In this document: in pieces, positions 1 to 64,000 of the stretch | Layout: each line of letters begins with the position of its first letter | Position numbering within the stretch: position 1 is the first letter of the stretch | Assembly: GCA_016872355.1 (NCBI GenBank) | Contig: VGZY01000001.1 | Coordinates: forward strand, 33,803 to 97,802 | DNA from: SAR202 cluster bacterium | Lineage (GTDB): Bacteria; Chloroflexota; Dehalococcoidia; Lucifugimonadales; VGZY01 | DNA length: 64,000 bases | Direction: 5' to 3' | Notes under the pieces: generated by a model | What the model saw: only the letters and a program-made list of their open reading frames with translations | Database searches by the model: none | What the model was told of the DNA's origin: nothing | Translations under genes and position numbers: made by a program

Positions 1-135
1 CTCATTCGCCGCCTCGTGATTGCGGTAATAGTTGAAAGCAATGTGCGCTCCGCGCCGGGCGAACTCGAGGGCGATGGCGCGGCCGATGCCGCGAGAGCCG
101 CCGGTAATGAGGACTACTTTGTTGCTGAAGGGCAT
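1..135 (-). CDS. SDR-family oxidoreductase, N-terminal 45 codons only (gene runs off window start)
   Basis: Reverse-strand ATG at 133-135. Translation MPFSNKVVLITGGSRGIGRAIALEFARRGAHIAFNYYRNHEAANE carries the classical SDR TGxxxGIG dinucleotide-binding motif. Too short for the ORF track. Confidence 0.8.
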   Translation of the reverse strand, partial: MPFSNKVVLITGGSRGIGRAIALEFARRGAHIAFNYYRNHEAANE

Positions 136-438
136 ATGAGGTCCACCGTGAACGAAATTCGAACCTGTAGCCTGAGCGATTCATCGCGCCCGCGTTGCAT
201 GCCGTTATTTATCGGCGAGCAAGACAGGCGCGATGAATCGCGCGACTACAATGGAGGCACAGGCTCACAGAGTATCCGCCCCTGCCGTGTTGACCGTCAA
301 CAAGTGGCATCCTCTGAAGCACAGCGAACCCAGTAGCCGGCCCGCTGGATTGCGAGGAGATCTACCGGCCTCTCCCCAACCTGTCCACGAGTGCTACCAG
401 GCTCGCATCAGTTACCGACAAAGAGGTTGTCCGGGCGC

Positions 439-928
439 CTAAACCGGCACGGCCGACGTGCAGTGCGCGCAACGGCGCGCCTTCAGGGGGATCATGCTCA
501 GGCACTCCGGGCACGCCTTCGTCGTGGGCTCCTTGGGCGTCGCAGCCGCTGCCTGCTGGGCCTTGGAGCGGGCCAGCATCATGTTCATGGGCTTGACGAC
601 GAAGAAGAATATGACCGCGGCGACTACCACGAAAGTGATAAGGGCATTTATCACTAGCCCGTACTTGAAGACGCTGCCGTTTACGATGAAGACAAGCTCC
701 GAAAAGTCAGGTTCCCCTATGACCGCCGCGATGAGGGGGGGTGAAGATCCCTTCCACCACCGCCTTCACTGCGGCGCCGAACGCCGTACCGATTACGACC
801 GCTACAGCGAGGTCAATGACGTTGCCGCGGACCAGAAACGCACGAAACTCCTTGAGCAGGCTCATGTTCATCGGGTTGAGGGCCTTCGGGTCCACGGAGC
901 TGACGTTCTTGCCCACTTTCGTTGCCAT
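439..928 (-). pseudogene. mscL: large-conductance mechanosensitive channel MscL, split by a 1-nt frameshift; C-terminal zinc-ribbon tail
   Basis: ORF 707-955(-) gives [44 protein letters not shown] (MscL TM1). Dropping one base from the G7 run at 735-741 continues it as [49 protein letters not shown] (TM2), which is ORF 439-654(-). AGGAG-like RBS lies before the ATG at 928. The tail carries CPEC-N11-CAHC. Confidence 0.8.
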
Positions 929-1123
929 TTGGTCTCTCCTGGTGCCTATCCGCACCTGTTTGCGGGCTTGGCGCGGCGGCAGGCAAAACTTAGCATTCGC
1001 CCTGCAACGCTGTCAATGGAATAATCTTGATAGCAGATTTGGGAAAACTTGTATGTGGAATTACCTCGAAACCACGCGCCGCAGGTGTTACCATATGTGC
1101 CGATCGTGCCAGGGAGGAGAGCC

Positions 1124-1957
1124 ATGAGCGACAACCCGATTTACATTGGCAACGTGGAGGTCATCCCCGTGTCCGACGGGTGGATGAAGTTCCGGCCCGG
1201 CAACTTCTTTCCAACAGTGCCGCACGATGCCTGGAACCGTTACGAGGAGACGATGCCCGAGGGCAAGCTGGTCTTCAACTCCGGCTGCTACGTTCTCCGC
1301 TCACAGGGGAAAGTGATACTCGTGGACACCGGCGTCGGGAAGGGTTCGACCGACCTGTGGGAGGCCTCCGCAGGGAAGTTGCTTACGGCCCTTTCCGACA
1401 ATGGCGTCGACCCTGATGAGGTCGACATGGTGCTACTCACACACCTGCACCGCGACCACGTAGGCTGGAATATCATCTGGGACGGCGACCGATTCCGGCC
1501 TACCTTCACGAAGGCGCGATACTGGATGCCGAAAATCGACTTCGACGTTTACTCCACCAAGGCAGACCTGCACCTCTTTTCATACCTGGAAAAGCAGGTC
1601 CTGCCCCTGAAGGACATTGGAGTAGTGGACTTCATCTCAGGGGAGCAGCACTTCACGAACGAGGTCTCTTCCCTGCCCACCCCCGGCCACACGCCCGGCC
1701 ATACGAGCTTCGTAATCTCTTCGAAAGGTGAGCGAGGAATAATTACTGGGGATGTGCTCCACCACCCGGCGCAGATAGACCATCCGGAGTGGAGCCCGAG
1801 AGGGGACGAAAAGCAGGTGGAGGCGCGCGAGACGAGGGCGAACATTGTCCAACAGCTGGTCCTGGAGGGAGCAATTGCGCTGGTCGGGCACTTTCCCGGC
1901 CCAGGCATCGGGCGTGTCGTGCGGCGTGACTCCAGGCTCACGTGGCAGCCGCTCTAG
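1124..1957 (+). CDS. MBL-fold metallo-hydrolase (lactonase-like)
   Basis: HxHxDH motif (LLTHLHRDHVGW) and later PGHTPGH. GGGAGGAG RBS just upstream of the ATG at 1124 (MSDNPIYIGN). The longer ORF-track start at 1049 has no RBS. Confidence 0.8.
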   Translation: MSDNPIYIGNVEVIPVSDGWMKFRPGNFFPTVPHDAWNRYEETMPEGKLVFNSGCYVLRSQGKVILVDTGVGKGSTDLWEASAGKLLTALSDNGVDPDEVDMVLLTHLHRDHVGWNIIWDGDRFRPTFTKARYWMPKIDFDVYSTKADLHLFSYLEKQVLPLKDIGVVDFISGEQHFTNEVSSLPTPGHTPGHTSFVISSKGERGIITGDVLHHPAQIDHPEWSPRGDEKQVEARETRANIVQQLVLEGAIALVGHFPGPGIGRVVRRDSRLTWQPL

Positions 1958-2019
1958 TCGGCAAATCACCATGATACTGCGAGAGGCGCCCGATCGGGCG
2001 CCTCTCGTTTTCCAATCGG

Positions 2020-2292
2020 TTACTTCCTGCCGGCCCGCATGCGGCAGTTGGCACAGCCACAGCCTGGCTTGACTCGCAGGACATCCCTGTATAGCTGCCC
2101 TACCATCTCGTTATCGGTCAGGTTGAACCCCCGCCCGATCTCCAGCAGCTCCTCCATCCTCTTCTTCCTGTCGGCCTCCTCCGCCTCAGTCAAAGCCTCA
2201 CCGGACATCAACACCATTCTGGCGTACGTCCTGAGGGCGACGGTATGTTCGGCCATCAGTTCTCCGGGGTCAACGGATATTGTTGCGCTCAT
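2020..2292 (-). CDS. hypothetical small protein (90 aa)
   Basis: Strong AAGGAGGTG RBS upstream of the ATG at 2292. No family recognised. Cys-rich C-terminus (PGCGCANC). Confidence 0.5.
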   Translation of the reverse strand: MSATISVDPGELMAEHTVALRTYARMVLMSGEALTEAEEADRKKRMEELLEIGRGFNLTDNEMVGQLYRDVLRVKPGCGCANCRMRAGRK

Positions 2293-2560
2293 CTCCTGAC
2301 ACCTCCTTGAGAGATAGCCTCGGGCAGGCTCCTTGAGCCCCCAGCCGCATCGGTCCAGCGCATCCTCCTTGGTATCCCGGCGCCCCAGAGGGATTTGTCC
2401 TTACCGGGAACTGGGCTGCTTTCCAACCAACTGCATCAGCCCTGGTAGCTTATACAACGCTGCCACAACTTAAATAGCTATGGCCTATCTTCTTGTTAAT
2501 CGCTTCTCGGATGATACGTGACCCGTCAATAATTTGGATGCGCTTCCCCTGGCGGGGATT

Positions 2561-2683
2561 CTACTTCTTTGCAAACTCGCGGAGCTTCTTTTCGGACATC
2601 TTTGTCTTCGTCTTCTTGCCGGCCCTCTTGCGGGCCAGCTCCGCCCCCATGAATTTCCGCTGCTTCTCGGTCTTGGCGGGCAT
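2561..2683 (-). CDS. DUF3008-like small basic protein (40 aa)
   Basis: MPAKTEKQRKFMGAELARKRAGKKTKTKMSEKKLREFAKK matches my memory of the DUF3008 pattern. GGGAGGAGGAG RBS precedes the internal ATG at 2683, so the ORF-track start at 2749 is probably too long. Confidence 0.65.
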   Translation of the reverse strand: MPAKTEKQRKFMGAELARKRAGKKTKTKMSEKKLREFAKK

Positions 2684-2943
2684 TCGCTCCTCCTCCCAGC
2701 CCCGCCGGAGCCTCATCAACGCTCGGGAAGACCTCCCGGCGTAGGGCAATACTAGAGTGCCTTATACAAATAATCTAGCGCCTGTACCGGCCGGCGCGCT
2801 AGTCGAAACCGGGTTATTTCTAAACCGGCAGGAGTTACAACCCCGGTCTTATCCATCACTTGCCCGTTGCTCCCAGTCCCAATACAATGGCAGGCGGCGC
2901 GGAGGAGGCGGCAGGGAGCCAGCAAGCATTAGAAGGGGGATTG

Positions 2944-3726
2944 ATGTACCCGATAGACCTCAGCGGCAAGACCGGCATAATTTTCGGCGTAGCTAACCAC
3001 AGGAGTATCGCGTGGTCCATAGCGCAGGTGCTCCACCAGGCCGGCGCCAGGCTGGCAGTGACTTACCAGAACGAGCGCGTCAAGGACTCGGTGGCAGGAC
3101 TGGTCACGGACTGGAAGGACTCTCCGGTCATCGAGTGCGACGTGAGCAAGGATGAGAATGTTGAAAAAGCAGTGAACGAAGCTGCGAAGGCGCTCGGCGG
3201 GCGAATCGATATGGTCGTTCACAGCATCGCCTTCGCCAACAAGGACGACCTGGGCGGCCTGTATATGGAGACTCCCCGCGAAGGCTTCCGGGTTGCGCTT
3301 GATGTCAGCGCGTACTCCCTCATCCCGGTTGCGCGGTACACGGCCCCAATAATGAAGGCCAATGGCGGCGGCGCGATCGTCTCTATGACCTTCCAGGCGG
3401 CAGAGCGGGTCTTCCCGGGTTATAACGTCATGGGCACCGCCAAGGCGGCGCTGGAGAACGCAACCAAGCAGCTCGCGTCAGACCTTGGGCCGGATAACAT
3501 CCGCGTCAACTCGATCTCAGCAGGGCCGCTGGACACGCTCTCTTCGCGCGTCATCAGCCACTACCGGGATATGAAGAAGGCCCACGCGGAGCGCTCGCCG
3601 ATGCGGCGAAACATCACGCAGGAAGAGGTTGCCAAAACCGCCCTGTTCCTGTTGAGCGATCTTTCCAGCGGCATCACCGGGGAGATTGTCCACGTGGACA
3701 CCGGCTACAACGTTATGGGTATCTGA
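2944..3726 (+). CDS. fabI: enoyl-[acyl-carrier-protein] reductase (NADH)
   Basis: MYPIDLSGKTGIIFGVANHRSIAWSIAQVLHQAGARLAVTYQNERV is the FabI N-terminal signature. Also SIAFANKDDL...Y...K and a typical length of about 260 aa. RBS GAAGGGGGA precedes the ATG at 2944. Confidence 0.9.
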   Translation: MYPIDLSGKTGIIFGVANHRSIAWSIAQVLHQAGARLAVTYQNERVKDSVAGLVTDWKDSPVIECDVSKDENVEKAVNEAAKALGGRIDMVVHSIAFANKDDLGGLYMETPREGFRVALDVSAYSLIPVARYTAPIMKANGGGAIVSMTFQAAERVFPGYNVMGTAKAALENATKQLASDLGPDNIRVNSISAGPLDTLSSRVISHYRDMKKAHAERSPMRRNITQEEVAKTALFLLSDLSSGITGEIVHVDTGYNVMGI

Positions 3727-3897
3727 AGACTGCAATCCGGGCGATAGACCGCGCTGCGCCTGCGCTATGTGGACTAGTCGAATGGCCCTAGTAAAGAATA
3801 ACTCGTTGGTAGAGTACGATGGGTATAGTCCATCCGTAACATATTACCCGTAAGGCTAATCTGGCCCAAAAGACAACACCTTGCGGAGGATGCCCCA

Positions 3898-4107
3898 ATG
3901 TTGCAGGAAAGAGACTCTCAAATCTCTCCTCAGACACGGATAGAGCAAAGACAGTCATCGACGCCGGACTGGACCGCGGCCCCGCCACCGGAAGAGCACG
4001 AGAAGCGCCGGGTGAACGAGGGAAAGCTTCTTGCCTTCACTTCAGTCAGAGCAAGGTTTCCGGAGCGCGCCAGGATCAACGTCTTCGTGCCGCTCACCGG
4101 GGAATAG
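3898..4107 (+). CDS. hypothetical protein (69 aa), weak call
   Basis: GCGGAGGA RBS before the ATG at 3898, followed by a strong hairpin terminator. No recognisable family. Confidence 0.3.
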   Translation: MLQERDSQISPQTRIEQRQSSTPDWTAAPPPEEHEKRRVNEGKLLAFTSVRARFPERARINVFVPLTGE

Positions 4108-4126
4108 TCCCGACAAGTGCAAGCAA

Positions 4127-4174
4127 GCAGAGAGGGCCGCCCCGATTCCATCAGGGCGGCCCTCTCTGCTTTTC
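4127..4174. terminator. GC-rich hairpin terminator between convergent ORFs
   Basis: gcagagagggccgcccc (4127-4143) pairs with gggcggccctctctgc (4154-4169), followed by TTTT. The loop has the CCCCGAT...core seen in other terminators of this window. Confidence 0.7.
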
Positions 4175-4186
4175 ATCGCTTTTAGC

Positions 4187-4669
4187 TCAGGCGCTGATTC
4201 GCACCAGGGTGTTTGTCCGCGCATCGTAATCCACCACAACCCGCGACCCTAGCTTTACCGCCAGAACGCCGTGTCCCGTTGCCATTCCGCCGATCATAAC
4301 CGTCGAGGTGGACGTGGCCCTGAGGACGATTTCGGCACCGTCTTCGGCCACCACCGTGACCGTGCCGGAGACGGTATCTACGCCCTTGAGCGTCCCCGCA
4401 AGCGTGGCGTTGGAAACAGTATCCGCGACCCCTCGAGCGGGCCCCTCCTGGCGGGTGTCGATGGCAAGCAGCGCCCGCGATTCTGTGTCGTACTCCACCA
4501 TTGCAGGGCCGCCGATCTGCGCCGCCAGCGCCGTGGTGCCGCCCAGAACGCCCAGTGCAAGGATCTTCGAGGCCGGAGTGACCTTCAGCTCCAGCTTGGT
4601 GCCATTGTCAGCAACAATGACCACCTTGCCGGCTATGGCGTTCACGCTACGCAAGCCGCCGGTGGCCAC
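4187..4669 (-). CDS. hypothetical beta-rich protein with two internal ~65-aa repeats (DUF5666-like); N-terminus probably lost to a frameshift
   Basis: Two repeats: GKVVIVADNGTKLELKVT...VEYD and GTVTVVAEDGAEIVLRAT...VDYD. Adding one G to the run at 4681-4686 joins it in frame to MARGAVVSAAGVLAVTLTSTAGG, a signal-peptide-like segment with ATG at 4745. Confidence 0.5.
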   Translation of the reverse strand: MATGGLRSVNAIAGKVVIVADNGTKLELKVTPASKILALGVLGGTTALAAQIGGPAMVEYDTESRALLAIDTRQEGPARGVADTVSNATLAGTLKGVDTVSGTVTVVAEDGAEIVLRATSTSTVMIGGMATGHGVLAVKLGSRVVVDYDARTNTLVRISA

Positions 4670-4825
4670 CGCCTTCGGCCCCCCGCCGTCGAAGTCAACG
4701 TGACCGCCAGTACCCCCGCTGCTGAAACCACTGCCCCGCGAGCCATTGCGCCGAAAACGGCATTCCCCTTACAGATTCCCCCCCTCTGCGTTTTCCAGCC
4801 CAGCGCCAGCGTGCGAAAGCCCCCT

Positions 4826-5038
4826 CTATACGAGTATACCGCGCCAGTGCAAATTGGACTCCGGACGGGCATACTCCCACGAGCAGACGGCGCTTGTGCA
4901 CCGGAGCGTTCTCACCCTTGTTTCACTATCCATTCCCTTCGGATAGGACACTACCAGGTATATCCGGCTGTTGCACTCGGGGCAGAGATTGCCACTCGCC
5001 GCGCCGACATTACCGGTTGAGTATTCAAGTTTGCGCAT
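4826..5038 (-). CDS. small zinc-ribbon protein (70 aa)
   Basis: GAGGAGG RBS before the ATG at 5038. MRKLEYSTGNVGAASGNLCPECNSRIYLV...LRCTSAVCSWEY has a CxxC...CxxxC arrangement. Confidence 0.5.
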   Translation of the reverse strand: MRKLEYSTGNVGAASGNLCPECNSRIYLVVSYPKGMDSETRVRTLRCTSAVCSWEYARPESNLHWRGILV

Positions 5039-5258
5039 CTTACGCCTCCTCATCGGGTAACCCACTCACCGAGACACTGCAGCCGTTCCCGGACACCGAT
5101 TAGCGCTAATGCCAGTGTCTGAACATAAAAACGCGGGCCGAATGCTATTGTCAGGAATACTCTGACCCCCGTGAGCCCCTGTTCGCTGCGATTGGGCGCT
5201 CCGGCTACCCGATGCTGAACAATGCCGCTGCCGCAGGCTGAGCGGCAGGAGGACCGGC

Positions 5259-6169
5259 TTGCGTTATTACAGGCTGATGAGCACAGATGGCGGACACCGG
5301 CTTGCGGTAGAAGTACAGGACGGCACGCTTGCCGATCTGACGTCCATTGACGACGACCTCACCGGCGTAAATGACCTGGCCCTTACGGCGTCCCTCTCCG
5401 GCGCGTCGATTGACGACGTGGCCCGGAACATCCTTTCGAAGGGCTACGAAGTCGAATACGATCTGGAGGACGTGGTCACAGACTCGCGAAACGGCGCGGG
5501 GGGACGTGTGGCTGGACAGGCCGCTCGACCCGCCCGAGGTATGGGCGGCCGGCGTAACCTACAAGACGAGCGAGATGGAAGCGGCGGCGCGAGAGCCAGA
5601 CGCCGGACATCTACTCGCGGGTCTACACGGCAAAGCGGCCGGAGCTCTTTTTCAAGGCCACACCGGACAGGTGCGTAGGGCCTTTTGAGGCCGTCGGCAT
5701 CCGCGAGGACTCGAAATGGAACGTTCCGGAGCCGGAGCTGGCGTTCGTGCTGTACAATGGGCTGATCATCGGGTATACGATCGGTAACGACATGAGCAGC
5801 CGCACCATAGAGGGCGAGAACCCGCTCTACCTGCCGCAGGCGAAGATGTACTCCCGGTGTTGCGCGATTGGCCCTGCGTTCGTCACACCTGAAACGGTAG
5901 GCAACCCGCGCAACCTGTCCGTGGAATACTCAATCTTGCGCACGGCTGAAGAGATCTTCAGGGGCCGAACGTCCACATCCCTGATGGCCCGCACGTGCGA
6001 GGAGCTGGCGGACTGGCTATTCGCCAGCAATGATGTGCCGAATATGACTGCCGTGCTGACAGGCACGGCCAAAGTTCCGCCACCCGATATCACGCTCAAG
6101 GAAGACGACGTGGTGGTGATGACGATCGAGAACATAGGCACGCTGGAGAACTACGTCACGGTGGTTTAA
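5259..6169 (+). pseudogene. fumarylacetoacetate hydrolase (FAH) family protein, at least 2 frameshifts
   Basis: Three consecutive ORFs in three frames read as one FAH-fold protein: MRYYRLMSTDGGHRLAVEV..., then [26 protein letters not shown], then [66 protein letters not shown]...[16 protein letters not shown]. Frame changes sit at the G6 run 5498-5503 and near 5600-5607. Confidence 0.75.
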
Positions 6170-6187
6170 GTGGTACAGGAGCCGCCA

Positions 6188-7330
6188 ATGGACTTCGAAG
6201 TCGATGTTATTCGCACGTTCGTAGAGCCCGTGAAGCTCAGGGACGGCACGCTCTTGGGGCTGGACTGGAAGACCCTTCACGGGATGGTCTCCACCGACAG
6301 CGGCAGGACGTGGCGGGACTCCGGCCCCCTGCGCGACGCATCCGGACGCGTGCTGGAGGGCTCCGGCAAGTCCAACGGCTACGTCGTCCACATCCTGCGA
6401 CTCAAGACAGGGGAGATCGCAGTGAAGTACGATGTCGGCCACTCGCGTTACGATCTGGGCGGGTCGCCTCGCAGCACGTCGTACTTCACGAGGTCGGCGG
6501 ACGAAGGGCAGACCTGGTCCGCGCCGGTGCAGATCACGCCGACCGGCACGCCATCGCACACGTCATGGGTAGTGGAGATGGCGGACGGGCGGCTCGTCCT
6601 TCCAAACGAGTACGCGTACTCGCAACCGGGTGAAGATAAAAGGCCCAAGTTCGCCATATGCACCTCGTTCAATTCCGTCGACGGCGGGCGCACGTGGCAG
6701 GAGTCGCGCGACGCAATATGGCTGCAGAACGACGACGGCACGGTGCTGGACTATTGCGAGATTCCCACGGCCACGGAGACGCCCTCCGGCGGGATGCTGA
6801 TGCTTGCGCGCACACGGTACCAGCGCATGGGGGAGAGCCACAGCGCGGACGGCGGTCACGCCTGGAGTCCGATGCGTCTGAACGGCCTCGTATCAAGCTG
6901 CGCGGAGATATTCCTCGATCGCGTTCCCGGCAGCAGCGACATCTATTGCATCTGGAACCAGGCGACTGCCGAAGAGGTGGCGAAAGGCTACTACCGCGCC
7001 CGCCTCACGTCTGCGATCTCCCGCAACGGCGGCGTGACCTGGGAGAGCTTCCGGACGGTCGCAGCTTCGCCGGGAATGGAGGAGGTTGCCCGCATCCAGC
7101 CCGCCGGCACTCCCGTCTACACGCCCGTCCCCGGCGCGGTCCCCACTGAGCAGGAAATGGTCGCCCCTGAGTTTCACATGAACCGCGCCCCCCGCGCAAA
7201 GGTCATCGACGGCACGCTCTACGTCGCCTACACGCACCGCCGTTACAGATACGTAAACGGCAAGCAGACGAAGCTGCACGATGCGGTGAAACTCAGGGCA
7301 GTGCCGGTGGAGTGGCTGTGGGGGAAATAG
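6188..7330 (+). CDS. BNR/Asp-box repeat protein (sialidase-like beta-propeller)
   Basis: Five SxDxGxTW Asp-boxes: STDSGRTW, SADEGQTW, SVDGGRTW, SADGGHAW, SRNGGVTW. AGGAG RBS before the ATG at 6188. Confidence 0.75.
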   Translation: MDFEVDVIRTFVEPVKLRDGTLLGLDWKTLHGMVSTDSGRTWRDSGPLRDASGRVLEGSGKSNGYVVHILRLKTGEIAVKYDVGHSRYDLGGSPRSTSYFTRSADEGQTWSAPVQITPTGTPSHTSWVVEMADGRLVLPNEYAYSQPGEDKRPKFAICTSFNSVDGGRTWQESRDAIWLQNDDGTVLDYCEIPTATETPSGGMLMLARTRYQRMGESHSADGGHAWSPMRLNGLVSSCAEIFLDRVPGSSDIYCIWNQATAEEVAKGYYRARLTSAISRNGGVTWESFRTVAASPGMEEVARIQPAGTPVYTPVPGAVPTEQEMVAPEFHMNRAPRAKVIDGTLYVAYTHRRYRYVNGKQTKLHDAVKLRAVPVEWLWGK

Positions 7331-7412
7331 TGAATTTAGAATAGTGAATAGTGAATTATCGGACGGGAACGATCCGGCTGTTCAATCCACTATTCACTAT
7401 TCTAAATTCACT
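7330..7412. terminator. long hairpin filling the gap between convergent genes; arms are tandem AGTGAAT-type heptads
   Basis: gtgaatttagaatagtgaatagt (7330-7352) is the exact reverse complement of actattcactattctaaattcac (7390-7412), a 23-bp stem. The flanking stop codons are at 7328-7330 and 7415-7417. Confidence 0.75.
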
Positions 7413-7414
7413 AT

Positions 7415-9285
7415 TCACACGTACCACCCAGACTGTATGCGGTACATCTCCGCGTAGCGCCCGCCACGCTCCATTAGCTCCGGATGAGAGCCGTCCTCCA
7501 CGATCTTGCCGCCGTCCAGAAACACGATGCGGTCCGCTAGCCGTGCCGAGCCGAGGCGGTGGGAGATGAGCAGGACGGAGCGGCCCCGGGCGATATCGCG
7601 GAAGTGGCGGTATACCTCCACCTCCATCTTGGCGTCCAGGGCTGCGGTGGGCTCATCGAGCACGAGAACTGACGCATCTCGAATATAGGCCCGAGCAATC
7701 GCCACCTTCTGCCATTGGCCAGATGAGAGGTCCTGCCCCTTGTCGTCATAGGTCTTGCCCAGCATCGTCTCGTATTTGGCAGGAAGGGCTGATATTACCT
7801 CGTCCGCTCCGCTCTTTGACGCAGCAACGGCGATTGCGTCGGTGTCCTCGATACGGCGTAGCTCGCCGAAGCCGATGTTCTCTCGCGCGGAGGCGGCGTA
7901 TTTCACGTAGTCCTGAAATACCGGCGCTACCCGCCTCCGCCACTCAGACGGCACTATCAAGGCCAGGTCCTCGCCATCCACCGTGATGCGGCCCGATGTC
8001 GGCTTGTAGAGTCCGAGCAGCAGCTTCGCGAGTGTCGACTTCCCCGCGCCGTTCTCGCCGACGAGCGCGATGCTCTTGCCGGGCTCCAGCACCAGGTCGA
8101 TGCGGTCCAGCACGGGCTTCGTGGCACCGGGGTATATAAAGGTCACCTGCTCGAACCGTACCGCCGGGACATCCGCGGCCAATGGCAGCTTATCGTGTGC
8201 GCCATTTTCCCGATGCCGTTAGTGGCCGTAGCGGCTGCGGGGAAGGGCGTCCACTCCTCCTCGGCCTTGAGTTAGTCCAGGACGTCCTTCATGTATGAAA
8301 TCGAGCCTGTAACAGACCGGTACCCGCCAAGGGCCATGGATGCCGAGCTCATGAACTGCTGGGCCGCCGTAAGGAAAGCAGCGAATAGTCCGAGCGTGAG
8401 ACGGCCCGTCACGATAAGGACTACTGACCAGGTGATCACCAGCGCATACGTAAAATGCTCGAAGAAGGTCCTGGCCACCGCACCGCGAACCCGCTCCCTG
8501 GCAAGAGACAGCCGGTCGTTGCGCAGCTCCGCGACGAGCTTCTTTCGCCTGCCGAGCAGGAAGTCACCAAGGCCAAACAAGCGCACCTCAGCGGCCGCGG
8601 GTCTATCCGCCATCAGCTTGCCCAGGTAGTCGATATATCGAAGTGTCGGGCTGTGCTTCGACTTCAGCACCCTGATCCTTTCAAAGATGCGCTCGCCGAT
8701 TACGTGCGACGGGGTGATGCCGATCAGCAAAATGACTGGGAACCATATGTTCACGGAGCCCAGATAGATAAGAAGCCCTATGGCGGTGATTGCGTCCGAA
8801 GGTATTCGAAGCATCCACTGAATCGGCACCCACAGCCGGTCCACACCGAACTGGGCGTGGTGAAGCAGGTCGTAGTATTCGGCCTGCTCGAATGCCTCCA
8901 GCGGCAACCGGCTCGCCTTTATCATCAGGCGCTCGTTCACGCCGGCCTGGAAGATCTCCATAATGTCCGGAATCAGCCAGCGGTGGACGAATATGCCGGA
9001 CAATGCCTGCACAAGGTTGGCCGCCAGAAACGCTACGAGCCATATCGTAGCAGTGGTCAGATTCGAATCGCCCTTGAGAATGCCGACGGCGCCGTCGATG
9101 AGGCCACGAAGGAATACGGTCATTAGAATGGGCGCAAGCCCTGTGATCAGGATCATGAACGCCGCGATCAGCATTTCGCGACGGCCGATCTCCCACATGA
9201 GCTTCATGTAGCGCCAGAAGTATATGGCCTGGTCCCTGGATCTCAGGCGTTGCCTATCGCGTGACCATTGCGACTGCCTAATCAT
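7415..9285 (-). pseudogene. ABC exporter, fused permease/ATPase (MsbA/MdlB type), disrupted by an in-frame TAA plus a frameshift
   Basis: The TMD ORF 8272-9285 and NBD ORF 7415-8182 equal one half-transporter when compared with the intact 616-aa paralogue next door. TAA at 8272-8274 is followed by still-alignable LKAEEEW. The frame then changes near the T4 run 8206-8209 before LPLAADVPAVRFEQVTFIYPG. Walker A GENGAGKST, signature LSSGQWQ, Walker B VLVLDEP. Confidence 0.8.
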
Positions 9286-9336
9286 TTTCTCCCGCCTTTC
9301 GGCTGCTTGCCGACCATTTGCCGGCCACTGCCCTCT

Positions 9337-11187
9337 TCACCGGTACCACTCGGCCTGGAGCTTGTACAGCTCCGCGTATGGACCCCCTCTCGCTACAAGC
9401 TCGTCGTGCGACCCTTCCTGAACAATGCGCCCCGTTTCCATGAACACGATCCTATCGGCCAGGCGCGCGGAGCCCAGTCGGTGCGAGATGATCAAGACGG
9501 TCTTGCCCTTTGAAAGGTCAAGGAACTGGCGGTACACCTCCAAATCCGCGAGCGCGTCCAGAGCGGACGTGGGTTCGTCTAGAACGAGAATCTCCGCATT
9601 CCTCAGATACACGCGCGCGATTGCCAGCTTCTGCCACTGCCCTCTGGAAAGCTCCATTCCACCCTCAAACTCTTTACCCAATGGCGTTTCAAAGCCCTTC
9701 GGCAGCTTCCTGATATCCTGCAGTGAGCCGCTCATCGCCGCCGCGGCTTCGACGGCCGCCCTGTTGTTCATCCTTTCCGTCCGCCCTAACCCGATGTTCT
9801 CCTCAACCGTAAAGGCGAACTTCACAAACTCCTGGAATACGACTCCCGTCCGGTCCCGCCATGACTTCTGATCGATCTCTCTCAGGTCTACACCGCCCAC
9901 CGTTATCGCCCCTTCGGTGGGCGTGTACAGACCGAGCAGCAGCTTCGTCAGTGTCGTCTTCCCCGCGCCGTTTTCCCCCACGAGCGCGACACGCTCGCCG
10001 GGGCGGATTCGGAAGTCCACGCGATCCAGGGCGGTCTTCTTCCCGCCGGTGTGCTTGTAGGTGACCGATTTGAACTCAATTCCTTGTTTCAGGGTCGACG
10101 GCGCTTCCACCGCTGTCGCCTTCTCATCCCCCGCAAGTTTGAGGAACCTGGAGGCATGGTCCATAAGGCCGAGAAATTCTCCAACTCCAAGGAGGCCGCC
10201 GCCGAAGCCGTTGACGTACGACAGGTACATCTGGGTAACAGTGATCATCGCCACGACCGTGCCCGCGGATATGGCGCCGCTCGAGGCCTGGTACAGCAGC
10301 AGGGCTATCGTGCCGCCGAGTATGGCAAGGTTCAGGGCTATTGGCGGCACCGCCTTGGGGATCAGCGACCGGCGCACCAAAGACACTTCGCGCATTCGAG
10401 AATCGTTAAGCGTCTTCCAGGAGTCCCTGACATGCGCGCCAAGGCCGAAAAGGCGCACCTCGGCCGCGGCCTCCCGTTCGGATACCAGGCCGCGCCAGTA
10501 CTCCAACCTTCGTTTCGCTTTTGCCTGTTTGCCCCACACCTCGTTATTCGCCTTGATTTCCCTGACGCTGCGCTGGGCCATTGCCGCACCGCCGACAAGC
10601 ATGAGGAATGGAATACTCCAGTGAACGCTGGCGGCGACGATCATCAAGCCCATGCCTCCGACCACGGTAGTGAGGAATGCCTGGTGTTTTGGCAGATCTA
10701 TGCTGATCACCCTCTCCTGCATTGCCCACTTCGCGCGGTTGAAGGACTCGAAGAAATCGGGGCTTTCGAAGCGGTCGAGGCTCATTCCGAAGGCCTTGCT
10801 GTACATCAGCGCCTCGTACCGGGCCGTCACTCGCTCGGAGAGCTGCGCCGTAAGATAGTTCTGGATGGTGTCGCTTAGTAGCAGGGAGGTCAGGACTTTC
10901 ACGCCGACGAAGAGAGCCAGCCAGGGGAGGAAAGGCCGGAGTGCTTCTATCAGCGGGAGGCCCGCGCGCGAAGCGCTAGCCTGCAAAGCGTCAATCAGCC
11001 CTACTGTCGCCTTGACGAGAACGACGGGCGCAATGCCGCCCAGGACGACGGCCACGGCCGCAAAGAGTGAGTACCATGGCCATGGGATGACCAGAGACTC
11101 CCAAACGAACCTGGCCAATTCCAGAGACGCTGAAATGCGCCCTCGGACGGTCAAAGACGGCTTTGCTGATGCAGTCGCAGCAACCAT
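9337..11187 (-). CDS. ABC exporter, fused permease/ATPase (MsbA/MdlB type)
   Basis: 616 aa with an N-terminal 6-TM-like domain. Walker A GENGAGKTT, signature LSRGQWQ, Walker B ILVLDEPTSALD, H-loop ISHRL. Confidence 0.9.
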   Translation of the reverse strand: MVAATASAKPSLTVRGRISASLELARFVWESLVIPWPWYSLFAAVAVVLGGIAPVVLVKATVGLIDALQASASRAGLPLIEALRPFLPWLALFVGVKVLTSLLLSDTIQNYLTAQLSERVTARYEALMYSKAFGMSLDRFESPDFFESFNRAKWAMQERVISIDLPKHQAFLTTVVGGMGLMIVAASVHWSIPFLMLVGGAAMAQRSVREIKANNEVWGKQAKAKRRLEYWRGLVSEREAAAEVRLFGLGAHVRDSWKTLNDSRMREVSLVRRSLIPKAVPPIALNLAILGGTIALLLYQASSGAISAGTVVAMITVTQMYLSYVNGFGGGLLGVGEFLGLMDHASRFLKLAGDEKATAVEAPSTLKQGIEFKSVTYKHTGGKKTALDRVDFRIRPGERVALVGENGAGKTTLTKLLLGLYTPTEGAITVGGVDLREIDQKSWRDRTGVVFQEFVKFAFTVEENIGLGRTERMNNRAAVEAAAAMSGSLQDIRKLPKGFETPLGKEFEGGMELSRGQWQKLAIARVYLRNAEILVLDEPTSALDALADLEVYRQFLDLSKGKTVLIISHRLGSARLADRIVFMETGRIVQEGSHDELVARGGPYAELYKLQAEWYR

Positions 11188-11379
11188 GCATTCACTCCCC
11201 TGTTCAGCCAGTGAGGATTGACACGCACGCCATTATGGACGCTTTCTAATGGGACGTCAACTACTTATGTTCGGCGGATAGTGAAGCACCGCTAGTAGTA
11301 ACACGTCTCAGGAAACAGAACAAGAATTGAAACAAACGGGGATTTATGGTGTAATTCGTTTAGTGTAATTACAAACAAA

Positions 11380-11408
11380 GGGCCAATCGGAGAGCTTCCG
11401 GTTGGCCC
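11380..11408. terminator. hairpin terminator after the HTH/F1-beta-like gene
   Basis: gggccaa...ttggccc stem with an inner cgga/tccg pairing and T-rich runs on both sides, in a locally AT-rich spacer. Confidence 0.6.
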
Positions 11409-11431
11409 TTTTGTGTTCAATTCGTGTCCCG

Positions 11432-12499
11432 TTATTTCAAATCCCGCGGCAGGCTGCCGAGGAACATCAACTTTTCCACAGGCACGCCGTCCACAGCGCC
11501 GTCCAGTATCCGCCGCACGCCGTCCAGCGCCTCGGACAGGGGCACCCACGCGCCGGGGCGCTTCGTGTGGGCCTCCGCGGAGAAGAACGGCTGAGTCATG
11601 AACGCTTCCAGACGCTCTCCCGCACGATAGACGGAACGGTCGGGCTCCGGAATGGCGTCTGCGCTCCTCATGCTTACCAGCAGGCGTAGCTCCTGGTAAC
11701 GCCTCAGCACAAGCCTGGCGTTCGCGACAGTCGCGAAATGGGATGCCTCGATCTGCGCGCCGTCCAGCAGGGTAGACGTCGACGGTATTGGGTCAATAGC
11801 GGGGTACAGGACGCGCGTCGCGAGGTGCTGCTCGAAGCGCCAGACCGTCTCCAGGGGGCCGAAGGGCGCGCCTTCGATATCGGGCGTCTGCCCGGTCAGG
11901 TCGTAGAGGGCGAAAGTGACGGGCCGCGCGCCCGCCTCCCTTGCCCTTTCCCGGATTGTCGTCAGCTCGCCCGACAGCACCTTCTCGCGGTCGGTCACGA
12001 CGAAAATGTCGTGCTCAACGCCGGATGACCCCAGCAGCGCGGCGGCTTCGTCGAGCGTGGAGACGGTCATGCCGGCATCGGCGGCCAGAGCGTCGGTGAA
12101 ACGACGCTCTTCCTCAGGAAGCCAGAGCACTGTCTCAAAGCCGCGGTGGCTCTTGAGAGTGCGGACCAGTTCCTGGAGCAGGACGACCTGTCCCAGGCCG
12201 GGCCTGGAGATCGCCCCGGCGATGCCGCCGCGGACGAGCGGCGCAAACAGGTCGATTACCTTGATGCCGGTCTCAACCATCCCGGCGGCCCCGGTCTTCA
12301 CAAGGAGCTCATCGAGGGTGCACCCGGCGAGAGAGGCCAGTGCCGCGAGGGTGCGGACCTCTGCCCTCCCAATCGGTATCTTGCCGGTGCAAAGGTCGGA
12401 GACGGTTGCAGGGCGCAGGCCAACGGAGCGGGCGGCGGACGTGAGATTCGGGACACGGCGACGCAACAGTGGGACGTTTAGCAAAAGGTCCTCAGGCAT
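11432..12499 (-). CDS. XRE-type HTH domain fused to a degenerate F1-ATPase beta-subunit-like body (putative regulator)
   Basis: N-terminus LTSAARSVGLRPATVSDLCTGKIPIGRAEVRTLAALASLAGCTLDELL is a Cro/XRE HTH. The rest tracks AtpD: ETGIKVIDLFAPLVRGG, YPAIDPIPSTSTLLD (beta: YPAVDPLDSTS), RYQELRLLV (RYKELQDII), TQPFFSAEAHTKRPGAWVPLSEALDGVRRILDG (SQPFFVAEVFTGSPGKYV...). The P-loop position reads SRPGLGQV instead of GGAGVGKT. GGAAGGAGG RBS favours the ATG at 12499 over the GTG at 12508. Confidence 0.8.
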   Translation of the reverse strand: MPEDLLLNVPLLRRRVPNLTSAARSVGLRPATVSDLCTGKIPIGRAEVRTLAALASLAGCTLDELLVKTGAAGMVETGIKVIDLFAPLVRGGIAGAISRPGLGQVVLLQELVRTLKSHRGFETVLWLPEEERRFTDALAADAGMTVSTLDEAAALLGSSGVEHDIFVVTDREKVLSGELTTIRERAREAGARPVTFALYDLTGQTPDIEGAPFGPLETVWRFEQHLATRVLYPAIDPIPSTSTLLDGAQIEASHFATVANARLVLRRYQELRLLVSMRSADAIPEPDRSVYRAGERLEAFMTQPFFSAEAHTKRPGAWVPLSEALDGVRRILDGAVDGVPVEKLMFLGSLPRDLK

Positions 12500-12518
12500 A
12501 GCGGTCACCTCCTTCCGC

Positions 12519-12544
12519 TATACCGTAACATATCTTACGTTATA
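12519..12544. promoter_or_regulatory. imperfect inverted repeat, candidate operator of the HTH/F1-beta-like gene
   Basis: TATACCGTAAC-ATAT-CTTACGTTATA. The half-sites match 9 of 11 as reverse complements, 20-45 nt upstream of the start codon. Confidence 0.4.
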
Positions 12545-12569
12545 CAGTAAATAGCCTTGCGCTCGCGCG

Positions 12570-13115
12570 TTACGCCTTCAGCTTCGCCAGGTACTCCTTG
12601 CGGAACTTCGCCACCTTGGGCGCGATAATGTATGCGCAGTATCCCTGGTCCGGGTTGCGTCGGAAGTATTGCTGGTGGTACTCCTCGGCGGGGTAGAAGA
12701 CCTCGCTCTCCCGCACGTCGGTTATGATGGGGCGGTTCCAGACCTTGCGGCGGGTGAAGTCGTAGATCACGTCGTCGGCGGTGGCCTTCTGCTCCGGGCT
12801 ATGGTAGAAGACGGCCGACCGGTACTGCGGACCGATGTCGTTCCCCTGCCGGTCCTTCGTCGTGGGGTCGTGTATTGTGAAGAAGACCTCGAGGATCTCC
12901 TTGAACGAGACTACGGCGGGGTCGAACGTCACCTGAACAACCTCCACGTGGCCGGTCTTGCCGGTGCACACCGCCTTGTAGCTCGGGTTCTCGACGTGGC
13001 CGCCGGTGTAGCCGGACACCACCTTCTCCACTCCCTTGAGCTGCTCGTACACCGCCTCCAGGCACCAGAAACAGCCGCCGCCAAGGGTAGCCTGCTCTCT
13101 CGTTTGCGTGGTCAT
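12570..13115 (-). CDS. msrA: peptide-methionine (S)-S-oxide reductase
   Basis: GGGCFWCLEAVYEQLKGVEKVVSGYTGG active-site signature. AAGGAGGG RBS before the ATG at 13115. Confidence 0.9.
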   Translation of the reverse strand: MTTQTREQATLGGGCFWCLEAVYEQLKGVEKVVSGYTGGHVENPSYKAVCTGKTGHVEVVQVTFDPAVVSFKEILEVFFTIHDPTTKDRQGNDIGPQYRSAVFYHSPEQKATADDVIYDFTRRKVWNRPIITDVRESEVFYPAEEYHQQYFRRNPDQGYCAYIIAPKVAKFRKEYLAKLKA

Positions 13116-13213
13116 GGCCCTTCGCCCTCCTTGAAGTCTCAAACTATCGCGATTATTTGATACCATGCGGGGTAGTTCAGGTTCACATTAACACTAATGC
13201 GGAGTGTGCACCA

Positions 13214-14827
13214 ATGGGCGGAATCGTCGTCTGCGTTCACCAAAGGCCTGCCGAGGAGGGAGCGAAGGTGCTGGAGGCCGGCGGCGACGCCTTCGACGCC
13301 GCAGTGACGACCGCGTTCTGCCAGATGGCGATCCTCCCCTTCTCCTGCGGCGTGGGCGGCGGCATGACCGCCATTCTCTACTCCGCTCTCAACCGCGAGC
13401 GAGTGGCGATCGACGGCAACATGCGCGCGGGGTCCAGGGTCACGCCGGTCATGTGGGCGAAGGACTACCTGGGCGAGTCCGACTACATAGGCGAGAGCCT
13501 GTTTGCGGACTACCGGAGCACGATGGGTTACACCTCCATCTGCACGCCCGGCTCCGTCGCCGCGCTGGCGGACATGCACCGCCGCTTCGGCACAATGCCG
13601 TGGCCGGAGCTGCTGCAGCCGGCAGCGCGCCTCGCCCGCGACGGGTACGCGCTCACGGACGACTTCCTTCGCTAGTACCTGCCCTCAGTGGGGCCGTACG
13701 AGCCCGGAGGGATAGAGCGCATCAAGGCGACGGCGGAGGCGGCGCGCCTTTTCCTCCGGCCGGACGGCGGGCCTCTGCCGGAGGGGCACATCCTCAAAAA
13801 CCCTCACCACGCGGAAACATTCGAACGGCTGGCGCGATACGGCCCTCAGGACTTCTACACCGGCAGCCTGGCGCGGGACATTGCAGACGACCTTGCGAAG
13901 AACGGCGCGTTTGTGACGCTGGACGACCTCCGCGAGTACCGCACGACGACGTACGCGCCGAGTAACACGTACTACGGCCGGTACGCCGTGTACTCCAACA
14001 ACCCTCCCGGCGCAGGGGCGCTGCTGCAGGAGGCGCTGAACGTGCTGGACGGCCTCGATATGGGCTCTCTGGAGCACAACGGCGCTGAGTACCTGGCGCG
14101 GCTTGCATCGACGATGCAGCTTGTGAACCAGGACCGGCGCGACTACCTGGGAGACCCGGAGGCCATTGGCGAGGGGCCGGGGAATGTGCTACGTTCCGGG
14201 GAGCGAGCAGCAGTCCTTCGCAAAGCCGTGCTCGCGGGCGTGGTGGTCGGAATCGCACCGCGGAAGGAGTCACCGGACACCACGCACATGACCGTCGTGG
14301 ACGGGCACGGCAACATAGCGTCGATCACGCACACGCTTGGCGCGCACTCTGGGGTCGTAACTCCGGGGCTGGGGTTTGTGCATAACGACGGGATGAACCG
14401 CTTCGACGCGCGCCCCGGGCGGCCCAGCTCGCTCGCGCCGCGCAAGGCCCGGCTGCACCTGATGATGCCGACGATAATATTCGACGGCGACTCGCCGTAC
14501 ATGGTGCTGGGCGCGCCTGGCGGGAACGGCATCCTGAGCGCACTCTCGCAGACCTTCCTGAATATCGTGGAGTTCGACATGACCGCCGGCGAGGCGGTCC
14601 TTTCGCCTCGCATCCACGCGGAGGGCTCGACGATCTGGTGCGAGTCGCGCTCCCGCTCGGACACGCTCGACGAACTCCGTGCCCGCGGCCACACCGTCGT
14701 GAAGGACTACATGTCCCTCGGCCGCCGCTTCGCCAAGGCGCACGTCGTCGTCATGCACCCGGACGGCCAGCTGGACGTAGGCTCAGACCCGCGCGGCTCG
14801 ATGGGCGTCGTCAAGGCTCGGGGGTGA
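13214..14827 (+). pseudogene. ggt: gamma-glutamyltransferase family protein with an in-frame TAG
   Basis: ORFs 13157-13675 and 13688-14827 are in the same frame and read through as ...DDFLR*YLPSVGPYEPGG. The GGT nucleophile context is SPDTTHMTVVDGHGN. TAG at 13673-13675. No signal peptide. Confidence 0.8.
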
Positions 14828-14938
14828 GGGCCGCACGTCTCACATAAACGGACTCTTCCGGTGCGCCTCTCACAATGCTAAGATTCCCAAGTCGCGGTCG
14901 GTCTACCCTGACATTATTACGCAAGGGAGTGTGCGCGC

Positions 14939-16090
14939 ATGAAGGCTGTCGTATACGAGGCCCCGTTCAAGGTCGCGGTCAAGAACGTCCCGGACCCGAA
15001 GATCGAGCACCCCAACGACGTCATCGTGAAGATCACCTCGTCGTGCATCTGCGGCTCCGACCTGCACATGTACGAGGGGCGCACCGCCGCCAAGCCCGGC
15101 ATCGTGTTCGGACACGAGAACATGGGAGTGATCGTGGAGACGGGCGCCGGAGTGTCCCAGCGCAAGAAGGGCGACCGCGTCGTCCTGCCGTTCAATGTGG
15201 CGTGCGGCTTCTGCCACAACTGCATCTGAGGCTTCACCGGCTTCTGCACCACGGTCAACCCCGGCTTCGCCGGCGGCGCGTACGGCTACGTGGCGATGGG
15301 GCCGTGGACGGGAGGCCAGGCGGAGTACCTGAAGGTGCCGTACGCCGACTTCAACTGCCTGCCGCTGCCGCAGGGCAAGGAGCACGAGGCCGACTTCGCG
15401 CTGCTCTCGGACATCTTCCCCACCGGCTACCACGGCGCGGAGCTTGCGGGCGTGAAGCCGGGCGAGAGCGTGGCGGTCTTCGGCGCCGGCCCGGTGGGCC
15501 TCATGGCGGCTTATAGCTGCGTCATCAAGGGCGCGGCAGAGACTTACGTCGTGGACCACGTCAAGGAGCGCCTGGACAAGGCGAAGTCCATCGGCGCGAT
15601 ACCGATAGACTTCAGCAAGGCGGACCCCGTACAGCAGATCAAGGACAAGCGCGGCGGCAAGGGGACAGACAAGGGCATCGACGCCGTGGGCTACCAGGCC
15701 GTGAAGGCGGGCTCCTCCGCCGCCGGAGGAGAGCAGGACGAGGTGCCGAACATCGTCCTCAACCAGCTCATCGACGTGGTGACGCCCACCGGCGTTCTGG
15801 GCATACCGGGCCTGTATGTGCCGTCCGACCCCGGCGGCGTGAACGAGGGCGCGAAGAAGGGCTCGCTGGCGATGAACTTCGGCAAGCTGTTCGAAAAGGG
15901 GCTGAAGCTCGGCACGGGCCAGTGCAACGTAAAGACATACAACTCGTACCTGCGAGACATGATTATCGCCGGCCGCGCCAAGCCCCGCTTCGTCGTCTCC
16001 CACGAGGTGCCGCTGGACAGCGCGCCCGAGGCCTATCGCAAGTTCGACCGCCGTGAGGACGGCTACACAAAGGTGATCCTGCACCCGTAG
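14939..16090 (+). pseudogene. zinc-dependent, glutathione-independent formaldehyde-dehydrogenase-like alcohol dehydrogenase with an in-frame TGA
   Basis: MKAVVYEAPFKVAVKNVPDPKIEHPNDVIVKITSSCICGSDLHMYEGR...GHENMG...CGFCHNCI*GFTGFCTTVNPGFAGGAYGYVAMGPWTGGQAEYLKVPYADFNCLPLP. Both ORFs share a frame. TGA at 15227-15229 falls where homologues as I recall have Arg (CGA). Confidence 0.8.
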
Positions 16091-16104
16091 CTCACACCAC
16101 CGGT

Positions 16105-16140
16105 CCGGCAGGGGCCCTGATGCCTCGGGGCCCCTGCCGG
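16105..16140. terminator. bidirectional hairpin terminator
   Basis: ccggcaggggcc (16105-16116) pairs perfectly with ggcccctgccgg (16129-16140), between convergent genes. Confidence 0.7.
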
Positions 16141-16150
16141 TAATCGCCAA

Positions 16151-17341
16151 TTACACCTTCGTCACCTCTATGAAGTACCCGTCGTTTTTCACGCGGTCGT
16201 ATGCCTTTTCGAACTCAGGCGAGCCGTCGTCTATCCAGCGCGAGTACTTCTGGCCGATTACGCCGTTCACTTCATTGCCCGCGATGCCGACGATGTTCGT
16301 CTGGCCAAGGCTGTAGACGGTGTGGCCTCCCGCCAGCTTCAGGACGCCAACATACCGCGGTGCCTCGCGCGGTTTGTTCGCCGAGATGCGGGCCAGGGCC
16401 TTCTCGTCCACCTCGAAGCCCAGTCCCGGCCCGTCAGGCACCGGCGAGAAGCCCTCGTGCACCGGTATGCGCTTCGTCGTAATATCCACGTCGCACTGGT
16501 CGTCCAGGTTGATCATGTGGCCGGAGGCCGTCGGCAGGACCGCCGCCACGTGCAGCGCCATCGCTTTGGCGAGCGTGCCGCCGCAGAACTGGATGAGCAC
16601 CTGGATGTTCGCGCGGCCGTAGGCGTGGCCTTCCGACATCATCGTCCCAACCGGCCCGCCGATCATGTAGGCATCCGCCATCCCGTGGATTACCTCCTGC
16701 ATGCCACCCATTGCAGCGCCGCCGCCGTGCACGACCGTCAGCTTCGTCCGGTTGCGCAACTCCCGCCAGCTCGTGACGTCGGTCTTGTCCATGGGGTCTT
16801 CCAGCCACTGCACGATGGGGTGCTTGCGCTCCAGCTCGTTGATAATCGGCAACAGGGCGGCCAGCGTCTTGGGGCGGCGAGGGCGGCCGGTGAAATCGTA
16901 GTGCAGCTTGAAGCCGGGAGGCGTCACCTCCTCGGCGGCCTTCGTCCACTCGAACAGGTCCTCAAGCGCGTTCGTATGGATCTTGAAGATCATGTACCCC
17001 TGCTTCACCGCGCGCGCCACGTCCGCCTGGAACTCCTTTGCGGTGGGGCCGCCCCAGGACCACGCCGCCACCTGCGCGCCATCGCGCACCTTTTGCCCCA
17101 GCAGCGCGTGGACGGGCTTGTCCAGGTACTTGCCCATGATGTCGTAGAGGGCCATGCCGAGGCCCTCCTCCACGTTCGTGTTCAGGTAGTCGAATGGGTC
17201 CTTCCCTATGTGCGGCTCCAGCCTGTCGCGCGGCGGGGGCAGCCCGCCCCAGTCGTAGTCGCCCCAGCCCACGATACCGTTGTCCGTCGTGACCTTGTAG
17301 ACCATGCGGTGGTATGTGCCGTCGCGCGTCTTCACGTGCAA
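16151..17341 (-). CDS. enolase-superfamily (mandelate racemase/muconate lactonizing enzyme-like) protein; 5' end uncertain
   Basis: VKTRDGTYHRMVYKVTTDNGIVGWGD capping-domain pattern and an LEDP-type metal-ligand region. The ORF-track extension to 17515 is antisense to a receiver domain and is not credible. Only TTG 17341 or GTG 17335 are available as starts, and neither has an RBS. Confidence 0.7.
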   Translation of the reverse strand: MHVKTRDGTYHRMVYKVTTDNGIVGWGDYDWGGLPPPRDRLEPHIGKDPFDYLNTNVEEGLGMALYDIMGKYLDKPVHALLGQKVRDGAQVAAWSWGGPTAKEFQADVARAVKQGYMIFKIHTNALEDLFEWTKAAEEVTPPGFKLHYDFTGRPRRPKTLAALLPIINELERKHPIVQWLEDPMDKTDVTSWRELRNRTKLTVVHGGGAAMGGMQEVIHGMADAYMIGGPVGTMMSEGHAYGRANIQVLIQFCGGTLAKAMALHVAAVLPTASGHMINLDDQCDVDITTKRIPVHEGFSPVPDGPGLGFEVDEKALARISANKPREAPRYVGVLKLAGGHTVYSLGQTNIVGIAGNEVNGVIGQKYSRWIDDGSPEFEKAYDRVKNDGYFIEVTKV

Positions 17342-17420
17342 ATAGCGATCGGCAATCGTTGAGACAGCCGCGAACGGGCTCGAAGGGCTGGACAAGCTGG
17401 AGCAGACCCGGCCCGACCTC

Positions 17421-18392
17421 GTGTTCCTGGATGTCTCCATGCCGGTCATGGGCGGGCTGGAGGCGCTTGAGAAGGCGCGCGCCCGCGGGGTTGACGCGGC
17501 AATCATAATGACCACGGCATTCGGCTCAGGGCAGGTGGCGATAGATACTCTGAGACTGGGCGCGGACGACTACCTGAGGAAGCCGTTTGAGCCGCACGAG
17601 TTCAACGCCGTTCTCCTGCGCGCCGTCCGCCGCCTGGATCTGTCCCGCCAGAACGCCTTCCTGCAGCAGCAGCTCGACCAGAAGCGGATACAGCTTGAGG
17701 CAGAGATTGCGAAGGCCGCGTCCGTCCAGTCAAAGCTCCTGCCGTGCGAGCTGCCGGCGATACCCGGCTTCGAGGTGGCTGCCCGCTGCATACCTGCGCG
17801 AGAGGTTGGCGGAGACCTCTTCGACTGGCAAGAGGCCTACAGGGGCACTACCGCGATTGCGCTGGGAGACGTGTCAGGCAAGGGGATGTCCGCCGCGCTG
17901 CTCATGGCGACGGTGCGCGCCACCCCCCGCGGAGTCACGCCGGCGCACCCCCCGGCGACCGCTATAGACATCGCAGAGCAGGCGCTGCACGATGACTTCG
18001 AGCGCTCGGAGAGCTTCGTTACCCTCTTCTGCGCCCATGTGGACCCGCGCAAACGCCAGGTATCGTTCGTGGATGCGGGCCATCGATACGCGTTCATACG
18101 GCGCGCTGGCGGCAACGTTGAGCTGCTTGAGCCGAGGGGATTCCCGCTGGGAGTAATGCCGGAGGAGCGTTACGAGCAAGGCGCTTTCACTCTGGCAGGC
18201 GGCGACGCGCTGGTGACGTACTCGGACGGGCTCGTGGGCGCAAGCGCTTATGAAGACCTGACGCCCGAGATAATGTCCGAGGCGCTTGAGGGAGCGGCGT
18301 CCGCCCAGGAGATGGTGGAGCGGCTGGTGGGCCTTCCCAGACGGGATGGCGATCCGCCGGATGACATGACTGTGCTCGTGCTGAGAGGATAG
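17421..18392 (+). CDS. 5'-truncated response-regulator receiver fused to a PP2C (SpoIIE/RsbU-type) phosphatase
   Basis: The frame opens after TAG 17343-17345 with AIVETAANGLEGLDKLEQTRPDLVFLDVSMPVMGGLEAL, which is a receiver from about beta3 onward. The first ~25 residues, including the acidic pocket, are absent. The PP2C part has REVGGDLFDW and GDVSGKGMSAALLMA. Confidence 0.75.
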   Translation: MFLDVSMPVMGGLEALEKARARGVDAAIIMTTAFGSGQVAIDTLRLGADDYLRKPFEPHEFNAVLLRAVRRLDLSRQNAFLQQQLDQKRIQLEAEIAKAASVQSKLLPCELPAIPGFEVAARCIPAREVGGDLFDWQEAYRGTTAIALGDVSGKGMSAALLMATVRATPRGVTPAHPPATAIDIAEQALHDDFERSESFVTLFCAHVDPRKRQVSFVDAGHRYAFIRRAGGNVELLEPRGFPLGVMPEERYEQGAFTLAGGDALVTYSDGLVGASAYEDLTPEIMSEALEGAASAQEMVERLVGLPRRDGDPPDDMTVLVLRG

Positions 18393-18411
18393 AAGGCCGG
18401 GTCTCTGGAGA

Positions 18412-18753
18412 GTGTCAATGAAGATCGACGTGACGCCCCGAGCAGGGGGCGTGGCCGTGGTGGCGCCAACCGGCAGGCTGGACCTGATGACCGCGCCGGA
18501 ACTGAAGCAGCGACTCTCCACCGAGATAGCCGCCGGCAACTTCCGGCTCCTGATTGACCTGGGCAGTATCTCCTTCGTGGACAGCTCCGGGCTCGGCGCG
18601 CTCATCGCCGGGCTCAAAGCGGCGAGACTAAAGGGTGGCGATCTCCGCATTGCGCGGCCGGGCGACCAGGCGAAATCCGTCCTGGAGCTCACCAGCCTTC
18701 ACCGCGTGCTGAAGCCCCATGAATCTGTCGAAACGGCTCTCGCCGGATTCTAG
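18412..18753 (+). CDS. STAS-domain anti-sigma-factor antagonist (SpoIIAA/RsbV-like)
   Basis: RLDLMTAPELKQRL...LIDLGSISFVDSSGLGALI has the phosphorylatable Ser context DSSGLG. About 110 aa. The start could be the ATG at 18418. Confidence 0.85.
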   Translation: MSMKIDVTPRAGGVAVVAPTGRLDLMTAPELKQRLSTEIAAGNFRLLIDLGSISFVDSSGLGALIAGLKAARLKGGDLRIARPGDQAKSVLELTSLHRVLKPHESVETALAGF

Positions 18754-20351
18754 TTTGTTCCCGGGACCCTCTCTACGCCGAAGCTCGGTATGCGCTCAAA
18801 ATCCCTGTAACGGGTCTGTATCTCCACCTGGTTGATGCGTGAGGTCCACCCGGACGTGGGCTCGTGGTATTTGAGCTCCACCTCGAGGCTATTCTCTCCA
18901 CGCTTCAGGTCGTCCATCTCCAGCTTGTACTGGAACCAGTGCGCGTTGTAGCCGGGCTTGTCCTTCAGCTTCGCAGGGAAGGTGCCCGGGATGCGCGCCG
19001 CGCCCTCATTGACTATCTCGGCGTCTTCCCACCTGAGGTTGCGACCGTTGAAGACCACCTCAACCTTATCGTCCGCGCAGTAGTCCACGAACCAGATCGT
19101 CAGCACCGGGCGCCGCATCTCGCCGTTCGCCTTCGCATCCGCAATATCGTCCGCCACCCAGATGGAGAGCTTGCGGCGCTTGCCGACCTCCAGCGTAACC
19201 GGCAGTTGCCTGTCCGTCGGCCCGGCGGCGTAGGTGGGAGTTTCGTCCGGGGGCAGTACGTAACGCTTGGCCTTCCACGCCTGCGCGTCCGGATGGGCCA
19301 TCTCGCGCAGCACAGCATACTCCGCCTCTGCGAGCGGCCACGGCAGGTAGCCGAGGTACAGCCCGGCGAAGCCCTGCCACGCCAGGGTCTGGCTGAGGGC
19401 GCGGAACATCTCTATGTGCGGGATGAGCGAGCGCTCGTCGTAGGCCCGGCGCGGCGGGCGCAGGTATGCGGCGGCGCCGGCGGCGTTGGCGGCATCCGCC
19501 AGCCACTGCCCTTCCTTGATGCCTGTATCGAATACGGAATATGGCGTGTTCCCGACGATGTAGTCGACGCTGCCCTCCTTGAGCCACGTCTCCGCGTCCA
19601 TACCCCACTTGAGGTTCTCATCGCGGCGATGGAATACGCGGGCGCAGACCGGCACCGCCCTGCCCTGTTTCGCGCCGACCTCGTTCGCGATCGCCTTCAC
19701 CTGTGCGACGAAACGGCTCATGAGCGGGGTGTTCTTCTCGACCTCTGCCTTGCGGAAGTAGCGAGGCCGGAATACGAAGTCCAGCTCAATGCCGTCCGCC
19801 TGGTAGTCCACGAGCATCTCGCGGACCATCGCCAGCTTCTCCTCGCGGACGATGTCGAGCGAGTAGTCATAGCACCAATCGGTATCGCGCAGGCTCTCTT
19901 CTACCTCGTTGAGGCAGACGGACTTGCCGTGCTGCATTTTGAGCTTGCCGTAGCGGTCCAGCCATACTGGCGAGTCGTCCGCAGGGTCCTGCAGCTTCAG
20001 GCTTGGGAAAACGGGGAGCCCTTTCTCCTTCCCTCTCTTTATGACCTCCCGCACCTGGTCGGTGCCCATCGCCGCGGCATCCTTGACCATGCGCATGATT
20101 CGCCAGTCTATGATGTCCCGCCACACCTCCTGGCCCTGCCCCGTGACTCGACCTACCTTGCTCTGGTGGAAGTATACGTCGCCGTAACCCAGTCCCAGAA
20201 CCAGGAGCTCTACGCCGGTGCCGAGCACCTCGTCGACGGGCTGGTGGAGCTTGCGGAGGCTTACGGGCGGGTCCAGGCGCTTGGCGTGAAAGTGGTGGGC
20301 GTCGTTGTAGTAGACCAGGCGTGGGTAGCGCATTCGTGTAGTCATTGGCAT
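18750..20351 (-). CDS. hypothetical protein, possibly a glycoside-hydrolase-like TIM barrel
   Basis: 533-aa ORF with clear coding character. Assignment is only by general resemblance (ADGIELDF, GLYLGYLPWP). No catalytic motif verified. Confidence 0.6.
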   Translation of the reverse strand: MPMTTRMRYPRLVYYNDAHHFHAKRLDPPVSLRKLHQPVDEVLGTGVELLVLGLGYGDVYFHQSKVGRVTGQGQEVWRDIIDWRIMRMVKDAAAMGTDQVREVIKRGKEKGLPVFPSLKLQDPADDSPVWLDRYGKLKMQHGKSVCLNEVEESLRDTDWCYDYSLDIVREEKLAMVREMLVDYQADGIELDFVFRPRYFRKAEVEKNTPLMSRFVAQVKAIANEVGAKQGRAVPVCARVFHRRDENLKWGMDAETWLKEGSVDYIVGNTPYSVFDTGIKEGQWLADAANAAGAAAYLRPPRRAYDERSLIPHIEMFRALSQTLAWQGFAGLYLGYLPWPLAEAEYAVLREMAHPDAQAWKAKRYVLPPDETPTYAAGPTDRQLPVTLEVGKRRKLSIWVADDIADAKANGEMRRPVLTIWFVDYCADDKVEVVFNGRNLRWEDAEIVNEGAARIPGTFPAKLKDKPGYNAHWFQYKLEMDDLKRGENSLEVELKYHEPTSGWTSRINQVEIQTRYRDFERIPSFGVERVPGTN

Positions 20352-20466
20352 AGCTCCGGAGTGGCGTTGACGGGAGCATGGTAGCAGGTGAACGCGACCG
20401 CGACAAACGGCCCGCGCCGCGATTGTGATAACTTAGTCCGGTCAACGAACTCTGGAGGAGCACACC

Positions 20467-21666
20467 ATGACCATCTACGAGTCCCTCGGCGCGCGCGCGA
20501 TCATCAACGTCTCCGGATCTTCCACACGTGTGGGCGGAGCGCTGATGCCGCAGAAGGTCGTTGAGGCCATGTCGCTGGCCGCGCTGGAGTCGGTATCAAT
20601 GACCGAGCTACAAGCTGCGGCGAGCAGGCGGATCAAGCAGGCGACCGGCGCGGAGGCCGGGTACGTCACCTCCGGCGCGGCGGCGGGGCTGACACTGGGC
20701 GCGGCGGCGATCATGGCCGGGCTGGACCCGGCGAAAATGGAGCGGCTGCCGGATACGACAGGGATGAAGAATGAATTCATAATCTCCCGCGAGCACCGCA
20801 ACGGCTATGACCACTCGATACGCCTTGCGGGCGCGAGGCTGATTGACGTTGGCATGAACGAGCAGGTGGCGGGCGCGGGAGTGCGCCGCACCGAGGCATG
20901 GGAGTACGAGGCAGCGATAACGGAGCGTACGGCGGGCATCGCATACGTTGCGCTGCCGGACAGCCAACCGCCCTTGCCGAGAGTGATCGAAGTCGCCCAC
21001 AAGTACAAGCTGCCGGTGCTGGTGGACGCCGCCGCGCAGCTTCCTCCGGCGGTCAACCTGCGCAGGTTCATCGACATGGGCGCGGACCTGGTTGCCTTCA
21101 GCGGCGGCAAGGCGATTCGCGGGCCGCAGTCCACGGGCATCCTCGCGGGGCGCAAGGACCTGATCGCATCGGTGGCGCTGCAGCACCTGGACATGGACGA
21201 GCACTTTGACATCTGGGAGCCGCCGGCGGACCTGATACCGAAGGACAAGCTCATCGGCATACCCAGGCACGGCATTGGCCGAGGGTTCAAAGTGGCGAAG
21301 GAGGGCATCGCCGGCATCATGACAGCTCTGGACCTCTTCACCCACGGGGTTTATAAGGTGGATATGGAGACATACCGCCGCTATTTGGAAGCGATTGCGG
21401 ACGGTGTAAGCGGGCTGCCGGTGGAGCCTCGCGTCATGCCCGCCAAAGGCGAAGGCTTCCCCATGCTCCACCTTGTTCTGGACACGAAGAAGATCGGACG
21501 CACTGCTTTTGAGGTATGCCGCGACCTGAAGCGCGGCGCCCCCGGCGTGTTCCCGAACGAGGGGATGCTGGAAAAGGACACCCTGGTCATCCACCCAATG
21601 AACCTCAGCGACGAGCGCGTTGAGGCGGTGGCGCGCCGCCTGCGCGAGGTGATGGGGAAGGGGTAG
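20467..21666 (+). CDS. SelA-like PLP-dependent enzyme (DgaE/aminotransferase class V-like)
   Basis: FSGGKAIRGPQSTGILAGRKDLI resembles the SelA-family PLP-lysine region (SGDKLLGGPQAG). 399 aa, which lacks the SelA N-terminal tRNA-binding part. Confidence 0.6.
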   Translation: MTIYESLGARAIINVSGSSTRVGGALMPQKVVEAMSLAALESVSMTELQAAASRRIKQATGAEAGYVTSGAAAGLTLGAAAIMAGLDPAKMERLPDTTGMKNEFIISREHRNGYDHSIRLAGARLIDVGMNEQVAGAGVRRTEAWEYEAAITERTAGIAYVALPDSQPPLPRVIEVAHKYKLPVLVDAAAQLPPAVNLRRFIDMGADLVAFSGGKAIRGPQSTGILAGRKDLIASVALQHLDMDEHFDIWEPPADLIPKDKLIGIPRHGIGRGFKVAKEGIAGIMTALDLFTHGVYKVDMETYRRYLEAIADGVSGLPVEPRVMPAKGEGFPMLHLVLDTKKIGRTAFEVCRDLKRGAPGVFPNEGMLEKDTLVIHPMNLSDERVEAVARRLREVMGKG

Positions 21667-21671
21667 CGGAG

Positions 21672-21701
21672 TTGCGTTAACTAGGCGTTTAGCCGTATAG
21701 T
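21672..21701 (+). promoter_or_regulatory. candidate sigma-70 promoter of the toxin-antitoxin-like pair
   Basis: TTGCGT (21672-21677), 18-nt spacer, TATAGT (21696-21701). GGGAG RBS before the ATG at 21724. Confidence 0.4.
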
Positions 21702-21723
21702 ATAGCCTGACGGCGGGAGCTTC

Positions 21724-22008
21724 ATGCGGACTTTCACGGACCGGAATGGACGTCTTGTCCGGCTAACTGATGAGCGCGTTTCTCATATCGCCCTAAAGCA
21801 CCCGGAAGTTAATGAGATGCTGGACGACATAGGCAGCGTTCTGGCCGGCCCAGACATCGTGACACCGGACCTGGCTCTGGAGGTCTACAGGTTTTACAGG
21901 TGGTTCGATGTAACGCCCAAAGGTCCGAAGTACCTCGTTGTGATGGCCAAGATGACCGCAACCGACGCATGGGTGTTAACTGCGTGGCTGACTGATCGAG
22001 TGAGATGA
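21724..22008 (+). CDS. putative BECR-fold/DUF4258-like RNase toxin
   Basis: 94 aa. The HIALKHPE motif (HxxxxHPE) and size match my recollection of DUF4258/Barnase-EndoU-ColicinE5/D-RelE-like toxins. It is immediately followed by a DUF2283-like gene. Confidence 0.5.
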   Translation: MRTFTDRNGRLVRLTDERVSHIALKHPEVNEMLDDIGSVLAGPDIVTPDLALEVYRFYRWFDVTPKGPKYLVVMAKMTATDAWVLTAWLTDRVR

Positions 22009-22021
22009 AGGAGATTGCTGC

Positions 22022-22462
22022 ATGGTAGAGACGGAAGAGGCGCAGTTCGAGCTTTCATACGATCCGGACGGCGACATGCTCGAATTCCTTGTCCCAGGGA
22101 AGGCAGCAGTCACATATCCCACATCAAACGAGCATGTCATGGTCCGCATCGACTCCGATGGCCGTGTAGTTGGGGTCATGGTGCGCGGCGTGTCGGCAAT
22201 GGGCGAAGCACCTTTCGACCTGAAACTGTCGTCCATAGTCGCCTCGAAGCGGAAGGTAACTACCAGTGTAGCCGCGCGGGAAATGGGGATATCGGTACGC
22301 CGTCTGCAGGCGTTGCTTCAGCAAGGCAGGGTGGAAGGCGCGGAGAGGGTTGGGCGTGATTGGCTCGTGCCGTTGCCAGCCGAGGTACGCCCGGGCCTTC
22401 GCGGGCCTCAGGGCGTTGCCAAACGAAAGCGCAACAAGTTCGCCTTCAAAGCCCCGGCGTAG
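22022..22462 (+). CDS. DUF2283-like domain fused to a C-terminal HTH (putative antitoxin)
   Basis: N-terminus YDPDGDMLEF...RIDSDGRVVGVMV is a DUF2283 pattern. The C-terminus TTSVAAREMGISVRRLQALLQQGRVEGAERVGRDWLVP is an excisionase/MerR-like HTH. Confidence 0.55.
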   Translation: MVETEEAQFELSYDPDGDMLEFLVPGKAAVTYPTSNEHVMVRIDSDGRVVGVMVRGVSAMGEAPFDLKLSSIVASKRKVTTSVAAREMGISVRRLQALLQQGRVEGAERVGRDWLVPLPAEVRPGLRGPQGVAKRKRNKFAFKAPA

Positions 22463-22471
22463 CGCGCGCCA

Positions 22472-22681
22472 TTAGAACCGCCGGCGGCCCTTGAGAGTGA
22501 ACATCACGACGGCCCACAGCACGATGCCGCTGATCACGAAAGGCAGGAAGCGCTTGAGGTCGCTGTCTATGTTGTAGGTCAGCCAGACGGCGACGAGAGG
22601 GAAAAAAGAACATCGCCAGGATGATGCCCACTCGTTTCCCGGTTCCCAATAGCTCCCTGCCTTCTCGCAAACTTGCTCCAT
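22472..22681 (-). CDS. small membrane protein, possibly frameshifted
   Basis: C-terminal TM FLPFVISGIVLWAVVMFTL. Combining with the overlapping frame across the A6/T6 run near 22600 would give a second TM (VGIILAMFFFPLVAVWLTY). Weak call. Confidence 0.35.
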   Translation of the reverse strand: MEQVCEKAGSYWEPGNEWASSWRCSFFPLVAVWLTYNIDSDLKRFLPFVISGIVLWAVVMFTLKGRRRF

Positions 22682-22691
22682 GGTAACACAG

Positions 22692-22743
22692 GGGTGCTGG
22701 GTGCTGGGTGCTGGTTCGAACCTAACACCTAACACCTAAAACC
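22692..22743. repeat. heptad-armed imperfect palindrome
   Basis: (GGTGCTG)x3, GTTCGAAC centre, then (CCTAACA)x2 and CCTAAAA. The reverse complement of the right unit (GTGTTAG) differs from the left unit (GTGCTGG) by two transitions. Confidence 0.7.
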
Positions 22744-23130
22744 CTACTTCTTCTTGGCCGTCTCCTCGGGGAACTCGGCCACGAAAGCCGCCTCCACCAG
22801 CATGTTGCTCTGCAGGCCCACGCCGTAGCACCGGCGGTTCACCGGGTGGCCCGCGAAGTACTCCGCCCACACCGCGTTGATCTCCTTCACGTCCCTGTTC
22901 ACGTGCTGCAGGTAGATGCGCGCCGAGCACACGTTGTGCTTGTTCAGCCCCGCCTCCGCAAGGACCTCGGTCAGCTGTTTGAAGATCTCCTTCATCTCCG
23001 CCGCGGGGCCGCCCTCAACCGGCTTCGACTGCCCGGGCGGCATGCCGGTCAGCACCGTCTCCAGTACTTTTCCGCTGTGGATGACAGCCGAGCTGAACGG
23101 AAAGCCCTCTTTGCTCCTCAGGAACTTCAT
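22744..23130 (-). CDS. RidA/YjgF/endoribonuclease L-PSP family protein
   Basis: 128 aa with the typical family layout (...ARIYLQHVNRDVKEINAVWAEYF...RRCYGVGLQSNMLVEAAFVA). Confidence 0.75.
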   Translation of the reverse strand: MKFLRSKEGFPFSSAVIHSGKVLETVLTGMPPGQSKPVEGGPAAEMKEIFKQLTEVLAEAGLNKHNVCSARIYLQHVNRDVKEINAVWAEYFAGHPVNRRCYGVGLQSNMLVEAAFVAEFPEETAKKK

Positions 23131-23261
23131 CGCAGACCTCCTTGAATTGTTGCTCCAACGGGTTGCCTAATTCTAATGGATTTCATACCATGCCGGGTGC
23201 GACAATGCCAACCGGCCCGCGCAGGCGCTCCGTGCCCCGGGCGTTCGCAGCAGGACGTACC

Positions 23262-26200
23262 ATGCAAGGCCAGACCACCGCACGCCGGGAGCTGCGTCTC
23301 ATCCCGCTTTCCGAAGCGCGCCACAGCCTGCGCGAGCTCGTTGCCGGCCTGAAGGGCGGCAACCCCCTGGCGCCTGTGACAGTGGTCGGGCCGTCCAACT
23401 ATGCCAACCTCTCCCTGCGCCACGCGCTCGGCCTCTCCGGCAGCGCCAACGTGAGGACCATCGTGCTTCCCCGGCTGGCGGAGATCCTTGGCGCTCCGGC
23501 CCTGGCCGCCTCCGGTCGCGTCCCCCTGACGCCGCTGATTGAGGGCGCAATCGTCCGCGCCGTGGCCGAGGGCGCGTCCGGCCCCCTCGGCGCGCTTGGC
23601 CACAACCCCGCCCTCCACCGCAGCCTCCGGCACACCTTCCGACGCCTGCGCCACGCCACGCCGGAGGCAGTCTCTGCGCTTGAGGCGGCGGGGCCGGTCC
23701 GGCGCGAGGTCGTGCGCCTGCTCCACCGGTACCGCGAGCTAACCACCAGGTACTATGACCGTGAGGACCTGGCGGCATCTGCTGCGGCGGCCGTCGCTAA
23801 CGGCAAGGCGCCTGCGCTGAAGGACCTGGGCGCCATTGTATTCTACCTCCCGCGAAGGCTCACGACCGGCGAGACTGCCCTCATTGCGGCCTTTGCCGCT
23901 CCTCCGGCCGGCGGCCCCTGCGCAGTAATGCTCGGCCTCACCGGAGACGAAACGGCAGACGCCCAGTCCCGTGCCCTTGTTGGCCGCCTCTCTGACGATT
24001 TTGGCTGCGACGAGACGCCTCCGACCGCGACAGGCCGCCTCACGCGCATCCTTGTTGCGCCCGACCCCCAGCAGGAGGTGCGGTGGGCCGCCCGCCGCAT
24101 CGTTCGGGCCGCCGGAGAGGGCACGCCGCTCCACCGCATGGCCCTCCTCTTCAGACAGGACGACCCGTACGCGACGCTCATCCACGACGAGATGGCCATG
24201 GCCGGCATTCCCACGACAGGCCCGGCCGCCGCCACCGTTGGCGACTCGGCCGTGGCGCGCTCCGTTATGGGCCTCCTGCGCATGGCGGGCTCCGACCTGC
24301 ACAGGGACGAGGTGATGGAGTGGCTTACCGGCTCTCCTGTGAAGGCCCCGGGCGGCGTCACCGCCGCGTTCAGCCCGTCGCGATGGGACTCCGTGTCACG
24401 CCGCGCGGGCATCGTCCGTGGCCCGGAGCAGTGGCGCGAGCGGCTGGACCGCTACGCCGCCGGGCTCGAGGGCTCCGCGGCACGAGGCGTGGAGCTCGGC
24501 GAAATGCCCGAGGAGACCGCGCAGGCAAATCTTGAGGAAGCGGCCTCCGCTAGGACGCTCGCGACGTTCATCGCCAGCCTGAATACCGCGGTCGCCCCAC
24601 CCCAGTCTCCATCATGGGAAGCCCTGTCCCGCTGGCTGGCAGGGCTGGTGGCGAGCTATGTCGATACCGGAGCGGCGCCCGCCCAGGAAACCTCGGCGAT
24701 GGAAAAGATCGCGGAAGCACTGTCCGAGGTTGAGGGGCTGGACGCCATCGACTCCCGGCCGACCCTCGCGAAGTTCGTAGCGACCTTCGAGGAGGCCCTG
24801 GCGGCCCCGCTCGGCCATACTGGGCGCTCGGGCCAGGGCGTGTTTGTCGCGCCGATCGGCGCGGCGGCCGGCATGGAGTTCGATCTCGTCCACATCGTCG
24901 GCATGGCTGAGGGCGCGCTACCACCGCGACCGAAGGAGGACCCCCTCGTCCCGGACCGCGACCGAAGGGCCGCCGGCGGTCCGGCGGCAGGCCTTCCGCT
25001 TGCCGAGGCCTCTCTGGAGGACGAGCGGTACAGCTACCTGGCCGCGCTGGCAGCCGCCGGAAGCGCAGTGCTCTCCTACCCCGCCGCCTCCGGCCAGCGC
25101 GGCCAGTTCGCATCCCACTGGCTCCTTGAGGCAGCATCCGGGCTGGAAGGCGCCGCCGTCTACTCCTCCACGCTGCGGGCGCTCAGGGACCGCCCCTGGT
25201 TGACGGTCATTGCCTCCGCGGAGCACGCCCTGGCGTCTGTTCGGACGGAGACGCCGGCCGACGCGCATGACTACGATATGGAGTCGCTCTGGCGCTGGCG
25301 AGCGGCCGACCTTCCAATGACGGCGCACCCGCTGGCGGCCGGCGGCCTGCTCTCGCGCTCACTTGCGCTCGACGGACACCGCCGCTCGCGCGCCCTCACC
25401 GAGTGGGACGGCGACCTCTCCGCGCTCGCCGCAGCCTCCAAGCGGCTGGACCCCGTGGGCCGCCGCGTCCTCTCGCCAACCTCGCTCGAGAAGTGGGCCA
25501 AGTGCCCTTACAGCTATTTCCTCTCCCGCGTTCTGGGGGTCGGCGAGATAGAACGGCCTGAAGAGGCCAACACCATTTCGCCCATGGAGAAGGGCTCCCT
25601 GGTCCACGGCGTGCTGGAGCGCTTCGTCGGAGAGGCACGGAAGGCTGGCGGGCCGCGCCCGGGCAGTCGCTGGACTGACGAGCACCGCCGGGCGCTCCAC
25701 GCCATGGCCGAGGAGGCGTTTACAGACGCCGAGGCGCGAGGCGTAACCGGCAAGCGGCTCCTGTGGCAGCTGGCAAGGGGCGACATCCTGACCGACCTGC
25801 TGACATTCCTGGAGGAGGACGACGGTTTCCGGGAGCGCTTCGGCATGGATAATTATGCGGTTGAGGCGGCGTTCGGCGTCGCTTCCGACAGCGGCGAGTC
25901 CTGGCCGCCGGTCGCGGTGGAGATACCCGGCGTGGGCAAGGTCCGGTTCCGGGGCGTGATAGACCGGGTGGACTTTGATGCGGCATCCCGCACCGCCATT
26001 GTGATCGACTACAAGACGGGGAGCCCCAACCCGTTCAGCGGCATGAAGAAGCACCCGATAGACCGCGGCAAACGGCTGCAGCTACCCATCTACGCGCTTG
26101 CGCTTCGGGCCGCGCTCGGCGATGACGTACAGGTGCGGGCGGCTTACTGGTTCGTCAGCGCCGGCGGCAAGTTCACTCTGATACCTGGGGAGCCGGCGGG

Positions 26201-26444
26201 GCTGGAAACTCTCCTGCCGGGTTTCCAATCGGCCGCCGCGGAGATCGTCTCCGGCATCCGCCAGGGGCTGTTCCCGGCCAACCCCGGCAAAATGCTTAAC
26301 GGCGGCTTCGAGAACTGCACGTTCTGCGAGTTCACCAGCGTGTGCCAGTCCCGCCGCGACGTTGCCTGGCAGCGCAAGAAGGCCGGGGACCCCAGGCTGG
26401 CGGGCTACGCCGCAATGGCGGAGCCGGAAGGGGACGCCGCATGA
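23262..26444 (+). CDS. addB: AddB/AdnA-like helicase-nuclease subunit (PD-(D/E)XK nuclease with Fe-S staple)
   Basis: No Walker A at the N-terminus. C-terminus has KCPYSYF ... GVIDRVDFDAASRTAIVIDYKTG ... NCTFCEFTSVC, i.e. the 1+3 Cys Fe-S cluster flanking a RecB-type nuclease motif. Start is ambiguous (ATG 23190, 23205 or 23262). Confidence 0.8.
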   Translation: MQGQTTARRELRLIPLSEARHSLRELVAGLKGGNPLAPVTVVGPSNYANLSLRHALGLSGSANVRTIVLPRLAEILGAPALAASGRVPLTPLIEGAIVRAVAEGASGPLGALGHNPALHRSLRHTFRRLRHATPEAVSALEAAGPVRREVVRLLHRYRELTTRYYDREDLAASAAAAVANGKAPALKDLGAIVFYLPRRLTTGETALIAAFAAPPAGGPCAVMLGLTGDETADAQSRALVGRLSDDFGCDETPPTATGRLTRILVAPDPQQEVRWAARRIVRAAGEGTPLHRMALLFRQDDPYATLIHDEMAMAGIPTTGPAAATVGDSAVARSVMGLLRMAGSDLHRDEVMEWLTGSPVKAPGGVTAAFSPSRWDSVSRRAGIVRGPEQWRERLDRYAAGLEGSAARGVELGEMPEETAQANLEEAASARTLATFIASLNTAVAPPQSPSWEALSRWLAGLVASYVDTGAAPAQETSAMEKIAEALSEVEGLDAIDSRPTLAKFVATFEEALAAPLGHTGRSGQGVFVAPIGAAAGMEFDLVHIVGMAEGALPPRPKEDPLVPDRDRRAAGGPAAGLPLAEASLEDERYSYLAALAAAGSAVLSYPAASGQRGQFASHWLLEAASGLEGAAVYSSTLRALRDRPWLTVIASAEHALASVRTETPADAHDYDMESLWRWRAADLPMTAHPLAAGGLLSRSLALDGHRRSRALTEWDGDLSALAAASKRLDPVGRRVLSPTSLEKWAKCPYSYFLSRVLGVGEIERPEEANTISPMEKGSLVHGVLERFVGEARKAGGPRPGSRWTDEHRRALHAMAEEAFTDAEARGVTGKRLLWQLARGDILTDLLTFLEEDDGFRERFGMDNYAVEAAFGVASDSGESWPPVAVEIPGVGKVRFRGVIDRVDFDAASRTAIVIDYKTGSPNPFSGMKKHPIDRGKRLQLPIYALALRAALGDDVQVRAAYWFVSAGGKFTLIPGEPAGLETLLPGFQSAAAEIVSGIRQGLFPANPGKMLNGGFENCTFCEFTSVCQSRRDVAWQRKKAGDPRLAGYAAMAEPEGDAA

Positions 26445-29400
26445 CGTTCAGACCGGCCGACCAGGACGCGCGAGATGCGATCAGGGACTGCCTGGACGAT
26501 ACGCTCTTCGTCGAGGCGGGCGCAGGCACCGGCAAGACGAGCAGCCTGGTCGAGCGCCTGGCGGCGCTCGTATCATCGGGGAAAGCGACGATCGACCGCG
26601 TGGCAGCGATCACCTTCACGGACGCCGCCGCGGCGGAGCTGCGCGACCGGGTCCGGGAGCGGCTGGAGAGGGCCACGAAGGACGATACGAAGCCTGAACG
26701 GGAGCGCGCACGGTGCCGCCAGGGTGTGCTGGACCTGGACCGCGCATCCATCCAGACCCTGCACAGCTTCGCGGCGGCGCTGCTTTCGGAGCGCCCGCTC
26801 GAAGCCGGCCTGCCGCCATCGTTTGACAAGCTGGACGAGATCGAGGCGGACATCGACTTTGAGGAGCGGTGGGCGGAGTGGCTGGAGGACGCACTGGACG
26901 ACCCTGCCCTCGAACCCGCGCTCGCCGCCGCGCTCTCCCTGGACATCACGCTTGAGCACCTTCACACCATCGCGCGCGGCTTCCACCGGGAATACGACAG
27001 GCTGGCGGCATCGGAATTCGCGCCGGCCGCCGCCCCCACGCCGGCCGCGGTCCCTCGCCTGCTTGCCGAGGCCGGCGAGATCGAGCGCCTCTGCAGATTC
27101 GCGCTCAAGGGGGACGCCGACCCGCTGGTCGCGCACTGCGCTGGCGTGCTTGCATCCGCCCGCCGCCTCGCCGGCATGTCGCCTTCGCAGCCTGCGGCGC
27201 TGAGGCTGCTCAACCGCACCTTGCCTTTTGCCGCCGCCAAGAAGGGCAATCAGAAGGAGTTCGAGACCGACCGGTTAACCGGGCAGAATGCGTGCAAGGC
27301 GCTCAAAGCGCTGCTGGCAGATCTGGACGAAGCGGTGAGGCAAGAGATTGAGGCCGCACGGCGGGCCGCGCTCATGCCGCTGCTGCGGGCCCTGCAGGGC
27401 TTCGTGCTGCAGCACGCATCGGAGCGGAGGCAGGCGGGCCGCGCGGAGTTCCATGACCTTCTGGTGTGGGCCCGCGACCTTCTTCGCGACAGCCTGGACG
27501 CGCGCGACCACTTCCGCTCGCACTTCTCCCACCTGCTCATCGACGAGGCCCAGGATACCGACACCATCCAGGCGGAGATCGCATTCTTCATCGCTGAAGA
27601 AGCTCCCGGGGCCGCGCCGGACAGCCGCCCGCGGGACTGGACAAGCGTGACGCCGGCGCCGGGGAAGCTCTTCGTTGTGGGGGACCCCAAGCAGTCGATA
27701 TACCGTTTCCGCCGGGCGGACGTGACGCAGCTTTCGGCCATACAGGCGCGCATGGGCGGACGCAAGTTGGAGCTGAAGCAGAACTTCCGCTCTCAGCGGC
27801 CGGCGACGGAATGGGTCAACCACCTGTTCGGGCAGTGGATGACAACGGGCGACGGTCAGGCGACGTACGTGCCTCTGGTTCACCGCTGGGAGCCGGACCC
27901 GGCCCACCCCCGCTCGGCCGCCGTGTGGGCGCTGGGAGGCGAGTCCGACCTCAAGACGGTTGACGCCGTGCGCAGGCAGGAGGCTGAAGAGATCGCCGCG
28001 CTCATTCGCACCGTCCGCTCCGAGGGATGGCCGGTGCTGGACAAGGACTCCTCTGTCGAAGAGGCGGTATACCGGCCGGCGGCGTACCGTGACATCTGCA
28101 TCCTGATACCGACGCGCACGGGGCTGCGGACTCTGGAGTTGGCGCTGGAGGACGCCCGGGTGCCGTTCCGTCTGGAGGGGGCGTCGCTCATATTCAACAC
28201 GCAGGTGGTGCGCGACATCCTGAGCTGCCTGCGCGCCATCGACGACCCAACGGACAGGATTGCGCTCGTGGGCGCGCTGCGGTCGCCTGCCTTCGCCTGC
28301 TCGGACGTGGACCTGCTCGCGCACGTGGACTCCGGCAGCGCGCTCGACTACCTGTCGCCGCCGCAGCCCGGCGCGCCCGCAACAGTCGCCGAGGCGTTGC
28401 TCGCGCTGCGGGGCTACCACGAGCGGCGCATGTGGACCACCATCCCCGCTCTGATCGATGCCTTCGTTCGCGACAGGAGGCTGCTTGAAGCGTCCATGTC
28501 CCAGGCGCGGCCGCGTGAGCAGTGGCGGCGCTACCGATTCCTGGTGGAGCAGGCGCGCGCCTTCGTGTCCGCCGGTGGGACATCGCTGCGCGCCTTCCTG
28601 CAGTGGATAGACCGCCGCATGGAGGAGGGCGCGCGCGTGACGGAGACGCCGGTGCCGGAGAGCGACGAGGACGCGGTGCGGATAATGACCGTTCACGCGT
28701 CCAAGGGACTGGAGTTCCCGGTCGTAATCCTTACCGCACTGAACGCGGACAGGAAATCGCGTGTTGAGCCGGTGCTGGCGGACAGGGCGGGAGGAGGGTT
28801 GGAGGTCTGCATCGGCGAAAAGGACACGGCGTTCGAAACGGCAGGCTTCAAGATACTGGCGGAACTCGAGAAGCGCATGGAGGACCTGGAGTTCGTCCGG
28901 CTCATGTACGTCGCCGCTACGCGGGCGCGCGACCACCTTGTGGTCTCCGTGCACCGCAAGGCCGGCGATGAGAAGTCCGCCGCGGCGACCATCGCAAGTA
29001 AGTTCAAGGACGCTCCCGCCTTGTGGCGGCCCGTACCCGTAGAGTGCCTGTCGCCGGCCAGCGCCTGGCCGCAGGCCTTGCTGGGCCAGCCCGTAGAGGA
29101 GGCGGGGACCGTGACGTCCCATACAACGCTCTCCGACCGCGCTGCGTGGCTAACCGCCCACGAGGCGCTCATCGCGGCGCGCAGCAGGCCGCTTGCGGTT
29201 GCCGCCACGACGCTCGCGCAAGAGGCCCGCGCCGACCGGCCGGACGATCCCGAGCAGCCGTGGAGGCGAGGCCGCGCGGGGACTAATATTGGCCGTGCGG
29301 TGCACGCCGTACTCCAGACCGTTGACCTCGCCACCGGCGAGGGCCTCGATGCCGCCGTAGCCGCACAGGCCACCGCCGAAGGGGTGCCGCACCGCCGCGG

Positions 29401-29824
29401 CGAGATCGCGCTGCTCGCCCGCGCCGCGCTGGAGAGCGAGGCCGTCCGCCGCGCCGTCGCCTCAAGCCGCACCTGGCGGGAGGCCCCCGTCGCCGCGCCG
29501 GTTGGCGGCGGCGTCCTGGAGGGCTTCATCGACCTGCTGTTCGAGGAAGACGGCTGCCTCATCGTCGTCGACTACAAGACGGACTGGGTTCAAGATGTGC
29601 AGAGCGCCCAATCGCTCGTGCAGTCCCGCTACCGCCTCCAGGCGGGCGCATACGCGCTGGCACTGAGGCAGGTCACGGGCATGCCCGTCAAGGAAGTGGT
29701 CTTCCTCTTCCTCCACCTGCGCAACGGTGAGGTATCCCTGACGGACATCGACGCGCTGGCCGCCGAGGCGGAAGCGGGTGCGAAGGCGTGCCTGGGCGGC
29801 GCATCGGCGACGAGCGTTGGGTAG
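26441..29824 (+). CDS. addA: AddA/AdnB/RecB-like UvrD-family helicase-nuclease
   Basis: Walker A AGAGTGKTS, LLIDEAQDTD, VGDPKQSIYRFRRAD, TVHASKGLEFPVV, C-terminal nuclease GFIDLLFEEDGCLIVVDYKTD. The ATG at 26441 overlaps the upstream stop (ATGA). Confidence 0.9.
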   Translation: MTFRPADQDARDAIRDCLDDTLFVEAGAGTGKTSSLVERLAALVSSGKATIDRVAAITFTDAAAAELRDRVRERLERATKDDTKPERERARCRQGVLDLDRASIQTLHSFAAALLSERPLEAGLPPSFDKLDEIEADIDFEERWAEWLEDALDDPALEPALAAALSLDITLEHLHTIARGFHREYDRLAASEFAPAAAPTPAAVPRLLAEAGEIERLCRFALKGDADPLVAHCAGVLASARRLAGMSPSQPAALRLLNRTLPFAAAKKGNQKEFETDRLTGQNACKALKALLADLDEAVRQEIEAARRAALMPLLRALQGFVLQHASERRQAGRAEFHDLLVWARDLLRDSLDARDHFRSHFSHLLIDEAQDTDTIQAEIAFFIAEEAPGAAPDSRPRDWTSVTPAPGKLFVVGDPKQSIYRFRRADVTQLSAIQARMGGRKLELKQNFRSQRPATEWVNHLFGQWMTTGDGQATYVPLVHRWEPDPAHPRSAAVWALGGESDLKTVDAVRRQEAEEIAALIRTVRSEGWPVLDKDSSVEEAVYRPAAYRDICILIPTRTGLRTLELALEDARVPFRLEGASLIFNTQVVRDILSCLRAIDDPTDRIALVGALRSPAFACSDVDLLAHVDSGSALDYLSPPQPGAPATVAEALLALRGYHERRMWTTIPALIDAFVRDRRLLEASMSQARPREQWRRYRFLVEQARAFVSAGGTSLRAFLQWIDRRMEEGARVTETPVPESDEDAVRIMTVHASKGLEFPVVILTALNADRKSRVEPVLADRAGGGLEVCIGEKDTAFETAGFKILAELEKRMEDLEFVRLMYVAATRARDHLVVSVHRKAGDEKSAAATIASKFKDAPALWRPVPVECLSPASAWPQALLGQPVEEAGTVTSHTTLSDRAAWLTAHEALIAARSRPLAVAATTLAQEARADRPDDPEQPWRRGRAGTNIGRAVHAVLQTVDLATGEGLDAAVAAQATAEGVPHRRGEIALLARAALESEAVRRAVASSRTWREAPVAAPVGGGVLEGFIDLLFEEDGCLIVVDYKTDWVQDVQSAQSLVQSRYRLQAGAYALALRQVTGMPVKEVVFLFLHLRNGEVSLTDIDALAAEAEAGAKACLGGASATSVG

Positions 29825-30249
29825 GGCGCGAATGGCGTTGGTCGGCGGGAGACGCGGGCCGCGGGACGGTGAGGGCGGGCGCTGTGCGCCATTACAATGA
29901 CGAGACCTCGGTCCCTACCCTTGCCACCCTGAGTCCCGATTCCATCGGGACGGCGGGTCTAATGGCGTTGCCTGCGTATGGCGGTCCAGACTGTAGATTT
30001 GGGTTTTTAGACCCTTCGCTGTCGCTCAGGGTAGCAAAAAGGGGGTGACGTGTAGTTCCCAGTGTAACGGGACGCTGCCGCCTTTACGGCCCTCCCCTAC
30101 CCGCTCGCCAGCGCCCTTACCCACCCAGTATCCGGCAGACCCAACGCTGCGGCGGCCAGGGGAGACTTACGGCGAGCTGCTTGCGCTGCCAAATCCGAAG
30201 CGCCTTCCCACGGCTATTCACCGTACCCCCTACCCTGTCCCCCGTACCC

Positions 30250-31314
30250 TTACCCCGGCTTCACGAAGGTCAGCACCCTGGCCGGGTTCTCCACCATGAT
30301 CTTGTTCACCTGGTCGCCAGTGAAGCCGCGCTGGCGGAGGCGCGGGACGATGTTCTTCACAATGTACATGTAGCCGTGGCCGCCGTATGAGACCAGGCGG
30401 TCCTTGGTGTAGATGTCGTGGGCGATGACAACGCGCTCGCCGAAGCCCTCGTCCACGAGGTACTTGATGTCGTTCATGCGGCGGGCGTCGCTCGGCATGT
30501 CGAACGCCGGGTTCTGGTCGTAGTATGAGACCTCGCGGCCGAACAGGTCCCACTCAAGGTAAACGCCCGTCTCCGCAAGCTTCCTCATGCTCTCGCGGTC
30601 TGCGTAGTTGCGGTCCATGTGGGCGATGATCGTGCGGTTCAGGTCCGCACCCACTTCGCGCAGGATGCCGACGACCTCCATGCAAGCGGCGACGTTGCGG
30701 CCGGGGTGGATAAGGAGGCCTGCGCCGGTGGCCTTCTGGGCGCGGCCGGACGCCCGCAGCACCTTGCGCTCGTTCGGCGTCAGCGGCCACGAGCAACCCA
30801 CCTCTCCGATAACGCCCGCCTTGATGCCCGTGCGCCCGACGCCGACGGTGATATCGCTCACGATCTCGTTGAGGATATCGTCCTCGGTCTTCTTATCCAT
30901 GTCCGCGGGATGCATGAGGCCGACGTAATACGACGCGCCCATGACGATGTTGAAGCCCACCTCGCGGGCGATGCGCGCCAGCCCCACCGGGTCGCGGCCT
31001 ATACCGATAGTCGTCGCCTCCACAACCGTCCCGCCGCCGTGCTGCTTGAGCAGCTTGAGCTCGTAGACCGCAGTCTCGATGCTGCGCAGGCGGATATTCT
31101 CGGCTATGAGTGTGTCGTAGTGTCGGGCATAGGCTAGCGACTCCTGGGTGACGGGGCCGTAGAACATCTCGCGCGCGCTCGCCTCGCGCGGCGGCGGGCG
31201 CAGCTCCGTGATGTCCACGAGCAGGTGCTCGTGAGTTGAGGTCATCCCCATCTTGTCGGGGGTGATGGCGCCGGTGACGGTCTGGACGAGCCCGGTCAGG
31301 TCGAACTTGGCCAT
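30250..31314 (-). CDS. phosphotriesterase-related (PTER/aryldialkylphosphatase family) amidohydrolase
   Basis: MGMTSTHEHLLVD has the HxH metal ligands. 354-aa TIM-barrel-sized protein with later HPG and AHD ligand-like positions. Confidence 0.75.
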   Translation of the reverse strand: MAKFDLTGLVQTVTGAITPDKMGMTSTHEHLLVDITELRPPPREASAREMFYGPVTQESLAYARHYDTLIAENIRLRSIETAVYELKLLKQHGGGTVVEATTIGIGRDPVGLARIAREVGFNIVMGASYYVGLMHPADMDKKTEDDILNEIVSDITVGVGRTGIKAGVIGEVGCSWPLTPNERKVLRASGRAQKATGAGLLIHPGRNVAACMEVVGILREVGADLNRTIIAHMDRNYADRESMRKLAETGVYLEWDLFGREVSYYDQNPAFDMPSDARRMNDIKYLVDEGFGERVVIAHDIYTKDRLVSYGGHGYMYIVKNIVPRLRQRGFTGDQVNKIMVENPARVLTFVKPG

Positions 31315-31374
31315 AGAAGAAGGTCCCTCGCGCTGGTGTTGGTGGCGCTATTGTGCTCCAACGCGAGGGATTTG

Positions 31375-32766
31375 TCATTGGGGCGCTGGCGTTGGTGTGG
31401 GATATGCCCACGTACCGTCAGGCAGGCGGACCTTTGGAGGCGTTGGTGTCGCGGGAACATTGCGAATAATCATGTCGTCGGTCCTGAGAAAGCTCTGGAC
31501 TGGGACTATGAATGTGTTCGTGCTTCCCCTGACAACGCAGCTACCGGCCACGGCCTGCACGCACTGGGAAGCCGGCAGCATGACTGCCCCGCCGGATGAC
31601 GAAACCGGTGGGGGATCAAAGTCCTCATTAAACCGGCTGAAATTGTACTTCTTCTCTTCGCCTGTTCCATCGGGGGTTCGCCTGGTGTGAACGATTTTCA
31701 CAGGATAGCCGGTTTCTTTGGCGACCCATACCTCCAGCATTGTGAAATCGCCGCGGGTAAAGTCGCCCGTGCTTGCCATGTAATGTCGCGCCCGTTGGCC
31801 ATCCACAACCTGGTCACTCATCTGGCTTACGGTGTCAAAATGCGATTCCAGGTTCGCCATAGCGTCAAGTTCGGTGGAAAAGAGGCCCCAGAATGATTTG
31901 GACTGGTCCTGTCCAGCGTAGACTTGTTGCCAAAGGGTGCCATCCACCCTGGCATAGATCTTCCCGGCGAATGAGAGGGTAATCGCTCTTCCTGTCTGCC
32001 CTGCCGGGCCAAACGCATCGGAGACGTAGAAGCTGTCTGGGAATACAAAGTCCCCTTCGACTACTGTCAGGCTCTCTGACGGAAGATCGGCCGCCGCGTT
32101 CGTACTCTGCAGCCTGAATTGGAGTCCGTCACCGGAAACGACATCAGTCCACGGACCGGTTGGGCTTGTTGAATACTGGAGCCTGATATTGACGCCGTCT
32201 ATCAGCACAGGAGTGGAAATCGCTGGAGATGACATTCTGAGTCGAATGACCTCAGGAAAGTTCGCTGAGGTCGCATTGTCATCTGCCAGCGAGGTAGCCT
32301 GGTACCACCGGGAGCTTTGCGCTAACAGTTCCGGCTTCCAAACGTATCGGGTCTCCTCCCTGACATGGACGTTCTTAACGGTGGCCATCTCGTTGAACGC
32401 GAGCGCCACAGCGGCAGACGCCGACAAGGGAGTCCCGTCCCATGGCCGCAGAGCTATCACGGCCAGCATTGCTATAACCGCCAGAAGTGGCGCAGCAACG
32501 AGCCGGGTGGAGAGAGGAATATGGACCTGCCGGCGTGCACGGCGCGCTCGATTATGACGGGCCAGCGCCTGCGCCGCGCCTACGCTCTACGCCGCCGGCG
32601 CGCGGTACCACGCCGCCAGCCCGGCGCGCTCCTGTCCAGTCAACGGCGCGAATGCGCGGCAGTCGTCGCAGAAGGCCAGGTGGGTCTCCAGCGCGATGCG
32701 GTCTGCCGGCTCCAGCCGGCCGTCCATCGCCTGCTCAATCAGTTTCTGGTAGTGCTTGTGAGGCAT
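31375..32766 (-). pseudogene. zf-HC2 anti-sigma factor (cytoplasmic zinc domain, TM, large extracytoplasmic domain) with an in-frame TAG
   Basis: From the ATG at 32766: MPHKHYQKLIEQAMDGRLEPADRIALETHLAFCDDCRAF (HxxxCxxC) ...WYRAPAA*SVGAAQ...RLVAAPLLAVIAMLAVIALRPW (TM), continuing in the same frame into ORF 31375-32469. TAG at 32587-32589. Lies downstream of an ECF sigma gene. Confidence 0.8.
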
Positions 32767-32806
32767 AACGAGTCCTCCGGGCCGCGTCCGCGGCCTCTTC
32801 TCCCCT

Positions 32807-32840
32807 CGTAGAGACGTCCGCCGCGGCGGACGTCTCTACG
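32807..32840. other. perfect 34-nt palindrome between the ECF sigma and anti-sigma genes
   Basis: cgtagagacgtccgccg|cggcggacgtctctacg. The CGTCTCTACG core recurs at 32904-32913 and, as catctctacg, at 32929-32938. Confidence 0.8.
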
Positions 32841-32909
32841 AAAGGGCACAATCCGGAATGCACACGTGACGGGTTACCCAAACCACCGAGACGCCCCGGA
32901 GGGTCGTCT

Positions 32910-33446
32910 CTACGTGGGGCCGCCGCCCATCTCTACGTAAAGCTCCCTGAACCGCTTTCGCGCCCGGACTATCCGCTGGCGCACGGCCTCCGGCCTGATG
33001 CCTAGCACGGCCGCGATCTCAATCGAGGTGAATCCCTCCACCTCGTGGAGCACCAGGCACTGGACCATCTCGCCCGGCATCCGCGCCATCACCCTGGCGA
33101 CGGTGTCCGCCCCGTCGTCCGCCGGCGCGCCGTCCGCAGCGGCCTCGCCGGCCTCGCGCCACGCCGAGAACGGGACGAACGAGAGCACACGGCGGCGGCG
33201 GCGGTGGTAGTCACGCACGATGTTCGAGGCGATGGCGAAGAGCCAGCTCGCGACCGAGCCGTGCGAGCGGAGCGTGACCTTGCGGCGGTAGGCGCGCAGG
33301 AAGACCTCATGCGTGAGGTCACGCGCGTCCTCGACGTCCGGCACCAGGCGGGTGACGTAGCGCAGCACGCGCGCTTCGTAGGTCTCGATCAGCGAGACGA
33401 ACGCCGCGTCGCCGGCGAGGCCGTTGTCCATTGCCTCTTGCTTCAT
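32910..33446 (-). CDS. ECF-type RNA polymerase sigma-70 factor
   Basis: Region 2 DARDLTHEVFLRAY and SWLFAIASNIVRDYHRRR. Region 4 LVLHEVEGFTSIEIAAVLGIRPEAVRQRIVRARKRF. Start is the ATG at 33446 or 33431. Confidence 0.9.
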   Translation of the reverse strand: MKQEAMDNGLAGDAAFVSLIETYEARVLRYVTRLVPDVEDARDLTHEVFLRAYRRKVTLRSHGSVASWLFAIASNIVRDYHRRRRRVLSFVPFSAWREAGEAAADGAPADDGADTVARVMARMPGEMVQCLVLHEVEGFTSIEIAAVLGIRPEAVRQRIVRARKRFRELYVEMGGGPT

Positions 33447-33513
33447 AGACCGCCTTGATAAGCAGCTCCAACAGGGGAGACGAACGGGAGAATCAAACAG
33501 TGACAAGATGTTA

Positions 33514-33645
33514 TCCGCAGATTACGCAGATTACGCAGATCTTTTCGGACACTGGCAGGCGGGTTGCCTTGGAGAGAATAACCACGTATTCTTGGCCAAG
33601 AATGCAGGCGACAGCGTCGGCTGCTCAAAAAATCTGCGTAATCTG
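33514..33645. repeat. MITE-like palindromic element with 9-mer tandem arms
   Basis: The left arm ccGCAGATTACGCAGATTACGCAGATc pairs over 15 nt with the right arm ATCTGCGTAATCTGC (about 33631-33645). A 20-nt copy of the left arm (tatccgcagattacgcagat) recurs at 47783-47803. Confidence 0.65.
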
Positions 33646-33736
33646 CTCCGATGGAATACGGAGCCCCTGTTAACATTTTGGGAGGAGCCCCGAGTCCTGT
33701 CGGGGTGGATAGACTCCCCCGGAGGGTGCATTAACA

Positions 33737-34897
33737 ATGGCGCTGCCTGCACGTATGCGGTTCGGCATCTTCATGGCCCCCTTTCACACGGTGGGAGAGA
33801 ACCCCACCCTTGCGCTGGAGCGCGACCTTGAGCTCATCCAGTGGCTGGACCAGTTGGGGTACGACGAGGCGTGGGTGGGAGAGCACCACAGCGGCGGGTG
33901 GGAGACCATCGCCTCGCCGGAGCTCTTCCTGGCCTTCGTGGCGGAGCGCACGCGGAACATCAGGCTCGGCACGGGCGTGGTCAGCCTCCCCTACCACCAC
34001 CCGCTGATGGTCGCCAACCGCATGGTGCTGCTGGACCACCTTGCCCGCGGCCGCGTGATGATGGGCGTCGGCCCGGGCGCGCTGGTGTCGGACGCGTACA
34101 TGCTCGGTATAGACCCTCCCACGCAGCGAGCGAGGATGGACGAGTCGCTCGGCGTGATCATGCAGCTCCTGACAAGCCCGGATCCCGTGACCTGCCGGTC
34201 GGAGTGGTTCACGCTGGTCGAGGGACGCCTCCACCTGCGGCCGTACACGCAGCCGCACTTCCCCATCGCTGTCGCGGCCGTCGCTTCGCCGTCCGGGATG
34301 ATCGTCGCCGGCAAGCACGGCGCGGGCGTGCTCTCCATCGCCGCCAATTCCGGCGACCGTATCAAAACGAAGCTCTCCGAGTTCTGGGCGATAGCTGAGG
34401 AGACGGCGGCGAAGAGCGGCAAGAAGATGAACCGCGCGGACTGGCGTCTGGTCACCCACGCCCACATAGCCGAGACCCGCAAGGAGGCGGTCGAGCAGGC
34501 GCGCGTGGCCGCCGGTGCCTACCAGCGCGGCTACTTCGAGCAGGTGATGGGCCAGGACGCCTACATAGACGGGCCGGCGGACAAAATCATCGACGCCAAG
34601 GTGGAGCGCGGCGAGTGGGTTGTCGGCACGCCCGACGATATGGTGGCGGCGATCAAGCGGCTGGACGCGGAGAGCGGCGGCTTCGGCGCGCTGCTCATCC
34701 AGGCGACGGAGTGGGGCACGCGCGAGCAGGTGCGCCGCAGCTACGAGCTCATCGCCCGCCACGTGATGCCGCAGTTCCAGGGTTCGCTAGAGAACATCGT
34801 CGCCTCGCGCGATTGGGCGGCGAGCAAGAAGGACGAGATGAAGGCACTCAAGGACCGCGCCATCAACAAGGCGAAGCAGGAGTATAAGGGGAGTTAG
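33737..34897 (+). CDS. LLM-class (luciferase-like) flavin-dependent oxidoreductase
   Basis: MRFGIFMAPFH...LGYDEAWVGEHHSGGWETIASPELFLA...RLGTGVVSLPYHHP is the typical LLM N-terminal TIM-barrel signature. Confidence 0.85.
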   Translation: MALPARMRFGIFMAPFHTVGENPTLALERDLELIQWLDQLGYDEAWVGEHHSGGWETIASPELFLAFVAERTRNIRLGTGVVSLPYHHPLMVANRMVLLDHLARGRVMMGVGPGALVSDAYMLGIDPPTQRARMDESLGVIMQLLTSPDPVTCRSEWFTLVEGRLHLRPYTQPHFPIAVAAVASPSGMIVAGKHGAGVLSIAANSGDRIKTKLSEFWAIAEETAAKSGKKMNRADWRLVTHAHIAETRKEAVEQARVAAGAYQRGYFEQVMGQDAYIDGPADKIIDAKVERGEWVVGTPDDMVAAIKRLDAESGGFGALLIQATEWGTREQVRRSYELIARHVMPQFQGSLENIVASRDWAASKKDEMKALKDRAINKAKQEYKGS

Positions 34898-34981
34898 CAG
34901 TGGGCAGTGGGCAGTGAGCAGTTAGCCAGCAGCCGTAGGGACGAACAGCCGATCCTCATGGGAACGATACAGGGAATAGAA

Positions 34982-35335
34982 ATGGCCACGCTCAAGCTTT
35001 ACGACTGGAACAAGTGCACGACGTGCAGGGACTACAGGCTGTGGCTGAAGGAGGAGGGGGTCGAGTTCGACCAGCGCGACTTTTTCAAGGAGCCGTTCAC
35101 GGAGAAGGAGCTTCGGAAGCTCGTGGGGAAGCGGCCGCTGGCGAACGTGTTCTCGTGGAACAGCCCATCATTCAAGGAGCTTGGCGTAACGCGGGAGGAG
35201 CTTTCTGCAGACGAGCCGCGGATGATGAAGCTGATGCTCCAGGAGCCGCGCCTCATCCGCCGGCCCATGGTGCAGGTCGGCCGCAGGCTGGTCATCGGCA
35301 GCAAGAAGGAAGACCTCAAGGCCGCGCTGAAGTAG
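34982..35335 (+). CDS. ArsC/Spx/YffB-family thioredoxin-fold protein
   Basis: LKLYDWNKCTTCRDYRLWLKEEGVEFDQRDFFKEPFTEKEL...LIRRPMV. Family-typical CxxC region and LxRRP motif. ATG at 34982. Confidence 0.8.
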   Translation: MATLKLYDWNKCTTCRDYRLWLKEEGVEFDQRDFFKEPFTEKELRKLVGKRPLANVFSWNSPSFKELGVTREELSADEPRMMKLMLQEPRLIRRPMVQVGRRLVIGSKKEDLKAALK

Positions 35336-35419
35336 GCTGTCGCCAGAATTGACAACAGGGGAAAAGCCCTCCGGCGTTGCGCCGGAGGGCTCATCTCTTG
35401 TCAAATTGACCTTGGAACG

Positions 35420-36067
35420 TTATCTGTGGCCGTTGCCGTTTACTGAGCCGTTGGCGGCGCCGACTGCGACGTCCAGGTTGTCGTGGCCGTTGCGGGCGTG
35501 GCCGTTGGTGTGGCCCACGGGCGCCGGGGCGGGCGTGGGCTCGTTGCCGAGCGAGTCGATGCCGCGGCGGATTTGGCTGAGAAGGCCGGCGATGCGCTCT
35601 TCCAGATCGAACAGCGTTTCGCGGGCGTACTGGTCCGCGCCCTGGCGGCGGATGGCGGCCGTGGCCTCTGCCTCATCCAGCATCCGGTAGGCCTGCTTCT
35701 GGGCCTCCTGGGTGATCTGTTTGGCCTCCATGAGGGCCTGCTGCTTGATCTCATCTGCCTTGGCCTGGGCGGCGCGCACTACCTCGGTGCTATCCACCTG
35801 TGAGGCGCGCTCCTTGTGGGCAACAGCCTTGATGTCGTGCGCCTCTTCCTCGGCGGACTCGCGGATGCGGCGGGCTTCCATCTGGACCCCGCTCAGAAGG
35901 CTGTCCTTCTGCTTGATCATCTCGCGCGCCTCCATTATGTCCGAGGGAAGGGCGTCGCGCAGACCCTGAACGGCCTTGATGAACCGGTCACCGTCAACCA
36001 TCAGCTTCTTTCGCAGGCCGGGCATCCGGGAAGAAGTGCTGGCAATCGCTTCAAGCTCGTCTATCAC
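35420..36067 (-). CDS. coiled-coil protein (ATPase stalk-subunit-like heptad-rich region), function unknown
   Basis: 215 aa, Glu/Ala/Lys/Gln-rich (EARRIRESAEEEAHDIKAVAHKERASQ...AKADEIKQQALMEAKQITQEAQKQA) with a low-complexity His/Asn/Gly tail. Confidence 0.6.
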   Translation of the reverse strand: MIDELEAIASTSSRMPGLRKKLMVDGDRFIKAVQGLRDALPSDIMEAREMIKQKDSLLSGVQMEARRIRESAEEEAHDIKAVAHKERASQVDSTEVVRAAQAKADEIKQQALMEAKQITQEAQKQAYRMLDEAEATAAIRRQGADQYARETLFDLEERIAGLLSQIRRGIDSLGNEPTPAPAPVGHTNGHARNGHDNLDVAVGAANGSVNGNGHR

Positions 36068-36108
36068 AACTGAGATATTAATGGCGTCCCCCTTTCACAG
36101 TCCCAGCA

Positions 36109-36594
36109 TTACTGGGCTGTTTTGAACCTTGCTTTGAGCTCCCTGTAAACCTGAGGCGGCACCAGGCTCTTAACGTCCCCCCCGAGCTGGGCCACCTCCT
36201 TGATCCGGCTGGAATGGACGAACTGGTTCTGCAGAGAGCTGAGTATGCAGACCACATCCACATTCGGATTCAGCGTGCGCCACATAAGCGCCATCTCCGA
36301 CTCCGTTTCAAAGTCATTTCCGGCCCTGAGGCCCCTGACTATGAACGTTGCGCCCTTCTTGCTTGCGAAGTCGGTTGCCAGGCCGGTGAAGGCGATCACT
36401 TCAACGTTCGGCAGCGCCGCCACCGATTGCCTGAAGAACGAAAGCCTCTCTTCCGTTGAAAACATCGACCTCTGCGGCGGGAGATCGTAGACGCTAATGG
36501 TCAGCTTGTCGAACAGCTTCGATGCTCTCGTCGCAATGTCGACGTGCCCGTTGTGAACGGGGTCGAACCTGCCCGGATAGACCGCCGTGGCCAT
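36109..36594 (-). CDS. coaD: phosphopantetheine adenylyltransferase
   Basis: AVYPGRFDPVHNGHVDI (the T/HxGH nucleotidyltransferase motif), 161 aa. The start abuts the rsmD stop. Confidence 0.95.
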   Translation of the reverse strand: MATAVYPGRFDPVHNGHVDIATRASKLFDKLTISVYDLPPQRSMFSTEERLSFFRQSVAALPNVEVIAFTGLATDFASKKGATFIVRGLRAGNDFETESEMALMWRTLNPNVDVVCILSSLQNQFVHSSRIKEVAQLGGDVKSLVPPQVYRELKARFKTAQ

Positions 36595-37149
36595 CTATTG
36601 CTCCAGCCTGTAGATTGATACCGAGGTGTCGCCGTAGCGCCGGCTGGTTGTCCTCGTCAGCCTGCCGTATCTTTCGGCAAGCTCGCGATTGTGACGGTGC
36701 TCCGCGACGACAATCGCATCGTCGTCCAGCAGCCTGCCGGAGCCCAGGCTTCCAAGGACCGCCTCCCACGGATCGAGCTCGTAAGGCGGGTCTGCGAATA
36801 CAAGGCCGTATTTCCCTTCCAGGGACTCCACCGCCCGCTCCGCTTTGGCCTTGTGTACTTTAGCGCGGTCAGCGAGCCGCAGGTCTCTCAGGCTTTGGCT
36901 CAGCGCCTCGCACCTGCCCGCGTGCGACTCCACGAAATCGGCCTGCGCAGCCCCCCGGCTTAGCGCCTCAATCCCCAGCGCGCCGGTACCCGCGTAGAGA
37001 TCGAGGACGCGTTTGCCTTCAACCGCGCCATTGCCGACTATCGAGAAGACCGCAGCGCGAACACGCTCTGAGGTTGGCCTCAGGCCGTCGCTCTTCGAGA
37101 CCCTCAGCTTCCGGCCCTTTTCGTTGCCCCCGCTGATCCGCGTCGTCAT
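36595..37149 (-). CDS. rsmD: 16S rRNA (guanine966-N2)-methyltransferase
   Basis: RPTSERVRAAVFSIVG, LDLYAGTGALGIEALSRGA, VFADPPY. Conserved rsmD-coaD gene order. Confidence 0.9.
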   Translation of the reverse strand: MTTRISGGNEKGRKLRVSKSDGLRPTSERVRAAVFSIVGNGAVEGKRVLDLYAGTGALGIEALSRGAAQADFVESHAGRCEALSQSLRDLRLADRAKVHKAKAERAVESLEGKYGLVFADPPYELDPWEAVLGSLGSGRLLDDDAIVVAEHRHNRELAERYGRLTRTTSRRYGDTSVSIYRLEQ

Positions 37150-37322
37150 TGGGCAACTCCTGCGTTCCGAGACCGCCGTGAAGCCGTTGCGATCAACCTT
37201 TCATTCATATGTAGTGTCCGATGCTAGCATGGGCAAAACAGACGGTAAAGCAGATTTTTGACGTTGTTTTTGACAAAGTTTAATCATTTGCCTTGCACAA
37301 GGCACGTTACAGGTACGAAGAT

Positions 37323-37350
37323 TTACATTCCATAACCTGAAAGGTACAAT
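37323..37350 (+). promoter_or_regulatory. candidate sigma-70 promoter of greA
   Basis: TTACAT (37323-37328), 16-nt spacer, TACAAT (37345-37350), in an AT-rich spacer. Confidence 0.5.
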
Positions 37351-37360
37351 AGCCTCACAG

Positions 37361-37403
37361 GCTGAGACGAGAGTCCCGCTAGCCGGGACCCCTCAGTCTT
37401 TTT
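37361..37403 (+). terminator. intrinsic-terminator-like hairpin inside the greA 5' leader
   Basis: Outer ctgag...ctcag stem enclosing gtcccg-ctagc-cgggac, followed by TCTTTTT. It sits between the predicted promoter and the greA RBS (GGAGG 37411-37415). Confidence 0.55.
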
Positions 37404-37424
37404 GCTTATTGGAGGCATGGGGGT

Positions 37425-37895
37425 ATGGCAAAGCGCGAGACCTACCTGACGCTGGAAGGCAAGCAAAACCTCGAACAGGAGCTGGAGAACCTCAAGAGCG
37501 TTCGCCGGCGCGAGGTTGCTGAGCGCATCCGTACCGCCCACGAGGGCGGCGGCAACGTGGACAACGCCGAGTACGAGGACGCCAAGAACGAGCAGGCGTT
37601 CGTTGAAGGCCGCATCGCCGACCTGGAGGAGATCCTGTCCAATGCCGTTGTCGTTGCATCGGAGGATGGCGGGGGGAACGTCGTGAAGTTCGGCTCTTCC
37701 GTCGTCGTTTCCGGCCAGGACGGCTCAAAGCGGACATATACGCTTGTGGGCAGCGCGGAAGCGGTGCCGCTGGAGGGCAAGATTTCGCTGGACTCCCCAG
37801 TTGGACAGGCGCTGCTCGGCCGCAAGGTGGGCGACACCGTTGAGGTGCGCACGCCGAAGGGCGTTAACAAGCTGAAGATAACGAAGGTTGAGTAG
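37425..37895 (+). CDS. greA: transcription elongation factor GreA
   Basis: LTLEGKQNLEQELENLKSVRRREVAERIRTAHEGGGNVDNAEYEDAKNEQAFVEGRIADLEEIL. Coiled-coil with the acidic tip DxxEY. 156 aa. Confidence 0.95.
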   Translation: MAKRETYLTLEGKQNLEQELENLKSVRRREVAERIRTAHEGGGNVDNAEYEDAKNEQAFVEGRIADLEEILSNAVVVASEDGGGNVVKFGSSVVVSGQDGSKRTYTLVGSAEAVPLEGKISLDSPVGQALLGRKVGDTVEVRTPKGVNKLKITKVE

Positions 37896-37921
37896 CCCGC
37901 CGCTCGAGGCGCTGTTTCCGA

Positions 37922-37954
37922 TGAGGCCCCGGCGCGCCGGGGCCTCAGTTTTTT
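37922..37954 (+). terminator. rho-independent terminator of greA
   Basis: tgaggccccggcg/cgccggggcctca perfect stem followed by TTTTTT. Confidence 0.85.
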
Positions 37955-38026
37955 GTCAGGGCTCCGGCAAGAGCATATAATTCTGACGGCCATTCCGGCC
38001 AAGGCGAAACGAAGCGAGGTCGCAAA

Positions 38027-39556
38027 TTGTCGGAAGCAGAAAGCAAGCTGATAGGCGATAGGCTCCAGAAGTTGCAGAGCCTTCGAGAGAAGGGCATCGA
38101 ACCCTACCCTACCCGGTACGACCGCTCACACACAACACAGCAAGCCATAGAGCTTCTGAAGCGCGCCGAAATCGAGGATGGCCCCAGGGGCATCGCTCCG
38201 ACAAACGATACACCGGCGCCTGCCCCAATCAAGACTGCGGACGTCTCCATCGCAGGGCGTATCGTGCGCTACCGGAAGATGGGGAAGGCGACCTTCATCG
38301 ACATCCTGGACGCGTCGGGCAAAATCCAGGCGCTGATGCGGCAGGATAACCTACCTGACTCTTATGACACGCTCAAGGACCTGGATATAGGCGACTGGAT
38401 GGGCATCACCGGCCCGGCCATGCGGACCAAGACCGGCGAGGCGACGATCGAAGTGAAGTCGTGGTTGGTGTTGTCGAAGTCGGTGCGACCTTTGCCGGAG
38501 AAGTGGCACGGACTGACCGACACCGAGCAGCGCTTCCGCCAGCGCTACCTGGACCTCATCTCCAACGAAGAGGCGCGCCGGGTAGCCGTCCTGCGTAGCA
38601 AGACGATCTCCGCCCTGCGCCGCTATATGGACGGGCGCGGCTTCATGGAGGTTGAGACGCCGGTGCTGGTGAACGTGCCTACGGGCGGCACGGCCAAGCC
38701 GTTCGTGACGCACTACAACGCGCTGGACAGCGACCTCTATCTGCGCATTGCGACGGAGCTATACCTCAAGCGGCTCATTGTTGGAGGGCTGGAGAAGGTG
38801 TACGAGATCGGCCGCCTCTTCCGCAACGAGGGGCTGGACCTCACGCACAATCCAGAGTTCACGACGATGGAGTCTTACGAGGCCTTCGCGGACTACAACG
38901 ACGTGATGAAGATGGTCGAGGACCTCTACTACACCCTGGCAATGGAAGTGCTGGGGAAGCCGACCGTGGAGATCGACGGCCACACCATCAACTTCACTCC
39001 GCCCTGGCCGCGCATAGACCTTTGCAGCGAGATCCTGAAGCGTAGCGGTATAGACATCCTCTCGCCTCAGCTTGCCGAGGTTGAAGGCCTCAAGGCCGCG
39101 ATGCAGGAGAAGGGATACGACGTCAAAAAGCAGATGAGCTGGGCCGGCATGGTGGACAAGCTCATTTCCCAGGACGTGGAGGCGCACCTTGTGCAGCCGT
39201 CCTTCCTGGTCAACTACCCCGTCCAGACATCGCCGCTTGCCAAGCGCAGGAAAGACAATCCCGCGCTAGTGGAGCGGTTCGAGGGGTTCGTGGTCGGCAT
39301 GGAGATTTGCAACGCTTTCAGCGAGCTTAACGATCCGGTGGACCAGCGGCGGCGGTTCGAGCAGCAGGAGGCGCTGCGGAATGTGTTCAAGGACGAGGAC
39401 ATGGACAGGCTGGACGAGGACTTCCTGGTGGCGATCGAGCACGGAATGCCGCCCACAGGCGGCCTCGGGCTCGGCATCGACCGGATGGTGATGGTTTTCT
39501 CCGGCCACAGGTCTATCCGCGAGGTGGTGCTGTTCCCGCAGATGCGGAACAGATAG
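38027..39556 (+). CDS. lysS: lysine--tRNA ligase (class II)
   Basis: OB-fold N-domain and class II motifs ([38 protein letters not shown]). TTG start at 38027. Confidence 0.95.
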
Positions 39557-39591
39557 ACAAAGGAGCCCTCGTGCGGGACTATGGACGCTGT

Positions 39592-39745
39592 GTTGCCACC
39601 CTGAGCCTCCCACTACCACCCTGGGCCATCATTGCCAGCTGAGCGCCATCATTGCCCCCTGACCGCCCTCATTGCCACCCTGCGCTAGCACTCAGGGTGG
39701 CAAGGGAAAGGCTCACGGTGGCAAGGGGAGAAATCAGGCCAATGG
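39592..39745. repeat. composite palindrome built from ~17-20-nt CATTGCCACCCTG-type repeats
   Basis: Forward copies: gttgccaccctgagcc, ctaccaccctgggc, catcattgccagctgagcgc, catcattgccccctgaccgcc, ctcattgccaccctgcgc. Centre tagca. Inverted copies: ctcagggtggcaaggg, ctcacggtggcaagggg, tcaggccaatggcgg. Confidence 0.7.
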
Positions 39746-39791
39746 CGGAGTGATGGGCTTCACCCGAATGCCTATTTCAGGTACAAACACA

Positions 39792-39826
39792 GAGGACCCC
39801 GATTGTTCGGGACCCTCTTTTGTTTT
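39792..39826. terminator. hairpin terminator between lysS and ftsH
   Basis: gagg-ac-cccg attgtt cggg-ac-cctc followed by TTTTGTTTT. Confidence 0.65.
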
Positions 39827-39842
39827 GTCCTTGCGCCGCCTA

Positions 39843-41693
39843 CTAGTCCGCGGGGGCGGCCTGGGCAGACGGTATGTCCGGGACCGGTGAGGAAAAGAGC
39901 TTGTCCAGCGCCTCTCCTTCGACAGTCTCGTGCTCCACGAGGTACTTGGCTATCTGCGCCAATTTGCCTTTGTGGGTAATGACGATGTTTTTGGCGGTCT
40001 CATACGCCGCTTGAATGAGCGCGTGTACCTCCTCGTCAATCGTCTCGGCAATCTTGTCGCTATAGTTGGCTTGCTCCGAAATCTCGCGGCCAAGGAAGAC
40101 CAGCTCCTCGCGCTTTCCGAAAGTGAGCGGGCCGAGCTTGGCGCTCATGCCCCACCTGGTGACGGCCGTGCGGGCAAGACCGGTAGCGTTCTCAATGTCG
40201 CTGCCTGCGCCGGTTGTTATCTCGCCGAAGACCGTCTCCTCGGCAACTCTGCCGCCCATAGATACTGAGAGGCGGTCCTTAACCTGGTTCAGAGTCAGCA
40301 GGTGTGTCTCTTCGTCAGGAATAGACTTGGTATACCCGCCCATAGAGCCGCGGGCGACAATGGAGACTTTGACCACGGGCGCGGCGTGGGGGAGCAAATG
40401 CCCCACCAGGGCGTGTCCCGCCTCATGGTAAGCAGTCATTTCCTTTTCCCGTGGCGTTATTACCCTGGACTTCCTCGCCGGTCCCGCCTCGACGCGATCG
40501 ATAGACTCCGCGAAGTCCTCAAACATCACCACGGTGCGCTTCTTGCGCGCGGCCAGAATGGCGGCCTCATTTACCAGATTCGCCAGATCCGCGCCGCTAA
40601 AGCCAGGCGTCTGCTTTGCGATGCGCGACATGTCCACTCCGGCGTCGAGGGGCTTGCCCTTGGAATGTACCTTCAGGATTGCCTCACGCCCCTTTACGTC
40701 CGGGTTGTCCAGCACTACCCTCCGGTCGAAGCGGCCGGGGCGCAGCAGCGCGGGGTCCAGGATGTCCGGCCGGTTGGTGGCGGCCATCACTATTACGTTC
40801 GTGCTGGTGTCAAACCCGTCCATCTCCACCAGTATCTGGTTGAGCGTCTGCTCGCGCTCATCGTGGCCGCCGCCGAGGCCGGCGCCGCGGTGGCGTCCGA
40901 CCGCGTCGATCTCGTCCACGAACACGATGCAGGGCGCGTTGCGCTTGGCCTGGTCAAATAGGTCGCGCACGCGGGAGGCGCCGACGCCGACGAACATTTC
41001 GACGAACTCGGAGCCGCTGATAGAGAAGAAGGGCACGCCAGCCTCCCCGGCCACCGCGCGGGCCAGGAGGGTCTTGCCGGTGCCGGGCGGGCCGACGAGC
41101 AGGACGCCGCGGGGAATGCGCGCGCCCAGCGTAAGGAACCGCTCCGGGAACTTCAGGAACTCCACCACCTCTTCAAGCTCTTCCTTGGCCTCATCCGCGC
41201 CGGCCACGTCGTTGAAGCTGACGGCCGGCTGGTTGCCGACGAGCATCCTGGCGCGGCTGCGCCCGAAGCTAAAGGTCTGGCTGGTGTTCCCCTGGGCCTG
41301 GCGCATCATGAAAAGGAGCACAGCGCCAAAGAATATCAGGGGCAGGAAATTCAGGAGAATGGTAAAGACGCTGCCGAGGCCGCTGGAGCCCTTCACAGCA
41401 ATTTCGATGTTGCTGGCAGCCGGGTCAACGTTCGCCCTCTGAAGAGTCTCGAGGACGCTTGAACCCTGTTCCTTGCGCGAAGTAAGCTTGTCCTGCCTGG
41501 TCGTGGTGATAGTCAGCTTGTCGCCACGCACTTCAATGGACGATATCTCGCCGTTCCGGGCCATTGCTATGACCTGGTTAATGGCGATCTCCTCGGACCC
41601 GCCGACGTCCGAAAAGAGAGTGAAGCATGTTGCGATAACGGCTACCACGATCAAAAGGTATATGAAGCCATTACGCATCCATCTGGAGTTCAT
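39843..41693 (-). CDS. ftsH: ATP-dependent zinc metalloprotease FtsH
   Basis: Two N-terminal TM segments. AAA+ Walker [24 protein letters not shown], Walker [13 protein letters not shown], zinc site HEAGHAL. Confidence 0.97.
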
Positions 41694-41987
41694 TCCACCT
41701 CCGGGGCAATACCACTCTAGTGACAGGGACTCCCCGACACTACTAACACAATCTTACCTTAATCTATACACCAAAGCAAAGAACAAAGCGATAGTTTCGA
41801 AGTACAAGCAGGTACCTACGCAGACTGATGCAGCCTCTAATTCAATCCTTGCCGAGCGGGCGTTATTCTGTCGGCTGATGGGACCAGTCAACCCTCTCGC
41901 GGCACGAAGATAGACCCTTGAGTCGTGGAGATATAATTGGCCGGAGACGGGTACACGAGCCGGCGCTCGACCCACACTACGACAGGC

Positions 41988-42398
41988 ATGGCAAAGACTA
42001 TGGCAAAACCAGCGGCATCAGGCAGGTCGGCTTTGCTCGTCTGCGATTCTCCGGAGCTATCCACTGAGCTCATCGCAGTCCTTTCCGACAACGGCTACCG
42101 GGTCACCCAGATCGATGACATCAAACTCATGCCGGCCCATGTGGGGAAGGGCGGCCACCATGTGATGGTGCTGACGCAGCCGTTCGAGGGAATGAGCTGG
42201 CACAGGACGATAAAGGCTGCAAAGAGCATGGCGCCGGGATGCAGCGTTATGGTTATGGCCTCGCACGTGACCGAAATGGACATTCGCGACGCGCTCAGCG
42301 CAGGCTCGTTCATATCTCTCAGCCGCCCCATCGCAAGCAGCGATTTCGCGACCCTCGTTTCCCAGAGCAAGAACGGGCTGTTCGTCGCACTCAGATAG
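41988..42398 (+). CDS. stand-alone pseudo-receiver (REC-like) domain protein
   Basis: ALLVCDSPELSTELIAVLSDNGYRVTQI...HHVMVLTQPFEGMS...VMVMASHVTEMDIRDALSAGSFISLSRP follows the (beta-alpha)5 receiver layout. The phospho-acceptor position reads VLTQP instead of the usual Asp. Confidence 0.55.
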   Translation: MAKTMAKPAASGRSALLVCDSPELSTELIAVLSDNGYRVTQIDDIKLMPAHVGKGGHHVMVLTQPFEGMSWHRTIKAAKSMAPGCSVMVMASHVTEMDIRDALSAGSFISLSRPIASSDFATLVSQSKNGLFVALR

Positions 42399-42636
42399 CA
42401 GTCTCCACTCACAATCACATTTCATCCGAATGTCCGCACAGTTCGCGCCCGAGGCAAGTGGGCTTCCCCAGGCCACTTACGAGCAACCCCCTACTCCATG
42501 GGTGCCAGCACCGTTCCGCGTTGCGTATGGCCTACAACAGCGCCATTGGTAACTGTATCGTGGCCCGCTTCACCTCCCTCTGGTAACGTTTTAGATGAGG
42601 CGAAACCATCTGCGCAAGGCCGAAAGGAGGGCGGGT

Positions 42637-43686
42637 ATGCAAGCAAGCCGTCTGCGGAAGCCGCTGTCTACAGTCGAGCGCTCAATTAACGTGGACCAGC
42701 TTGACCTTTACCGGCTGCTCGTCTTCCACACAGTTGTGAACGAAGGGACGATGGCGAAGGCGAGCGAGAGGCTATACATTACGCAGCCTGCCATTTCCGC
42801 CCACATCAAAGCCCTTGAAGACGGCCTTGGCGTGGCGCTGTTCAACAAGGTCGGGCGCAAGTCAGTTGTAAACGGCGCCGGAGAAGTGCTTTACGACAAG
42901 GCGCAAGAGCTGCTGAGCGTCGCGGACGACCTGCGGTCCACCATGGAGAAACTTCGCGGCATTACCACGGGCCGTCTGGTGCTCGGGGCGAGCGTCGTGT
43001 GGCAGTACCACCTGCCCAGGGCGCTGGAGCGCTTTAAAAGAGAGTACCCGCACATTGAGGTGACGGTCCAGATCGCCAATTCGGACCTTATCGAGAAGAT
43101 GGTCGTTGACCGATCGGTCGACATGGGGTTCATCGCCAGGACCAGCTCGCGGGCCGATGTGGTGGGACAGCATGTTACAGGCGACGAGCTGGTAATAGTC
43201 TGCGGCAAGGGGCATCCGTTTGCTTTCGAGAGCCTGGTAGAACCCGCCGAGTTGAACGGCGAGCCGCTAATCATCCGAGAGGCAGGGTCTGCCACGCGCG
43301 CGGCCACAGACGCCCTCTTGAACAGGCTGTACATCAGCGGCGACGTCTCCATGGAGCTCGGCAGCCTTGAGGCGGTCAAACAGGTAGCCATGTCGGGCCA
43401 CGGACTCGGCTTCGTCTCCAGAGCCTCAACAACCACTGAGGTGCGCCTGGGCTTGCTGTCGATTGTATCCGGGGCGCAGCTTTCGGAACCCATGGACCTG
43501 CATATCATCTACCACAAGCAGAAGCGCCTCACCCTTCTCCAGAGCGCTTTCCTGGCCTTGATATCCTCGCGCGGCGTACTGCCGGAAACGAAACCGCGTC
43601 TGATCGCCTTCGACGCCGGTTCGGTCGAGAGCCAGCGATACCTGGACGTGATCCGGCGGGAGCCGGCTGTGAAGGTCCTCAACTAG
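42637..43686 (+). CDS. LysR-family transcriptional regulator
   Basis: LYRLLVFHTVVNEGTMAKASERLYITQPAISAHIKALEDGLGVALFNKVGR is a LysR wHTH, with a substrate-binding domain after it. AGGAGG RBS before the ATG at 42637. Confidence 0.9.
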   Translation: MQASRLRKPLSTVERSINVDQLDLYRLLVFHTVVNEGTMAKASERLYITQPAISAHIKALEDGLGVALFNKVGRKSVVNGAGEVLYDKAQELLSVADDLRSTMEKLRGITTGRLVLGASVVWQYHLPRALERFKREYPHIEVTVQIANSDLIEKMVVDRSVDMGFIARTSSRADVVGQHVTGDELVIVCGKGHPFAFESLVEPAELNGEPLIIREAGSATRAATDALLNRLYISGDVSMELGSLEAVKQVAMSGHGLGFVSRASTTTEVRLGLLSIVSGAQLSEPMDLHIIYHKQKRLTLLQSAFLALISSRGVLPETKPRLIAFDAGSVESQRYLDVIRREPAVKVLN

Positions 43687-43888
43687 ACATCCCTACCCTC
43701 TCCTGGCGGGCTTCGGCGGTGGCATTCGGGGGAACTGCCGCCGCCGGGGCCTGCGTATTGGCAGTCAGTCTTCCGGGTCTTGGATTGGCCGACTGCTAAC
43801 TGCCAACTGCTGACTGCCGTCCCCTTGACACCCCTGCCTCCGCTGCCTAGAATCCGCCGCGAGACGGATATCGGTCCAGGGAGGCCAC

Positions 43889-44862
43889 ATGCGCGTACTG
43901 GTTACAGGCGTTACCGGGAGCATTGGCGCTAATCTTGCTGCTGCCCTTGTAAAGGAGGGCCATTCAGTGCGCGGTCTCGTTTGGCAGCGGGACCCTCGCG
44001 TGGAGAAGCTCAGACCGCTCAACTTTGAGCTTGTCAACGGGACCGTAACGAACGTTGAAGATGTCAAGCGAGCCGTAGACGGCGTGGATGCGGTGTATCA
44101 TCTTGCTGCGGCCTTCCAGGGCGGCGGGCCGTTTACCACCGAAGAGTACTTCGAGATCAACGTTCGCGGTGTCTTCAACATGCTGGAGGCCGCAAAGGCG
44201 AATCCGAAGCTCAAGCACTTCATCATGGCCAGCACTGACTCCGTCTACGCCAAGAGCGCGCCGGGCGGCATGTCGGAGCTGGTGCACAGGACCGCACCCC
44301 GAAGTCGTTGGGTGGCTGGTACGGCCTTTCAAAAATCATGGGCGAGAACATGGTCGTGGGTTACCACAACGCAAGCAAAATGCCTGCGACAGTCATCCGC
44401 TTCCCCAACACCGTCGGCGCAGGAGAATTTCTCAAGTTCGCCGGCTTCTACATGAGCTCCTACAAGACCCGGCCGGAGATAACCCCGCTGTGGGATGGCA
44501 AAGAGAAGCTGGTGCTCATCACCGACGAGAATGGCCGTCCCTGGAAGAAGCACATGGGGGACGTGCGCGACGTTGTGCACGGCCTCGTATGCGCGCTCGG
44601 GAAGGAGCCGGCGTTCGGTCAGATCATCCAGCTTGGCGGACCGAAGGCGTTCACCTGGGACGAGGTGGTGCCGCACCTTTCGAAGCGGACCGGCATCCCG
44701 TACGTGACCGTGGCCTTCAAGGGCACCCCTTCCTGCTACGAGTTCGACCTGACAAAGGCGCGCACCCTGATCGGCTTCAAGCTTCAATACGACGGCGTCC
44801 GAATGATCGACGATGCGCTGGCATTCTCGAAGGGCCAGGACATAGGCGTCGTGCCGACGTAG
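43889..44862 (+). pseudogene. NAD-dependent epimerase/dehydratase (extended SDR), frameshifted paralogue
   Basis: VLVTGVTGSIGANLAAAL (GxxGxxG). The frame breaks near 44286-44292. The continuation DRTPKSLGGWYGLSKIMGE carries YxxxK and aligns with TAKTLTGWYGLSKAMVE of the intact paralogue downstream. Confidence 0.8.
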
Positions 44863-44956
44863 GTTGGGCCCACTCCCGACGCAGCCTCCGCCGGGGTGCG
44901 GGGTACAGGGTACGGGGTACAGTAACGCCGCAGCAGCCAGAATAACGGAGTCTTAA

Positions 44957-45928
44957 ATGCGCATACTTGTCACCGGCGTCACAGGCCGCATAGGGTCTAA
45001 CCTTGCCGCCGCGCTTGTTCAGGAAGGTCACCAGGTGCGCGGCCTTGTATGGCCGCGCGACCCCCGCACGGAGAAGCTCAGGCCGCTTGGACTGGAGCTG
45101 CTGGAAGGGACGATCACCAGCCCGGAGGACTGCAAGCGCTCTGTAGACGGCGTGGACGCCGTCTACCACCTCGCGGCGGCGTTCCAGGGCGGCGGTCCGT
45201 TCACCGTGGAGGAGTACTTCGATATCAACGTCCGCGGCACCTTCAACATGCTGGAGGCCGTGCGCCCCATCGCAAACCTGAAGCACTTCGTCGTCGCCAG
45301 CACGGACGCGGTGCTGGCCAAGTACCCGCCCGGCGGGATGAAGGGACCGGTCACGGAGAGCACGGCCAAGACGCTCACCGGCTGGTACGGCCTCTCCAAG
45401 GCAATGGTTGAGGAGATGGTCATCGGCTATTTCCGGACATACAAGACACCGACGACTGTGCTGCGCTTCCCGTACACCGTTGGGCCGGGCGAGTTCCTGA
45501 AGTTCGGCTCATTCTACCTGAGCAGCTACAAGGCGCGGCCCGAGGCCGCGCACCTGTGGGACGGCAAGGAGAAGCTTCTTATCATTTCGGACGAGAACGG
45601 GCGGCCATGGAAGAAGCACATGGCGAGCGTGCCCGACATCATCCACGGATGTATGTGCGTGCTCGGCAAAACGGCTGCGGCAGGCGAGCTCTTCCAGATC
45701 GGCGCGCCGTCGGCGTTCTCCTGGGACGACATAGTCCCCTACATCTCGAAGCGCATCGAGATGCCGTACGTTTCGGCGTCGATCAAGACAACGCCTACTT
45801 ACTACGAGTTCGACCTTACGAAGGCGCGCACCATCCTGGGCTTCAAGCCGCAACACGACGCGCGCAGGATGATCGACGAGGACATCGCGTACAACAAGGG
45901 CCAGAGTATCGGCGTCATACCGGTGTAG
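44957..45928 (+). CDS. NAD-dependent epimerase/dehydratase (extended SDR)
   Basis: ILVTGVTGRIGSNLAAAL and YGLSK. 323 aa. A close paralogue of the preceding gene. Confidence 0.85.
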   Translation: MRILVTGVTGRIGSNLAAALVQEGHQVRGLVWPRDPRTEKLRPLGLELLEGTITSPEDCKRSVDGVDAVYHLAAAFQGGGPFTVEEYFDINVRGTFNMLEAVRPIANLKHFVVASTDAVLAKYPPGGMKGPVTESTAKTLTGWYGLSKAMVEEMVIGYFRTYKTPTTVLRFPYTVGPGEFLKFGSFYLSSYKARPEAAHLWDGKEKLLIISDENGRPWKKHMASVPDIIHGCMCVLGKTAAAGELFQIGAPSAFSWDDIVPYISKRIEMPYVSASIKTTPTYYEFDLTKARTILGFKPQHDARRMIDEDIAYNKGQSIGVIPV

Positions 45929-46008
45929 AGGCGCTCAACTTGACGCGCCATCCGCCCGGCACTACGCTAATCTCGGCGCATGCGCCGAAAACGATACAAG
46001 GAACCTTC

Positions 46009-46803
46009 ATGCAAGTATCTTCCCTACCCAAACACGCCAGAGAGGTTCGCGCGCTTATCCGCAAGGGCGAGCTCGTGCAGCCGACCTCCGGAATTGCGCC
46101 GGGCCATGTCCAGACCAACCTTGCGATACTCCCGAAGGACCTGGCTTTCGACTTCCTTCTCTTTTGCCAACGCAATCCCAAGCCCTGTCCACTGATAGAG
46201 GTTGTCGAGGCCGGGAATACCGAGCCGAAGCAGACCGCCCCGGGGGCAGACCTGCGGACGGACACCGCCAAGTACAGGATATTCCGGCACGGAAAGCTGG
46301 TTGAAGAGGTCACAGACCTGTCGGACTACTGGCGCGATGACCTCGTTTCGTTTCTGCTGGGGTGCAGCTTCTCGTTCGAGAACGCGCTCATCAATGCAGG
46401 CATTTCACTACGCCATGTGGAGCAGAACAAGAACGTCGCGATGTTCTACACGAACATTCAGACCGTGCCGGCCGGGGTTTTCTCCGGCCCGATGGTAGTT
46501 ACGATGCGGCCGATTCCGAGGGACAAGATTGTAAAGGCCGTTCAGGTGACGAGCCGCTTCCCGGGCGTGCACGGCGCCCCCATACATATCGGTGACCCGG
46601 CGGCGATCGGCATCAAGGACGTTACGAAGTCTGACCTGGGCGATTCTATCGAAATCCGCGATGGAGAAGTTCCCGTCTTCTGGGCGTGCGGCGTAACACC
46701 GCAAGCGGTGGCTATGAAGTCCAAGCCGCCGCTCATGATCACGCATTCGCCCGGATACATGTTCATCACGGACCTGAAGGACGAAGACGTCTCGGTCCTT
46801 TAG
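46009..46803 (+). CDS. UPF0317/DUF1445 putative hydro-lyase (D-glutamate-cyclase C-terminal-domain homologue)
   Basis: RALIRKGELVQPTSGIAPGHVQTNLAILPKDLAFDFLLFCQRNPKPCPLIEV matches the UPF0317 signature as I remember it. ATG at 46009; the longer ORF-track start overlaps the epimerase. Confidence 0.75.
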   Translation: MQVSSLPKHAREVRALIRKGELVQPTSGIAPGHVQTNLAILPKDLAFDFLLFCQRNPKPCPLIEVVEAGNTEPKQTAPGADLRTDTAKYRIFRHGKLVEEVTDLSDYWRDDLVSFLLGCSFSFENALINAGISLRHVEQNKNVAMFYTNIQTVPAGVFSGPMVVTMRPIPRDKIVKAVQVTSRFPGVHGAPIHIGDPAAIGIKDVTKSDLGDSIEIRDGEVPVFWACGVTPQAVAMKSKPPLMITHSPGYMFITDLKDEDVSVL

Positions 46804-46904
46804 CGCTGCCAGACTCTATCCAGTCGGAAATGCATCTGGGCCCCGATGGATCGGGACCCTCTTTGTTACATCCAGTCCGCCAAATTCAGTTTACGGAGCC
46901 AACT

Positions 46905-47804
46905 ATGACCCTCAATACGATCGAAGACATCATCCTGGACCGCGACAAGCGCGGCGTCGCGCCTCTGAGAGCTCACCTGCCGAATGGCTACACTGAGGAG
47001 GCGGCGAAGCTCATTCTGGACCATCCCGGCACGGCGGTGATCGTGACCGGCTTCTACATCCTGACCGCGCAGGCGCCGGAGACGGACGGCCCGCCGGGGG
47101 CTATCGCCATCGGCAACGCTCTGCAATCGCTCGGCTACAAGGTCGTCTACGTCACGGACAAGCACTCGCACGCGCTTATGACCGGCCTGCTGGGCAAGAA
47201 GGCGGAGGTCATCGAGTTCCCGATTGCCGGCCACGAGGAGAGCAAGAAGTTCGCGGCGAAGGTCGTGAAGGACCTGAAGCCCTCGATACTCATCTCCATT
47301 GAGCGGTGCGGTCTCACGAAGGACGGCGTGTTCCTGAACATGCGCGGGCGGGACATCTCCGAGTTCAACGCCAAGATCGATTACCTCTTCTCCGACTTCC
47401 CTCACTCGGTCGGCATCGGCGACGGCGGCAACGAGATAGGCATGGGCAACCTGGCAAAAGAGATCCCCGGGTACCCTTTCATGCCCTCCAGCCCCTGCGT
47501 GACGAAGGTCTCGAAGCTCATCGTCACGAGCGTCTCCAACTGGGGAGGGTACGGCCTCGTGACGGCGATATCGCGGTTAAAGAAGAAGAACCTTCTCATC
47601 TCCTTGAAAGACGAAGAAGACCTGGTCAAGAAGTGCGTTGAGCTGGGCGCAGTAGACGGGCCGGGCGCCACGCGCGTGAACCAGGTGGACGGATTCACAC
47701 TGGAGGAGAACAGCCTCACCGTCAAACGCCTTCACGAGCTCCTGACGAAGGAAGGAATCCGGTATAGCGGCCACGGATCTATCCGCAGATTACGCAGATT
47801 TTGA
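46905..47804 (+). CDS. DUF4392-family protein (D-glutamate-cyclase N-terminal-domain homologue)
   Basis: VIVTGFYILTAQAPETDGPPGAIAIGNAL and IGDGGNEIGMGN resemble DUF4392. The last codons (GSIRRLRRF) and the stop lie inside a dispersed repeat. Confidence 0.65.
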   Translation: MTLNTIEDIILDRDKRGVAPLRAHLPNGYTEEAAKLILDHPGTAVIVTGFYILTAQAPETDGPPGAIAIGNALQSLGYKVVYVTDKHSHALMTGLLGKKAEVIEFPIAGHEESKKFAAKVVKDLKPSILISIERCGLTKDGVFLNMRGRDISEFNAKIDYLFSDFPHSVGIGDGGNEIGMGNLAKEIPGYPFMPSSPCVTKVSKLIVTSVSNWGGYGLVTAISRLKKKNLLISLKDEEDLVKKCVELGAVDGPGATRVNQVDGFTLEENSLTVKRLHELLTKEGIRYSGHGSIRRLRRF

Positions 47805-47906
47805 GAGCGCGGTAGTCTGATTCAACGGGCATTGTTGCACGTTATTGTAGGGGCGTTCTATGAACGCCCCTGCGTGTTGGCCGGCAAATGAGCATGAGGA
47901 TGTTCG

Positions 47907-47936
47907 TTGACAACGAAGACGCCGTCTGGATATTAT
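47907..47936 (+). promoter_or_regulatory. candidate sigma-70 promoter upstream of the Fic gene
   Basis: TTGACA (47907-47912), 18-nt spacer, TATTAT (47931-47936), in an AT-rich patch. Followed by two TTACTATC direct repeats. Confidence 0.45.
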
Positions 47937-47999
47937 TGTTACTATCTTCCTGATATTATTCTTACTATCATGCTGCCCACATTCGCCGTTACGGACTCC

Positions 48000-48947
48000 A
48001 TGAAGTACTCACTTGCGGACCTGGACCGCCTCAAGTGGCTGGTCGCCAGCCAGATCTTTGCGCCGCGGCACGAAGGGTGGCTGGTCAGATCGGAGCGACA
48101 GCGTCGCGCCGCGGCGACGGCTGCGCTGGAAAATTGTCAGCACGCTGCAGCGAAGTCTGCAGACGAGGCGAATGCCCTGCGGGCATATGAGTTCATCGAC
48201 TTCGTCAGCGAAATGCCTGATGCGCAGGTCCAGGAGTTCGTGCTGCGTGAGGTGCATAGGCAGCTAACCATCGGGCGCCGTGGGTCCACGCCTGGCCATT
48301 ACCGCAAGGAGGCGGCGCGGCCGGCAGGGTACCGGCCGGCGGGGGAAGCGGACATTCCTGTGCTCGTCCGCGAACTCACAGCGTGGCTCGCTGGGGACAC
48401 GCAGACGCATACGGTGCTCAAGGCAGGCATCGCCCACATCCAGCTTCTGGCCATACACCCCTTCACCACAGGGAACGGCAGCACCACCCGGGCCGTCAGC
48501 GGCCTGTTTCTACAGAAGTCGCAATTCTCTTTTCGCAAGATGCTGAACCTGGAGCTCACTCTCGCCCATGTAAGGGACCGTTACATATCGACGGTCACGA
48601 CAACCCTTGGCGCAGAGTTTTCCAACGGATACGACGCAACGCGCTGGCTGGAGTTCTACACCGCCGCCGTAAGCATCGCTGCGCAGGACCTGGTCAACCG
48701 GCTCAACAACTGGCACAGGCTATCGCTGGACCTTGGCAAGGACGACGCGGAGATGGGGCTCCCTTCCCGGCTAGTAGATGGACACCTTTACGCGATGGGA
48801 ACGGGACAGATAACCCGCTCGGAGTACATGGACCTCACCGGGATGAGCGAGCTGGCCGCCACGCGGGACCTCGCAAAGCTGGTTGATAAAGGGCTGCTCA
48901 CGTACGAGGGGAAGACGAAGTCCAGAGTGTACCGTCCCAAGAGATAG
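48000..48947 (+). CDS. Fic-domain protein with a non-canonical active-site motif and a C-terminal wHTH
   Basis: HPFTTGNGSTTRAV at the position of HxFx(D/E)GNGRxxR. C-terminal ELAATRDLAKLVDKGLLTYEGKTKSRVY looks like a winged helix. Start uncertain (ATG 47970 or 48000). Confidence 0.75.
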   Translation: MKYSLADLDRLKWLVASQIFAPRHEGWLVRSERQRRAAATAALENCQHAAAKSADEANALRAYEFIDFVSEMPDAQVQEFVLREVHRQLTIGRRGSTPGHYRKEAARPAGYRPAGEADIPVLVRELTAWLAGDTQTHTVLKAGIAHIQLLAIHPFTTGNGSTTRAVSGLFLQKSQFSFRKMLNLELTLAHVRDRYISTVTTTLGAEFSNGYDATRWLEFYTAAVSIAAQDLVNRLNNWHRLSLDLGKDDAEMGLPSRLVDGHLYAMGTGQITRSEYMDLTGMSELAATRDLAKLVDKGLLTYEGKTKSRVYRPKR

Positions 48948-49033
48948 CTGTTGCGGAGTACAACGTATTCGCCTATAATCGATCCATGCGCCACAAATGG
49001 CGGCGCATTCACCCCACAAAGGAGGCTGGCTAG

Positions 49034-49105
49034 ATGTCTGAAATAAACATCCCCACTACACACGCAGTCGCTGCTTGCCCGGCCCCGGCGGGGGTCCGCG
49101 CCTAG
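49034..49105 (+). CDS. possible 23-aa micro-ORF (speculative)
   Basis: AAAGGAGG RBS 7 nt before the ATG. MSEINIPTTHAVAACPAPAGVRA. Followed by hairpin ggccatgg...ccatggcc plus GTTTTTGTTT (about 49135-49185). Confidence 0.25.
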   Translation: MSEINIPTTHAVAACPAPAGVRA

Positions 49106-49229
49106 TTACCGCGCCATACAGCAAGCCTCGCAGGCCATGGGCCGGCAGCACGACTGCCCGACCATGGCCGTTTTTGTTTCTCGGGCCAGGAATCGCCCGC
49201 AGGAATAGTTCAAGCTCATCTACGCGGCC

Positions 49230-50510
49230 ATGAGTCCACAGGATTCATGGCCTTTCGTTTTGCTGCATGGAGGCGGTGTCCAATTGTCAAAGCAAGATTT
49301 TTCGAAGCACCCCGAGACCGTCGACCGCTATCTGCGCGGAGCATCCAGGCAGGAGCGTCGCGGGCAGATCGAGTCGGCCCGCAAGAAGGCGGTCAGACGC
49401 AATCTGGAGCCTAAAGGACCCCGCAAAAAGGGTTGGGACGCTCTGGGCGAAGAGGCGTGGGACGACATGGGGCTGGACGCCAACGAGCGCATAATGCCCA
49501 TCGATGAGAATGACCGCCGCAAGGACCTGGCAAGGGCAGTGTTTGCGCCGCCCAGGGAGACGGAGCTCGGGACGTCGATGCCAGGCACAGACCACCCGGA
49601 GACGGCAGTCCGGGGCACTGTTCTGACGGTCAACAGCGGCCTGTGCACGGTGGAAACCGGCGATGGATCTCCCCTGCCCTGCACCATCCGTAGCTCGATC
49701 ACGGCGGCCGAGACAGGGTTCACGAACGCGGTCGCAGCCGGAGACGAAGTAATCTACACACCAGGTGTGGCGGGCGCCGGAATAATCGAGCAGGTGCTGC
49801 CCAGGAGGTCCGCGCTCACAAGGCAGGATGTGTTCCTGAAGCACCTCAGGCAGGTGGTCGTAGCCAACGCGGACCAGGTATTGATTGTCGCGTCCTGGCG
49901 CGAGCCGGTTATCTGGCTGGAGCTCATCGACCGCTACCTGATCGCGGCCAGGCGCAGCGGGCTTGGCGCAGTCGTCTGCGTCAACAAGGTAGACCTTGCG
50001 GAGAGTCTCGCAGAGGTCGACGGCGCGATGCAGCCTTACCGAGAGCTGGGGTTTGAGGTCATCAAGGCGAGCGCCCGGACCGGACAGGGCATAGAGTCGT
50101 TGCGCCAAACCCTGGAGGGCAAGGTGACCGTACTTGTCGGGATGTCCGGCGCGGGGAAATCGTCCCTCGTAACCGCGGTCCAGCCGGGGTTAACGATACG
50201 AACGTCCGAGGTGCGCGCTCAGAGCGGAGAGGGACGTCACACGACCACCCAGGCGGCACTATTCAGGCTCGCGAACTGCGGGGCGGTAGTCGACACGCCC
50301 GGTATTCGCGAGTTCGGGATCGCCGGTCTGACCAGGCGAGAGCTTGGCGGGTACTTTCCTGAGTTTGCCCGCGCGACCGTGTGCCGGTTCGCGGACTGCG
50401 CGCACATGGCTGAGCCGGACTGCGGCGTGCAGGCGGCAGTGGCGTCCGGCGCCATCGCCCGGAGCCGTTACCACAGCTACACTCTCATCTATGCCGCGCT
50501 GCCATTGTAG
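49230..50510 (+). CDS. rsgA: ribosome small-subunit-dependent GTPase A with a long N-terminal extension
   Basis: Circularly permuted GTPase: VNKVDL (G4), then GMSGAGKSSL (G1), DTPGIREF (G3), C-terminal zinc knuckle CRFADCAHMAEPDCGV. A ~130-aa basic/acidic N-terminal extension. Start uncertain. Confidence 0.85.
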   Translation: MSPQDSWPFVLLHGGGVQLSKQDFSKHPETVDRYLRGASRQERRGQIESARKKAVRRNLEPKGPRKKGWDALGEEAWDDMGLDANERIMPIDENDRRKDLARAVFAPPRETELGTSMPGTDHPETAVRGTVLTVNSGLCTVETGDGSPLPCTIRSSITAAETGFTNAVAAGDEVIYTPGVAGAGIIEQVLPRRSALTRQDVFLKHLRQVVVANADQVLIVASWREPVIWLELIDRYLIAARRSGLGAVVCVNKVDLAESLAEVDGAMQPYRELGFEVIKASARTGQGIESLRQTLEGKVTVLVGMSGAGKSSLVTAVQPGLTIRTSEVRAQSGEGRHTTTQAALFRLANCGAVVDTPGIREFGIAGLTRRELGGYFPEFARATVCRFADCAHMAEPDCGVQAAVASGAIARSRYHSYTLIYAALPL

Positions 50511-50525
50511 GTAGTTCCTGCGTCA

Positions 50526-50567
50526 CCAAGTCAAGGACCCCGACAATTGTCGGGGTCCTTGACTTGG
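50526..50567. terminator. long perfect hairpin between rsgA and the RHH gene
   Basis: ccaagtcaaggaccccgaca / tgtcggggtccttgacttgg, a 20-bp stem with a 2-nt (at) gap between the arms. Confidence 0.75.
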
Positions 50568-50607
50568 CTATCGTGCAATCAGGCAATCTTGCATATACTG
50601 CAATCCG
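50567..50607. repeat. short array of phased 8-bp repeats downstream of the RHH gene
   Basis: ggctAT|CGTGCAAT|CAGGCAAT|CTTGCATA|tactgcAAT. Same octamer family as the large arrays upstream of parA. Confidence 0.6.
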
Positions 50608-50635
50608 GTCCGAACCGCGCCTGCAGGCTCCTGCC

Positions 50636-50920
50636 CTACCCTGCCGCCGCGCTATCGTCCGCCTTTAGCGTATCCAGCCCGTGCTTGCGCATCGCCCGCT
50701 GGATGTGCGGCATGATCGCCTGCATGCAGAAGTCCTGGGCCGTCATGTCCTCGTGCGCGGAGACGATCTTGAGCTTGTGAGCTACGTCCTCCGGCATTCG
50801 GAGGATCACCGCCTTGCGCGGACCCAGGTCGTTGGCGCGGCGCAACTTTGCTGCCGGGCCGCTCCCCCGGGTATTGATAGGTTTAATGGGCTCGAAACGT
50901 TTCCCTGGCCTAACTTCCAT
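50636..50920 (-). CDS. ribbon-helix-helix (CopG/Arc/ParG-like) DNA-binding protein with a disordered basic N-terminal tail
   Basis: RKAVILRMPEDVAHKLKIVSAHEDMTAQDFCMQAIMPHIQRAM fits beta-strand/helix/helix of the RHH fold. The tail is PAAKLRRANDLGPRK. GGAGAGGAG RBS lies inside the parA 3' end, and the start overlaps the parA stop by 11 nt. Confidence 0.7.
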   Translation of the reverse strand: MEVRPGKRFEPIKPINTRGSGPAAKLRRANDLGPRKAVILRMPEDVAHKLKIVSAHEDMTAQDFCMQAIMPHIQRAMRKHGLDTLKADDSAAAG

Positions 50921-51572
50921 GTGAGCCGTTCTCCTCTCCGAAGACGATCTTGTAGAGTTTGTCCATCTCCTCCACTGCCTTGTTGTCCGCGGGCCGGTAC
51001 TCGCTTACGACCATACCCTCCGGGACCGCGCGCTTGAAGGAGACCCTGTCGCGCACTACGAAGTCCGCGACCTTTATGTTCTCGCACTGTGAGATTGCGG
51101 TATGCGCCTGCTTTGTATCGCCGTCCTTGGGGTTCGACGAGGCCCTGTTGATGACCACCCATGCCTTGAGGCCGTCGTTGGCCACCTTTGCCTCGGCGAT
51201 GCGGTCGTCCAGCAGGCCGAGCGTCCACACGTCCAGTCCGGTGGGCTGCACGGGGATGATCGCGCGGTCGGCCACGCGCAGGGCGCCTTCGATCTCCTTG
51301 CTATCGCCCGCGCCAATATCTATGACTATGTCCTCGTAACGGCGGGACATGTCTCGGACCGCCCGTGCGAGGCCCTCACCGAACTTCTGGACGCATGTCA
51401 CCGGCTTGAGCCCCTTCCCTCCCCTGGCTTCCGCCCAGTAGCTGGCGCTGCCCTGCCTGTCCGCGTCCACCACCAGCACGTCCCTGCCGGCCACCGCCCT
51501 GAGCCCGGCCAGGTTGGTAGAGAACGTGGTCTTTCCCGTTCCGCCCTTCTCTCCAATCACTGCAACTATCAT
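50910..51572 (-). CDS. parA: ParA/Soj-family deviant Walker-A ATPase (small, plasmid type Ib-like)
   Basis: MIVAVIGEKGGTGKTTFSTNLA has the KGGxGK[ST] deviant Walker A. Also VLVVDADRQGS and IVIDIGAG. About 220 aa with no N-terminal HTH. The ATG at 51572 is preferred because the longer start lies inside the repeat array. Confidence 0.85.
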   Translation of the reverse strand: MIVAVIGEKGGTGKTTFSTNLAGLRAVAGRDVLVVDADRQGSASYWAEARGGKGLKPVTCVQKFGEGLARAVRDMSRRYEDIVIDIGAGDSKEIEGALRVADRAIIPVQPTGLDVWTLGLLDDRIAEAKVANDGLKAWVVINRASSNPKDGDTKQAHTAISQCENIKVADFVVRDRVSFKRAVPEGMVVSEYRPADNKAVEEMDKLYKIVFGEENGSHGS

Positions 51573-51590
51573 GGCTGCCCACCATTGCTG

Positions 51591-53232
51591 AGAATATCTT
51601 GCAATCAAGATTCCTATCTAGCAGTCGATCTTGATGCACAGCTATATAGATAAGGTAACGGCCTCGGCGCGGTCAATGAGATTTTTGACAACGTTTAGGC
51701 GAAATATTAAGGATCGCTTGCCTCCCAGTCATCAAGATGCGGCGCATGCAAGCTATCGAGATACGCGTGGATACTTGCCATCCAGCTATATTGGCATCAT
51801 GACGTCAGGCTATCTTCTCATCGAGATGGAGAGATCGCCGGCAGACGCTGCGGACCTGCCTCATTTCGATGGCGCAAAGTTACCAGGTCGCCAATTCGCG
51901 GAGTCATCAAGTTATCCGGGTACACCTCGTAGCTCGCTTTCTTGCTTGCTTGCTGTCTTGTCATCCTGCTACCTTGCTATCCCAGTATCGAGCCATCTCG
52001 CGATCTAGTTATTCCGCCGTCAAGATATCCGCTGCCATCGCCTGCGGATGACTCGCTGTCTTGCTGTCTGGCCATCCAGCTATCTTGCTACTTTGCAAAC
52101 AAGTCATCGTGATGGCTTCAACTGGTGATCAAGTGTGAGGCGCGACCAGGACCACGGTCCATGCCGTAGGACCTCGATAGCTCGCTAGCACGCCATCTGT
52201 ATGACTTGTTATCTGATGAGGTGTGCCGGTGACACAAAAAATACCCACCGGGCGATCTGAAGCCCTGACACTATCGACCAACAGGGACTCCGGACCGATA
52301 CTCTACATAACGCACGGCAATCTCTCCAGAATGCCCGCACAGCGAAGAAACCAGTCCAGGACAGGCATTTCATTGCCATAAGCGCCGGGCAGGCCCCATA
52401 GAGCGTTATATGGAGCGGCCATTCTGCTATCTTGATATTCAGCTATCTCCAAGTGCGCCGATGCCCTGGTTACCGAATTCCGAGTCGCTTCCGTGCGCAC
52501 GTCAGCAGCGGGTCCTCGCCGAACCGCCGACCGACCAGCTGCGGAATTGCTAGCACGCTATCTAGCTGGCTTGCGTGCAAGCTATCGTGATAGGGACCCG
52601 GCGCCACGGCGAAGGACCGGCCCAGGGCCGGCGGCTTGGACTGCTGCCTTGCTATCATGCTGTCCAGTTATCTAGCTGCCATGCTAGCGGTGCATCAGAG
52701 CATCATGCTATCGCGCTATCTTCCCGCGCCGCAGAACGGCCTGACATCTGCAGGAGCCGGAGCCTGGCGGTTTCTGATAACGGACTATCTTACTATCGTG
52801 CTATCACGCCGGATTCTCTCTCTGCTGTGGCCCTACGCTCCGACGAATGCGCCAAGGGCGGCGGACGGATCGCACGCCATCTTGCTACGCAGCTAGCTTG
52901 CCAGCCTCAACGCACTGATAGTGAGATAGCTCGCTGTCTGCTCTTCAGGTCATCAAGTCATCCCTATAGATCTGCTAGCGAGCTATCCTCTGAGCCCTGT
53001 GCCGGCCTTAAAGATAACTAGCTTGAGAGATAGTATGATTGCATGATTGCTGCGCTCCCGGTCTGTCCGTATGGCGCACAGGCCTCCCGGTAGTTTGCCA
53101 TCACCCAATCAACGCATCCGCGACTCATAGGTATCTTGCTTGCAATGCATCATGCAATAGAACCGCAGGGGCTTGTGTGATAGCGGATGCTCGTGGCTAT
53201 CGTGCGATCTTGATTGCTTGCGATCCAGGATA
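51591..53232. repeat. ~1.6 kb non-coding region made of at least 12 arrays of contiguous 8-bp repeats (consensus C-T/G-T-G-C-N-A-T)
   Basis: Hand-registered arrays include the following. 51599-51646: CTTGCAAT|CAAGATTC|CTATCTAG|CAGTCGAT|CTTGATGC|ACAGCTAT. 51941-52036: 12 units, CTTGCTTG|CTTGCTGT|CTTGTCAT|CCTGCTAC|CTTGCTAT|CCCAGTAT|CGAGCCAT|CTCGCGAT|CTAGTTAT|TCCGCCGT|CAAGATAT|CCGCTGCC. 52648-52719: 9 units, CTTGCTAT|CATGCTGT|CCAGTTAT|CTAGCTGC|CATGCTAG|CGGTGCAT|CAGAGCAT|CATGCTAT|CGCGCTAT. 52789-52804. 53135-53158. 53201-53232. An 8-nt period is incompatible with coding, and only short low-quality ORFs occur here. Confidence 0.8.
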
Positions 53233-53313
53233 GGTGCAGGCGCGCATTCGCCGGGGCGTTTTCGATACAATAGCGATGTTCTATCAAACGTCCCGTGGCA
53301 CGACAGAGGTGAG

Positions 53314-53655
53314 ATGCCCGACAAGCTGGTCACACTAGCCCGGTTCTCATACGTCGCCGAGGCCAACCTGGCAAAGAGCAGGCTGGATGCGGAGGGCATC
53401 CCCGCGTTCGTCGCTGACGAGCATATGGCGACCCTTAACTACGCGCAGGCCGTTGGCGGAATCAAGCTCATGGTCCAGGAGACGGATATGGAAGAGGCGA
53501 GTCATCTGCTTGGCCTGCCTTCCGAGGGCTCTCCTGCCCCCTCCGATACCTCCTTTGCCTCCCCACACAGGAGCCCACTCAGCCTCTACATTTGGGGACT
53601 GGTTGAGGTGATAGTCCTTGTGCTTATTATCTCCCAGTTCGTCACGCGGCCGTAG
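53314..53655 (+). CDS. DUF2007-like domain protein with a C-terminal TM segment
   Basis: LVTLARFSYVAEANLAKSRLDAEGIPAFVADEHMA...GGIKLMVQETDMEEASHLL is a DUF2007 pattern. Tail LYIWGLVEVIVLVLIISQF. GAGGTGAG RBS before the ATG at 53314. Confidence 0.65.
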   Translation: MPDKLVTLARFSYVAEANLAKSRLDAEGIPAFVADEHMATLNYAQAVGGIKLMVQETDMEEASHLLGLPSEGSPAPSDTSFASPHRSPLSLYIWGLVEVIVLVLIISQFVTRP

Positions 53656-53676
53656 GCCTTTGCCGCTGGAAACAGG

Positions 53677-53719
53677 TCGCCCCGGTCGGGTATGGGAGGG
53701 CTCCCATCGACCGGGGCGA
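53677..53719. terminator. bidirectional hairpin between convergent genes
   Basis: tcgccccggtcg (53677-53688) pairs with cgaccggggcga (53708-53719). Inner atggga/tcccat stem. Confidence 0.7.
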
Positions 53720-53750
53720 AGTTGTGTCCGCTATCCTGCTTTGCCTGGCC

Positions 53751-55424
53751 CTAAATCTCGGCGTGGCCGCCGGAGACCGGGCCGCGGCCTCGCAATGGGA
53801 CCTCTTTGATGAAGTACGTGAGGAAGAGACCTACCACCACTGTCGCAAGGCTCACCGTGAACACGTCCGAGATGGCGTGAGAGAGGCCGAGTCGCAGGCC
53901 GGTGAGCATCTGCTGCGCAAGCTCTGCCCCTTGCGGGCCTGCACCGGCGAACCGCTCCTGCAGGGCCGCCAGCGCGTTGCCGCCCACCATCGCCTGCGGG
54001 TTGCCCGCAATCTCGCTTATCTGCTCGGCCGGGACCGCCTCCCTTACCGCCGGAGAGAGCGTATCGGCCAGGTGCGCCGTAAAGCGGTTGGTCATGTACG
54101 CGCCAAGAATCGCCAGCCCCAGCGATCCGCCGATTGACCGGTAGAACTGGGTAGCTGAAGTCGCCACGCCAAGGAAGCTGTGCGGCACCGCGTTCTGCAC
54201 GGCGATCGTGAACGTGGGGAAGGTCGTGCCCATCCCAAACCCCATCAGAATGATATTGAGCACTGCCAGGCCATAGCTCGTGTCCGGGGTCATCCTGGAG
54301 AGCAGGAAGATGCCGGTGGCCATTATCGAGAGGCCCACGAGACCCTGGAGGCGGTACCGCCCGCCGAAGCGGGAGAGGGCCTGCCCGGAGAGCGCGGCGC
54401 CGAACACCACGCCAAGCATCATCGGCGTAAGGAAGCTGCCGCTGCTGGTGGCAGATGCGCCCAGGACGCCCTGGAAATACAGCGGCACGAACACGATGCC
54501 GCCGAACATACCGAATCCGACGCAGAACATTATCAGCAGCGACAGGCTCACAACGGGGTTCTTGTAGATGCCCAGCGGCATGATCGGGTCTTTGGCCCTG
54601 GACTCGACGATTATGAAGAGCACTACCGCAACCGCGGAAATGGCCACGAGGCCGATCACTATCGGCGAGCTCCACTCGTACTGCACGCCGCCCATCGACA
54701 GGCCAAGCATTACCGGCACTATCGAAAGAATGAGCAGGACCACCCCAGGGATGTCCAGCGGGGCCTTGCGCGCCGAAATGTGAGACGACGGGAAGTACTT
54801 CACGAAGAGAGCGACTATCGGGATGCCTAGCGGCAGGTTGATGAAGAAGACCCAGTGCCACGAGATGTTGTCTGTGATGAAGCCGCCCAGCGTGGGGCCG
54901 ATGACTGACGAAAGGCCGAATACGGCGGAGATGATTCCCTGGTACTTGCCGCGCTCGGCAGGGGGGAAGAGGTCGCCGATCGACACAAATGCGAGCGCCA
55001 TGATTGCGCCGCCGCCGATACCCTGCAGCGCGCGGAAGAAGATAAGCTGGTTCATCGTTTGACTGAACCCGGCCAGCACCGATGTCACCAGGAATATGAC
55101 TATCGCAAGGATGTAGAAGAGCTTCCGGCCGTACAGGTCGGACAGGCGGCCGACGATCGGCACGACGGTCGTCGAGGCGACGATATAGGCGCTTGTGATC
55201 CACGTGAACTTGTCGAAGCCGCCAAGGTCGCCAACGATTCTCGGCATCGCCGTGCCCACCACCGTCTGGTCCAGCGCCGCGAGGAACAGGGCCAGCATCA
55301 GGCCGCCCATTGTCAGGAGGACCTGCCTCCTGGGCAGTGAAACGAACTCCGCCGTCGCCCCGGGACCCGCCGGCCGCCCCGCGCCGCCCTCGCCCGCCGG
55401 GGCCCCTGCCGCTTGCTCCTTCAT
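53751..55424 (-). CDS. MFS transporter, DHA2 (EmrB/QacA, 14-TM) drug:H+ antiporter family
   Basis: LDQTVVGTAMPRIVGDLGG, motif A GRLSDLYGRK, and a ~14-TM length. ATG at 55424. Confidence 0.85.
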   Translation of the reverse strand: MKEQAAGAPAGEGGAGRPAGPGATAEFVSLPRRQVLLTMGGLMLALFLAALDQTVVGTAMPRIVGDLGGFDKFTWITSAYIVASTTVVPIVGRLSDLYGRKLFYILAIVIFLVTSVLAGFSQTMNQLIFFRALQGIGGGAIMALAFVSIGDLFPPAERGKYQGIISAVFGLSSVIGPTLGGFITDNISWHWVFFINLPLGIPIVALFVKYFPSSHISARKAPLDIPGVVLLILSIVPVMLGLSMGGVQYEWSSPIVIGLVAISAVAVVLFIIVESRAKDPIMPLGIYKNPVVSLSLLIMFCVGFGMFGGIVFVPLYFQGVLGASATSSGSFLTPMMLGVVFGAALSGQALSRFGGRYRLQGLVGLSIMATGIFLLSRMTPDTSYGLAVLNIILMGFGMGTTFPTFTIAVQNAVPHSFLGVATSATQFYRSIGGSLGLAILGAYMTNRFTAHLADTLSPAVREAVPAEQISEIAGNPQAMVGGNALAALQERFAGAGPQGAELAQQMLTGLRLGLSHAISDVFTVSLATVVVGLFLTYFIKEVPLRGRGPVSGGHAEI

Positions 55425-55575
55425 GTATGCTCCTGGCCCGGCTGGCCCAGTCACGAAGAAGAGCCACCCTGATCGGGTGGCCCCTCGGTCAGCGACTTGC
55501 CAGCCGGATATTCAATCGTCCGGCTACATGCCCGGACAATTTACTTATCATACTCTTAATAGTTGTGAGCAACAA

Positions 55576-56202
55576 CTATACAAACGGCCGATTGGTTCCT
55601 CCCGCAGCTCCTCGCGCATTCAGGGCGTCGCTCAGAAAGCCCTTCGCGACGTGGACCGGAACGGCCATGGCTACCTCCGGGCCGGTGATCATCGTGTTGA
55701 TGCCGACCAGCCTGCCGTGGGCGTCCAGCATTGGCCCGCCGGAGTGGCCGGGCCGAAGGGGCAGGTTCGCCACTATCCACTCGCGCGGGCCTTCCGGCCC
55801 ATGCCACTCCTGCGACTCCAAGCCGATTACTACCCCGGCACTCACCGCGCCGGCGACGCCCCACGGGTGCCCCATGGACATAACGATCTGGCCGGGGTGG
55901 ATCTGCCTGGAGTCTCCAAGGTCCACCACCGGGAGCCCGCTCTCGCGCACCGTCAGCGCGGCGAGGTCCAGCCGCCGGTCGTAGGCCGCCACAACGGCGG
56001 GCACCTCGCGGCCGTCGGGGAGAATCACGGCGATGTCCCTGGACTGCACAACGTGCGCGTTGGTAACTATCAGGCCGTCGGCGTGCCAGATGCTGCCCGC
56101 GCCGGCGCCCCGGACCCCGTTCCGCACGTGGACCAGGCTCCGCCGCACCCCCGCAACAACACCGGCCATATCCCCGCTGAGTGCCTCAAGTAACGTCTGC
56201 AT
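55576..56202 (-). CDS. trypsin-like serine protease (S1C, no PDZ domain)
   Basis: Catalytic triad contexts TNAHVV, DLAALTV, GHSGGPMLD. 208 aa. Confidence 0.8.
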   Translation of the reverse strand: MQTLLEALSGDMAGVVAGVRRSLVHVRNGVRGAGAGSIWHADGLIVTNAHVVQSRDIAVILPDGREVPAVVAAYDRRLDLAALTVRESGLPVVDLGDSRQIHPGQIVMSMGHPWGVAGAVSAGVVIGLESQEWHGPEGPREWIVANLPLRPGHSGGPMLDAHGRLVGINTMITGPEVAMAVPVHVAKGFLSDALNARGAAGGTNRPFV

Positions 56203-56317
56203 GCGTACCTCCCGGAGTACAGTAGTAGGGAGTTGGTAGGAGGGAGATCCGACCTTGTTCTTGGCTGTTGGCCAACTACCGACTACCTACTACCTACTGC
56301 GGCTGTTTCGCATCGCC

Positions 56318-57199
56318 TTACTGCCTCTCTCCCACCGTCACCTTCACCTCGCGGAGGTCGCCGCCGCGGACGACTTTGACCGGGACCGTCGAGCCCACGG
56401 ACTCGCCCGTAAGCTGGGATAGCAGGTCATCAAGATTGCGCAGGGGGCGGCCGTTCAGCGCCAGAATCGTATCGCCCATCATCAGGCCGGCCTTTTCCGC
56501 GCCGCTGCCCGGCTCAACCGTGAGCACGAGCAGGCCGGTCTCCTGGCCCGTCTTCTTCTCCAGCGCCACCGGCAGTCGCGCTATCTGCGCGCCGACGCCC
56601 AGGTACGCCCTGCGCACCCTCCCGTGCGCCAGCAGCGTCTCGACGACACGCCGGATGGTAGGCACAGGGACCGACACCGTCACCCCGCGCGAGAGCGACG
56701 AGGAGTTCAGCCCCGCAATGCGGCCGGATGCTTCCACCAGCGGCCCGCCGGAGAAGCCCGGGTACATCACAACGTCCGTCTGGAGGTACCGGTCGATCTT
56801 CCCGCCGGCGCGGGTGCTCCAGCCCTGCCCAAGAGCGCTCACGACCCCGAGCGTCGCCTGCACCGTCTTCCCCGGCCGCCCGAGCGCGAGCACAATATTC
56901 CCCACCTTCAACCCCTCCGGCTCAATCAGACCCGGCGCCGCCAGGCCTCCCTGCACGCGCAGCACGGCGAGGTCCGTGGAAGGATCGCGGCCCACCAGCT
57001 TCGCGTCCACCGAGCTGCCGTCCGGCAGGCCCACCGAGACATTCTCGTCGCGCTCAAGCACGTGGTGGGCCGTGACGATCACGCCGTCCGCCGACCACAC
57101 GAACCCGCTTGCGCCCATCCTGTCGCGCCCATCCACCCGCACCACGCTCCGGCCAGCGGCCGCCACAACGTCATAAAGGTCATTCGATATCCGCGTCAA
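56318..57199 (-). CDS. HtrA/DegP-like serine protease with a C-terminal PDZ domain
   Basis: VTAHHVL, DLAVLRV, GFSGGPLV. PDZ-like GLLVLTVEPGSGAEKAGLMMGDTILALNGRPL. Confidence 0.85.
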   Translation of the reverse strand: MTRISNDLYDVVAAAGRSVVRVDGRDRMGASGFVWSADGVIVTAHHVLERDENVSVGLPDGSSVDAKLVGRDPSTDLAVLRVQGGLAAPGLIEPEGLKVGNIVLALGRPGKTVQATLGVVSALGQGWSTRAGGKIDRYLQTDVVMYPGFSGGPLVEASGRIAGLNSSSLSRGVTVSVPVPTIRRVVETLLAHGRVRRAYLGVGAQIARLPVALEKKTGQETGLLVLTVEPGSGAEKAGLMMGDTILALNGRPLRNLDDLLSQLTGESVGSTVPVKVVRGGDLREVKVTVGERQ

Positions 57200-57307
57200 A
57201 AACTCCGATATATTCCGCCTCCATATTCCCGAGGAACCTGTCTACGCATTACCTTATGTGGGCCTATGTTTGCCCCACTGGGACCGATCGGCGCCGGTTC
57301 GTTCTCT

Positions 57308-57471
57308 GGCAGGTCAGGACAAAGACCTGATGTCCTCGGGGGTCTGAGAGGGCACCCCCCAGGCATGTCAGGACCCCGTTCGAATGTCCTAGGGTGTCCG
57401 AGAGTGACAAACCCGAGGCATGTCAGGACCCCGTTCGAATGTCCTCGGGTGTGCAGAGTGCCAAGCCCTCG
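57308..57471. repeat. three tandem ~55-bp repeats
   Basis: Units at 57308-57360 (diverged), 57361-57415 and 57416-57471. The last two share aggcatgtcaggaccccgttcgaatgtcct.gggtgt..agagtg. Confidence 0.8.
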
Positions 57472-57477
57472 CCGGGG

Positions 57478-57596
57478 TTTGGGGCGAAGCCCCAAAGTCT
57501 TGGGAGTCCAGAGGGCGAAGCCCTCGGTAGGGTACGGGACGAAGTCCCGTTGCATTCTTCGTTATTCCCCCTTCAGAGCGAAGCGATTGAAGGGGG
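57478..57596. other. four consecutive hairpins with identical CGAAG loops
   Basis: tttgggg-CGAAG-ccccaaa (57478-57496). gaggg-CGAAG-ccctc (57511-57525). acggga-CGAAG-tcccgt (57534-57550). cccccttca-gagCGAAGcgat-tgaaggggg (57567-57596). Confidence 0.75.
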
Positions 57597-57754
57597 CCAG
57601 GGGGATGTCCGAGGACCTCCCCAACGGCAGGTCCATTCATGGGCGGGCCAGCGCTCCGCTCCCATCTCCCACACACCCAGTCTATGCCCGGCAACAGACC
57701 CCCAACATCGCCCGTTATTCCAGTCCACCTGCCCAACCGGTCAGGGTGCGGGCC

Positions 57755-58402
57755 TCACAGGGTAATGAGGCCCATCCGAGTGGCCAGGGTGACCGCCTCG
57801 GTGCGGCTTTGCGCGGACAGCTTGCTGAGAATAGCGTTGATGTGGAACTTGACCGTGTGCTCGCTGATGGAGATGCGCGAGGCAATGGCCTTGTTGGAGA
57901 GGCCTTCGGCCATGAGGAGGAGCACCTGCTTCTCGCGGGGAGTGAGGTCCACCGCGACGGGCCCGGAGCGGTCGTCGGAGCGAGTGGAAGAAGAAAAGGC
58001 CGGAGACAGGGCAAGGTCGAAGACTGCGAGTCCCTGCGCAACGGCAGTGATAGCGCGCAGCAGGGTAGGGGAGTCCGCGTCGCGCAGCAGCAGGCCGCGC
58101 GCGCCCGGGTGCCACGCATCGGCGGCGTGCGTATCGTCCGGGAGGGGCGCCACCACCGGCAGCGACCTGCCCGAGGCCGCCGCGAGACTCTCGACGCCGG
58201 ATGGGGTGCTCCATCCCAGGTCCCACACCGACGCGTCCGCCGCGAACACGTCGGTTTTCACCGTCACGTACTCCGCGCCCGAGAGCTGGCCAATCACCCG
58301 CACGCCCGCCATCTCGGCCAGCAGCGCAGCCAGCCCGGCCCGCGCCAGGTGGTCGTCGGCAATCACCAGCACCCTGACATCGGTATCACCCGCAGGCGGC
58401 AT
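57755..58402 (-). CDS. NarL/LuxR-family response regulator
   Basis: Receiver VRVLVIADDH...VWDLGW. C-terminal LTPREKQVLLLMAEGLSNKAIASRISISEHTVKFHINAILSKL. Confidence 0.85.
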   Translation of the reverse strand: MPPAGDTDVRVLVIADDHLARAGLAALLAEMAGVRVIGQLSGAEYVTVKTDVFAADASVWDLGWSTPSGVESLAAASGRSLPVVAPLPDDTHAADAWHPGARGLLLRDADSPTLLRAITAVAQGLAVFDLALSPAFSSSTRSDDRSGPVAVDLTPREKQVLLLMAEGLSNKAIASRISISEHTVKFHINAILSKLSAQSRTEAVTLATRMGLITL

Positions 58403-58612
58403 AGCGGCACTACCCCCATACGGATAATCGTACGCCGGTTGCGCCGCGCTGGGCCACTGGCCGAAAGGGGAGGGGGGATATGGGTATGAAGTAGAGCGTC
58501 TTGGAGTCTTATCGACCCGTAAGAGACACTCTACAAATCGTCAGACAAAAGAGTTGACTAACATAAATCAAGCCTGTAGCGTCTAGCGCATCATTCGACC
58601 GAGGGACTTCAG

Positions 58613-59332
58613 ATGGACGAACAAGAGTTGGCAAACTTGGCGGCAAGGATATCTGATCCTCGGTCGTGGCAGACTGCGACAGGGAATTGGCCCGGACAGG
58701 TGGCCCCCACCATCGAACGCAACGGGTACACTAGATTGCCCCTTCCCGGGTACATTGGCAAACATTACTCCAAGTCGCGAGTCGTATTCCTGGGAACCAA
58801 TCCCGGACCCGGGAAAGGGGCCAATGGCAGGTTTGACAGAGACGAACCGCTATTTAAGACTCTGCTCCCTCAACTCATGAAGCGCCCTGTTGTCGACCAC
58901 TTTGTAGCTCTAAATGACTATCTAGCAACTGCAATGCCAACATGGGATATTTTCAGGAACATCGACTTCCCGATTTGCTTTGGCCTCAAGATCGAAGAGT
59001 TGGCCTACTCAAATGTGCTGCTTGCGAATACGCCAGATGGCGTCAGACCGCATGAAGTAGACGATGGCCTATTCAAATTCTCGATCGACTGTTTCCTCGC
59101 CGAATGGCTCGAGGTCGCAGATCCTAGGCTCATTGTCGTCTTGGGCAAAAAGGCCGCTCTTCTACTGGAGAGATACTGGACACCTGCACCGACAACCGCA
59201 ATTATAAGTATGGGTTTGCCTGCGCGACAGGTGATGAATACTCACAGGGAATCCTTCGAACGGGACTTCGAATCGGCGAAGGTTGCTATTTGCAGGGTCT
59301 TCCCAACTGCCAAGAAGCGGTTGGGCCGTTAG
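58613..59332 (+). CDS. hypothetical protein, tentatively uracil-DNA-glycosylase-superfamily-like
   Basis: VVFLGTNPGPG resembles UDG-superfamily motif A (e.g. GINPG of Mug/TDG). LIVVLGKKAA resembles the downstream beta-strand. No clear motif B (HPS). The gene and its flanks are visibly less GC-rich than the neighbours. Confidence 0.35.
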   Translation: MDEQELANLAARISDPRSWQTATGNWPGQVAPTIERNGYTRLPLPGYIGKHYSKSRVVFLGTNPGPGKGANGRFDRDEPLFKTLLPQLMKRPVVDHFVALNDYLATAMPTWDIFRNIDFPICFGLKIEELAYSNVLLANTPDGVRPHEVDDGLFKFSIDCFLAEWLEVADPRLIVVLGKKAALLLERYWTPAPTTAIISMGLPARQVMNTHRESFERDFESAKVAICRVFPTAKKRLGR

Positions 59333-59353
59333 GCCAGAGTCTAGCCGCCGGAA

Positions 59354-60334
59354 CTACGCAACAGATCCCTCTCTCTGATCTTCCTTCCCCATCAACCTCC
59401 GCCCGTGGAAGAGGTAGTGGTTCGCGTAGCCAGCGTGGCGGCCCCACTGCTGCATGGCCCAGAGGCGGAGCTGCTTGCGGTTCAGCTTCTTGCCCTGCGG
59501 GGTGAAGTACCACTCGTGCATCGCCCGGTCTATCCACACGTCCACAGGAAAGGCGTCCAGCCTGTCGAGCGAGAATAGCATGATGCAGTTGGCCACCTTG
59601 TCGCCTACGCCGGGGATCTCCATCATTGCCGCAAGCGTCCTGTCATAGTCCATCTCGCGCATCGCCGCCAGGTCGACCTTTCCCTCAGCTACCAGCTGCG
59701 TCGTCTCGTAGATGTAGTCGGCGCGGTAGCCCAGCCGCAGGTCCCAAAGCTGCTGCCGCGTCGCCGTGGCCAGCTCCTGCGGGGTAGGGAAGGAGCTGCG
59801 GCGGACCATCCCGCGGACTCCGGACCCGGCCGGAGCGTCCAGCTCCAGCGGCCTGCCGAACGCCGTCGCCATGTCCTCGATGTTCTTCGTGATGCGGGGG
59901 ATGTTGGAGGCTTGAGCGCACAGGAACGATACGAGGCACTCCCACGGCTCCTGCCGCAGTATCCGCATGCCGGGGTAGTGCGCTATCGAAGCCCGCAGCC
60001 TGTCGTCCGTCCCAATGTTCCGGTAGACCTCATTGATGTCCACGTTCAGGCCCAGGTAGTCCATCAGCAGCGGCGCAACCACCCGCTCATCGTCCGGCGC
60101 CGAGTAGAACTCGATCCCGCCCGGCACAATCCTCAGCTTCACGATGTTGCGATAAATGACGCCGTGGTACCACGGCTCTTCCCTCACCTGTCGCGAAGAC
60201 GCGACATCCTCTCCCGTCCGCCGCGGCGGACCGGGAGAGGAGAATGAGGTAGCGTCTCCTATCCGCCACCGGAACGCCTGGCCGCTCAAAAGTGTAGAGA
60301 CAAGGTCCAGCGGCTGATCAATTGGCAGTAACAA
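59354..60334 (-). CDS. ogg: 8-oxoguanine DNA glycosylase/AP lyase (OGG1-type HhH-GPD)
   Basis: N-terminal LSGQAFRW (OGG_N). HhH-GPD IPGVGDKVANCIMLFSLDRLDAFPVDVW, which in OGG1 reads [26 protein letters not shown]. TTG start at 60334. Confidence 0.8.
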   Translation of the reverse strand: MLLPIDQPLDLVSTLLSGQAFRWRIGDATSFSSPGPPRRTGEDVASSRQVREEPWYHGVIYRNIVKLRIVPGGIEFYSAPDDERVVAPLLMDYLGLNVDINEVYRNIGTDDRLRASIAHYPGMRILRQEPWECLVSFLCAQASNIPRITKNIEDMATAFGRPLELDAPAGSGVRGMVRRSSFPTPQELATATRQQLWDLRLGYRADYIYETTQLVAEGKVDLAAMREMDYDRTLAAMMEIPGVGDKVANCIMLFSLDRLDAFPVDVWIDRAMHEWYFTPQGKKLNRKQLRLWAMQQWGRHAGYANHYLFHGRRLMGKEDQREGSVA

Positions 60335-60350
60335 GTGACATCTCCAAAGC

Positions 60351-60647
60351 GGGGTAAAGGGTCTGGGGTAAAGGGTAAGGTTTATGACGGAGCGAACACA
60401 AGAACGAAATCATTGCTATACGCCAACGCACTAACCCACTGTAGTGGCGCACTGCGTGCGCTCTCCGGTGGTCACCAATCACGTGGGTTACCCCGACGGA
60501 GCGCACGCAGTGCGCCACCACGCCATCCACCCACCCGTACGCGTTTCCCCCACTTTACCCCTCACCCTTCACCCCTTACCCTGTCCCTGTCTGTCACCGT
60601 ACCCCGTACCTTGCTCTGAACCCCGATGAGTCTGCGAATCGGGGCTG
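60351..60647. repeat. nested palindromic element occupying the ogg/patatin divergent intergenic region
   Basis: Outer G-rich arm ggggtaaagggtctggggtaaagggtaagg (60351-60380) against the C-rich arm cactttacccctcacccttcaccccttaccctgtccc (60551 onward). Inner 20-bp perfect stem gtggcgcactgcgtgcgctc (60444-60463) with gagcgcacgcagtgcgccac (60499-60518). Terminal hairpin ccccgatgagtctgcgaatcgggg (60621-60644). Confidence 0.8.
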
Positions 60648-60675
60648 TACCCCGTACCCGGCACCGGAGGTGCCT

Positions 60676-61698
60676 ATGCAGGCCGACGCCGTCTTCGAAG
60701 GTGGAGGAGTCCGCGGCATCGCACACGCCAGCGCGCTATTGGAGGCGGAGGCCGCCAGCTACACGTGGGAAAACGTCGCGGGCACATCCGCCGGCTCGAT
60801 CATCGCGGCGCTCGTCGCCTGCGGCTACACCGGCCATGAGGTCCGAGAGATCATCTGGTCGTTCGATTTCGCGCAGCTCATGGACAAGGGGTGGTAGGAC
60901 AGGCTCGGCGAGATCGGCCTCTTCCCCCTGCGCCTCATCCCGCGCTTCGGCAAGCTCGCGCAGTACCTCCCCAGCATCCTCAAGGACTTCGGGATATACG
61001 AGGGCAACCGCTTCCAGGAGGCGATCGGCAAATACCTCGCAAAGAAGGGCGAGAAGGTGTTCGGCGACCTTATCATCCCCGGGCTGGAGGCGGACCCGAA
61101 GTACCGCTACAAGCTGCGCGTCATCGCGTCGGACGTCACCGCCGGCCGCATGCTCATACTGCCCGACGACATCGCGGAGTTCGGCATCGATCCCGACGAG
61201 CTGTCGATCGCCTTCGCCCTCCGGATGAGCATGAGCATCCCGTTCTTCTTCGAGCCTGCGCGACTCTACAACCCGAAGACGAAGCTTACGCACGTGATCG
61301 TGGACGGCGGCATCCTCAGCAACTACCCCGTCTGGCTCTTCGACGTCCCTCCCGGCCAGTCGCCGGAGTGGCCCACCTTCGGCTTCAACCTCTACGAGCC
61401 CCAGCCCGATGGCCCCGCCGACCCGTTCCGCCACGCGCCGCACGCCATCACCAGCCCCATCGGCCTGGTCACCGCCCTCTGGGACGCCACCTTCTCGTAC
61501 TCAGACCAGCGATACATCAGCAAGCGCCACTGGGCCCGCACCATCGCGATAGACGCGAAGGGCATCGGCAGTACCAACTTCAACCTCACCGAATTCCAGA
61601 AGAACACGCTGCTGGACTCCGGCCGGGCCGCCGCAAGGTCGTTCCTCAAGGACTGGGACTTCGAGGAGTACGTAAGGACGTGGAGATCATCCCCGTAA
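60676..61698 (+). pseudogene. patatin-like phospholipase with an in-frame TAG
   Basis: GGGVRG oxyanion hole, GTSAG nucleophile elbow, VDGGILSN catalytic Asp. ORFs 60670-60897 and 61057-61698 share a frame and read through as ...LMDKGW*DRLGEIGLFPL. TAG at 60895-60897. GGAGG RBS before the ATG at 60676. Confidence 0.8.
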
Positions 61699-61774
61699 AG
61701 AACTCACCAGTTCGGGGATTGACCAACTACTAACTACTGACTGCCGACTGCCTTCCATGCTACCATCAGTTACT

Positions 61775-63634
61775 ATGACTGCCAGCCACATACGCAACTT
61801 CTGCATCATCGCCCACATCGACCACGGCAAATCGACTCTCGCGGACCGCCTGCTCGAAATGACGCACGCGATCGACCCGCGCGAGATGTTTGAGCAGCGC
61901 ATGGACGCCATGGACCTGGAGCGCGAGCGCGGCATCACGATCAAGGCCAAGGCCGTGCGCCTCAAGTACCCGGCGAAGGATGGCACGAAGTACGAGCTCA
62001 ACCTCATCGACACTCCGGGCCACGTAGACTTCTCCTATGAAGTCTCCCGCAGCCTCGCCGCCTGCGAAGGCGCTCTGCTTGTAGTGGACGCCACGCAGGG
62101 CATACAGGCGCAGACGCTCGCGAACGTGCACCTGGCGATGGAGAACAACCTCGAGATCATCCCGATCATCAACAAAATCGACCTGGAGGCCTCGGAGCCT
62201 GAGCGCGTGGCCGAAGAGGTTATGAAGAGCTTCGGCTTCAAGAGGGACGAGATCCTCTTCGCCTCCGGAAAGACCGGCAAGGGCGTGGACCTGGTGCTGG
62301 AGGCGATTGTCCAGCGAATCCCGAACCCGCAGGGCGACGAAAGCGCCCCCCTGCGCGCGCTCATATTCGACTCCAAGTACGACGCCTACAAGGGCGTGGT
62401 TGCATATTGCCGCCTTGTGGATGGGCAGGTCCTGCCCACCTCCCGCGTCAAGATGATGACGAACAGCAAGGTGGCCGACATCCTCGAAATCGGCTGCTTC
62501 GTCCCGGACCTCAAAAAGGTCGATAGGCTCAGCGCCGGACAGGTAGGCTACATCGCCACCGGCTTCAAGACCGTGGGAGACGCCCCGGTAGGCGACACGA
62601 TCACTCTCGCCGAGGGCGGCGCGAAGGAGCCCCTGGCAACGTACAAGCCGCTCAAGCCGATGGTCTTCGCGGGCCTGTACCCTTCGGATGGCGAGGACTT
62701 CGGCAACCTCCGCGAGGCGCTGGAGAAGCTGCGCCTCAACGACGCCTCGCTCTCTTTCCAGCCCGAGTCGTCGCTCGCTCTCGGCACCGGCTTCCGCTGC
62801 GGCTTCCTGGGACTGCTCCACATGGACGTGGTGCAGGAGCGCCTGGAGCGCGAGTACAACATCAACCTCCTGGCCACCTCTCCGAGCGTGGAGTACAAGG
62901 TCATCATCACCGGCGGCGAGCTGGTGGAGGTGGACAACCCCTCCAAGCTCCCTCCCCCGGACCGCATCGAGGAGATCCAGGAGCCGTGGGTGGAACTCAC
63001 GGTCATCTCCCCGGCCAATTTCATCGGCACCATCATGGAGCTGGTCACCGGCAAGCGCGGAGAGTTCAAGAAGATGGAGTACATCCAGTACGGCCTCGTA
63101 GAAGAGAACGCCGCCGCGATGACGACCATCGGGCAGAACGTCTCCAAGACGCGCGTCATGATGGAGTTCACGATGCCGCTCTCCGAGATGCTCTTCGACT
63201 TCTATGACCAGTTGAAGTCGCGCACGCAGGGCTACGCGTCCATGGACTACGCCGTGGCCGGCTACCGCTCCGAGAAGCTGGTGAAGCTGGACATCCTGGT
63301 AAACGGCGACCCCGTGGACGCCCTCTCCACAATCGTCCACCGCGACAGCGCGCACGATCGGGGGCGCATCCTGGCATCCAAGCTCAAGGACCTCATCCCC
63401 AGGCAGCTCTTCGAGGTGCCCATCCAGGCCGCCATCGGCGGCAAGGTAGTCGCCCGAGAGACCATCCGCGCCATGCGCAAGGACGTGCTGGCCAAGTGCT
63501 ACGGCGGCGACATCACCCGCAAGCGCAAGCTCCTGGAAAAGCAGGCGGAAGGCAAGAAGCGCATGAAGCGCGTCGGCCGCGTAGAAATCCCCCAGGAAGC
63601 CTTCCTGAGCATTTTGAGAGTGGAAAACAAGTAG
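61775..63634 (+). CDS. lepA: translation elongation factor 4
   Basis: [36 protein letters not shown], and the LepA-specific C-terminus ...[32 protein letters not shown]. Confidence 0.97.
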
Positions 63635-63738
63635 AGCAGCAGTGAGCAGTGAGCAGTGGGCTAGCAGCCGTAGTGGCCCCGATGCATCGGGGCTCTCCAT
63701 GTCTTACCCACTGCTCACTACTCACTGCCCACTGCTGC
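63635..63738. repeat. heptad-armed palindrome between lepA and the SRP RNA gene
   Basis: Left arm agcagCAGTGAGCAGTGAGCAGTGGGctagcagccgtag. Central hairpin ggccccgatgcatcggggct. Right arm CCCACTGCTCACTACTCACTGCCCACTGCTGC. A left-arm-only relative sits at 34895-34940. Confidence 0.8.
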
Positions 63739-63749
63739 TATAATGAAAC

Positions 63750-64000
63750 CGGGTCGTGCTAAGCGGGGAGTTAGCGGTGTCCTGTACTCGCAATCCGCTC
63801 TAGCGAGGCTGAATTCCTCTATGAGGCCGCGTACCGGGGGCCACTGCCAATGGGTTCCGGTGTTGAGAGTTGGGTCCTGCGCAGCGGAAACCCGTGAACC
63901 CCGCCAGGTCCGGAAGGAAGCAACGGTAAGCGGACCTTTCCGGGGGCCGTGGGTCAGCCTGGCTCGAGTCGGGTCCACTGGTACGTCTTCGGGCGCGAAC
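63750..64000 (+). ncRNA. ffs: signal recognition particle RNA, long (Bacillus-type, Alu-domain-containing) form, 3' end beyond the window
   Basis: gggtcgtgctaagcggggag.tagcggtg.cctgta...gcaatccgctctagc matches the 5' Alu domain of B. subtilis scRNA as I recall it. ccaggtccggaaggaagca is the universal domain IV motif. TATAAT at 63739-63744 is just upstream. Confidence 0.85.

What the first reader, a model, noticed from the sequence alone, without database searches (positions are those of the whole stretch)
7330..7412. Family of intergenic palindromes whose arms are tandem heptads with locus-specific sequence
Seen in the sequence: many intergenic spacers are filled by long hairpins whose arms are themselves tandem 7-nt repeats, and the repeat sequence differs between loci. 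The two arms stay complementary or nearly so. Examples: AGTGAAT-type units with a 23-bp perfect stem (7330-7412); GGTGCTG x3 against CCTAACA x3, where the arms differ only by transitions (22692-22743); CAGTGAG/CAGTGGG (34895-34940 as a left arm only, and 63635-63738 complete); ACTGCTA/ACTGCCA (43759-43818, 61721-61752); GTAGTAGG against CCTACTAC (56218-56292); GGGGTAC/GGGTAAA and the complement CCCGTAC/CCCTTAC (44893-44923, 30205-30250, 60351-60612). Inference: structure rather than sequence appears to be conserved, which suggests replication slippage and templated repair of arms, or a REP/MITE-like system recognised by shape. They often sit exactly between stop codons of convergent genes or in divergent promoter regions, so they probably act as terminators or insulators.
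Basis: seen in the sequence. Interest (0 to 1): 0.6.

Follow-up and report, generated by a model that had tools for sequence, protein, structure and literature searches.

The report
Heptad-armed hairpin repeats, IVS-like
The hairpin at 7326-7417 is one copy of a genome-wide family of short repeats with 7-base-repeat arms, and the same arms enclose every copy of a small "rRNA intervening-sequence" (Avd-like) gene in this Chloroflexota genome, which ties a long-unexplained repeat class to a gene cassette; function is untested.

Summary
The arms at 7326-7357 and 7384-7415 are 31/32 complementary. The RNA fold is -47.9 kcal/mol (z -10.9). Period-7 arrays number 136 in the genome against 1 in shuffles.

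The sequences are not locus-specific. The focal element has at least 12 full and about 14 half copies, and 64 palindromes fall into four or five families. Each is built as G-rich heptads, a short core usually ending in CGGCTGTT, then C-rich heptads. In 62 of 64 the 5' arm is the G-rich one.

I found no compensatory arm evolution, no sense-strand G.U bias, no target duplications and almost no U-tracts. Templated arm repair and classical termination are therefore unsupported.

The palindromes abut stop codons (median 5.5 nt). They are enriched between convergent genes and depleted between divergent ones.

All six PF05635/TIGR02436 four-helix-bundle genes (S23p, Avd-like) in this genome sit between arms of these same families. 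In 29 other Dehalococcoidia genomes, 20 such genes have inverted, mostly heptadic flanks, against 0 of 47 control positions.

My best reading is that the palindromes are ORF-less relatives of IVS-like cassettes. Mobility and RNase III processing are inferred, not shown.

This scan found the armed gene cassette before on other DNA. Inverted heptamer arrays are in print for Xanthomonas.

The parts
7326..7357 (.). 5' arm of the focal palindrome (family C; units GAATAGT / GAATTTA). The TAG stop of the BNR-repeat gene 6170-7330 lies inside its first unit.
7358..7383 (+). Asymmetric core of the focal element (ATCGGAC...ATC + CGGCTGTT at 7375-7382). This core is conserved in the other copies, in either orientation.
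7384..7417 (.). 3' arm (CACTATT units). The TGA stop of the convergent ABC ATPase gene 7415-8182(-) overlaps its last unit.
22692..22743 (.). GGGTGCT x3 (family D), GGTTCGAACC centre, ACCTAAC x3 (GGTGTTR variant). The arms differ by two transitions per unit. The element abuts the stop of the RidA-like gene 22744-23130(-).
30205..30257 (.). Single C-rich arm (CCCGTAC / CCCTGTA type) at the stop of gene 30250-31314(-).
34895..34940 (.). Single G-rich arm (GCAGTGG x3.7, family A) starting on the stop codon of gene 33737-34897(+).
43759..43818 (.). Family A right arm (GACTGCY units) preceded by the core remnant GGATTGGCC. The left arm is almost gone.
44892..44923 (.). Single G-rich arm (GGGGTAC x4) between genes 44308-44862 and 44957-45928.
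56218..56307 (.). Degenerate family A palindrome: GTAGTAGG-type arm, TGGCTGTTGGCC core, CTACC-type arm, then CGGCTGTT at 56300-56307.
60351..60612 (.). GGGTAAA-type arm (60351-60378) and CCCTTAC / CCGTACC-type arm (60553-60612), 179 nt apart, with a nested 36-nt palindrome at 60441-60521. This is one of the few loci in a divergent spacer.
61721..61752 (.). Single C-rich family A arm just upstream of lepA.
63632..63742 (.). Complete family A palindrome (GCAGTGR arms, inner GC hairpin) between the lepA stop (63634) and the SRP RNA gene (63754-).

Best explanation
The 7326-7417 hairpin is one member of a set of dispersed repeat families in a 3.07-Mb Dehalococcoidia (Chloroflexota) genome. There are 64 palindromes and about 150 single arms. 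Each element is [G-rich heptads]n, then a short core that usually ends in CGGCTGTT, then [C-rich heptads]n. These are the ORF-less counterparts of an IVS-like cassette in which the same arms and the same junction enclose a four-helix-bundle gene (PF05635/TIGR02436; S23p, a homologue of the DGR accessory protein Avd). This is the build known from ORF-bearing intervening sequences of 23S rRNA.

Shown here: the family structure, the polarity, the position behind stop codons, the link to the gene family, and the absence of compensatory change.

Inferred: the elements spread as units by a mechanism that leaves no target duplication, and unit numbers then drift by slippage. They persist mainly right behind stop codons because insertions there are tolerated. 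The arms are complementary because both arms descend from a family consensus, not because pairing is repaired or selected. When read through by RNA polymerase, the 20-35-bp near-perfect stems should act as RNase III substrates or exonuclease blocks, giving mRNA processing or 3'-end definition. They should not act as intrinsic terminators.
For: Over-representation and pairing.

Dispersed copies with a conserved irregular unit order, core and sharp ends.

CGGCTGTT motif: 73 of its 205 genome copies lie within 50 nt of arrays, a 36-fold enrichment. All 36 arrays on its 3' side are C-rich.

Polarity: 62 of 64 palindromes have a G-rich 5' arm.

Gene link in this genome: all 6 PF05635 genes are bracketed by a G-rich and a C-rich array of one family. 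Families A, B, C and D are each represented. Of 274 arrays outside the cassettes, 211 match cassette arms at 12 or more of 14 positions, as do 97 of 105 paired arrays. With reversed arms as a null, 76 of 274 match. S23p identity tracks the arm family: A-A 70%, D-D 90%, between families 15-59%.

Gene link in other genomes: in 29 other Dehalococcoidia genomes, PF05635 genes have inverted flanks in 20 of 29 cases, against 0 of 47 control positions. Period-7 arrays lie on both sides in 14 of 29, against 0 of 47. Each genome has its own unit.

Cassette duplication: the C29 and C118 cassettes are 96-97% identical, lie in different flanks, and carry 7 and 10 units.

Position: stop-codon abutment with a median of 5.5 nt, convergent spacers enriched and divergent spacers depleted, p = 0.003.

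RNase III: the gene is present.

Literature: the Coxiella IVS is an S23p ORF in a 28-bp stem, is cut by RNase III, and carries variable tandem heptamers. PF05635 is homologous to Avd.
Against: No movement was seen. No close relative is available for filled-versus-empty sites; the next-best homologue of the flanking ABC ATPase is 70% identical.

Similarity between cassettes and ORF-less copies covers only the arms plus about 8-10 nt of the CGGCTGTT junction. No decayed S23p remnants lie in the loops: only 6 PF05635 matches at E <= 0.01. The gene could therefore be cargo that lands in pre-existing hairpin loops, where other repeats also nest.

No enzyme is identified. There is no reverse transcriptase in the genome, and the two IS200-type Y1 transposases carry different flanking repeats.

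Several S23p-positive genomes have few heptad arrays in 100-kb samples, and the genome-level association is only p = 0.08.

The control positions for the flank test were mostly coding sequence.

RNase III processing is untested.
Confidence: 0.55

Rival explanations
1. These are ordinary long simple-sequence repeats. Heptanucleotide arrays arise in place by polymerase slippage (Mrazek-type LSSR, cyanobacterial STRR). Inverted pairs arise because each of two neighbouring gene ends acquires its own array, or by local template switching. On this view nothing is mobile and the four-helix-bundle gene is irrelevant.
For: Heptamers are the commonest long SSR class in many bacteria (MacGregor's summary of Mrazek 2007). 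Unit numbers vary between otherwise near-identical copies. Many arrays are single: 152 of 216 loci. No TSD and no mobilising enzyme were found.
Against: Copies at unrelated loci share an irregular unit order (GAATAGT-GAATTTA-GAATAGT-GAATAGT-GAATT), a non-repetitive core and sharp boundaries. Thirty-six of 59 pairs lie between same-direction genes, where the 'one array per gene end' account does not apply. The CGGCTGTT junction and the 62/64 polarity are unexplained by slippage. Six of six PF05635 genes sit inside the arms.
Confidence: 0.15
2. These are REP/REPIN-type elements mobilised by a Y1 (RAYT/IS200-like) transposase that recognises the hairpin shape.
For: Two PF01797 genes are present. 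Single arms and inverted doublets coexist, as REP and REPIN do. No TSD is found, as expected for Y1 transposition. The flanks of the Y1 genes contain TCGGATCGAA / ATCGGACCGAA-like strings that resemble the palindrome cores.
Against: The Y1 genes are flanked by a different inverted repeat (GCCCTGAAAGGGC type, only 12 copies), not by heptads. They score as IS200/IS605 transposases. Four or five unrelated arm sequences would need one enzyme that reads shape only. The TCGGATCG 8-mer is not over-represented genome-wide: 74 copies against about 94 expected.
Confidence: 0.1
3. These are selected host elements: bidirectional transcription terminators, insulators or mRNA stabilisers kept for their structure. 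The gene association is a side effect.
For: The hairpins are very stable (-20 to -190 kcal/mol; z -10.9). They are placed 0-16 nt after stop codons in 63 of 72 gene ends. Convergent spacers are enriched. In Xanthomonas the analogous repeats are transcribed and show the same bias.
Against: Only 4 of 64 have a U-tract. Pairing shows no covariation. There is no sense-strand G.U preference, 28 against 30. Many copies are half elements that cannot fold. Thirty-seven loci lie inside genes. Orientation relative to transcription is only 53 against 31 for single arrays.
Confidence: 0.15
4. These are assembly or binning artefacts.
For: One single-sample JGI contig ends inside the focal palindrome, which shows that these repeats disturb short-read assembly.
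Against: A second independent contig reproduces three heptad loci with 1 mismatch in 7739 nt. Elements of the same build occur in many other genomes, including closed ones. Stop codons of real genes lie inside the arms.
Confidence: 0.02

Closest known systems
ORF-bearing and ORF-less intervening sequences (IVS) of 23S rRNA (Coxiella burnetii, Leptospira, Salmonella; Warrier et al. 2016, PMC4990558)
   Same: A long stem formed by terminal inverted repeats, with an optional S23p/PF05635 ORF in the loop. In Coxiella there are tandem heptamers next to the ORF whose number varies between strains, RNase III cuts in the stem, and the authors suspect a selfish or mobile origin. ORF-less IVS in Salmonella: from my own knowledge.
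   Different: Here the elements lie between, and sometimes within, protein-coding genes and not in rRNA helices 25 or 45. There are about 64 ORF-less copies against 6 gene-bearing ones. The whole arm is heptadic. Cleavage is untested.
Convergent pairs of GGGAATC heptamer arrays in Xanthomonas, and GGGGAYT arrays in Nostoc (Rehm et al. 2015, PMC4692102)
   Same: Tandem heptamers. There are 70-75 inverted pairs in 'convergent' orientation, meaning G-rich on plus and then G-rich on minus, the same polarity as here. They are intergenic, rare between divergent genes and close to stop codons.
   Different: Xanthomonas has one unit per genome and the authors interpret it through G-quadruplexes. Here there are several families, two of them AT-rich and lacking GGG runs. 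There is also a conserved CGGCTGTT core and a link to PF05635, which that paper does not mention.
STRR (short tandemly repeated repetitive heptamers) of heterocystous cyanobacteria, and Mrazek's heptanucleotide LSSR
   Same: Several heptamer families per genome, tandem and mostly intergenic (own knowledge of Mazel 1990; summary).
   Different: A different phylum. Inverted pairing is the rule for 37% of arrays here but 'only a few' in Nostoc and 1 of 170 in Beggiatoa.
REP / REPIN elements with RAYT
   Same: Short dispersed palindromic repeats occurring as singlets and inverted doublets, without TSD, close to stop codons.
   Different: The genome's Y1 transposase genes are not flanked by these repeats. 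The arms are tandem heptads and not a single imperfect palindrome.
(GATAGRA)n satellites of Chloroflexus aurantiacus (Subirana & Messeguer 2019, PMC6749651) and heptanucleotide elements of Geobacter metallireducens (PMC2700814)
   Same: Heptamer-derived arrays scattered through a Chloroflexota genome, 'probably transposed'. In Geobacter there are 49 four-heptamer elements and 15 paired five-heptamer sites.
   Different: These are surveys only. They give no hairpin architecture (Chloroflexus), no core motif and no gene link.

Membership tests
Heptanucleotide tandem repeats (LSSR / STRR class) | Tandem copies of a 7-nt unit, longer than composition predicts | tested here: met
   136 arrays against 1 in shuffles; period 8 gives 3; TRF rows
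Heptanucleotide tandem repeats (LSSR / STRR class) | Mostly non-coding location | tested here: met
   37 of 216 loci inside genes in an 88% coding genome
Xanthomonas-type convergent heptamer pairs | Two arrays of the same unit on opposite strands, G-rich strand first | tested here: met
   64 loci; 62 of 64 with a G-rich 5' arm
Xanthomonas-type convergent heptamer pairs | G-quadruplex-capable units (GGG in every unit, four units preferred) | tested here: not met
   Families B (ATGAAKT) and C (GAATAGT) have no G runs. Only D and the GGGGTAC and GGGCAGT types do.
23S rRNA intervening sequence (IVS) | Inserted in helix 25 or 45 of 23S rRNA | tested here: not met
   All loci lie between or in protein-coding genes. 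The rRNA operon of this MAG was not examined.
23S rRNA intervening sequence (IVS) | Terminal inverted repeats forming a stem of at least 20 bp around a loop that may hold an S23p ORF | tested here: met
   Stems of 16-50 nt; 6 of 6 PF05635 genes lie inside such arms
23S rRNA intervening sequence (IVS) | Excision by RNase III | not testable with these tools
   An RNase III gene is present.
REP / REPIN | A RAYT gene flanked by the same repeats | tested here: not met
   The two PF01797 genes are flanked by GCCCTGAAAGGGC-type inverted repeats, not heptads, and score as IS200/IS605
MITE | Terminal inverted repeats plus target-site duplication | tested here: not met
   Inverted arms are present. There is no direct repeat at the ends: own 2.8 against other-locus 2.97, p = 0.96.
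Intrinsic terminator | GC-rich stem followed by a U-tract | tested here: not met
   T4+ within 12 nt after either end in 4 of 64
Structured RNA under selection | Compensatory changes that keep pairs | tested here: not met
   88.6% paired, equal to the shuffled mean; 3 double-sided pairs against 3.1 expected; own-arm no better than other-copy; no Rfam hit other than SRP
Diversity-generating retroelement | Avd together with a reverse transcriptase and template/variable repeats | tested here: not met
   No PF00078 match in the 97.6% complete genome. The Avd model scores 33.6 bits, below its 80-bit cut-off.

The most novel reading that the evidence does not exclude
Heptanucleotide-repeat hairpins are a class of bacterial repeat that has stayed unexplained since the STRR of cyanobacteria. 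On this reading they are the miniature, ORF-less offspring, or the landing pads, of one widespread insertable cassette. That cassette carries a PF05635 four-helix-bundle (S23p/Avd-like) gene, and rRNA intervening sequences are simply its best-known insertions. The protein would act in trans on the heptad arms. This would link three puzzles: heptamer repeats, IVS, and free-standing Avd-like genes.
Probability: 0.33. Interest if true: 0.8.

Novelty: new variant of a known kind. Interest (0 to 1): 0.6.

Why it matters
Tandem heptamers are the commonest long simple repeats in many bacteria, yet their origin and role remain unknown. In this genome almost every paired array (97 of 105) belongs to a family whose arms also enclose a four-helix-bundle gene of the rRNA-IVS/Avd family. 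The same packaging recurs around that gene across the class.

This yields a concrete, testable hypothesis: does the protein bind the arms, do the elements move, and are the stems cut by RNase III?

It also matters in practice. The elements overlap stop codons, fill operon junctions and break short-read assemblies. The idea is not unique to this window, since the scan has met the armed cassette in other genomes. This genome adds a family-by-family match between ORF-less hairpins and gene-bearing cassettes.

Tried and rejected
1. Orthologous spacers in close relatives. None exist. Relatives are in the same order only. The next-best homologue of the flanking ABC ATPase is 70% identical. The exact-protein look-ups returned only the same population.
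3. Insertion into pre-existing host hairpins. The flanks outside the arms are not complementary: 3.49 against 3.62.
4. Target-site duplications. None found.
5. Autonomous IS with heptad ends. Searching for inverted arrays 300-6000 nt apart found no transposase. Instead it found the four-helix-bundle genes.
6. Reverse-transcriptase partner for the Avd-like protein. Not found.
7. RAYT link. The flanking repeats differ.
8. Simple deletion derivation of ORF-less copies from cassettes. Similarity stops about 10 nt inside the junction.
9. Papers by Elhai 2008 and Mrazek 2007 could not be opened. They are cited from memory or from MacGregor's summary only.
10. The metagenome-contig scan was not spent, because no close relative was in prospect.
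Full report
**What is at the site.**

The window is G000:C1:33803-97802 of a genome of 3.07 Mb, 62% G+C and 133 contigs. Its LepA is at most 73% identical to proteins of Dehalococcoidia/Chloroflexota MAGs.

At 7326-7417 two 32-nt arms are 31/32 complementary around a 26-nt centre. Both arms are period-7 arrays. The RNA fold is -47.9 kcal/mol, z -10.9.

The TAG stop of a BNR-repeat gene (6170-7330, +) lies in the first unit. The TGA stop of a convergent ABC ATPase gene (7415-8182, -) lies in the last unit.

**More than chance, and not an artefact.**

- Genome-wide there are 136 period-7 arrays (at least 3 units, at most 10% mismatch), against 1 in shuffles. Period 8 gives 3 and period 9 gives 10.
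- With a looser threshold there are 285 arrays at 216 loci.
- 105 arrays have a 13-14/14 reverse-complement partner within 250 nt, against 0 of 285 controls. This gives 64 palindromic loci.
- Only 37 loci lie inside genes, in a genome that is 88% coding.
- An independent JGI contig reproduces the three heptad loci around lepA with 1 mismatch in 7739 nt. Another contig ends inside the focal palindrome.

**The sequences are not locus-specific.**

Units fall into a few recurrent classes. The focal 90-nt element has at least 12 full copies at 76-91% identity and about 14 single-arm copies. All share the same irregular unit order (GAATAGT-GAATTTA-GAATAGT-GAATAGT-GAATT) and have sharp ends.

Clustering gives these families:

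- **A:** GYAGTNG arms, with the core GGCCAGAC...CGGCTGTTGGATTGGCC.
- **B:** ATGAAKT arms, with the core GGTCCGATCCGAAGGCC.
- **C:** the focal type.
- **D:** GGGTGCT arms, together with its transition variant GGTGTTR.
- A **GGGGTAC** type.

Elements also nest inside one another's loops.

The 8-mer CGGCTGTT is the most enriched word next to arrays. Of its 205 genome copies, 73 lie near arrays, a 36-fold enrichment. Arrays on its 3' side are always C-rich (36 of 36), and those on its 5' side are G-rich in 15 of 18 cases. Accordingly, 62 of 64 palindromes have the G-rich arm 5'. This is the polarity described as 'convergent' for Xanthomonas heptamer pairs.

- *Compensatory or templated arms.* On 13 aligned copies of family C, 88.6% of cells pair. 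The figure is also 88.6% after shuffling arms between copies. Three pairs changed on both sides, against 3.1 expected. In families B, C and D an arm pairs no better with its own partner than with the partner of another copy. Family A shows an excess only because it mixes GTAGT and GCAGT subtypes. Complementarity is therefore explained by descent from a family consensus.
- *RNA-level selection.* Mismatches that would be G.U on the sense strand number 28, against 30 on the antisense strand.
- *Terminators.* Only 4 of 64 palindromes have a T4+ run after the stem.
- *Position.* The outer edge lies a median of 5.5 nt from a stop codon (63 of 72 gene ends within 16 nt, 20 overlapping). It lies a median of 28 nt from starts. 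Paired loci number 36 tandem, 18 convergent and 5 divergent, against 38.4, 9.3 and 11.3 expected (p = 0.003). Divergent promoter regions are therefore avoided.
- *RAYT.* Two Y1 transposase genes exist. They score as IS200/IS605. They are flanked by a different inverted repeat that has only 12 copies.
- *Ends of the elements.* There is no target-site duplication and no host hairpin remnant around the elements.

**The link to a gene family.**

I looked for inverted arrays 300-6000 nt apart, hoping to find an autonomous element. This returned small genes that are PF05635/TIGR02436 four-helix-bundle proteins. This is the 'S23p' family of 23S rRNA intervening sequences, homologous to the DGR protein Avd.

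The genome has six such genes. All six lie between a G-rich 5' array that starts at the upstream stop codon and a C-rich 3' array of the same family:

- Family A: C8 and C21.
- Family B: C59.
- Family C: C91.
- Family D: C29 and C118.

In three of them (C/T)GGCT(G/C)T(T/C) stands just before the 3' arm, as in the ORF-less palindromes.

Further support in this genome:

- Outside the cassettes, 211 of 274 arrays, and 97 of 105 paired ones, match cassette arms at 12 or more of 14 positions. With reversed arms as a null, 76 of 274 match.
- Protein identity follows the arm family: 70% within A, 90% within D, and 15-59% between families.
- The two D cassettes are 96-97% identical, sit in unrelated flanks, and carry 7 and 10 units. 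This points to duplication of the whole unit followed by slippage.

**Generality.**

PF05635 occurs in 34 of 121 sampled genomes of the class. I examined one locus from each of 29 other genomes:

- 14 have period-7 arrays on both flanks and 8 on one flank.
- The two flanks are inverted repeats of each other in 20 cases.
- Among 47 control positions in the same loci, none has arrays on both flanks and none has inverted flanks (p = 9e-12). Those controls are mostly coding sequence.
- Every genome uses its own unit.

In 43-100-kb samples from 16 genomes (mostly 100 kb), densities of 5 or more arrays per 100 kb were seen only in S23p-positive genomes. That is 3 of 8, plus this genome at 9.3. None of 8 S23p-negative genomes reached that density (p = 0.08).

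Heptad arrays also flank lepA in other Chloroflexota MAGs.

**What is in print.**

- The Coxiella IVS is an S23p ORF in the loop of a 28-bp stem. RNase III cuts it, and it has 3-4 tandem heptamers whose number varies between strains. Its authors discuss a mobile origin.
- Rehm et al. describe 70-75 convergent heptamer pairs in Xanthomonas with the same bias in gene context. They do not mention the gene family and found no link to mobile elements.
- Chloroflexus has (GATAGRA)n satellites.
- Geobacter has heptamer elements.
- Beggiatoa has TAACTGA repeats with only 1 inverted set among 170.
- I found no paper that links ORF-less heptad hairpins to PF05635 cassettes.

**Earlier notes of this scan.**

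I reached the gene link independently and looked up earlier notes afterwards. They show that other agents met both the hairpins and the armed PF05635 cassette in other genomes. Later checks there priced the 'mobile insert' reading at 40-50%, noting that no enzyme, no duplication and no movement had been seen.

**Reading.**

*Shown:* dispersed families with a fixed architecture and polarity, lodged behind stop codons, without compensatory evolution, and sharing arms and junction with every four-helix-bundle cassette of the genome.

*Inferred:*

- The elements spread as units.
- The ORF-less forms are relatives, either miniatures or landing pads, of the cassettes.
- Slippage changes unit number.
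- Read-through transcripts are processed at the long stems by RNase III, whose gene is present.

*Against a simple 'deleted cassette' origin:*

- Similarity ends about 10 nt inside the junction.
- No gene remnants lie in the loops.
- No reverse transcriptase is encoded.

Noticed in passing
genome-wide, e.g. G000:C12:19474-19614, C50:3116-3312, C44:17231-17497; window 56300-56307: CGGCTGTT is also the 3' junction of a second abundant repeat. This is a double hairpin of the form CCTCTCCC..GGGAGAGG + stem + GTGAGGG, which earlier notes call BoxC-like. That repeat forms tandem mosaics and nests in the loops of heptad palindromes. Tandem duplicates CGGCTGTTCGGCTGTT occur at several sites.
   Followed up: partly
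G000:C50:7850-8650 and C73:5000-5700 (L081, L082): Two IS200/IS605-type Y1 transposase genes are each bracketed by long inverted repeats (GCCCTGAAAGGGC, CCCTGGGT). These repeats contain TCGGATCGAA / ATCGGACCGAA strings resembling the loop cores of palindrome families C and D. This may be chance.
   Followed up: partly
window 33516-33646: An inverted pair of a 9-nt tandem repeat (CGCAGATTA x2.8 against its complement) 81-98 nt apart, upstream of gene 33737-34897. It has the same architecture with period 9.
   Followed up: no
window 57330-57468: A 55-nt tandem repeat, 2.6 copies, 84% matches.
   Followed up: no
window 50526-50567: A perfect 42-nt palindrome with no spacer, next to the ParA/RHH region noted by another agent.
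   Followed up: no
window 39625-39679: A 20-nt tandem repeat (GCCATCATTGCCACCTGACC x2.8) downstream of the gene 38027-39556.
   Followed up: no
window 7393 = end of JGI contig Ga0194131_10026029 (L095): A single-sample assembly of the same population breaks inside the right arm of the focal palindrome. These repeats fragment short-read assemblies.
   Followed up: yes
window 7415-9285: The ABC transporter looks split. The 255-aa ATPase ORF (7415-8182) is preceded by a 337-aa ORF with no Pfam hit (8272-9285), whereas the sources name many of the homologues subfamily B proteins, and a few are named fused ATPase/permease subunits.
   Followed up: no
window 63754-64000: A large bacterial SRP RNA gene (RF01854, 159 bits) starts 12 nt after the lepA-proximal palindrome. 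In a relative (L004) a C-rich heptad array also lies between lepA and a sequence that resembles the start of the SRP RNA (not checked against Rfam).
   Followed up: partly
L115 (G106:C56): Two near-identical ends of a four-helix-bundle cassette flank a run of N. Cassette arms coincide with an assembly gap in that genome.
   Followed up: no
literature, PMC8700078: Strain-specific four-helix-bundle genes of an Arthrospira strain have their best hits (53-67%) in Chloroflexi. This hints at exchange of these cassettes between phyla.
   Followed up: no

What the first reader, a model, noticed from the sequence alone, without database searches (positions are those of the whole stretch)
11432..12544. 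XRE-type HTH fused to a P-loop-degenerate F1-ATPase beta-subunit body, with a palindromic operator
Seen in the sequence: after a ~60-aa Cro/XRE-like HTH, the protein follows the nucleotide-binding and C-terminal helical domains of ATP synthase beta nearly motif by motif (ETGIKVIDLFAPLVRGG; YPAIDPIPSTSTLLD; RYQELRLLV; TQPFFSAEAHTKRPGAWVPLSEALDGVRRILDG; LMFLGSL). The N-terminal beta-barrel is replaced by the HTH. The Walker A position reads SRPGLGQV instead of GGAGVGKT, so the Lys and Thr are lost. A 26-nt imperfect inverted repeat (TATACCGTAAC-ATAT-CTTACGTTATA, 12519-12544) sits just upstream of the start. The gene has its own terminator and precedes two MsbA-type ABC exporter genes. Inference: an ATPase-dead F1-beta fold recruited as the sensor or oligomerisation domain of a transcription factor. 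I do not know of a characterised regulator of this architecture.
Basis: partly seen in the sequence, partly recalled or inferred. Interest (0 to 1): 0.75.

Follow-up and report, generated by a model that had tools for sequence, protein, structure and literature searches.

The report
Repressor built from dead ATP-synthase beta
This gene encodes a DNA-binding switch whose body is a shrunken, catalytically dead copy of the ATP synthase beta subunit; it belongs to a widespread uncharacterised family that appears to control its own promoter, and related dead beta-subunit bodies are attached to several other kinds of transcription factor.

Summary
A 355-aa protein is encoded at 11432-12499 on the minus strand; the likely start is ATG 12499, not GTG 12508. 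It joins a Cro/XRE-type HTH (residues ~5-66) to a body that matches F1 ATP synthase beta far better than FliI, Rho, V-type or alpha subunits. The beta-barrel is gone. The nucleotide-binding domain is about 48 residues shorter. Walker A Lys/Thr, the catalytic Glu/Arg and the R246 equivalent are lost.

It is not a one-off or a sequencing artefact. The genome scan found 408 stretches encoding relatives with the same fusion, in Chloroflexota and Bacillota. GxGQ replaces GxGKT in 111 of 116 members.

The palindrome is a conserved operator. GTAA-N6-TTAC lies within 120 nt upstream of the start in 54 of 80 loci, about 370 times the density in the rest of those loci, and overlaps the inferred -10. No neighbouring gene is conserved, so the ABC exporters are not partners.

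Related reduced beta-like bodies are fused to, or encoded next to, ECF sigma factors with ankyrin repeats, and are also fused to MerR and AraC HTHs.

Best reading: an autorepressing one-component regulator with an F1-beta-derived pseudo-ATPase input or oligomerisation domain. Its ligand and regulon are unknown. I found no published description.

The parts
11432..12499 (-). Coding sequence of the 355-aa HTH + F1-beta-like protein; the stop codon is at 11434..11432 and the likely start is ATG 12499
   Evidence: It is identical to P0001, 'MAG: SAR202 cluster bacterium FJ319_00230'.
12296..12499 (-). Residues 1-68: Cro/XRE-type HTH domain. It is the most conserved part of the family, with a mean top-residue frequency of 0.87.
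   Evidence: Pfam HTH_26, HTH_3 and HTH_31. The model has helices at 9-15, 19-25, 30-38, 48-58 and 62-65, with mean pLDDT of 90-96 for the 10-residue blocks covering 11-60 and 80 for 61-70. Conservation.
11762..12286 (-). Residues 72-246: reduced RecA-like nucleotide-binding domain of F1-beta type. It runs from ETGIKVIDL to YPAIDPIPSTS and is about 48 residues shorter than in AtpD.
12182..12208 (-). Residues 98-106, SRPGLGQVV: the remodelled P-loop. E. coli beta G150 becomes R99, K155 becomes Q104 and T156 becomes V105.
   Evidence: In 116 family members R99 is present in 112, G103 in 116 and Q104 in 111.
11987..12010 (-). Residues 164-171, DIFVVTDR: Walker-B-like strand. D170 corresponds to E. 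coli beta D242. It is followed by the invariant R171 and by the 24-residue deletion that removes the R246 region.
11435..11761 (-). Residues 247-355: beta-type C-terminal helical domain. RYQELR and TQPFFSAEAHT are kept; the DELSEED loop has degenerated to DAIPEPD.
   Evidence: Pfam ATP-synt_VA_C; NCBIfam atpD positions 313-452
12525..12538 (-). Operator O1, GTAA-GATATG-TTAC. Its right half-site overlaps the inferred -10.
   Evidence: It is the only exact site in the 64-kb window. The same palindrome lies at the same distance from the start in 54 of 80 homologous loci.
12547..12560 (-). Operator O2, GCAA-GGCTAT-TTAC. It is 22 bp upstream of O1 and overlaps the inferred -35.
   Evidence: It occupies the same position as the conserved TTGC element of the Bacillota loci. 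A 22-bp spacing between sites recurs in other loci.
12513..12516 (-). Fifth half-site, GGAA. It lies 8 nt after O1 and abuts the SD.
   Evidence: The equivalent GTAA at +22 is present in 38 of 48 loci.
12522..12551 (-). Inferred sigma-70-type promoter: -35 TTTACT (12551..12546), an 18-nt spacer, then -10 TACGGT (12527..12522)
   Evidence: Inferred by register with the Bacillota consensus TTGCnT-17-TACTAT. The consensus scan did not call it.
12508..12513 (-). Shine-Dalgarno sequence AGGAGG, 8 nt before the ATG
11372..11408 (-). Intrinsic terminator: GC-rich hairpin followed by UUUGUUUG
   Evidence: dG -24.8 kcal/mol, z -4.25, 0 of 200 shuffles fold as well

Best explanation
The gene encodes a stand-alone, self-regulating one-component transcription factor.

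DNA binding. The N-terminal Cro/XRE-type HTH binds GTAA-N6-TTAC palindromes, probably as a dimer. In this window two such palindromes lie 22 bp apart, followed by a fifth half-site. All half-sites are about one helical turn apart, and together they cover the inferred -35 and -10 elements and the start region of the gene's own promoter. Binding should therefore repress the gene's own transcription.

The C-terminal body. It descends from the F1 ATP synthase beta subunit. It has lost the beta-barrel, about 48 residues of the nucleotide-binding domain, the Walker A Lys and Thr, the catalytic Glu/Arg and the R246 equivalent, so it cannot work as an ATPase. The former phosphate site has been remodelled rather than left to decay: R99, Q104, D170 and R171 are nearly invariant.

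Proposed role of the body. It acts as the input domain. It either binds an anionic ligand without hydrolysing it, most plausibly one that contains an adenine nucleotide, or it mediates the dimer-dimer contacts needed for cooperative occupation of the operator array, or both. Either way it would tune DNA binding.

Shown: the architecture, the homology, the loss of catalytic residues, and the conservation and position of the operator.

Inferred: DNA binding, autorepression, and the sensing or oligomerising role.

Unknown: the ligand and any target genes beyond the gene's own promoter.
For: Architecture and homology.
- Searches give the domain and family matches.
- One search gives a model with pLDDT 92.4 and pTM 0.82.
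- One search finds F1 beta as the top 50 structural matches, with TMq 0.63-0.69.

Family.
- More than 120 full-length homologues share 50-62% identity.
- The species-genome set holds 408 stretches encoding relatives.
- The HTH is almost invariant across phyla.

Catalytic death and remodelling.
- K155 becomes Q in 111 of 116 members.
- T156 becomes Leu, Met or Val.
- The E181 position is variable.
- R246 is deleted.
- R99 is present in 112 of 116, R171 in 116 of 116, and D170 in 101 of 116 with Glu in a further 14.

Operator.
- Exact GTAA-N6-TTAC lies within 120 nt upstream of the start in 54 of 80 loci, at 6.5 sites per kb against 0.017 per kb elsewhere.
- Allowing one mismatch, 71 of 81 upstream regions have a site, against 9.1 (maximum 15) in shuffles.
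- In Bacillota the palindrome sits between a conserved TTGCnT and TACTAT that are 17 nt apart.
- Further sites lie 22 or 45 bp away.
- In L010 and L023 the whole promoter-operator unit has moved in front of an inserted upstream gene.

Stand-alone gene. No neighbouring gene is conserved across the 80 loci (contexts).

Regulatory role of the module. Related reduced beta-like bodies are fused to ECF sigma factors with or without ankyrin repeats. Three of three stand-alone ones lie directly downstream of a sigma-ankyrin gene. Others are fused to MerR and AraC HTHs.

Precedent for the logic. BzdR is an HTH-XRE joined to an inactive P-loop kinase-like effector domain (PMC3602430).
Against: - Nothing here shows DNA binding, repression or ligand binding.
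- The window's -10 (TACGGT) is weak, and the consensus scan did not call it.
- No target other than the gene's own promoter was found in 64 kb of window or about 1 Mb of homologous loci. A pure autoregulator makes little biological sense, so the regulon is simply unseen.
- Losing the P-loop Lys may abolish nucleotide binding altogether.
- The adenine-pocket residues (aromatic at Y331, QPF.VAE..T) are also kept in relatives whatever their P-loop state and in true AtpD, so they may be structural.
- The high-confidence model was built from an alignment that included true AtpD sequences, which pulls it towards the beta fold. A family-only alignment gave pLDDT 65.
Confidence: 0.7

Rival explanations
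1. The beta-like body is purely a protein-protein interaction or oligomerisation scaffold with no small-molecule ligand. It would build the higher-order repressor on the array of half-sites. Alternatively it would dock a conserved cellular partner, for example an ankyrin-type protein as in the sigma-linked relatives, or an ATP synthase subunit.
For: - The array of 5-7 half-sites about 11 bp apart calls for cooperative multimer binding.
- In the relatives, the beta-like body is always paired with ankyrin repeats, which are protein-binding modules, and a sigma factor.
- The P-loop residue at the Lys position varies widely across the wider group (K, Q, R, L, A, V and others), which argues against a common phosphate ligand.
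- In F1 the beta subunit lives by its interfaces with alpha, gamma and epsilon (established knowledge).
Against: - Within the XRE family the remodelled P-loop is under very strong constraint (R99, G103, Q104, R171), which is unexpected for a site with no function.
- The crown domain that holds the F1 hexamer together is missing.
- The family genes have no ankyrin partner next to them.
Confidence: 0.3
2. It is the local regulator of the two ABC exporter genes immediately downstream, in the manner of a drug-efflux repressor and its pump.
For: The genes are adjacent and on the same strand in this window.
Against: - The ABC genes are not neighbours of the homologues in any of the three contexts inspected. 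No gene cluster other than the family gene occurs in more than 13 of the 80 loci.
- A strong terminator and a separate promoter-like site (TTGACG-17-CATAAT) separate the two units.
- No operator-like site lies between 11187 and 11432.
Confidence: 0.07
3. It is still an active NTPase or DNA-dependent motor that uses non-canonical catalytic residues.
For: The RecA-like core, the Walker B Asp (D170) and the glycine-rich loop are retained. Three of 116 members even keep the Lys.
Against: - The Lys is Gln in 111 of 116 members and the Mg-ligand Thr is replaced by a hydrophobic residue.
- The catalytic Glu position is variable and the R246 region is deleted.
- No alpha subunit is available to supply an arginine finger, and there is no crown domain to build a ring.
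- In E. coli F1, beta K155, T156, E181, R182 and R246 are each required for catalysis (established knowledge).
Confidence: 0.03
4. It is an artefact: a frameshift or assembly fusion of a separate HTH gene with a decaying atpD paralogue.
For: Two other genes in this MAG window look split: the ABC exporter and the gamma-glutamyltranspeptidase.
Against: The same continuous architecture, with a conserved junction, occurs in cultured isolates with complete genomes, for example Alicyclobacillus dauci and Paenibacillus humicola, and in 408 matched stretches in the genome scan. Identity of 50-62% across phyla shows purifying selection.
Confidence: 0.01

Closest known systems
F1 ATP synthase beta subunit (AtpD)
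   Same: It is the clear evolutionary source of residues 72-355. Shared motifs include ETGIKVIDL, RGG, the glycine-rich loop, the Walker B strand, YPAxDPxxSTS, RYxEL and QPFxVAE. The fold match is E 1e-20 with rmsd about 4 A.
   Different: - The beta-barrel is absent.
- About 48 residues of the nucleotide-binding domain are deleted.
- The equivalents of K155, T156, E181, R182 and R246 are lost.
- DELSEED is degenerate.
- The gene is not in an atp operon.
- The NCBIfam atpD score is 120 bits against a cutoff of 463.
- An HTH has been added at the N-terminus.
BzdR of Azoarcus sp. CIB (HTH-XRE fused to an inactive shikimate-kinase-like P-loop domain; PMC3602430)
   Same: The design logic is the same. 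An XRE-type HTH is joined to an enzyme-derived P-loop-fold domain that has lost catalysis and serves as the effector-binding domain of a repressor. The BzdR authors argue that loss of activity was needed for the regulatory role.
   Different: The enzyme ancestor is unrelated: an NMP-kinase fold, not a RecA-like F1 beta. BzdR keeps its Walker A motif and has a known ligand (benzoyl-CoA) and known target operon. Neither is known here.
Lambda CI-type repressors with tandem operators
   Same: An N-terminal HTH is combined with a C-terminal domain. Palindromic operators are spaced about 22-24 bp apart and overlap the regulator's own promoter, which implies cooperative dimer-dimer binding and autoregulation. 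What is known of CI comes from established knowledge; for this protein the mechanism is only inferred.
   Different: The C-terminal domain is unrelated to the CI/LexA peptidase fold. There is no phage context: phage records gave only AtpD-level matches and there were no PADLOC hits.
ECF sigma factors with fused regulatory C-terminal extensions (e.g. ECF41, ECF42), and the sigma-ankyrin-beta-like proteins found here
   Same: The closest relatives of the body outside the family are C-terminal extensions, or operon partners, of ECF sigma factors. The same module is therefore used as a regulatory appendage of a transcription protein.
   Different: The window protein has an XRE HTH, not sigma regions 2 and 4, and has no ankyrin repeats. 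Its body is shorter (156 against about 175-183 residues between the anchor motifs) and carries Gln where many of those relatives keep Lys. The main texts of the two ECF papers I searched for these terms contain neither 'ATP synthase' nor 'ankyrin'.
Mycoplasma F1-like ATPase beta subunits (MMOB1670 and MSC_0618 families; G1-ATPase)
   Same: They are also divergent beta paralogues used outside ATP synthesis. The NCBIfam matches are 113 and 103 bits and they appear among the Foldseek hits.
   Different: Those are catalytic subunits of alpha/beta rings with intact P-loops, encoded in F1-like clusters. This protein is a single, catalytically dead chain fused to an HTH.

Membership tests
F0F1 ATP synthase beta subunit (AtpD, TIGR01039) | N-terminal beta-barrel crown domain (PF02874) | tested here: not met
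   There is no PF02874 hit. Residues 1-68 are an HTH (alignment).
F0F1 ATP synthase beta subunit (AtpD, TIGR01039) | Walker A GGAGVGKT with the catalytic Lys and the Mg-ligand Thr | tested here: not met
   The sequence is SRPGLGQV. Gln is present in 111 of 116 family members and the Thr position is Leu, Met or Val.
F0F1 ATP synthase beta subunit (AtpD, TIGR01039) | Catalytic Glu/Arg (E. coli E181, R182) and R246 | tested here: not met
   The E181 position is variable, R182 is mostly Glu, and R246 lies inside a 24-residue deletion.
F0F1 ATP synthase beta subunit (AtpD, TIGR01039) | Whole-protein score above the curated cutoff | tested here: not met
   119.9 bits against a cutoff of 462.85.
F0F1 ATP synthase beta subunit (AtpD, TIGR01039) | Encoded in an atp operon next to atpG and atpC | tested here: not met
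   In the window the neighbours are msrA and ABC genes. Neighbours are unrelated in L001, L002 and L004, and none is conserved across 80 loci.
F0F1 ATP synthase beta subunit (AtpD, TIGR01039) | Beta-type nucleotide-binding fold plus C-terminal helical domain | tested here: met
   PDB phmmer E 5e-35. The Foldseek top 50 are all beta, E 1e-20.
Cro/C1 (XRE)-type HTH transcription regulators | Profile match to the HTH domain | tested here: met
   HTH_26 scores 22.0 bits against a cutoff of 22 (E 2e-4), so the match is marginal. Relative P0124 scores 23.9 bits. A family profile against the PDB gave only weak HigA hits, E 0.27.
Cro/C1 (XRE)-type HTH transcription regulators | Compact five-helix domain | tested here: met
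   The model has five helices at 9-15, 19-25, 30-38, 48-58 and 62-65. Mean pLDDT is 90-96 for the 10-residue blocks covering residues 11-60 and 80 for 61-70. This is a prediction only.
Cro/C1 (XRE)-type HTH transcription regulators | Palindromic operator at the regulated promoter | tested here: met
   GTAA-N6-TTAC is conserved upstream of the gene in 54 of 80 loci, enriched about 370-fold.
Cro/C1 (XRE)-type HTH transcription regulators | Sequence-specific DNA binding | not testable with these tools
   It needs EMSA or footprinting on 12505-12565.
One-component regulators with an enzyme-derived, inactive effector domain (BzdR-like logic) | DNA-binding domain and a catalytically dead enzyme-fold domain in one chain | tested here: met
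   The precedent is described in PMC3602430.
One-component regulators with an enzyme-derived, inactive effector domain (BzdR-like logic) | Effector binding that changes DNA affinity | not testable with these tools
   The ligand is unknown.
BzdR subfamily proper | C-terminal domain homologous to shikimate kinase | tested here: not met
   No Pfam or NCBIfam match outside the HTH is to a kinase family, and the listed PDB matches are to F1 beta or V-type ATPase subunits.
ECF-sigma-associated beta-like module (the group seen here, not a named family) | Reduced beta-like body lacking the beta-barrel and the Mg-ligand Thr | tested here: met
   The whole body aligns in one stretch with P0165, P0193, P0221, P0226 and others. 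For the P-loop states.
ECF-sigma-associated beta-like module (the group seen here, not a named family) | Fused to, or directly downstream of, an ECF sigma (with or without ankyrin) gene | tested here: not met
   The protein has no sigma or ankyrin domain and no such gene lies next to it.
HigA-type XRE antitoxins | Adjacent toxin gene in a two-gene module | tested here: not met
   There is no conserved small neighbouring gene. PADLOC gave 0 hits.

The most novel reading that the evidence does not exclude
Catalytically dead, trimmed copies of the F1 ATP synthase beta subunit form a widespread and so far unrecognised class of input modules for bacterial transcription proteins. They are fused to XRE, MerR and AraC HTHs and to ECF sigma factors, or are encoded next to sigma-ankyrin genes. 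They would couple gene expression to an adenine-nucleotide-type signal, that is, the cell's energy or adenylate state or a nucleotide-bearing metabolite such as a CoA thioester. The window gene would be the XRE-fused, self-repressing representative of this class.
Probability: 0.3. Interest if true: 0.85.

Novelty: new variant of a known kind. Interest (0 to 1): 0.7.

Why it matters
One-component regulators built from a DNA-binding domain and a disabled enzyme are a known theme. The catalytic subunit of the rotary ATP synthase has not, to my knowledge or in the literature searched here, been described in that role.

- The family is large: the genome scan found 408 matched stretches, in soil and marine Chloroflexota and in many Paenibacillus and Bacillaceae. 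It is strongly conserved and is annotated only as 'hypothetical' or, wrongly, as 'ATPase subunit beta'.
- Related bodies are attached to ECF sigma factors, which points to a general regulatory module.
- Working out what the remodelled nucleotide cleft binds could reveal a new route by which cells link transcription to energy or nucleotide status.
- It would give a clean case of how a motor subunit is turned into a sensor.
- It would also correct a systematic misannotation.

Tried and rejected
- **Shallow-alignment model.** A structure model from a 29-sequence family alignment was poor (pLDDT 65, pTM 0.41). Its Foldseek scores had low TM. It was replaced by a 144-sequence alignment.
- **Regulon search.** Exact and relaxed operator patterns in the 64-kb window gave only the gene's own site and chance-level matches. 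In 972 kb of homologous loci there were 17 other exact sites. That is about the chance expectation by my own rough estimate (about 28 for AT-rich DNA). Five of them are relocated promoter-operator units of the family gene itself (L010, L014, L023 and two in L082). In 41 kb of a Paenibacillus megaplasmid there was only the gene's own site plus one inside a coding sequence. I did not fetch the whole 897-kb replicon, because a single partial genome without phylogenetic footprinting would not be decisive.
- **Conserved neighbours.** All-against-all clustering of ORFs from 80 loci found none. A small ORF follows the gene in L001 and L002 but has no Pfam hit and is not conserved.
- **Defence or phage link.** PADLOC gave 0 hits. 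PHROGs gave only weak HTH hits. Phage records gave only AtpD-level matches at about 26% identity.
- **HTH against the PDB.** The single sequence and the family profile gave only weak hits (HigA, E 0.27).
- **Literature.** Eight full-text searches and checks of two ECF papers found no description of HTH or sigma fusions with F1 beta. No supplements are held for the ECF reclassification paper.
- **Names and organisms of the sigma-linked relatives.** All are metagenomic and unnamed.
- **Regex search for the MerR and AraC fusions.** It failed. They were found by reading the N-termini.
Full report
**1. What is in the sequence**

The minus strand carries an ORF from 12508 (GTG) to 11432. The likely start is ATG 12499. 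It lies 8 nt after the SD AGGAGG (12513..12508). It gives MPEDLLLNVPLL, which matches the N-termini of all homologues. The product is 355 aa.

Pfam finds three things:
- a Cro/C1-type HTH: HTH_26 on residues 14-67, E 2e-4, with HTH_3 and HTH_31 weaker;
- only the first 39 positions of the alpha/beta nucleotide-binding domain, on residues 78-117;
- the C-terminal helical domain, on residues 250-334.

NCBIfam places the body closest to atpD, with E 1.2e-34. The score is only 120 bits against a cutoff of 463. FliI, SctN, V-type A, Rho and alpha all score far lower (E 2e-7 to 0.04). In the PDB the 58 best sequence matches are all F1 beta. They align in two stretches, query 74-133 and 175-351.

The gene ends in a strong hairpin terminator. 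The stem is at 11408..11380, followed by UUUGUUUG, with dG -24.8 and z -4.25. The exact protein is on record as a hypothetical protein of a SAR202-cluster (Chloroflexota) MAG.

**2. It is a real, conserved family**

A search of 5.8 billion proteins returned more than 120 full-length relatives of 350-370 aa at 50-62% identity. They come from Chloroflexota MAGs, many Paenibacillus species, Alicyclobacillus, Caldalkalibacillus, Symbiobacteriaceae and one MAG labelled Pseudomonadota. They are annotated as hypothetical, as 'helix-turn-helix domain-containing', or as 'F-type ATPase subunit beta'.

A scan of one genome per species found 408 stretches encoding a relative. Further Bacillaceae genera are among them.

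The HTH is nearly invariant (LNVPLLRRRVPNLTxAARxxGLRPATVSxLCTGKIPVGRAEVRTL). The junction with the body is conserved. This rules out a frameshift fusion.

No family members were found in phage records, and there are no matches to defence-system profiles.

**3. State of the former active site**

I aligned the family with E. coli AtpD and counted residues in 116 family members.

| E. coli beta residue | In this family |
|---|---|
| K155 (Walker A Lys) | Gln in 111 of 116; Lys in 3 |
| T156 (Mg ligand) | Leu, Met or Val |
| G150 | Arg in 112 of 116 (R99) |
| E181 (catalytic) | variable |
| R182 | mostly Glu |
| D242 (Walker B Asp) | Asp in 101 of 116, Glu in 14 (D170) |
| N243 | Arg in 116 of 116 (R171) |
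| R246 | removed by a 24-residue deletion |

Two further deletions make the domain about 48 residues shorter. The distance from ETGIK to YPAxD is 156 residues, against 204 in E. coli.

By what is established for F1, where K155, T156, E181, R182 and R246 are each needed for catalysis, the protein cannot be an ATPase of the F1 type. The former phosphate site is nevertheless one of the best conserved parts of the body, so it has been remodelled and not abandoned.

The residues that form the adenine pocket in beta are kept: an aromatic at Y331 and QPF.VAE..T. They are equally well kept in relatives with any P-loop state, so this is only weak evidence for nucleotide binding.

A model built from a 144-sequence alignment has pLDDT 92.4 and pTM 0.82. 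Its 50 best structural matches are all F1 or G1 beta subunits, with E about 1e-20, TMq 0.63-0.69 and rmsd about 4 A. That alignment contained true AtpD sequences, which favours this outcome. A family-only alignment gave a poor model.

**4. The palindrome is a conserved operator**

In the window the core GTAA-GATATG-TTAC (12538..12525) is the only exact match to GTAA-N6-TTAC in 64 kb. On its own that is not significant, since 17 of 100 shuffles give at least one match. The evidence comes from the homologous loci:
- In the 80 loci the exact pattern occurs 62 times within 120 nt upstream of the start, in 54 loci. The other 972 kb hold 17 sites. The densities are 6.5 and 0.017 per kb.
- Allowing one mismatch, 71 of 81 upstream regions have a site, against 9.1 (maximum 15) after shuffling.
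- In Bacillota the consensus is ATTGCnT...aGTAA-N6-TTACTATatAaAGTAAggagg. The palindrome fills the 17-nt spacer between a -35-like TTGCnT and a -10 TACTAT, and overlaps the -10. A third half-site abuts the SD.
- Additional full sites lie 45 bp upstream (15 cases) or 22 bp upstream (4 cases).

The window has the same register: GCAA-N6-TTAC (12560..12547), N8, GTAA-N6-TTAC (12538..12525), N8, GGAA (12516..12513), then the SD. That makes five half-sites of alternating orientation, spaced 10 and 12 bp apart, on one face of the helix. They cover an inferred -35 (TTTACT) and -10 (TACGGT).

In Paenibacillus residui (L010) and Paenibacillus sp. J2TS4 (L023), the complete unit sits in front of an inserted acyl-CoA-thioesterase-like gene that precedes the regulator gene. 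In L014 it sits in front of an amidase-like gene. The unit therefore behaves as the promoter of whatever operon ends in the regulator.

All this points to autorepression by cooperative binding. That is an inference from position; nothing here measures it.

**5. Genomic context**

No other gene is conserved next to the family gene. After the gene itself and its antisense shadow ORFs, the best cluster occurs in 13 of 80 loci. The three annotated contexts are unrelated to one another.

In the window, msrA ends 70 nt upstream. The ABC exporter genes downstream lie beyond the terminator, have their own promoter-like site and have no operator. The idea that the protein controls those pumps has no comparative support.

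**6. Relatives of the body**

An exhaustive search with residues 70-355 found 2337 proteins at E up to 1e-3. Besides true beta subunits there are many non-canonical ones. Of 96 such representatives:
- 28 carry ECF sigma region 4 and 25 carry region 2;
- 22 carry ankyrin repeats;
- one each carries a MerR HTH (P0179) and an AraC HTH (P0168);
- a few carry the XRE HTH.

The architectures seen are sigma-ankyrin-beta-like, sigma-beta-like, sigma plus beta-barrel plus a strongly reduced beta, and ankyrin-beta-like. Three of three stand-alone short beta-like proteins lie directly downstream of a sigma-ankyrin gene, which is a gene-fusion ('Rosetta stone') relationship.

The P-loop Lys is kept in 30 of 65 of these relatives. 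The Mg-ligand Thr is kept in only 3 of those 30. The common denominator is therefore a beta body that can no longer hydrolyse, attached to a transcription protein. This supports a regulatory role for the module in general. The variety of P-loop states weakens the idea of one common nucleotide ligand.

**7. Comparison with what is known**

The protein fails the membership tests for AtpD: no barrel, no GKT, no catalytic Glu/Arg, sub-threshold score, no atp operon. It keeps the fold.

It meets the tests for an XRE-type regulator as far as sequence can show.

The closest characterised analogue in logic is BzdR. BzdR is an HTH-XRE fused to an inactive shikimate-kinase-like P-loop domain that binds benzoyl-CoA, and its authors argue that loss of catalysis was necessary for the regulatory role (PMC3602430). 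The enzyme ancestor there is unrelated.

The tandem operators recall lambda CI, but the C-terminal domain does not.

Eight full-text searches and two ECF papers (a review and the reclassification study) gave no description of F1-beta-derived domains in transcription factors. The held library is incomplete, so this is absence of evidence only.

**8. Verdict**

The most likely mechanism is an autorepressing one-component regulator whose F1-beta-derived pseudo-ATPase domain is the input or oligomerisation module (confidence 0.7). I give the sub-claim that it senses an adenine-nucleotide-type ligand about 0.3. The same weight goes to the rival in which the body is only a protein-interaction scaffold.

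In novelty this is a new variant of a known kind of system. It belongs to a large, uncharacterised and partly misannotated family. The wider set of sigma-linked relatives makes it more interesting than a single odd fusion.

Noticed in passing
L086 5877-8086; L087 6082-8086; L088 2616-5077 (metagenomic loci): Short beta-barrel-less F1-beta-like proteins (P0134, P0272, P0273; Walker A GVGK[LM], so the Thr is lost) are each encoded directly downstream of an 'ECF sigma + ankyrin repeat' gene. The same three parts occur fused in single proteins (P0165, P0221, P0226, P0146, P0198, P0263, P0133). This looks like an undescribed type of ECF sigma regulation.
   Followed up: partly
Proteins P0141, P0161, P0199, P0210, P0242: A further architecture joins an ECF sigma factor, a beta-type beta-barrel (a Pfam hit in P0199 and P0242, and in the fragments P0185 and P0223) and a much more reduced nucleotide-binding domain. 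Only about 108-118 residues separate ETGIK from YPAxD, against 205 in AtpD.
   Followed up: partly
Proteins P0179 and P0168: Beta-like bodies are also fused to a MerR-type HTH (P0179, with an intact GKT) and to an AraC-type HTH (P0168, where the loop reads GVGRT).
   Followed up: partly
L010 4666-7047; L023 about 4640-7041; L014 about 4965-7047: In some Paenibacillus species the complete promoter-operator unit lies in front of an inserted upstream gene that precedes the regulator gene. That gene is a BAAT-like acyl-CoA thioesterase in L010 and L023 (68% identical to each other) and an acetamidase/formamidase-like gene in L014. These may be regulated cargo and a hint at the signal.
   Followed up: partly
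window 7415-9285, minus strand: The second ABC exporter downstream is split into a membrane-domain ORF (8272-9285, no Pfam hit) and an ATPase ORF (7415-8182, ABC_tran). About 90 nt and a stop codon lie between them. It could be a half-transporter pair, a pseudogene or an assembly error.
   Followed up: no
window 13157-14827, plus strand: The gamma-glutamyltranspeptidase gene appears split into two ORFs (13157-13675 and 13688-14827). The second matches Pfam profile positions 132-510 only. This is a possible frameshift in the MAG.
   Followed up: no
window 12495-12524: A 10-nt inverted repeat (GGTATAGCGG / CCGCTATGCC on the mRNA strand, 90% complementary) would place the SD in the loop and the AUG in the stem. 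If transcription starts about 7 nt after the inferred -10, the 5' arm is not transcribed, so the repeat may be a by-product of the operator.
   Followed up: no
window 12500-12572: Only 70 nt separate the msrA stop codon (12572..12570) from the regulator's ATG, and no terminator was detected between them. Read-through from msrA is therefore possible.
   Followed up: no
window 11372-11414: The terminator hairpin is flanked by an A-tract on its 5' side and a U-tract on its 3' side. That is the layout of a bidirectional terminator, although both flanking genes are on the same strand.
   Followed up: no
window 63754-64000, plus strand: A bacterial large SRP RNA (RF01854, 159 bits) is cut off by the end of the window.
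   Followed up: no
Alignment A4 (116 family members): Three of 116 XRE-family members keep Lys at the Walker A position where the others have Gln. These may be evolutionary intermediates.
   Followed up: no
L089 (NZ_CP045296.1, 540575-541633): One family member (WP_152404100.1, 'hypothetical protein') lies on an 897-kb secondary replicon of Paenibacillus cellulositrophicus and has the same operator. It would suit a whole-replicon operator scan.
   Followed up: partly

What the first reader, a model, noticed from the sequence alone, without database searches (positions are those of the whole stretch)
50567..53232. ParA + RHH partition-like cassette flanked by ~1.7 kb of phased 8-bp repeats (giant centromere-like region in a chromosomal context)
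Seen in the sequence: a small deviant-Walker-A ParA (50910-51572) is translationally coupled to a 94-aa ribbon-helix-helix protein with a basic disordered tail (50636-50920). Both sides of the operon carry arrays of contiguous 8-bp units with consensus C-(T/G)-T-G-C-N-A-T, which reads as GCTATCTTGC across unit boundaries. I registered at least 12 arrays by hand. One lies directly on the parA upstream region (51599-51646) and one lies 3' of the RHH gene (50575-50607). Runs of 9-12 units keep exact 8-nt phase at 51941-52036 and 52648-52719. The 1.6 kb upstream region has no credible ORF, is less GC-rich than its surroundings, and an 8-nt period excludes coding. Established knowledge: type Ib plasmid partition systems use RHH centromere-binding proteins that bind arrays of very short contiguous repeats. 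Omega of pSM19035 binds 7-bp heptads. As I recall, ParG of TP228 binds ACTC boxes with 4-bp spacers, which is also an 8-bp register. Inference: this is a ParF/ParG-like segrosome module whose repeat field (well over 50 units, in many separated blocks) is far larger than described plasmid centromeres. It sits between rsgA and ordinary chromosomal genes. It could be the centromere of a chromid or integrated plasmid, or a chromosomal positioning system.
Basis: partly seen in the sequence, partly recalled or inferred. Interest (0 to 1): 0.8.

Follow-up and report, generated by a model that had tools for sequence, protein, structure and literature searches.

The report
Plasmid-type partition cassette, oversized repeat field
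A small two-gene DNA-segregation module of the kind normally found on plasmids sits in the chromosome of an uncultured SAR202 (Chloroflexota) bacterium, next to a 1.65-kb non-coding field packed with its predicted 8-bp binding sites. That field is several times larger than the site arrays of any relative I could examine.

Summary
Window 51573-53240 has a strong 8-nt periodicity (lag-8 identity 0.367 against 0.254 in shuffles, z=10), found nowhere else in the 64 kb. The unit is G-C-T-A-T-C-T-T. A strict caller finds 11 in-phase blocks, against 0 in the other 61 kb and 0 in 300 shuffles. Shorter arrays lie on the parA leader and just 3' of the second gene.

The genes are a 220-aa ParA, whose best solved relative is TP228 ParF, and a 94-aa protein. 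That protein has a disordered basic N-terminal tail and a confidently predicted ribbon-helix-helix (RHH) domain.

The main evidence is comparative. Relatives with ParA 56-75% identical carry the same octamer in short blocks directly upstream of parA and just downstream of the RHH gene. Several of these cassettes sit beside plasmid replication-initiator genes. More distant ParA relatives lack the motif.

This is therefore a previously unnamed family of type Ib (ParF/ParG-like) partition cassettes. Here it is lodged among housekeeping genes, and its site field is enlarged to at least 2.6 times that of the largest relative by the same caller. Both genes are under purifying selection.

What the module segregates or positions is not known.

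The parts
50526..50567 (.). Perfect 21+21-nt palindrome between the convergent rsgA and RHH genes. It looks like a bidirectional terminator, and its last base abuts the first octamer.
   Evidence: I3, 100% complementary, no loop; sequence
50567..50590 (+). Downstream array: three in-phase octamers (GCTATCGT GCAATCAG GCAATCTT), 46 nt 3' of the RHH stop codon. Two degenerate units follow, to 50606.
   Evidence: The equivalent position holds 4 in-phase units in L013 and 4-5 units in L020 and L024.
50636..50920 (-). 94-aa predicted centromere-binding protein. Residues 1-34 form a disordered basic tail carrying the motif R-G-S-G-P-A/G-A-K-x-R-R. Residues 35-80 form the ribbon-helix-helix domain.
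   Evidence: AF2 gives pLDDT 92-95 for residues 40-80, with helices 44-56 and 61-79 after an extended 36-42 segment. All top Foldseek hits are RHH proteins, with target-normalised TM-score (TMt) 0.77-0.85 and rmsd 1.3-1.8 A, but E is about 1. Pfam RHH_10 matches 32 of 45 family members, best 6e-6. dN/dS is 0.071 against L013.
50910..51572 (-). 220-aa ParA-type ATPase with the deviant Walker A motif GEKGGTGKTT and no N-terminal DNA-binding domain. Its stop overlaps the RHH start by 11 nt.
   Evidence: Pfam CbiA and AAA_31. Best PDB sequence hits are TP228 ParF, 4dzz and 5u1g, at E=7e-10. NCBIfam NF041546 ParA_partition scores 154 bits, below the cut-off of 180. dN/dS is 0.056.
51593..51648 (+). 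Octamers next to the operator, on the parA leader/promoter region (AATATCTT GCAATCAA ... TCGATCTT ... GCTATATA).
   Evidence: Relatives carry their upstream block at the same place, 7-60 nt before parA.
51573..53240 (.). The whole non-coding octamer field: 1.65 kb, GC 54.7%, mostly + strand units with some inverted ones.
51936..52007 (+). Longest strictly phased run, 9 units.
52055..52094 (+). 5-unit block, 82% identical to 51941-51979, which suggests a segmental duplication within the field.
   Evidence: (D1)
52549..52588 (+). Block of 5 phased units that includes partly palindromic GCTAGC units, so it is called on both strands.
52643..52722 (+). 10-unit run, with one unit slipped by 1 nt.
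52784..52807 (+). 3-unit block with the highest mean score (ACTATCTT ACTATCGT GCTATCAC).
53011..53050 (-). Block in inverted orientation, 5 phased units on the - strand.
53196..53227 (+). Distal 4-unit block. Its first 16 nt repeat the start of the downstream array (15 of 16 identical). It lies about 90 nt upstream of the DUF2007 gene.
   Evidence: (D4)

Best explanation
This is a type Ib (ParF/ParG-like) DNA-partition cassette from a small, unnamed family. It was probably acquired from a plasmid and now lies in the SAR202 chromosome.

Inferred mechanism:
- Dimers of the 94-aa ribbon-helix-helix protein bind the hexamer core GCTATC at 8-bp centre-to-centre spacing, one dimer per octamer, and cooperatively coat each block.
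- The block on the parA leader autoregulates the operon.
- The coated blocks together form a partition complex. Its disordered basic tails (conserved R-G-S-G-P-G-A-K/R-x-R-R, with R28 as a candidate arginine finger) stimulate the ATPase of nucleoid-bound ParA. This moves or positions the DNA that carries the sites.
- The field has grown to at least 11 blocks over 1.65 kb by duplication and inversion of blocks.
- RHH centromere-binding proteins are not known to spread from their sites. Multiplying specific sites is therefore the obvious way to build a larger complex on a large replicon.

What is shown: the periodic motif; the gene identities and the predicted fold; co-occurrence of the motif with the cassette across loci; plasmid contexts of relatives; the chromosomal context here; purifying selection.

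What is inferred: binding, autoregulation, ATPase stimulation, and any segregation role.
For: - Periodicity and block statistics.
- ParA is closest to ParF, is a small ParA without an N-terminal domain, and is related to ParAs on 1215 PLSDB plasmids.
- RHH fold with a flexible tail.
- The PWM was trained only on the window. In L020, L021, L022, L024, L025 and L026 it finds in-phase blocks adjacent to the par operon, within about 340 nt upstream of parA (most within 25 nt) and 12 nt after the RHH stop. The one exception is a block at the 3' end of the rep gene in L020/L021. No other block occurs in these 5-12 kb loci.
- Those loci carry Rep_3 or RPA replication initiators, Tn3, resolvase and ParE.
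- Among 80 metagenome ParA relatives, 12 have any block. Ten of these are relatives with ParA at least 56% identical, where the blocks lie next to the par genes. The other two (L071, L097; ParA 43-46%) each have one minimal 3-unit block more than 1.5 kb from parA, which looks like chance. Coverage is at most 112 bp, against 290 bp here.
- The distant clade, with a different beta-strand, lacks the motif.
- The downstream array is kept in an 83%-identical relative.
- dN/dS is 0.06-0.07 for both genes.
- Published parallels: TP228 has 20 boxes in 8-bp register, direct and inverted, which serve as both operator and centromere (PMC3130281). pB171 par2 has the order parC1-parA-parB-parC2 (PMC4270457). 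RHH centromere binders do not spread (PMC8682754).
Against: - There is no experimental binding or segregation data.
- The RHH protein has no detectable sequence similarity to ParG, omega or any PDB chain, and the Foldseek E-values are not significant.
- The PWM was trained on the field, so the within-window statistics are partly circular. The cross-locus test is not.
- Another chromosomal relative (L009) has essentially a single site, so a large field is not needed for the cassette to persist.
- No consensus sigma-70 promoter was found.
- Whether this genome also has a canonical ParABS system is unknown.
- Many relative contigs are short, so larger fields elsewhere could have been missed.
Confidence: 0.68

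Rival explanations
1. The cassette is a functionally idle remnant of an integrated plasmid. It persists only as a self-repressing operon, and the extra blocks arose by neutral slippage or duplication and do no segregation work.
For: - The family is plasmid-borne elsewhere.
- Related cassettes lie at unrelated chromosomal sites.
- rsgA neighbourhoods in the nearest relatives lack the cassette.
- Many units are degenerate.
- Block duplications and inversions are visible.
- L009 makes do with one site.
Against: - Both genes are intact, with dN/dS of 0.06-0.07 at dS of about 0.85-1.1.
- The flanking arrays are conserved in a diverged relative.
- No rep, integrase or transposase gene, and no pseudogene debris, lies nearby.
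- A 1.65-kb field with 4-5 times the chance site density would be expected to decay if unselected.
Confidence: 0.17
2. The field is a decoy centromere. The chromosomal field, with its par proteins, competes with or mis-pairs with incoming plasmids that use the same par family, and destabilises them through partition incompatibility.
For: - The same octamer and closely related ParA/RHH proteins (ParA 65-69% identical) occur on plasmid-like contigs.
- Extra centromere copies are known to exert incompatibility in classical plasmid genetics (from my own knowledge, not tested here).
Against: - There is no direct evidence.
- No plasmid of this family is known from SAR202.
- PLSDB holds no RHH relative.
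- The plasmid-like contigs have different GC contents, and their hosts are unknown.
Confidence: 0.07
3. The field is something other than protein-binding sites: a replication origin with iterons, a structured or processed RNA, a decayed gene, or an assembly artefact.
For: - It is a long non-coding tract, lower in GC than its surroundings.
- Folding z-scores reach -2.2 to -2.5 in two minus-strand 400-nt windows.
Against: - No Rfam match, even at E of 1 or less.
- No DnaA box within 1 mismatch in the field.
- No GC-skew switch.
- No rep gene nearby.
- An 8-nt period is incompatible with coding, and GC3 is low.
- No Pfam or par-gene remnants.
- Three other assemblies are 100% identical.
- The motif tracks the par cassette across loci.
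Confidence: 0.05

Closest known systems
TP228 parFGH (ParF ATPase, ParG RHH protein, parH/OF centromere-operator)
   Same: - The ParA is closest to ParF among solved structures.
- The partner is a small RHH protein with a flexible N-terminal tail.
- Sites are degenerate short boxes in an 8-bp register, in direct and inverted orientation, upstream of the operon.
- The sites serve as both operator and centromere (PMC3130281).
   Different: - The RHH protein has no detectable sequence similarity to ParG.
- The core is the hexamer GCTATC plus 2 nt, not ACTC plus a 4-nt AT spacer.
- There is also an array 3' of the operon.
- The field is about 1.65 kb, with at least 11 blocks separated by unrelated spacers, against 20 contiguous boxes (about 160 bp).
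- It is in a chromosome, not a plasmid.
pB171 par2 (type Ib; parC1-parA-parB-parC2)
   Same: Centromere repeat arrays flank the parAB operon on both sides (order confirmed in PMC4270457). This layout is seen here and in L020 and L024.
   Different: From memory, not verified here, pB171 uses 6-bp repeats (about 17 + 18). The field here has an 8-bp unit, is far larger, and is asymmetric.
pSM19035 delta/omega and pCXC100 ParA/ParB
   Same: RHH dimers bind contiguous, unspaced short repeats cooperatively: 7-bp heptads for omega, and nine 9-bp repeats for pCXC100 (PMC3074162). Omega has several separate arrays that double as promoter operators. This resembles the third block at the rep gene in L020.
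   Different: The unit length and sequence differ. Those arrays have 7-10 units each and lie on plasmids.
Archaeal SegAB (Sulfolobus chromosome)
   Same: A chromosome-encoded ParA-type ATPase is paired with an RHH site-specific binder. An unstructured N-terminus stimulates the ATPase, and the sites lie upstream of the first gene (PMC8682754).
   Different: SegB binds two palindromic 23-bp sites, not kilobase octamer arrays. It is an archaeal lineage, with no sequence relationship shown.

Membership tests
Type Ib plasmid partition system (small ParA + RHH centromere-binding protein + short-repeat centromere) | Small Walker-type ParA (about 200-230 aa) with a deviant Walker A and no N-terminal HTH domain | tested here: met
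   220 aa; GEKGGTGKTT at residues 7-16. Pfam CbiA and AAA_31 cover residues 2-187. Best PDB hit is ParF.
Type Ib plasmid partition system (small ParA + RHH centromere-binding protein + short-repeat centromere) | [quoted passage not shown] | tested here: met
   AF2 pLDDT is above 90 for residues 40-80, with strand-helix-helix topology, and the tail is below 60. Top fold hits are all RHH proteins. There are weak but consistent Pfam RHH hits. The genes overlap by 11 nt. This rests on prediction only.
Type Ib plasmid partition system (small ParA + RHH centromere-binding protein + short-repeat centromere) | Arrays of short (6-9 bp register) repeats next to or overlapping the operon promoter | tested here: met
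Type Ib plasmid partition system (small ParA + RHH centromere-binding protein + short-repeat centromere) | Carried by, and stabilising, a low-copy plasmid | tested here: not met
   The window carries lepA, ftsH, a class II aminoacyl-tRNA synthetase, addAB-like genes, rsgA and SRP RNA, and no rep gene. Relatives L020-L026 do sit next to Rep_3 or RPA genes. Stabilisation cannot be tested here.
Type Ib plasmid partition system (small ParA + RHH centromere-binding protein + short-repeat centromere) | The binding protein binds the repeats and stimulates ParA ATPase | not testable with these tools
   Needs EMSA or footprinting and ATPase assays.
ParG family (Pfam ParG) / ParF equivalog (NCBIfam NF041546) | Sequence match above the curated threshold | tested here: not met
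   The RHH protein has no ParG hit in Pfam, no NCBIfam hit and no PDB sequence hit. ParA scores 154 bits against a cut-off of 180 for NF041546.
Chromosomal ParABS (type Ia; HTH/CTPase ParB, 16-bp palindromic parS) | ParB with HTH and ParB/Srx domains; palindromic parS | tested here: not met
   The partner is a 94-aa RHH protein with no ParB domain. The sites are non-palindromic octamers.

The most novel reading that the evidence does not exclude
A bacterium uses a ParF/ParG-type (RHH-based) system to position or segregate its chromosome, or one chromosomal domain. This would be a bacterial counterpart of archaeal SegAB. The kilobase-scale, multi-block field of specific sites would stand in for the spreading or sliding that HTH-ParB proteins use to build large partition complexes.
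Probability: 0.2. Interest if true: 0.8.

Novelty: new variant of a known kind. Interest (0 to 1): 0.55.

Why it matters
RHH-type (type Ib) partition systems are textbook plasmid devices with centromeres of roughly 80-200 bp.

This case is a member of an undescribed, rare family. The RHH protein has only about 120 clusters at 50% identity among 1.84 billion proteins. It sits in a chromosome, under purifying selection, with a site field about ten times longer than described type Ib centromeres.

If the field is functional, it would show how a non-spreading centromere binder can scale its partition complex to a large replicon. It would also give a bacterial example of RHH-based chromosomal positioning.

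The family also provides a clean protein-motif pair. The conserved beta-strand R-K-x-V-I-I-R-M goes with GCTATC at 8-bp spacing. Natural variants range from 1 site to more than 70. That range suits a test of how array size and geometry affect segrosome function.

Tried and rejected
- Rfam at gathering and at E of 1 or less: nothing in the region.
- Sigma-70 promoter and terminator scan: uninformative.
- Tandem Repeats Finder: picks up only fragments, because the units are degenerate.
- GC skew: no switch.
- DnaA boxes: none in the field.
- tblastn of ParA and the RHH protein against the field: no pseudogene remnants.
- Pfam on ORFs in the field: nothing.
- PDB sequence search with the RHH protein: nothing.
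- PLSDB tblastn with the RHH protein: nothing.
- First metagenome scan, with the single ParA: nothing. The alignment-based scan worked.
- Search for an 'empty site' through RsgA homologues: the nearest are only 55-58% identical and not syntenic, so no insertion boundaries could be defined.
- Whether the genome has a canonical parAB/parS could not be tested. Only the window is available.
Full report
**Observation**

The region 51573-53240 upstream of parA is strongly periodic. Lag-8 base identity is 0.367, against 0.254 in 300 dinucleotide-preserving shuffles (z=10). Harmonics appear at lags 16, 24 and 32, and a weaker signal at lag 4. A sliding scan finds a signal of this size nowhere else in the 64 kb.

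An iteratively refined weight matrix gives the unit G-C-T-A-T-C-T-T. C2, A4 and C6 are nearly invariant.

The field holds 45 (+) and 28 (-) sites of at least 6 bits, against 9.0 and 7.4 in its own shuffles. A strict caller requires at least 3 contiguous in-phase units, each of at least 2 bits, with a mean of at least 5 bits. It finds 11 blocks (39 units), all inside 51777-53227. It finds none in the other 61 kb and none in 300 shuffles.

The longest runs are 9 units (51936-52007) and 10 units (52643-52722). Shorter arrays lie on the parA leader (51593-51648) and 46 nt 3' of the second gene (50567-50590).

The field has 54.7% GC, against 62.7% for the window. Its ORFs have GC3 of 0.52-0.66, against 0.75-0.9 for real genes, and no Pfam match. 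It has no Rfam match even at E of 1 or less and no DnaA boxes. It holds no remnants of parA or the RHH gene. Contigs from three other assemblies are 100% identical over the field, so it is not a repeat collapse.

**The genes**

The gene at 50910-51572 (-) encodes a 220-aa ParA with the deviant Walker A motif at residues 7-16 and no N-terminal domain. Its best solved relatives by sequence are TP228 ParF (4dzz, 5u1g; E=7e-10). It scores 154 bits on NCBIfam ParA_partition, below the equivalog cut-off of 180. It is related, at under 60% identity, to ParAs on 1215 PLSDB plasmids.

The gene at 50636-50920 (-) overlaps the parA stop by 11 nt and encodes 94 aa. It has no Pfam match above threshold and no NCBIfam or PDB sequence match. 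Family members do give weak, consistent hits to RHH families: RHH_10 in 32 of 45, plus TacA, ParD, CopG and Arc.

An AlphaFold model built on 45 homologues has pLDDT of 92-95 for residues 40-80. It shows an extended segment at 36-42, then helices 44-56 and 61-79, preceded by a low-confidence basic tail. Its best PDB fold matches are all RHH proteins (CopA_SO, Arc, CopG, AtaR, TacA). TM-scores normalised to the target are 0.77-0.85 and rmsd is 1.3-1.8 A. The Foldseek E-values are about 1, as expected for a 45-residue domain.

The tail carries a conserved R-G-S-G-P-G-A-K/R-x-R-R motif.

**Comparative evidence**

The organism is a SAR202 cluster bacterium. The window carries lepA, ftsH, a class II aminoacyl-tRNA synthetase, addAB-like genes, ogg, rsgA and SRP RNA, so the context is chromosomal.

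The RHH family is small: about 105 clusters at 90% identity, and 120 at 50% identity out of 1.84 billion. None of its members is named.

Members with ParA 65-69% identical lie on plasmid-like contigs. They sit next to Rep_3 or RPA replication-initiator genes, Tn3, resolvase, TniB, ParE and restriction genes.

The weight matrix was trained only on the window. In those loci it finds in-phase blocks of 3-7 units adjacent to the par operon. They lie within about 340 nt upstream of parA (most within 25 nt) and 12 nt after the RHH stop. L020/L021 have one further block at the 3' end of the rep gene. No other block occurs in these 5-12 kb loci.

Among 80 metagenome ParA relatives, 12 have any block. 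Ten of these have ParA at least 56% identical, and their blocks lie next to the par genes. The other two (ParA 43-46%) each have a single 3-unit block far from parA, which looks like chance. Each locus has 1-3 blocks covering at most 112 bp. The window has 11 blocks covering 290 bp.

A more distant clade (L004-L008) has a different predicted beta-strand and lacks the motif. So protein and motif vary together.

The relative that is 83% identical at the DNA level (L013) keeps four phased units between the RHH stop and a terminator. Another Chloroflexi copy in a chromosome-like setting (L014) has an intermediate expansion: 17 sites in 761 bp downstream, against 5.0±2.3 expected. L009 has essentially one site.

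dN/dS between the window and L013 is 0.056 for parA and 0.071 for the RHH gene.

The cassette lies at unrelated sites in different genomes. It is absent next to rsgA in the nearest available RsgA relatives.

**Interpretation**

The anatomy matches type Ib partition systems:
- TP228 has 20 degenerate ACTC boxes with 4-bp spacers, so an 8-bp register. They occur in direct and inverted orientation and act as both operator and centromere. ParG's flexible tail modulates binding and ParF loading (PMC3130281).
- pB171 par2 has centromere arrays on both sides of parAB (PMC4270457).
- pCXC100 has nine 9-bp repeats bound successively by RHH dimers (PMC3074162).

I therefore infer the following. RHH dimers coat each octamer block. 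The leader block autoregulates the operon. The coated field forms a partition complex that works with nucleoid-bound ParA.

RHH centromere binders have not been seen to spread beyond their sites (PMC8682754). A large complex would then need many specific sites, which gives a rationale for an expanded field on a large replicon.

None of the binding or segregation steps is shown here. The cargo is unknown. It could be a chromosomal domain, there could be none (a relic), or the field could act as a decoy against plasmids.

**Verdict**

The cassette is a new, unnamed member of the type Ib kind. What is unusual is its chromosomal location combined with a site field about ten times longer than described type Ib centromeres, and at least 2.6 times the largest relative by the same caller.

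I rate it a new variant of a known kind, with moderate interest.

Noticed in passing
window 50565-50580 and 53194-53209: A near-identical 16-mer, TGGCTATCGTGC(A/G)ATC (15 of 16), in direct orientation, brackets the whole cassette plus field. It could mark the edges of the acquired segment, or it could simply be two similar arrays.
   Followed up: no
window 50526-50567: A perfect 42-nt palindrome (21+21, no loop) lies between the convergent rsgA and RHH genes and abuts the first octamer. It is probably a bidirectional terminator.
   Followed up: partly
window 53196-53227 / 53317-53655: The distal octamer block lies about 90 nt upstream of the divergent DUF2007 gene. The RHH protein might therefore also regulate that gene, as omega does for several promoters.
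   Followed up: no
L020 and L021 3832-3863: In the plasmid-like relatives, a third block of four high-scoring octamers overlaps the 3' end of the Rep_3 initiator gene, 1.5 kb from the par operon.
   Followed up: partly
L009 8243-8520: Two copies of an unrelated repeat of about 75 nt (CCCTTGAGGGAGAGGATTGAGGTGAGGGGGAAAGCTCTCT...) lie just downstream of the RHH gene. Their nature is unknown.
   Followed up: no
L004-L008 (Dehalococcoidia MAGs; L007 on a 3.67-Mb chromosome): A sister clade pairs ParA with a 91-94-aa RHH-like protein that has a different beta-strand (Y-P-L-S-L-K-I-S). The regions upstream of parA are AT-rich and lack the GCTATC octamer. L005 lies next to a transposase.
   Followed up: partly
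L005 7348-9264: A 638-aa ORF has long Pro/Thr-rich tandem repeats, which give lag-6 and lag-12 signals at 8386-8866.
   Followed up: no
RHH family alignment (A1, A2): The N-terminal tails share R-G-S-G-P-G-A-K/R-x-R-R. G19, G21 and R28 are nearly invariant even in the distant clade, which makes this a candidate ParA-activating motif.
   Followed up: partly
window 47907-48947: A Fic/DOC-domain protein with a DIP2311-like C-terminal domain lies immediately upstream of rsgA.
   Followed up: no
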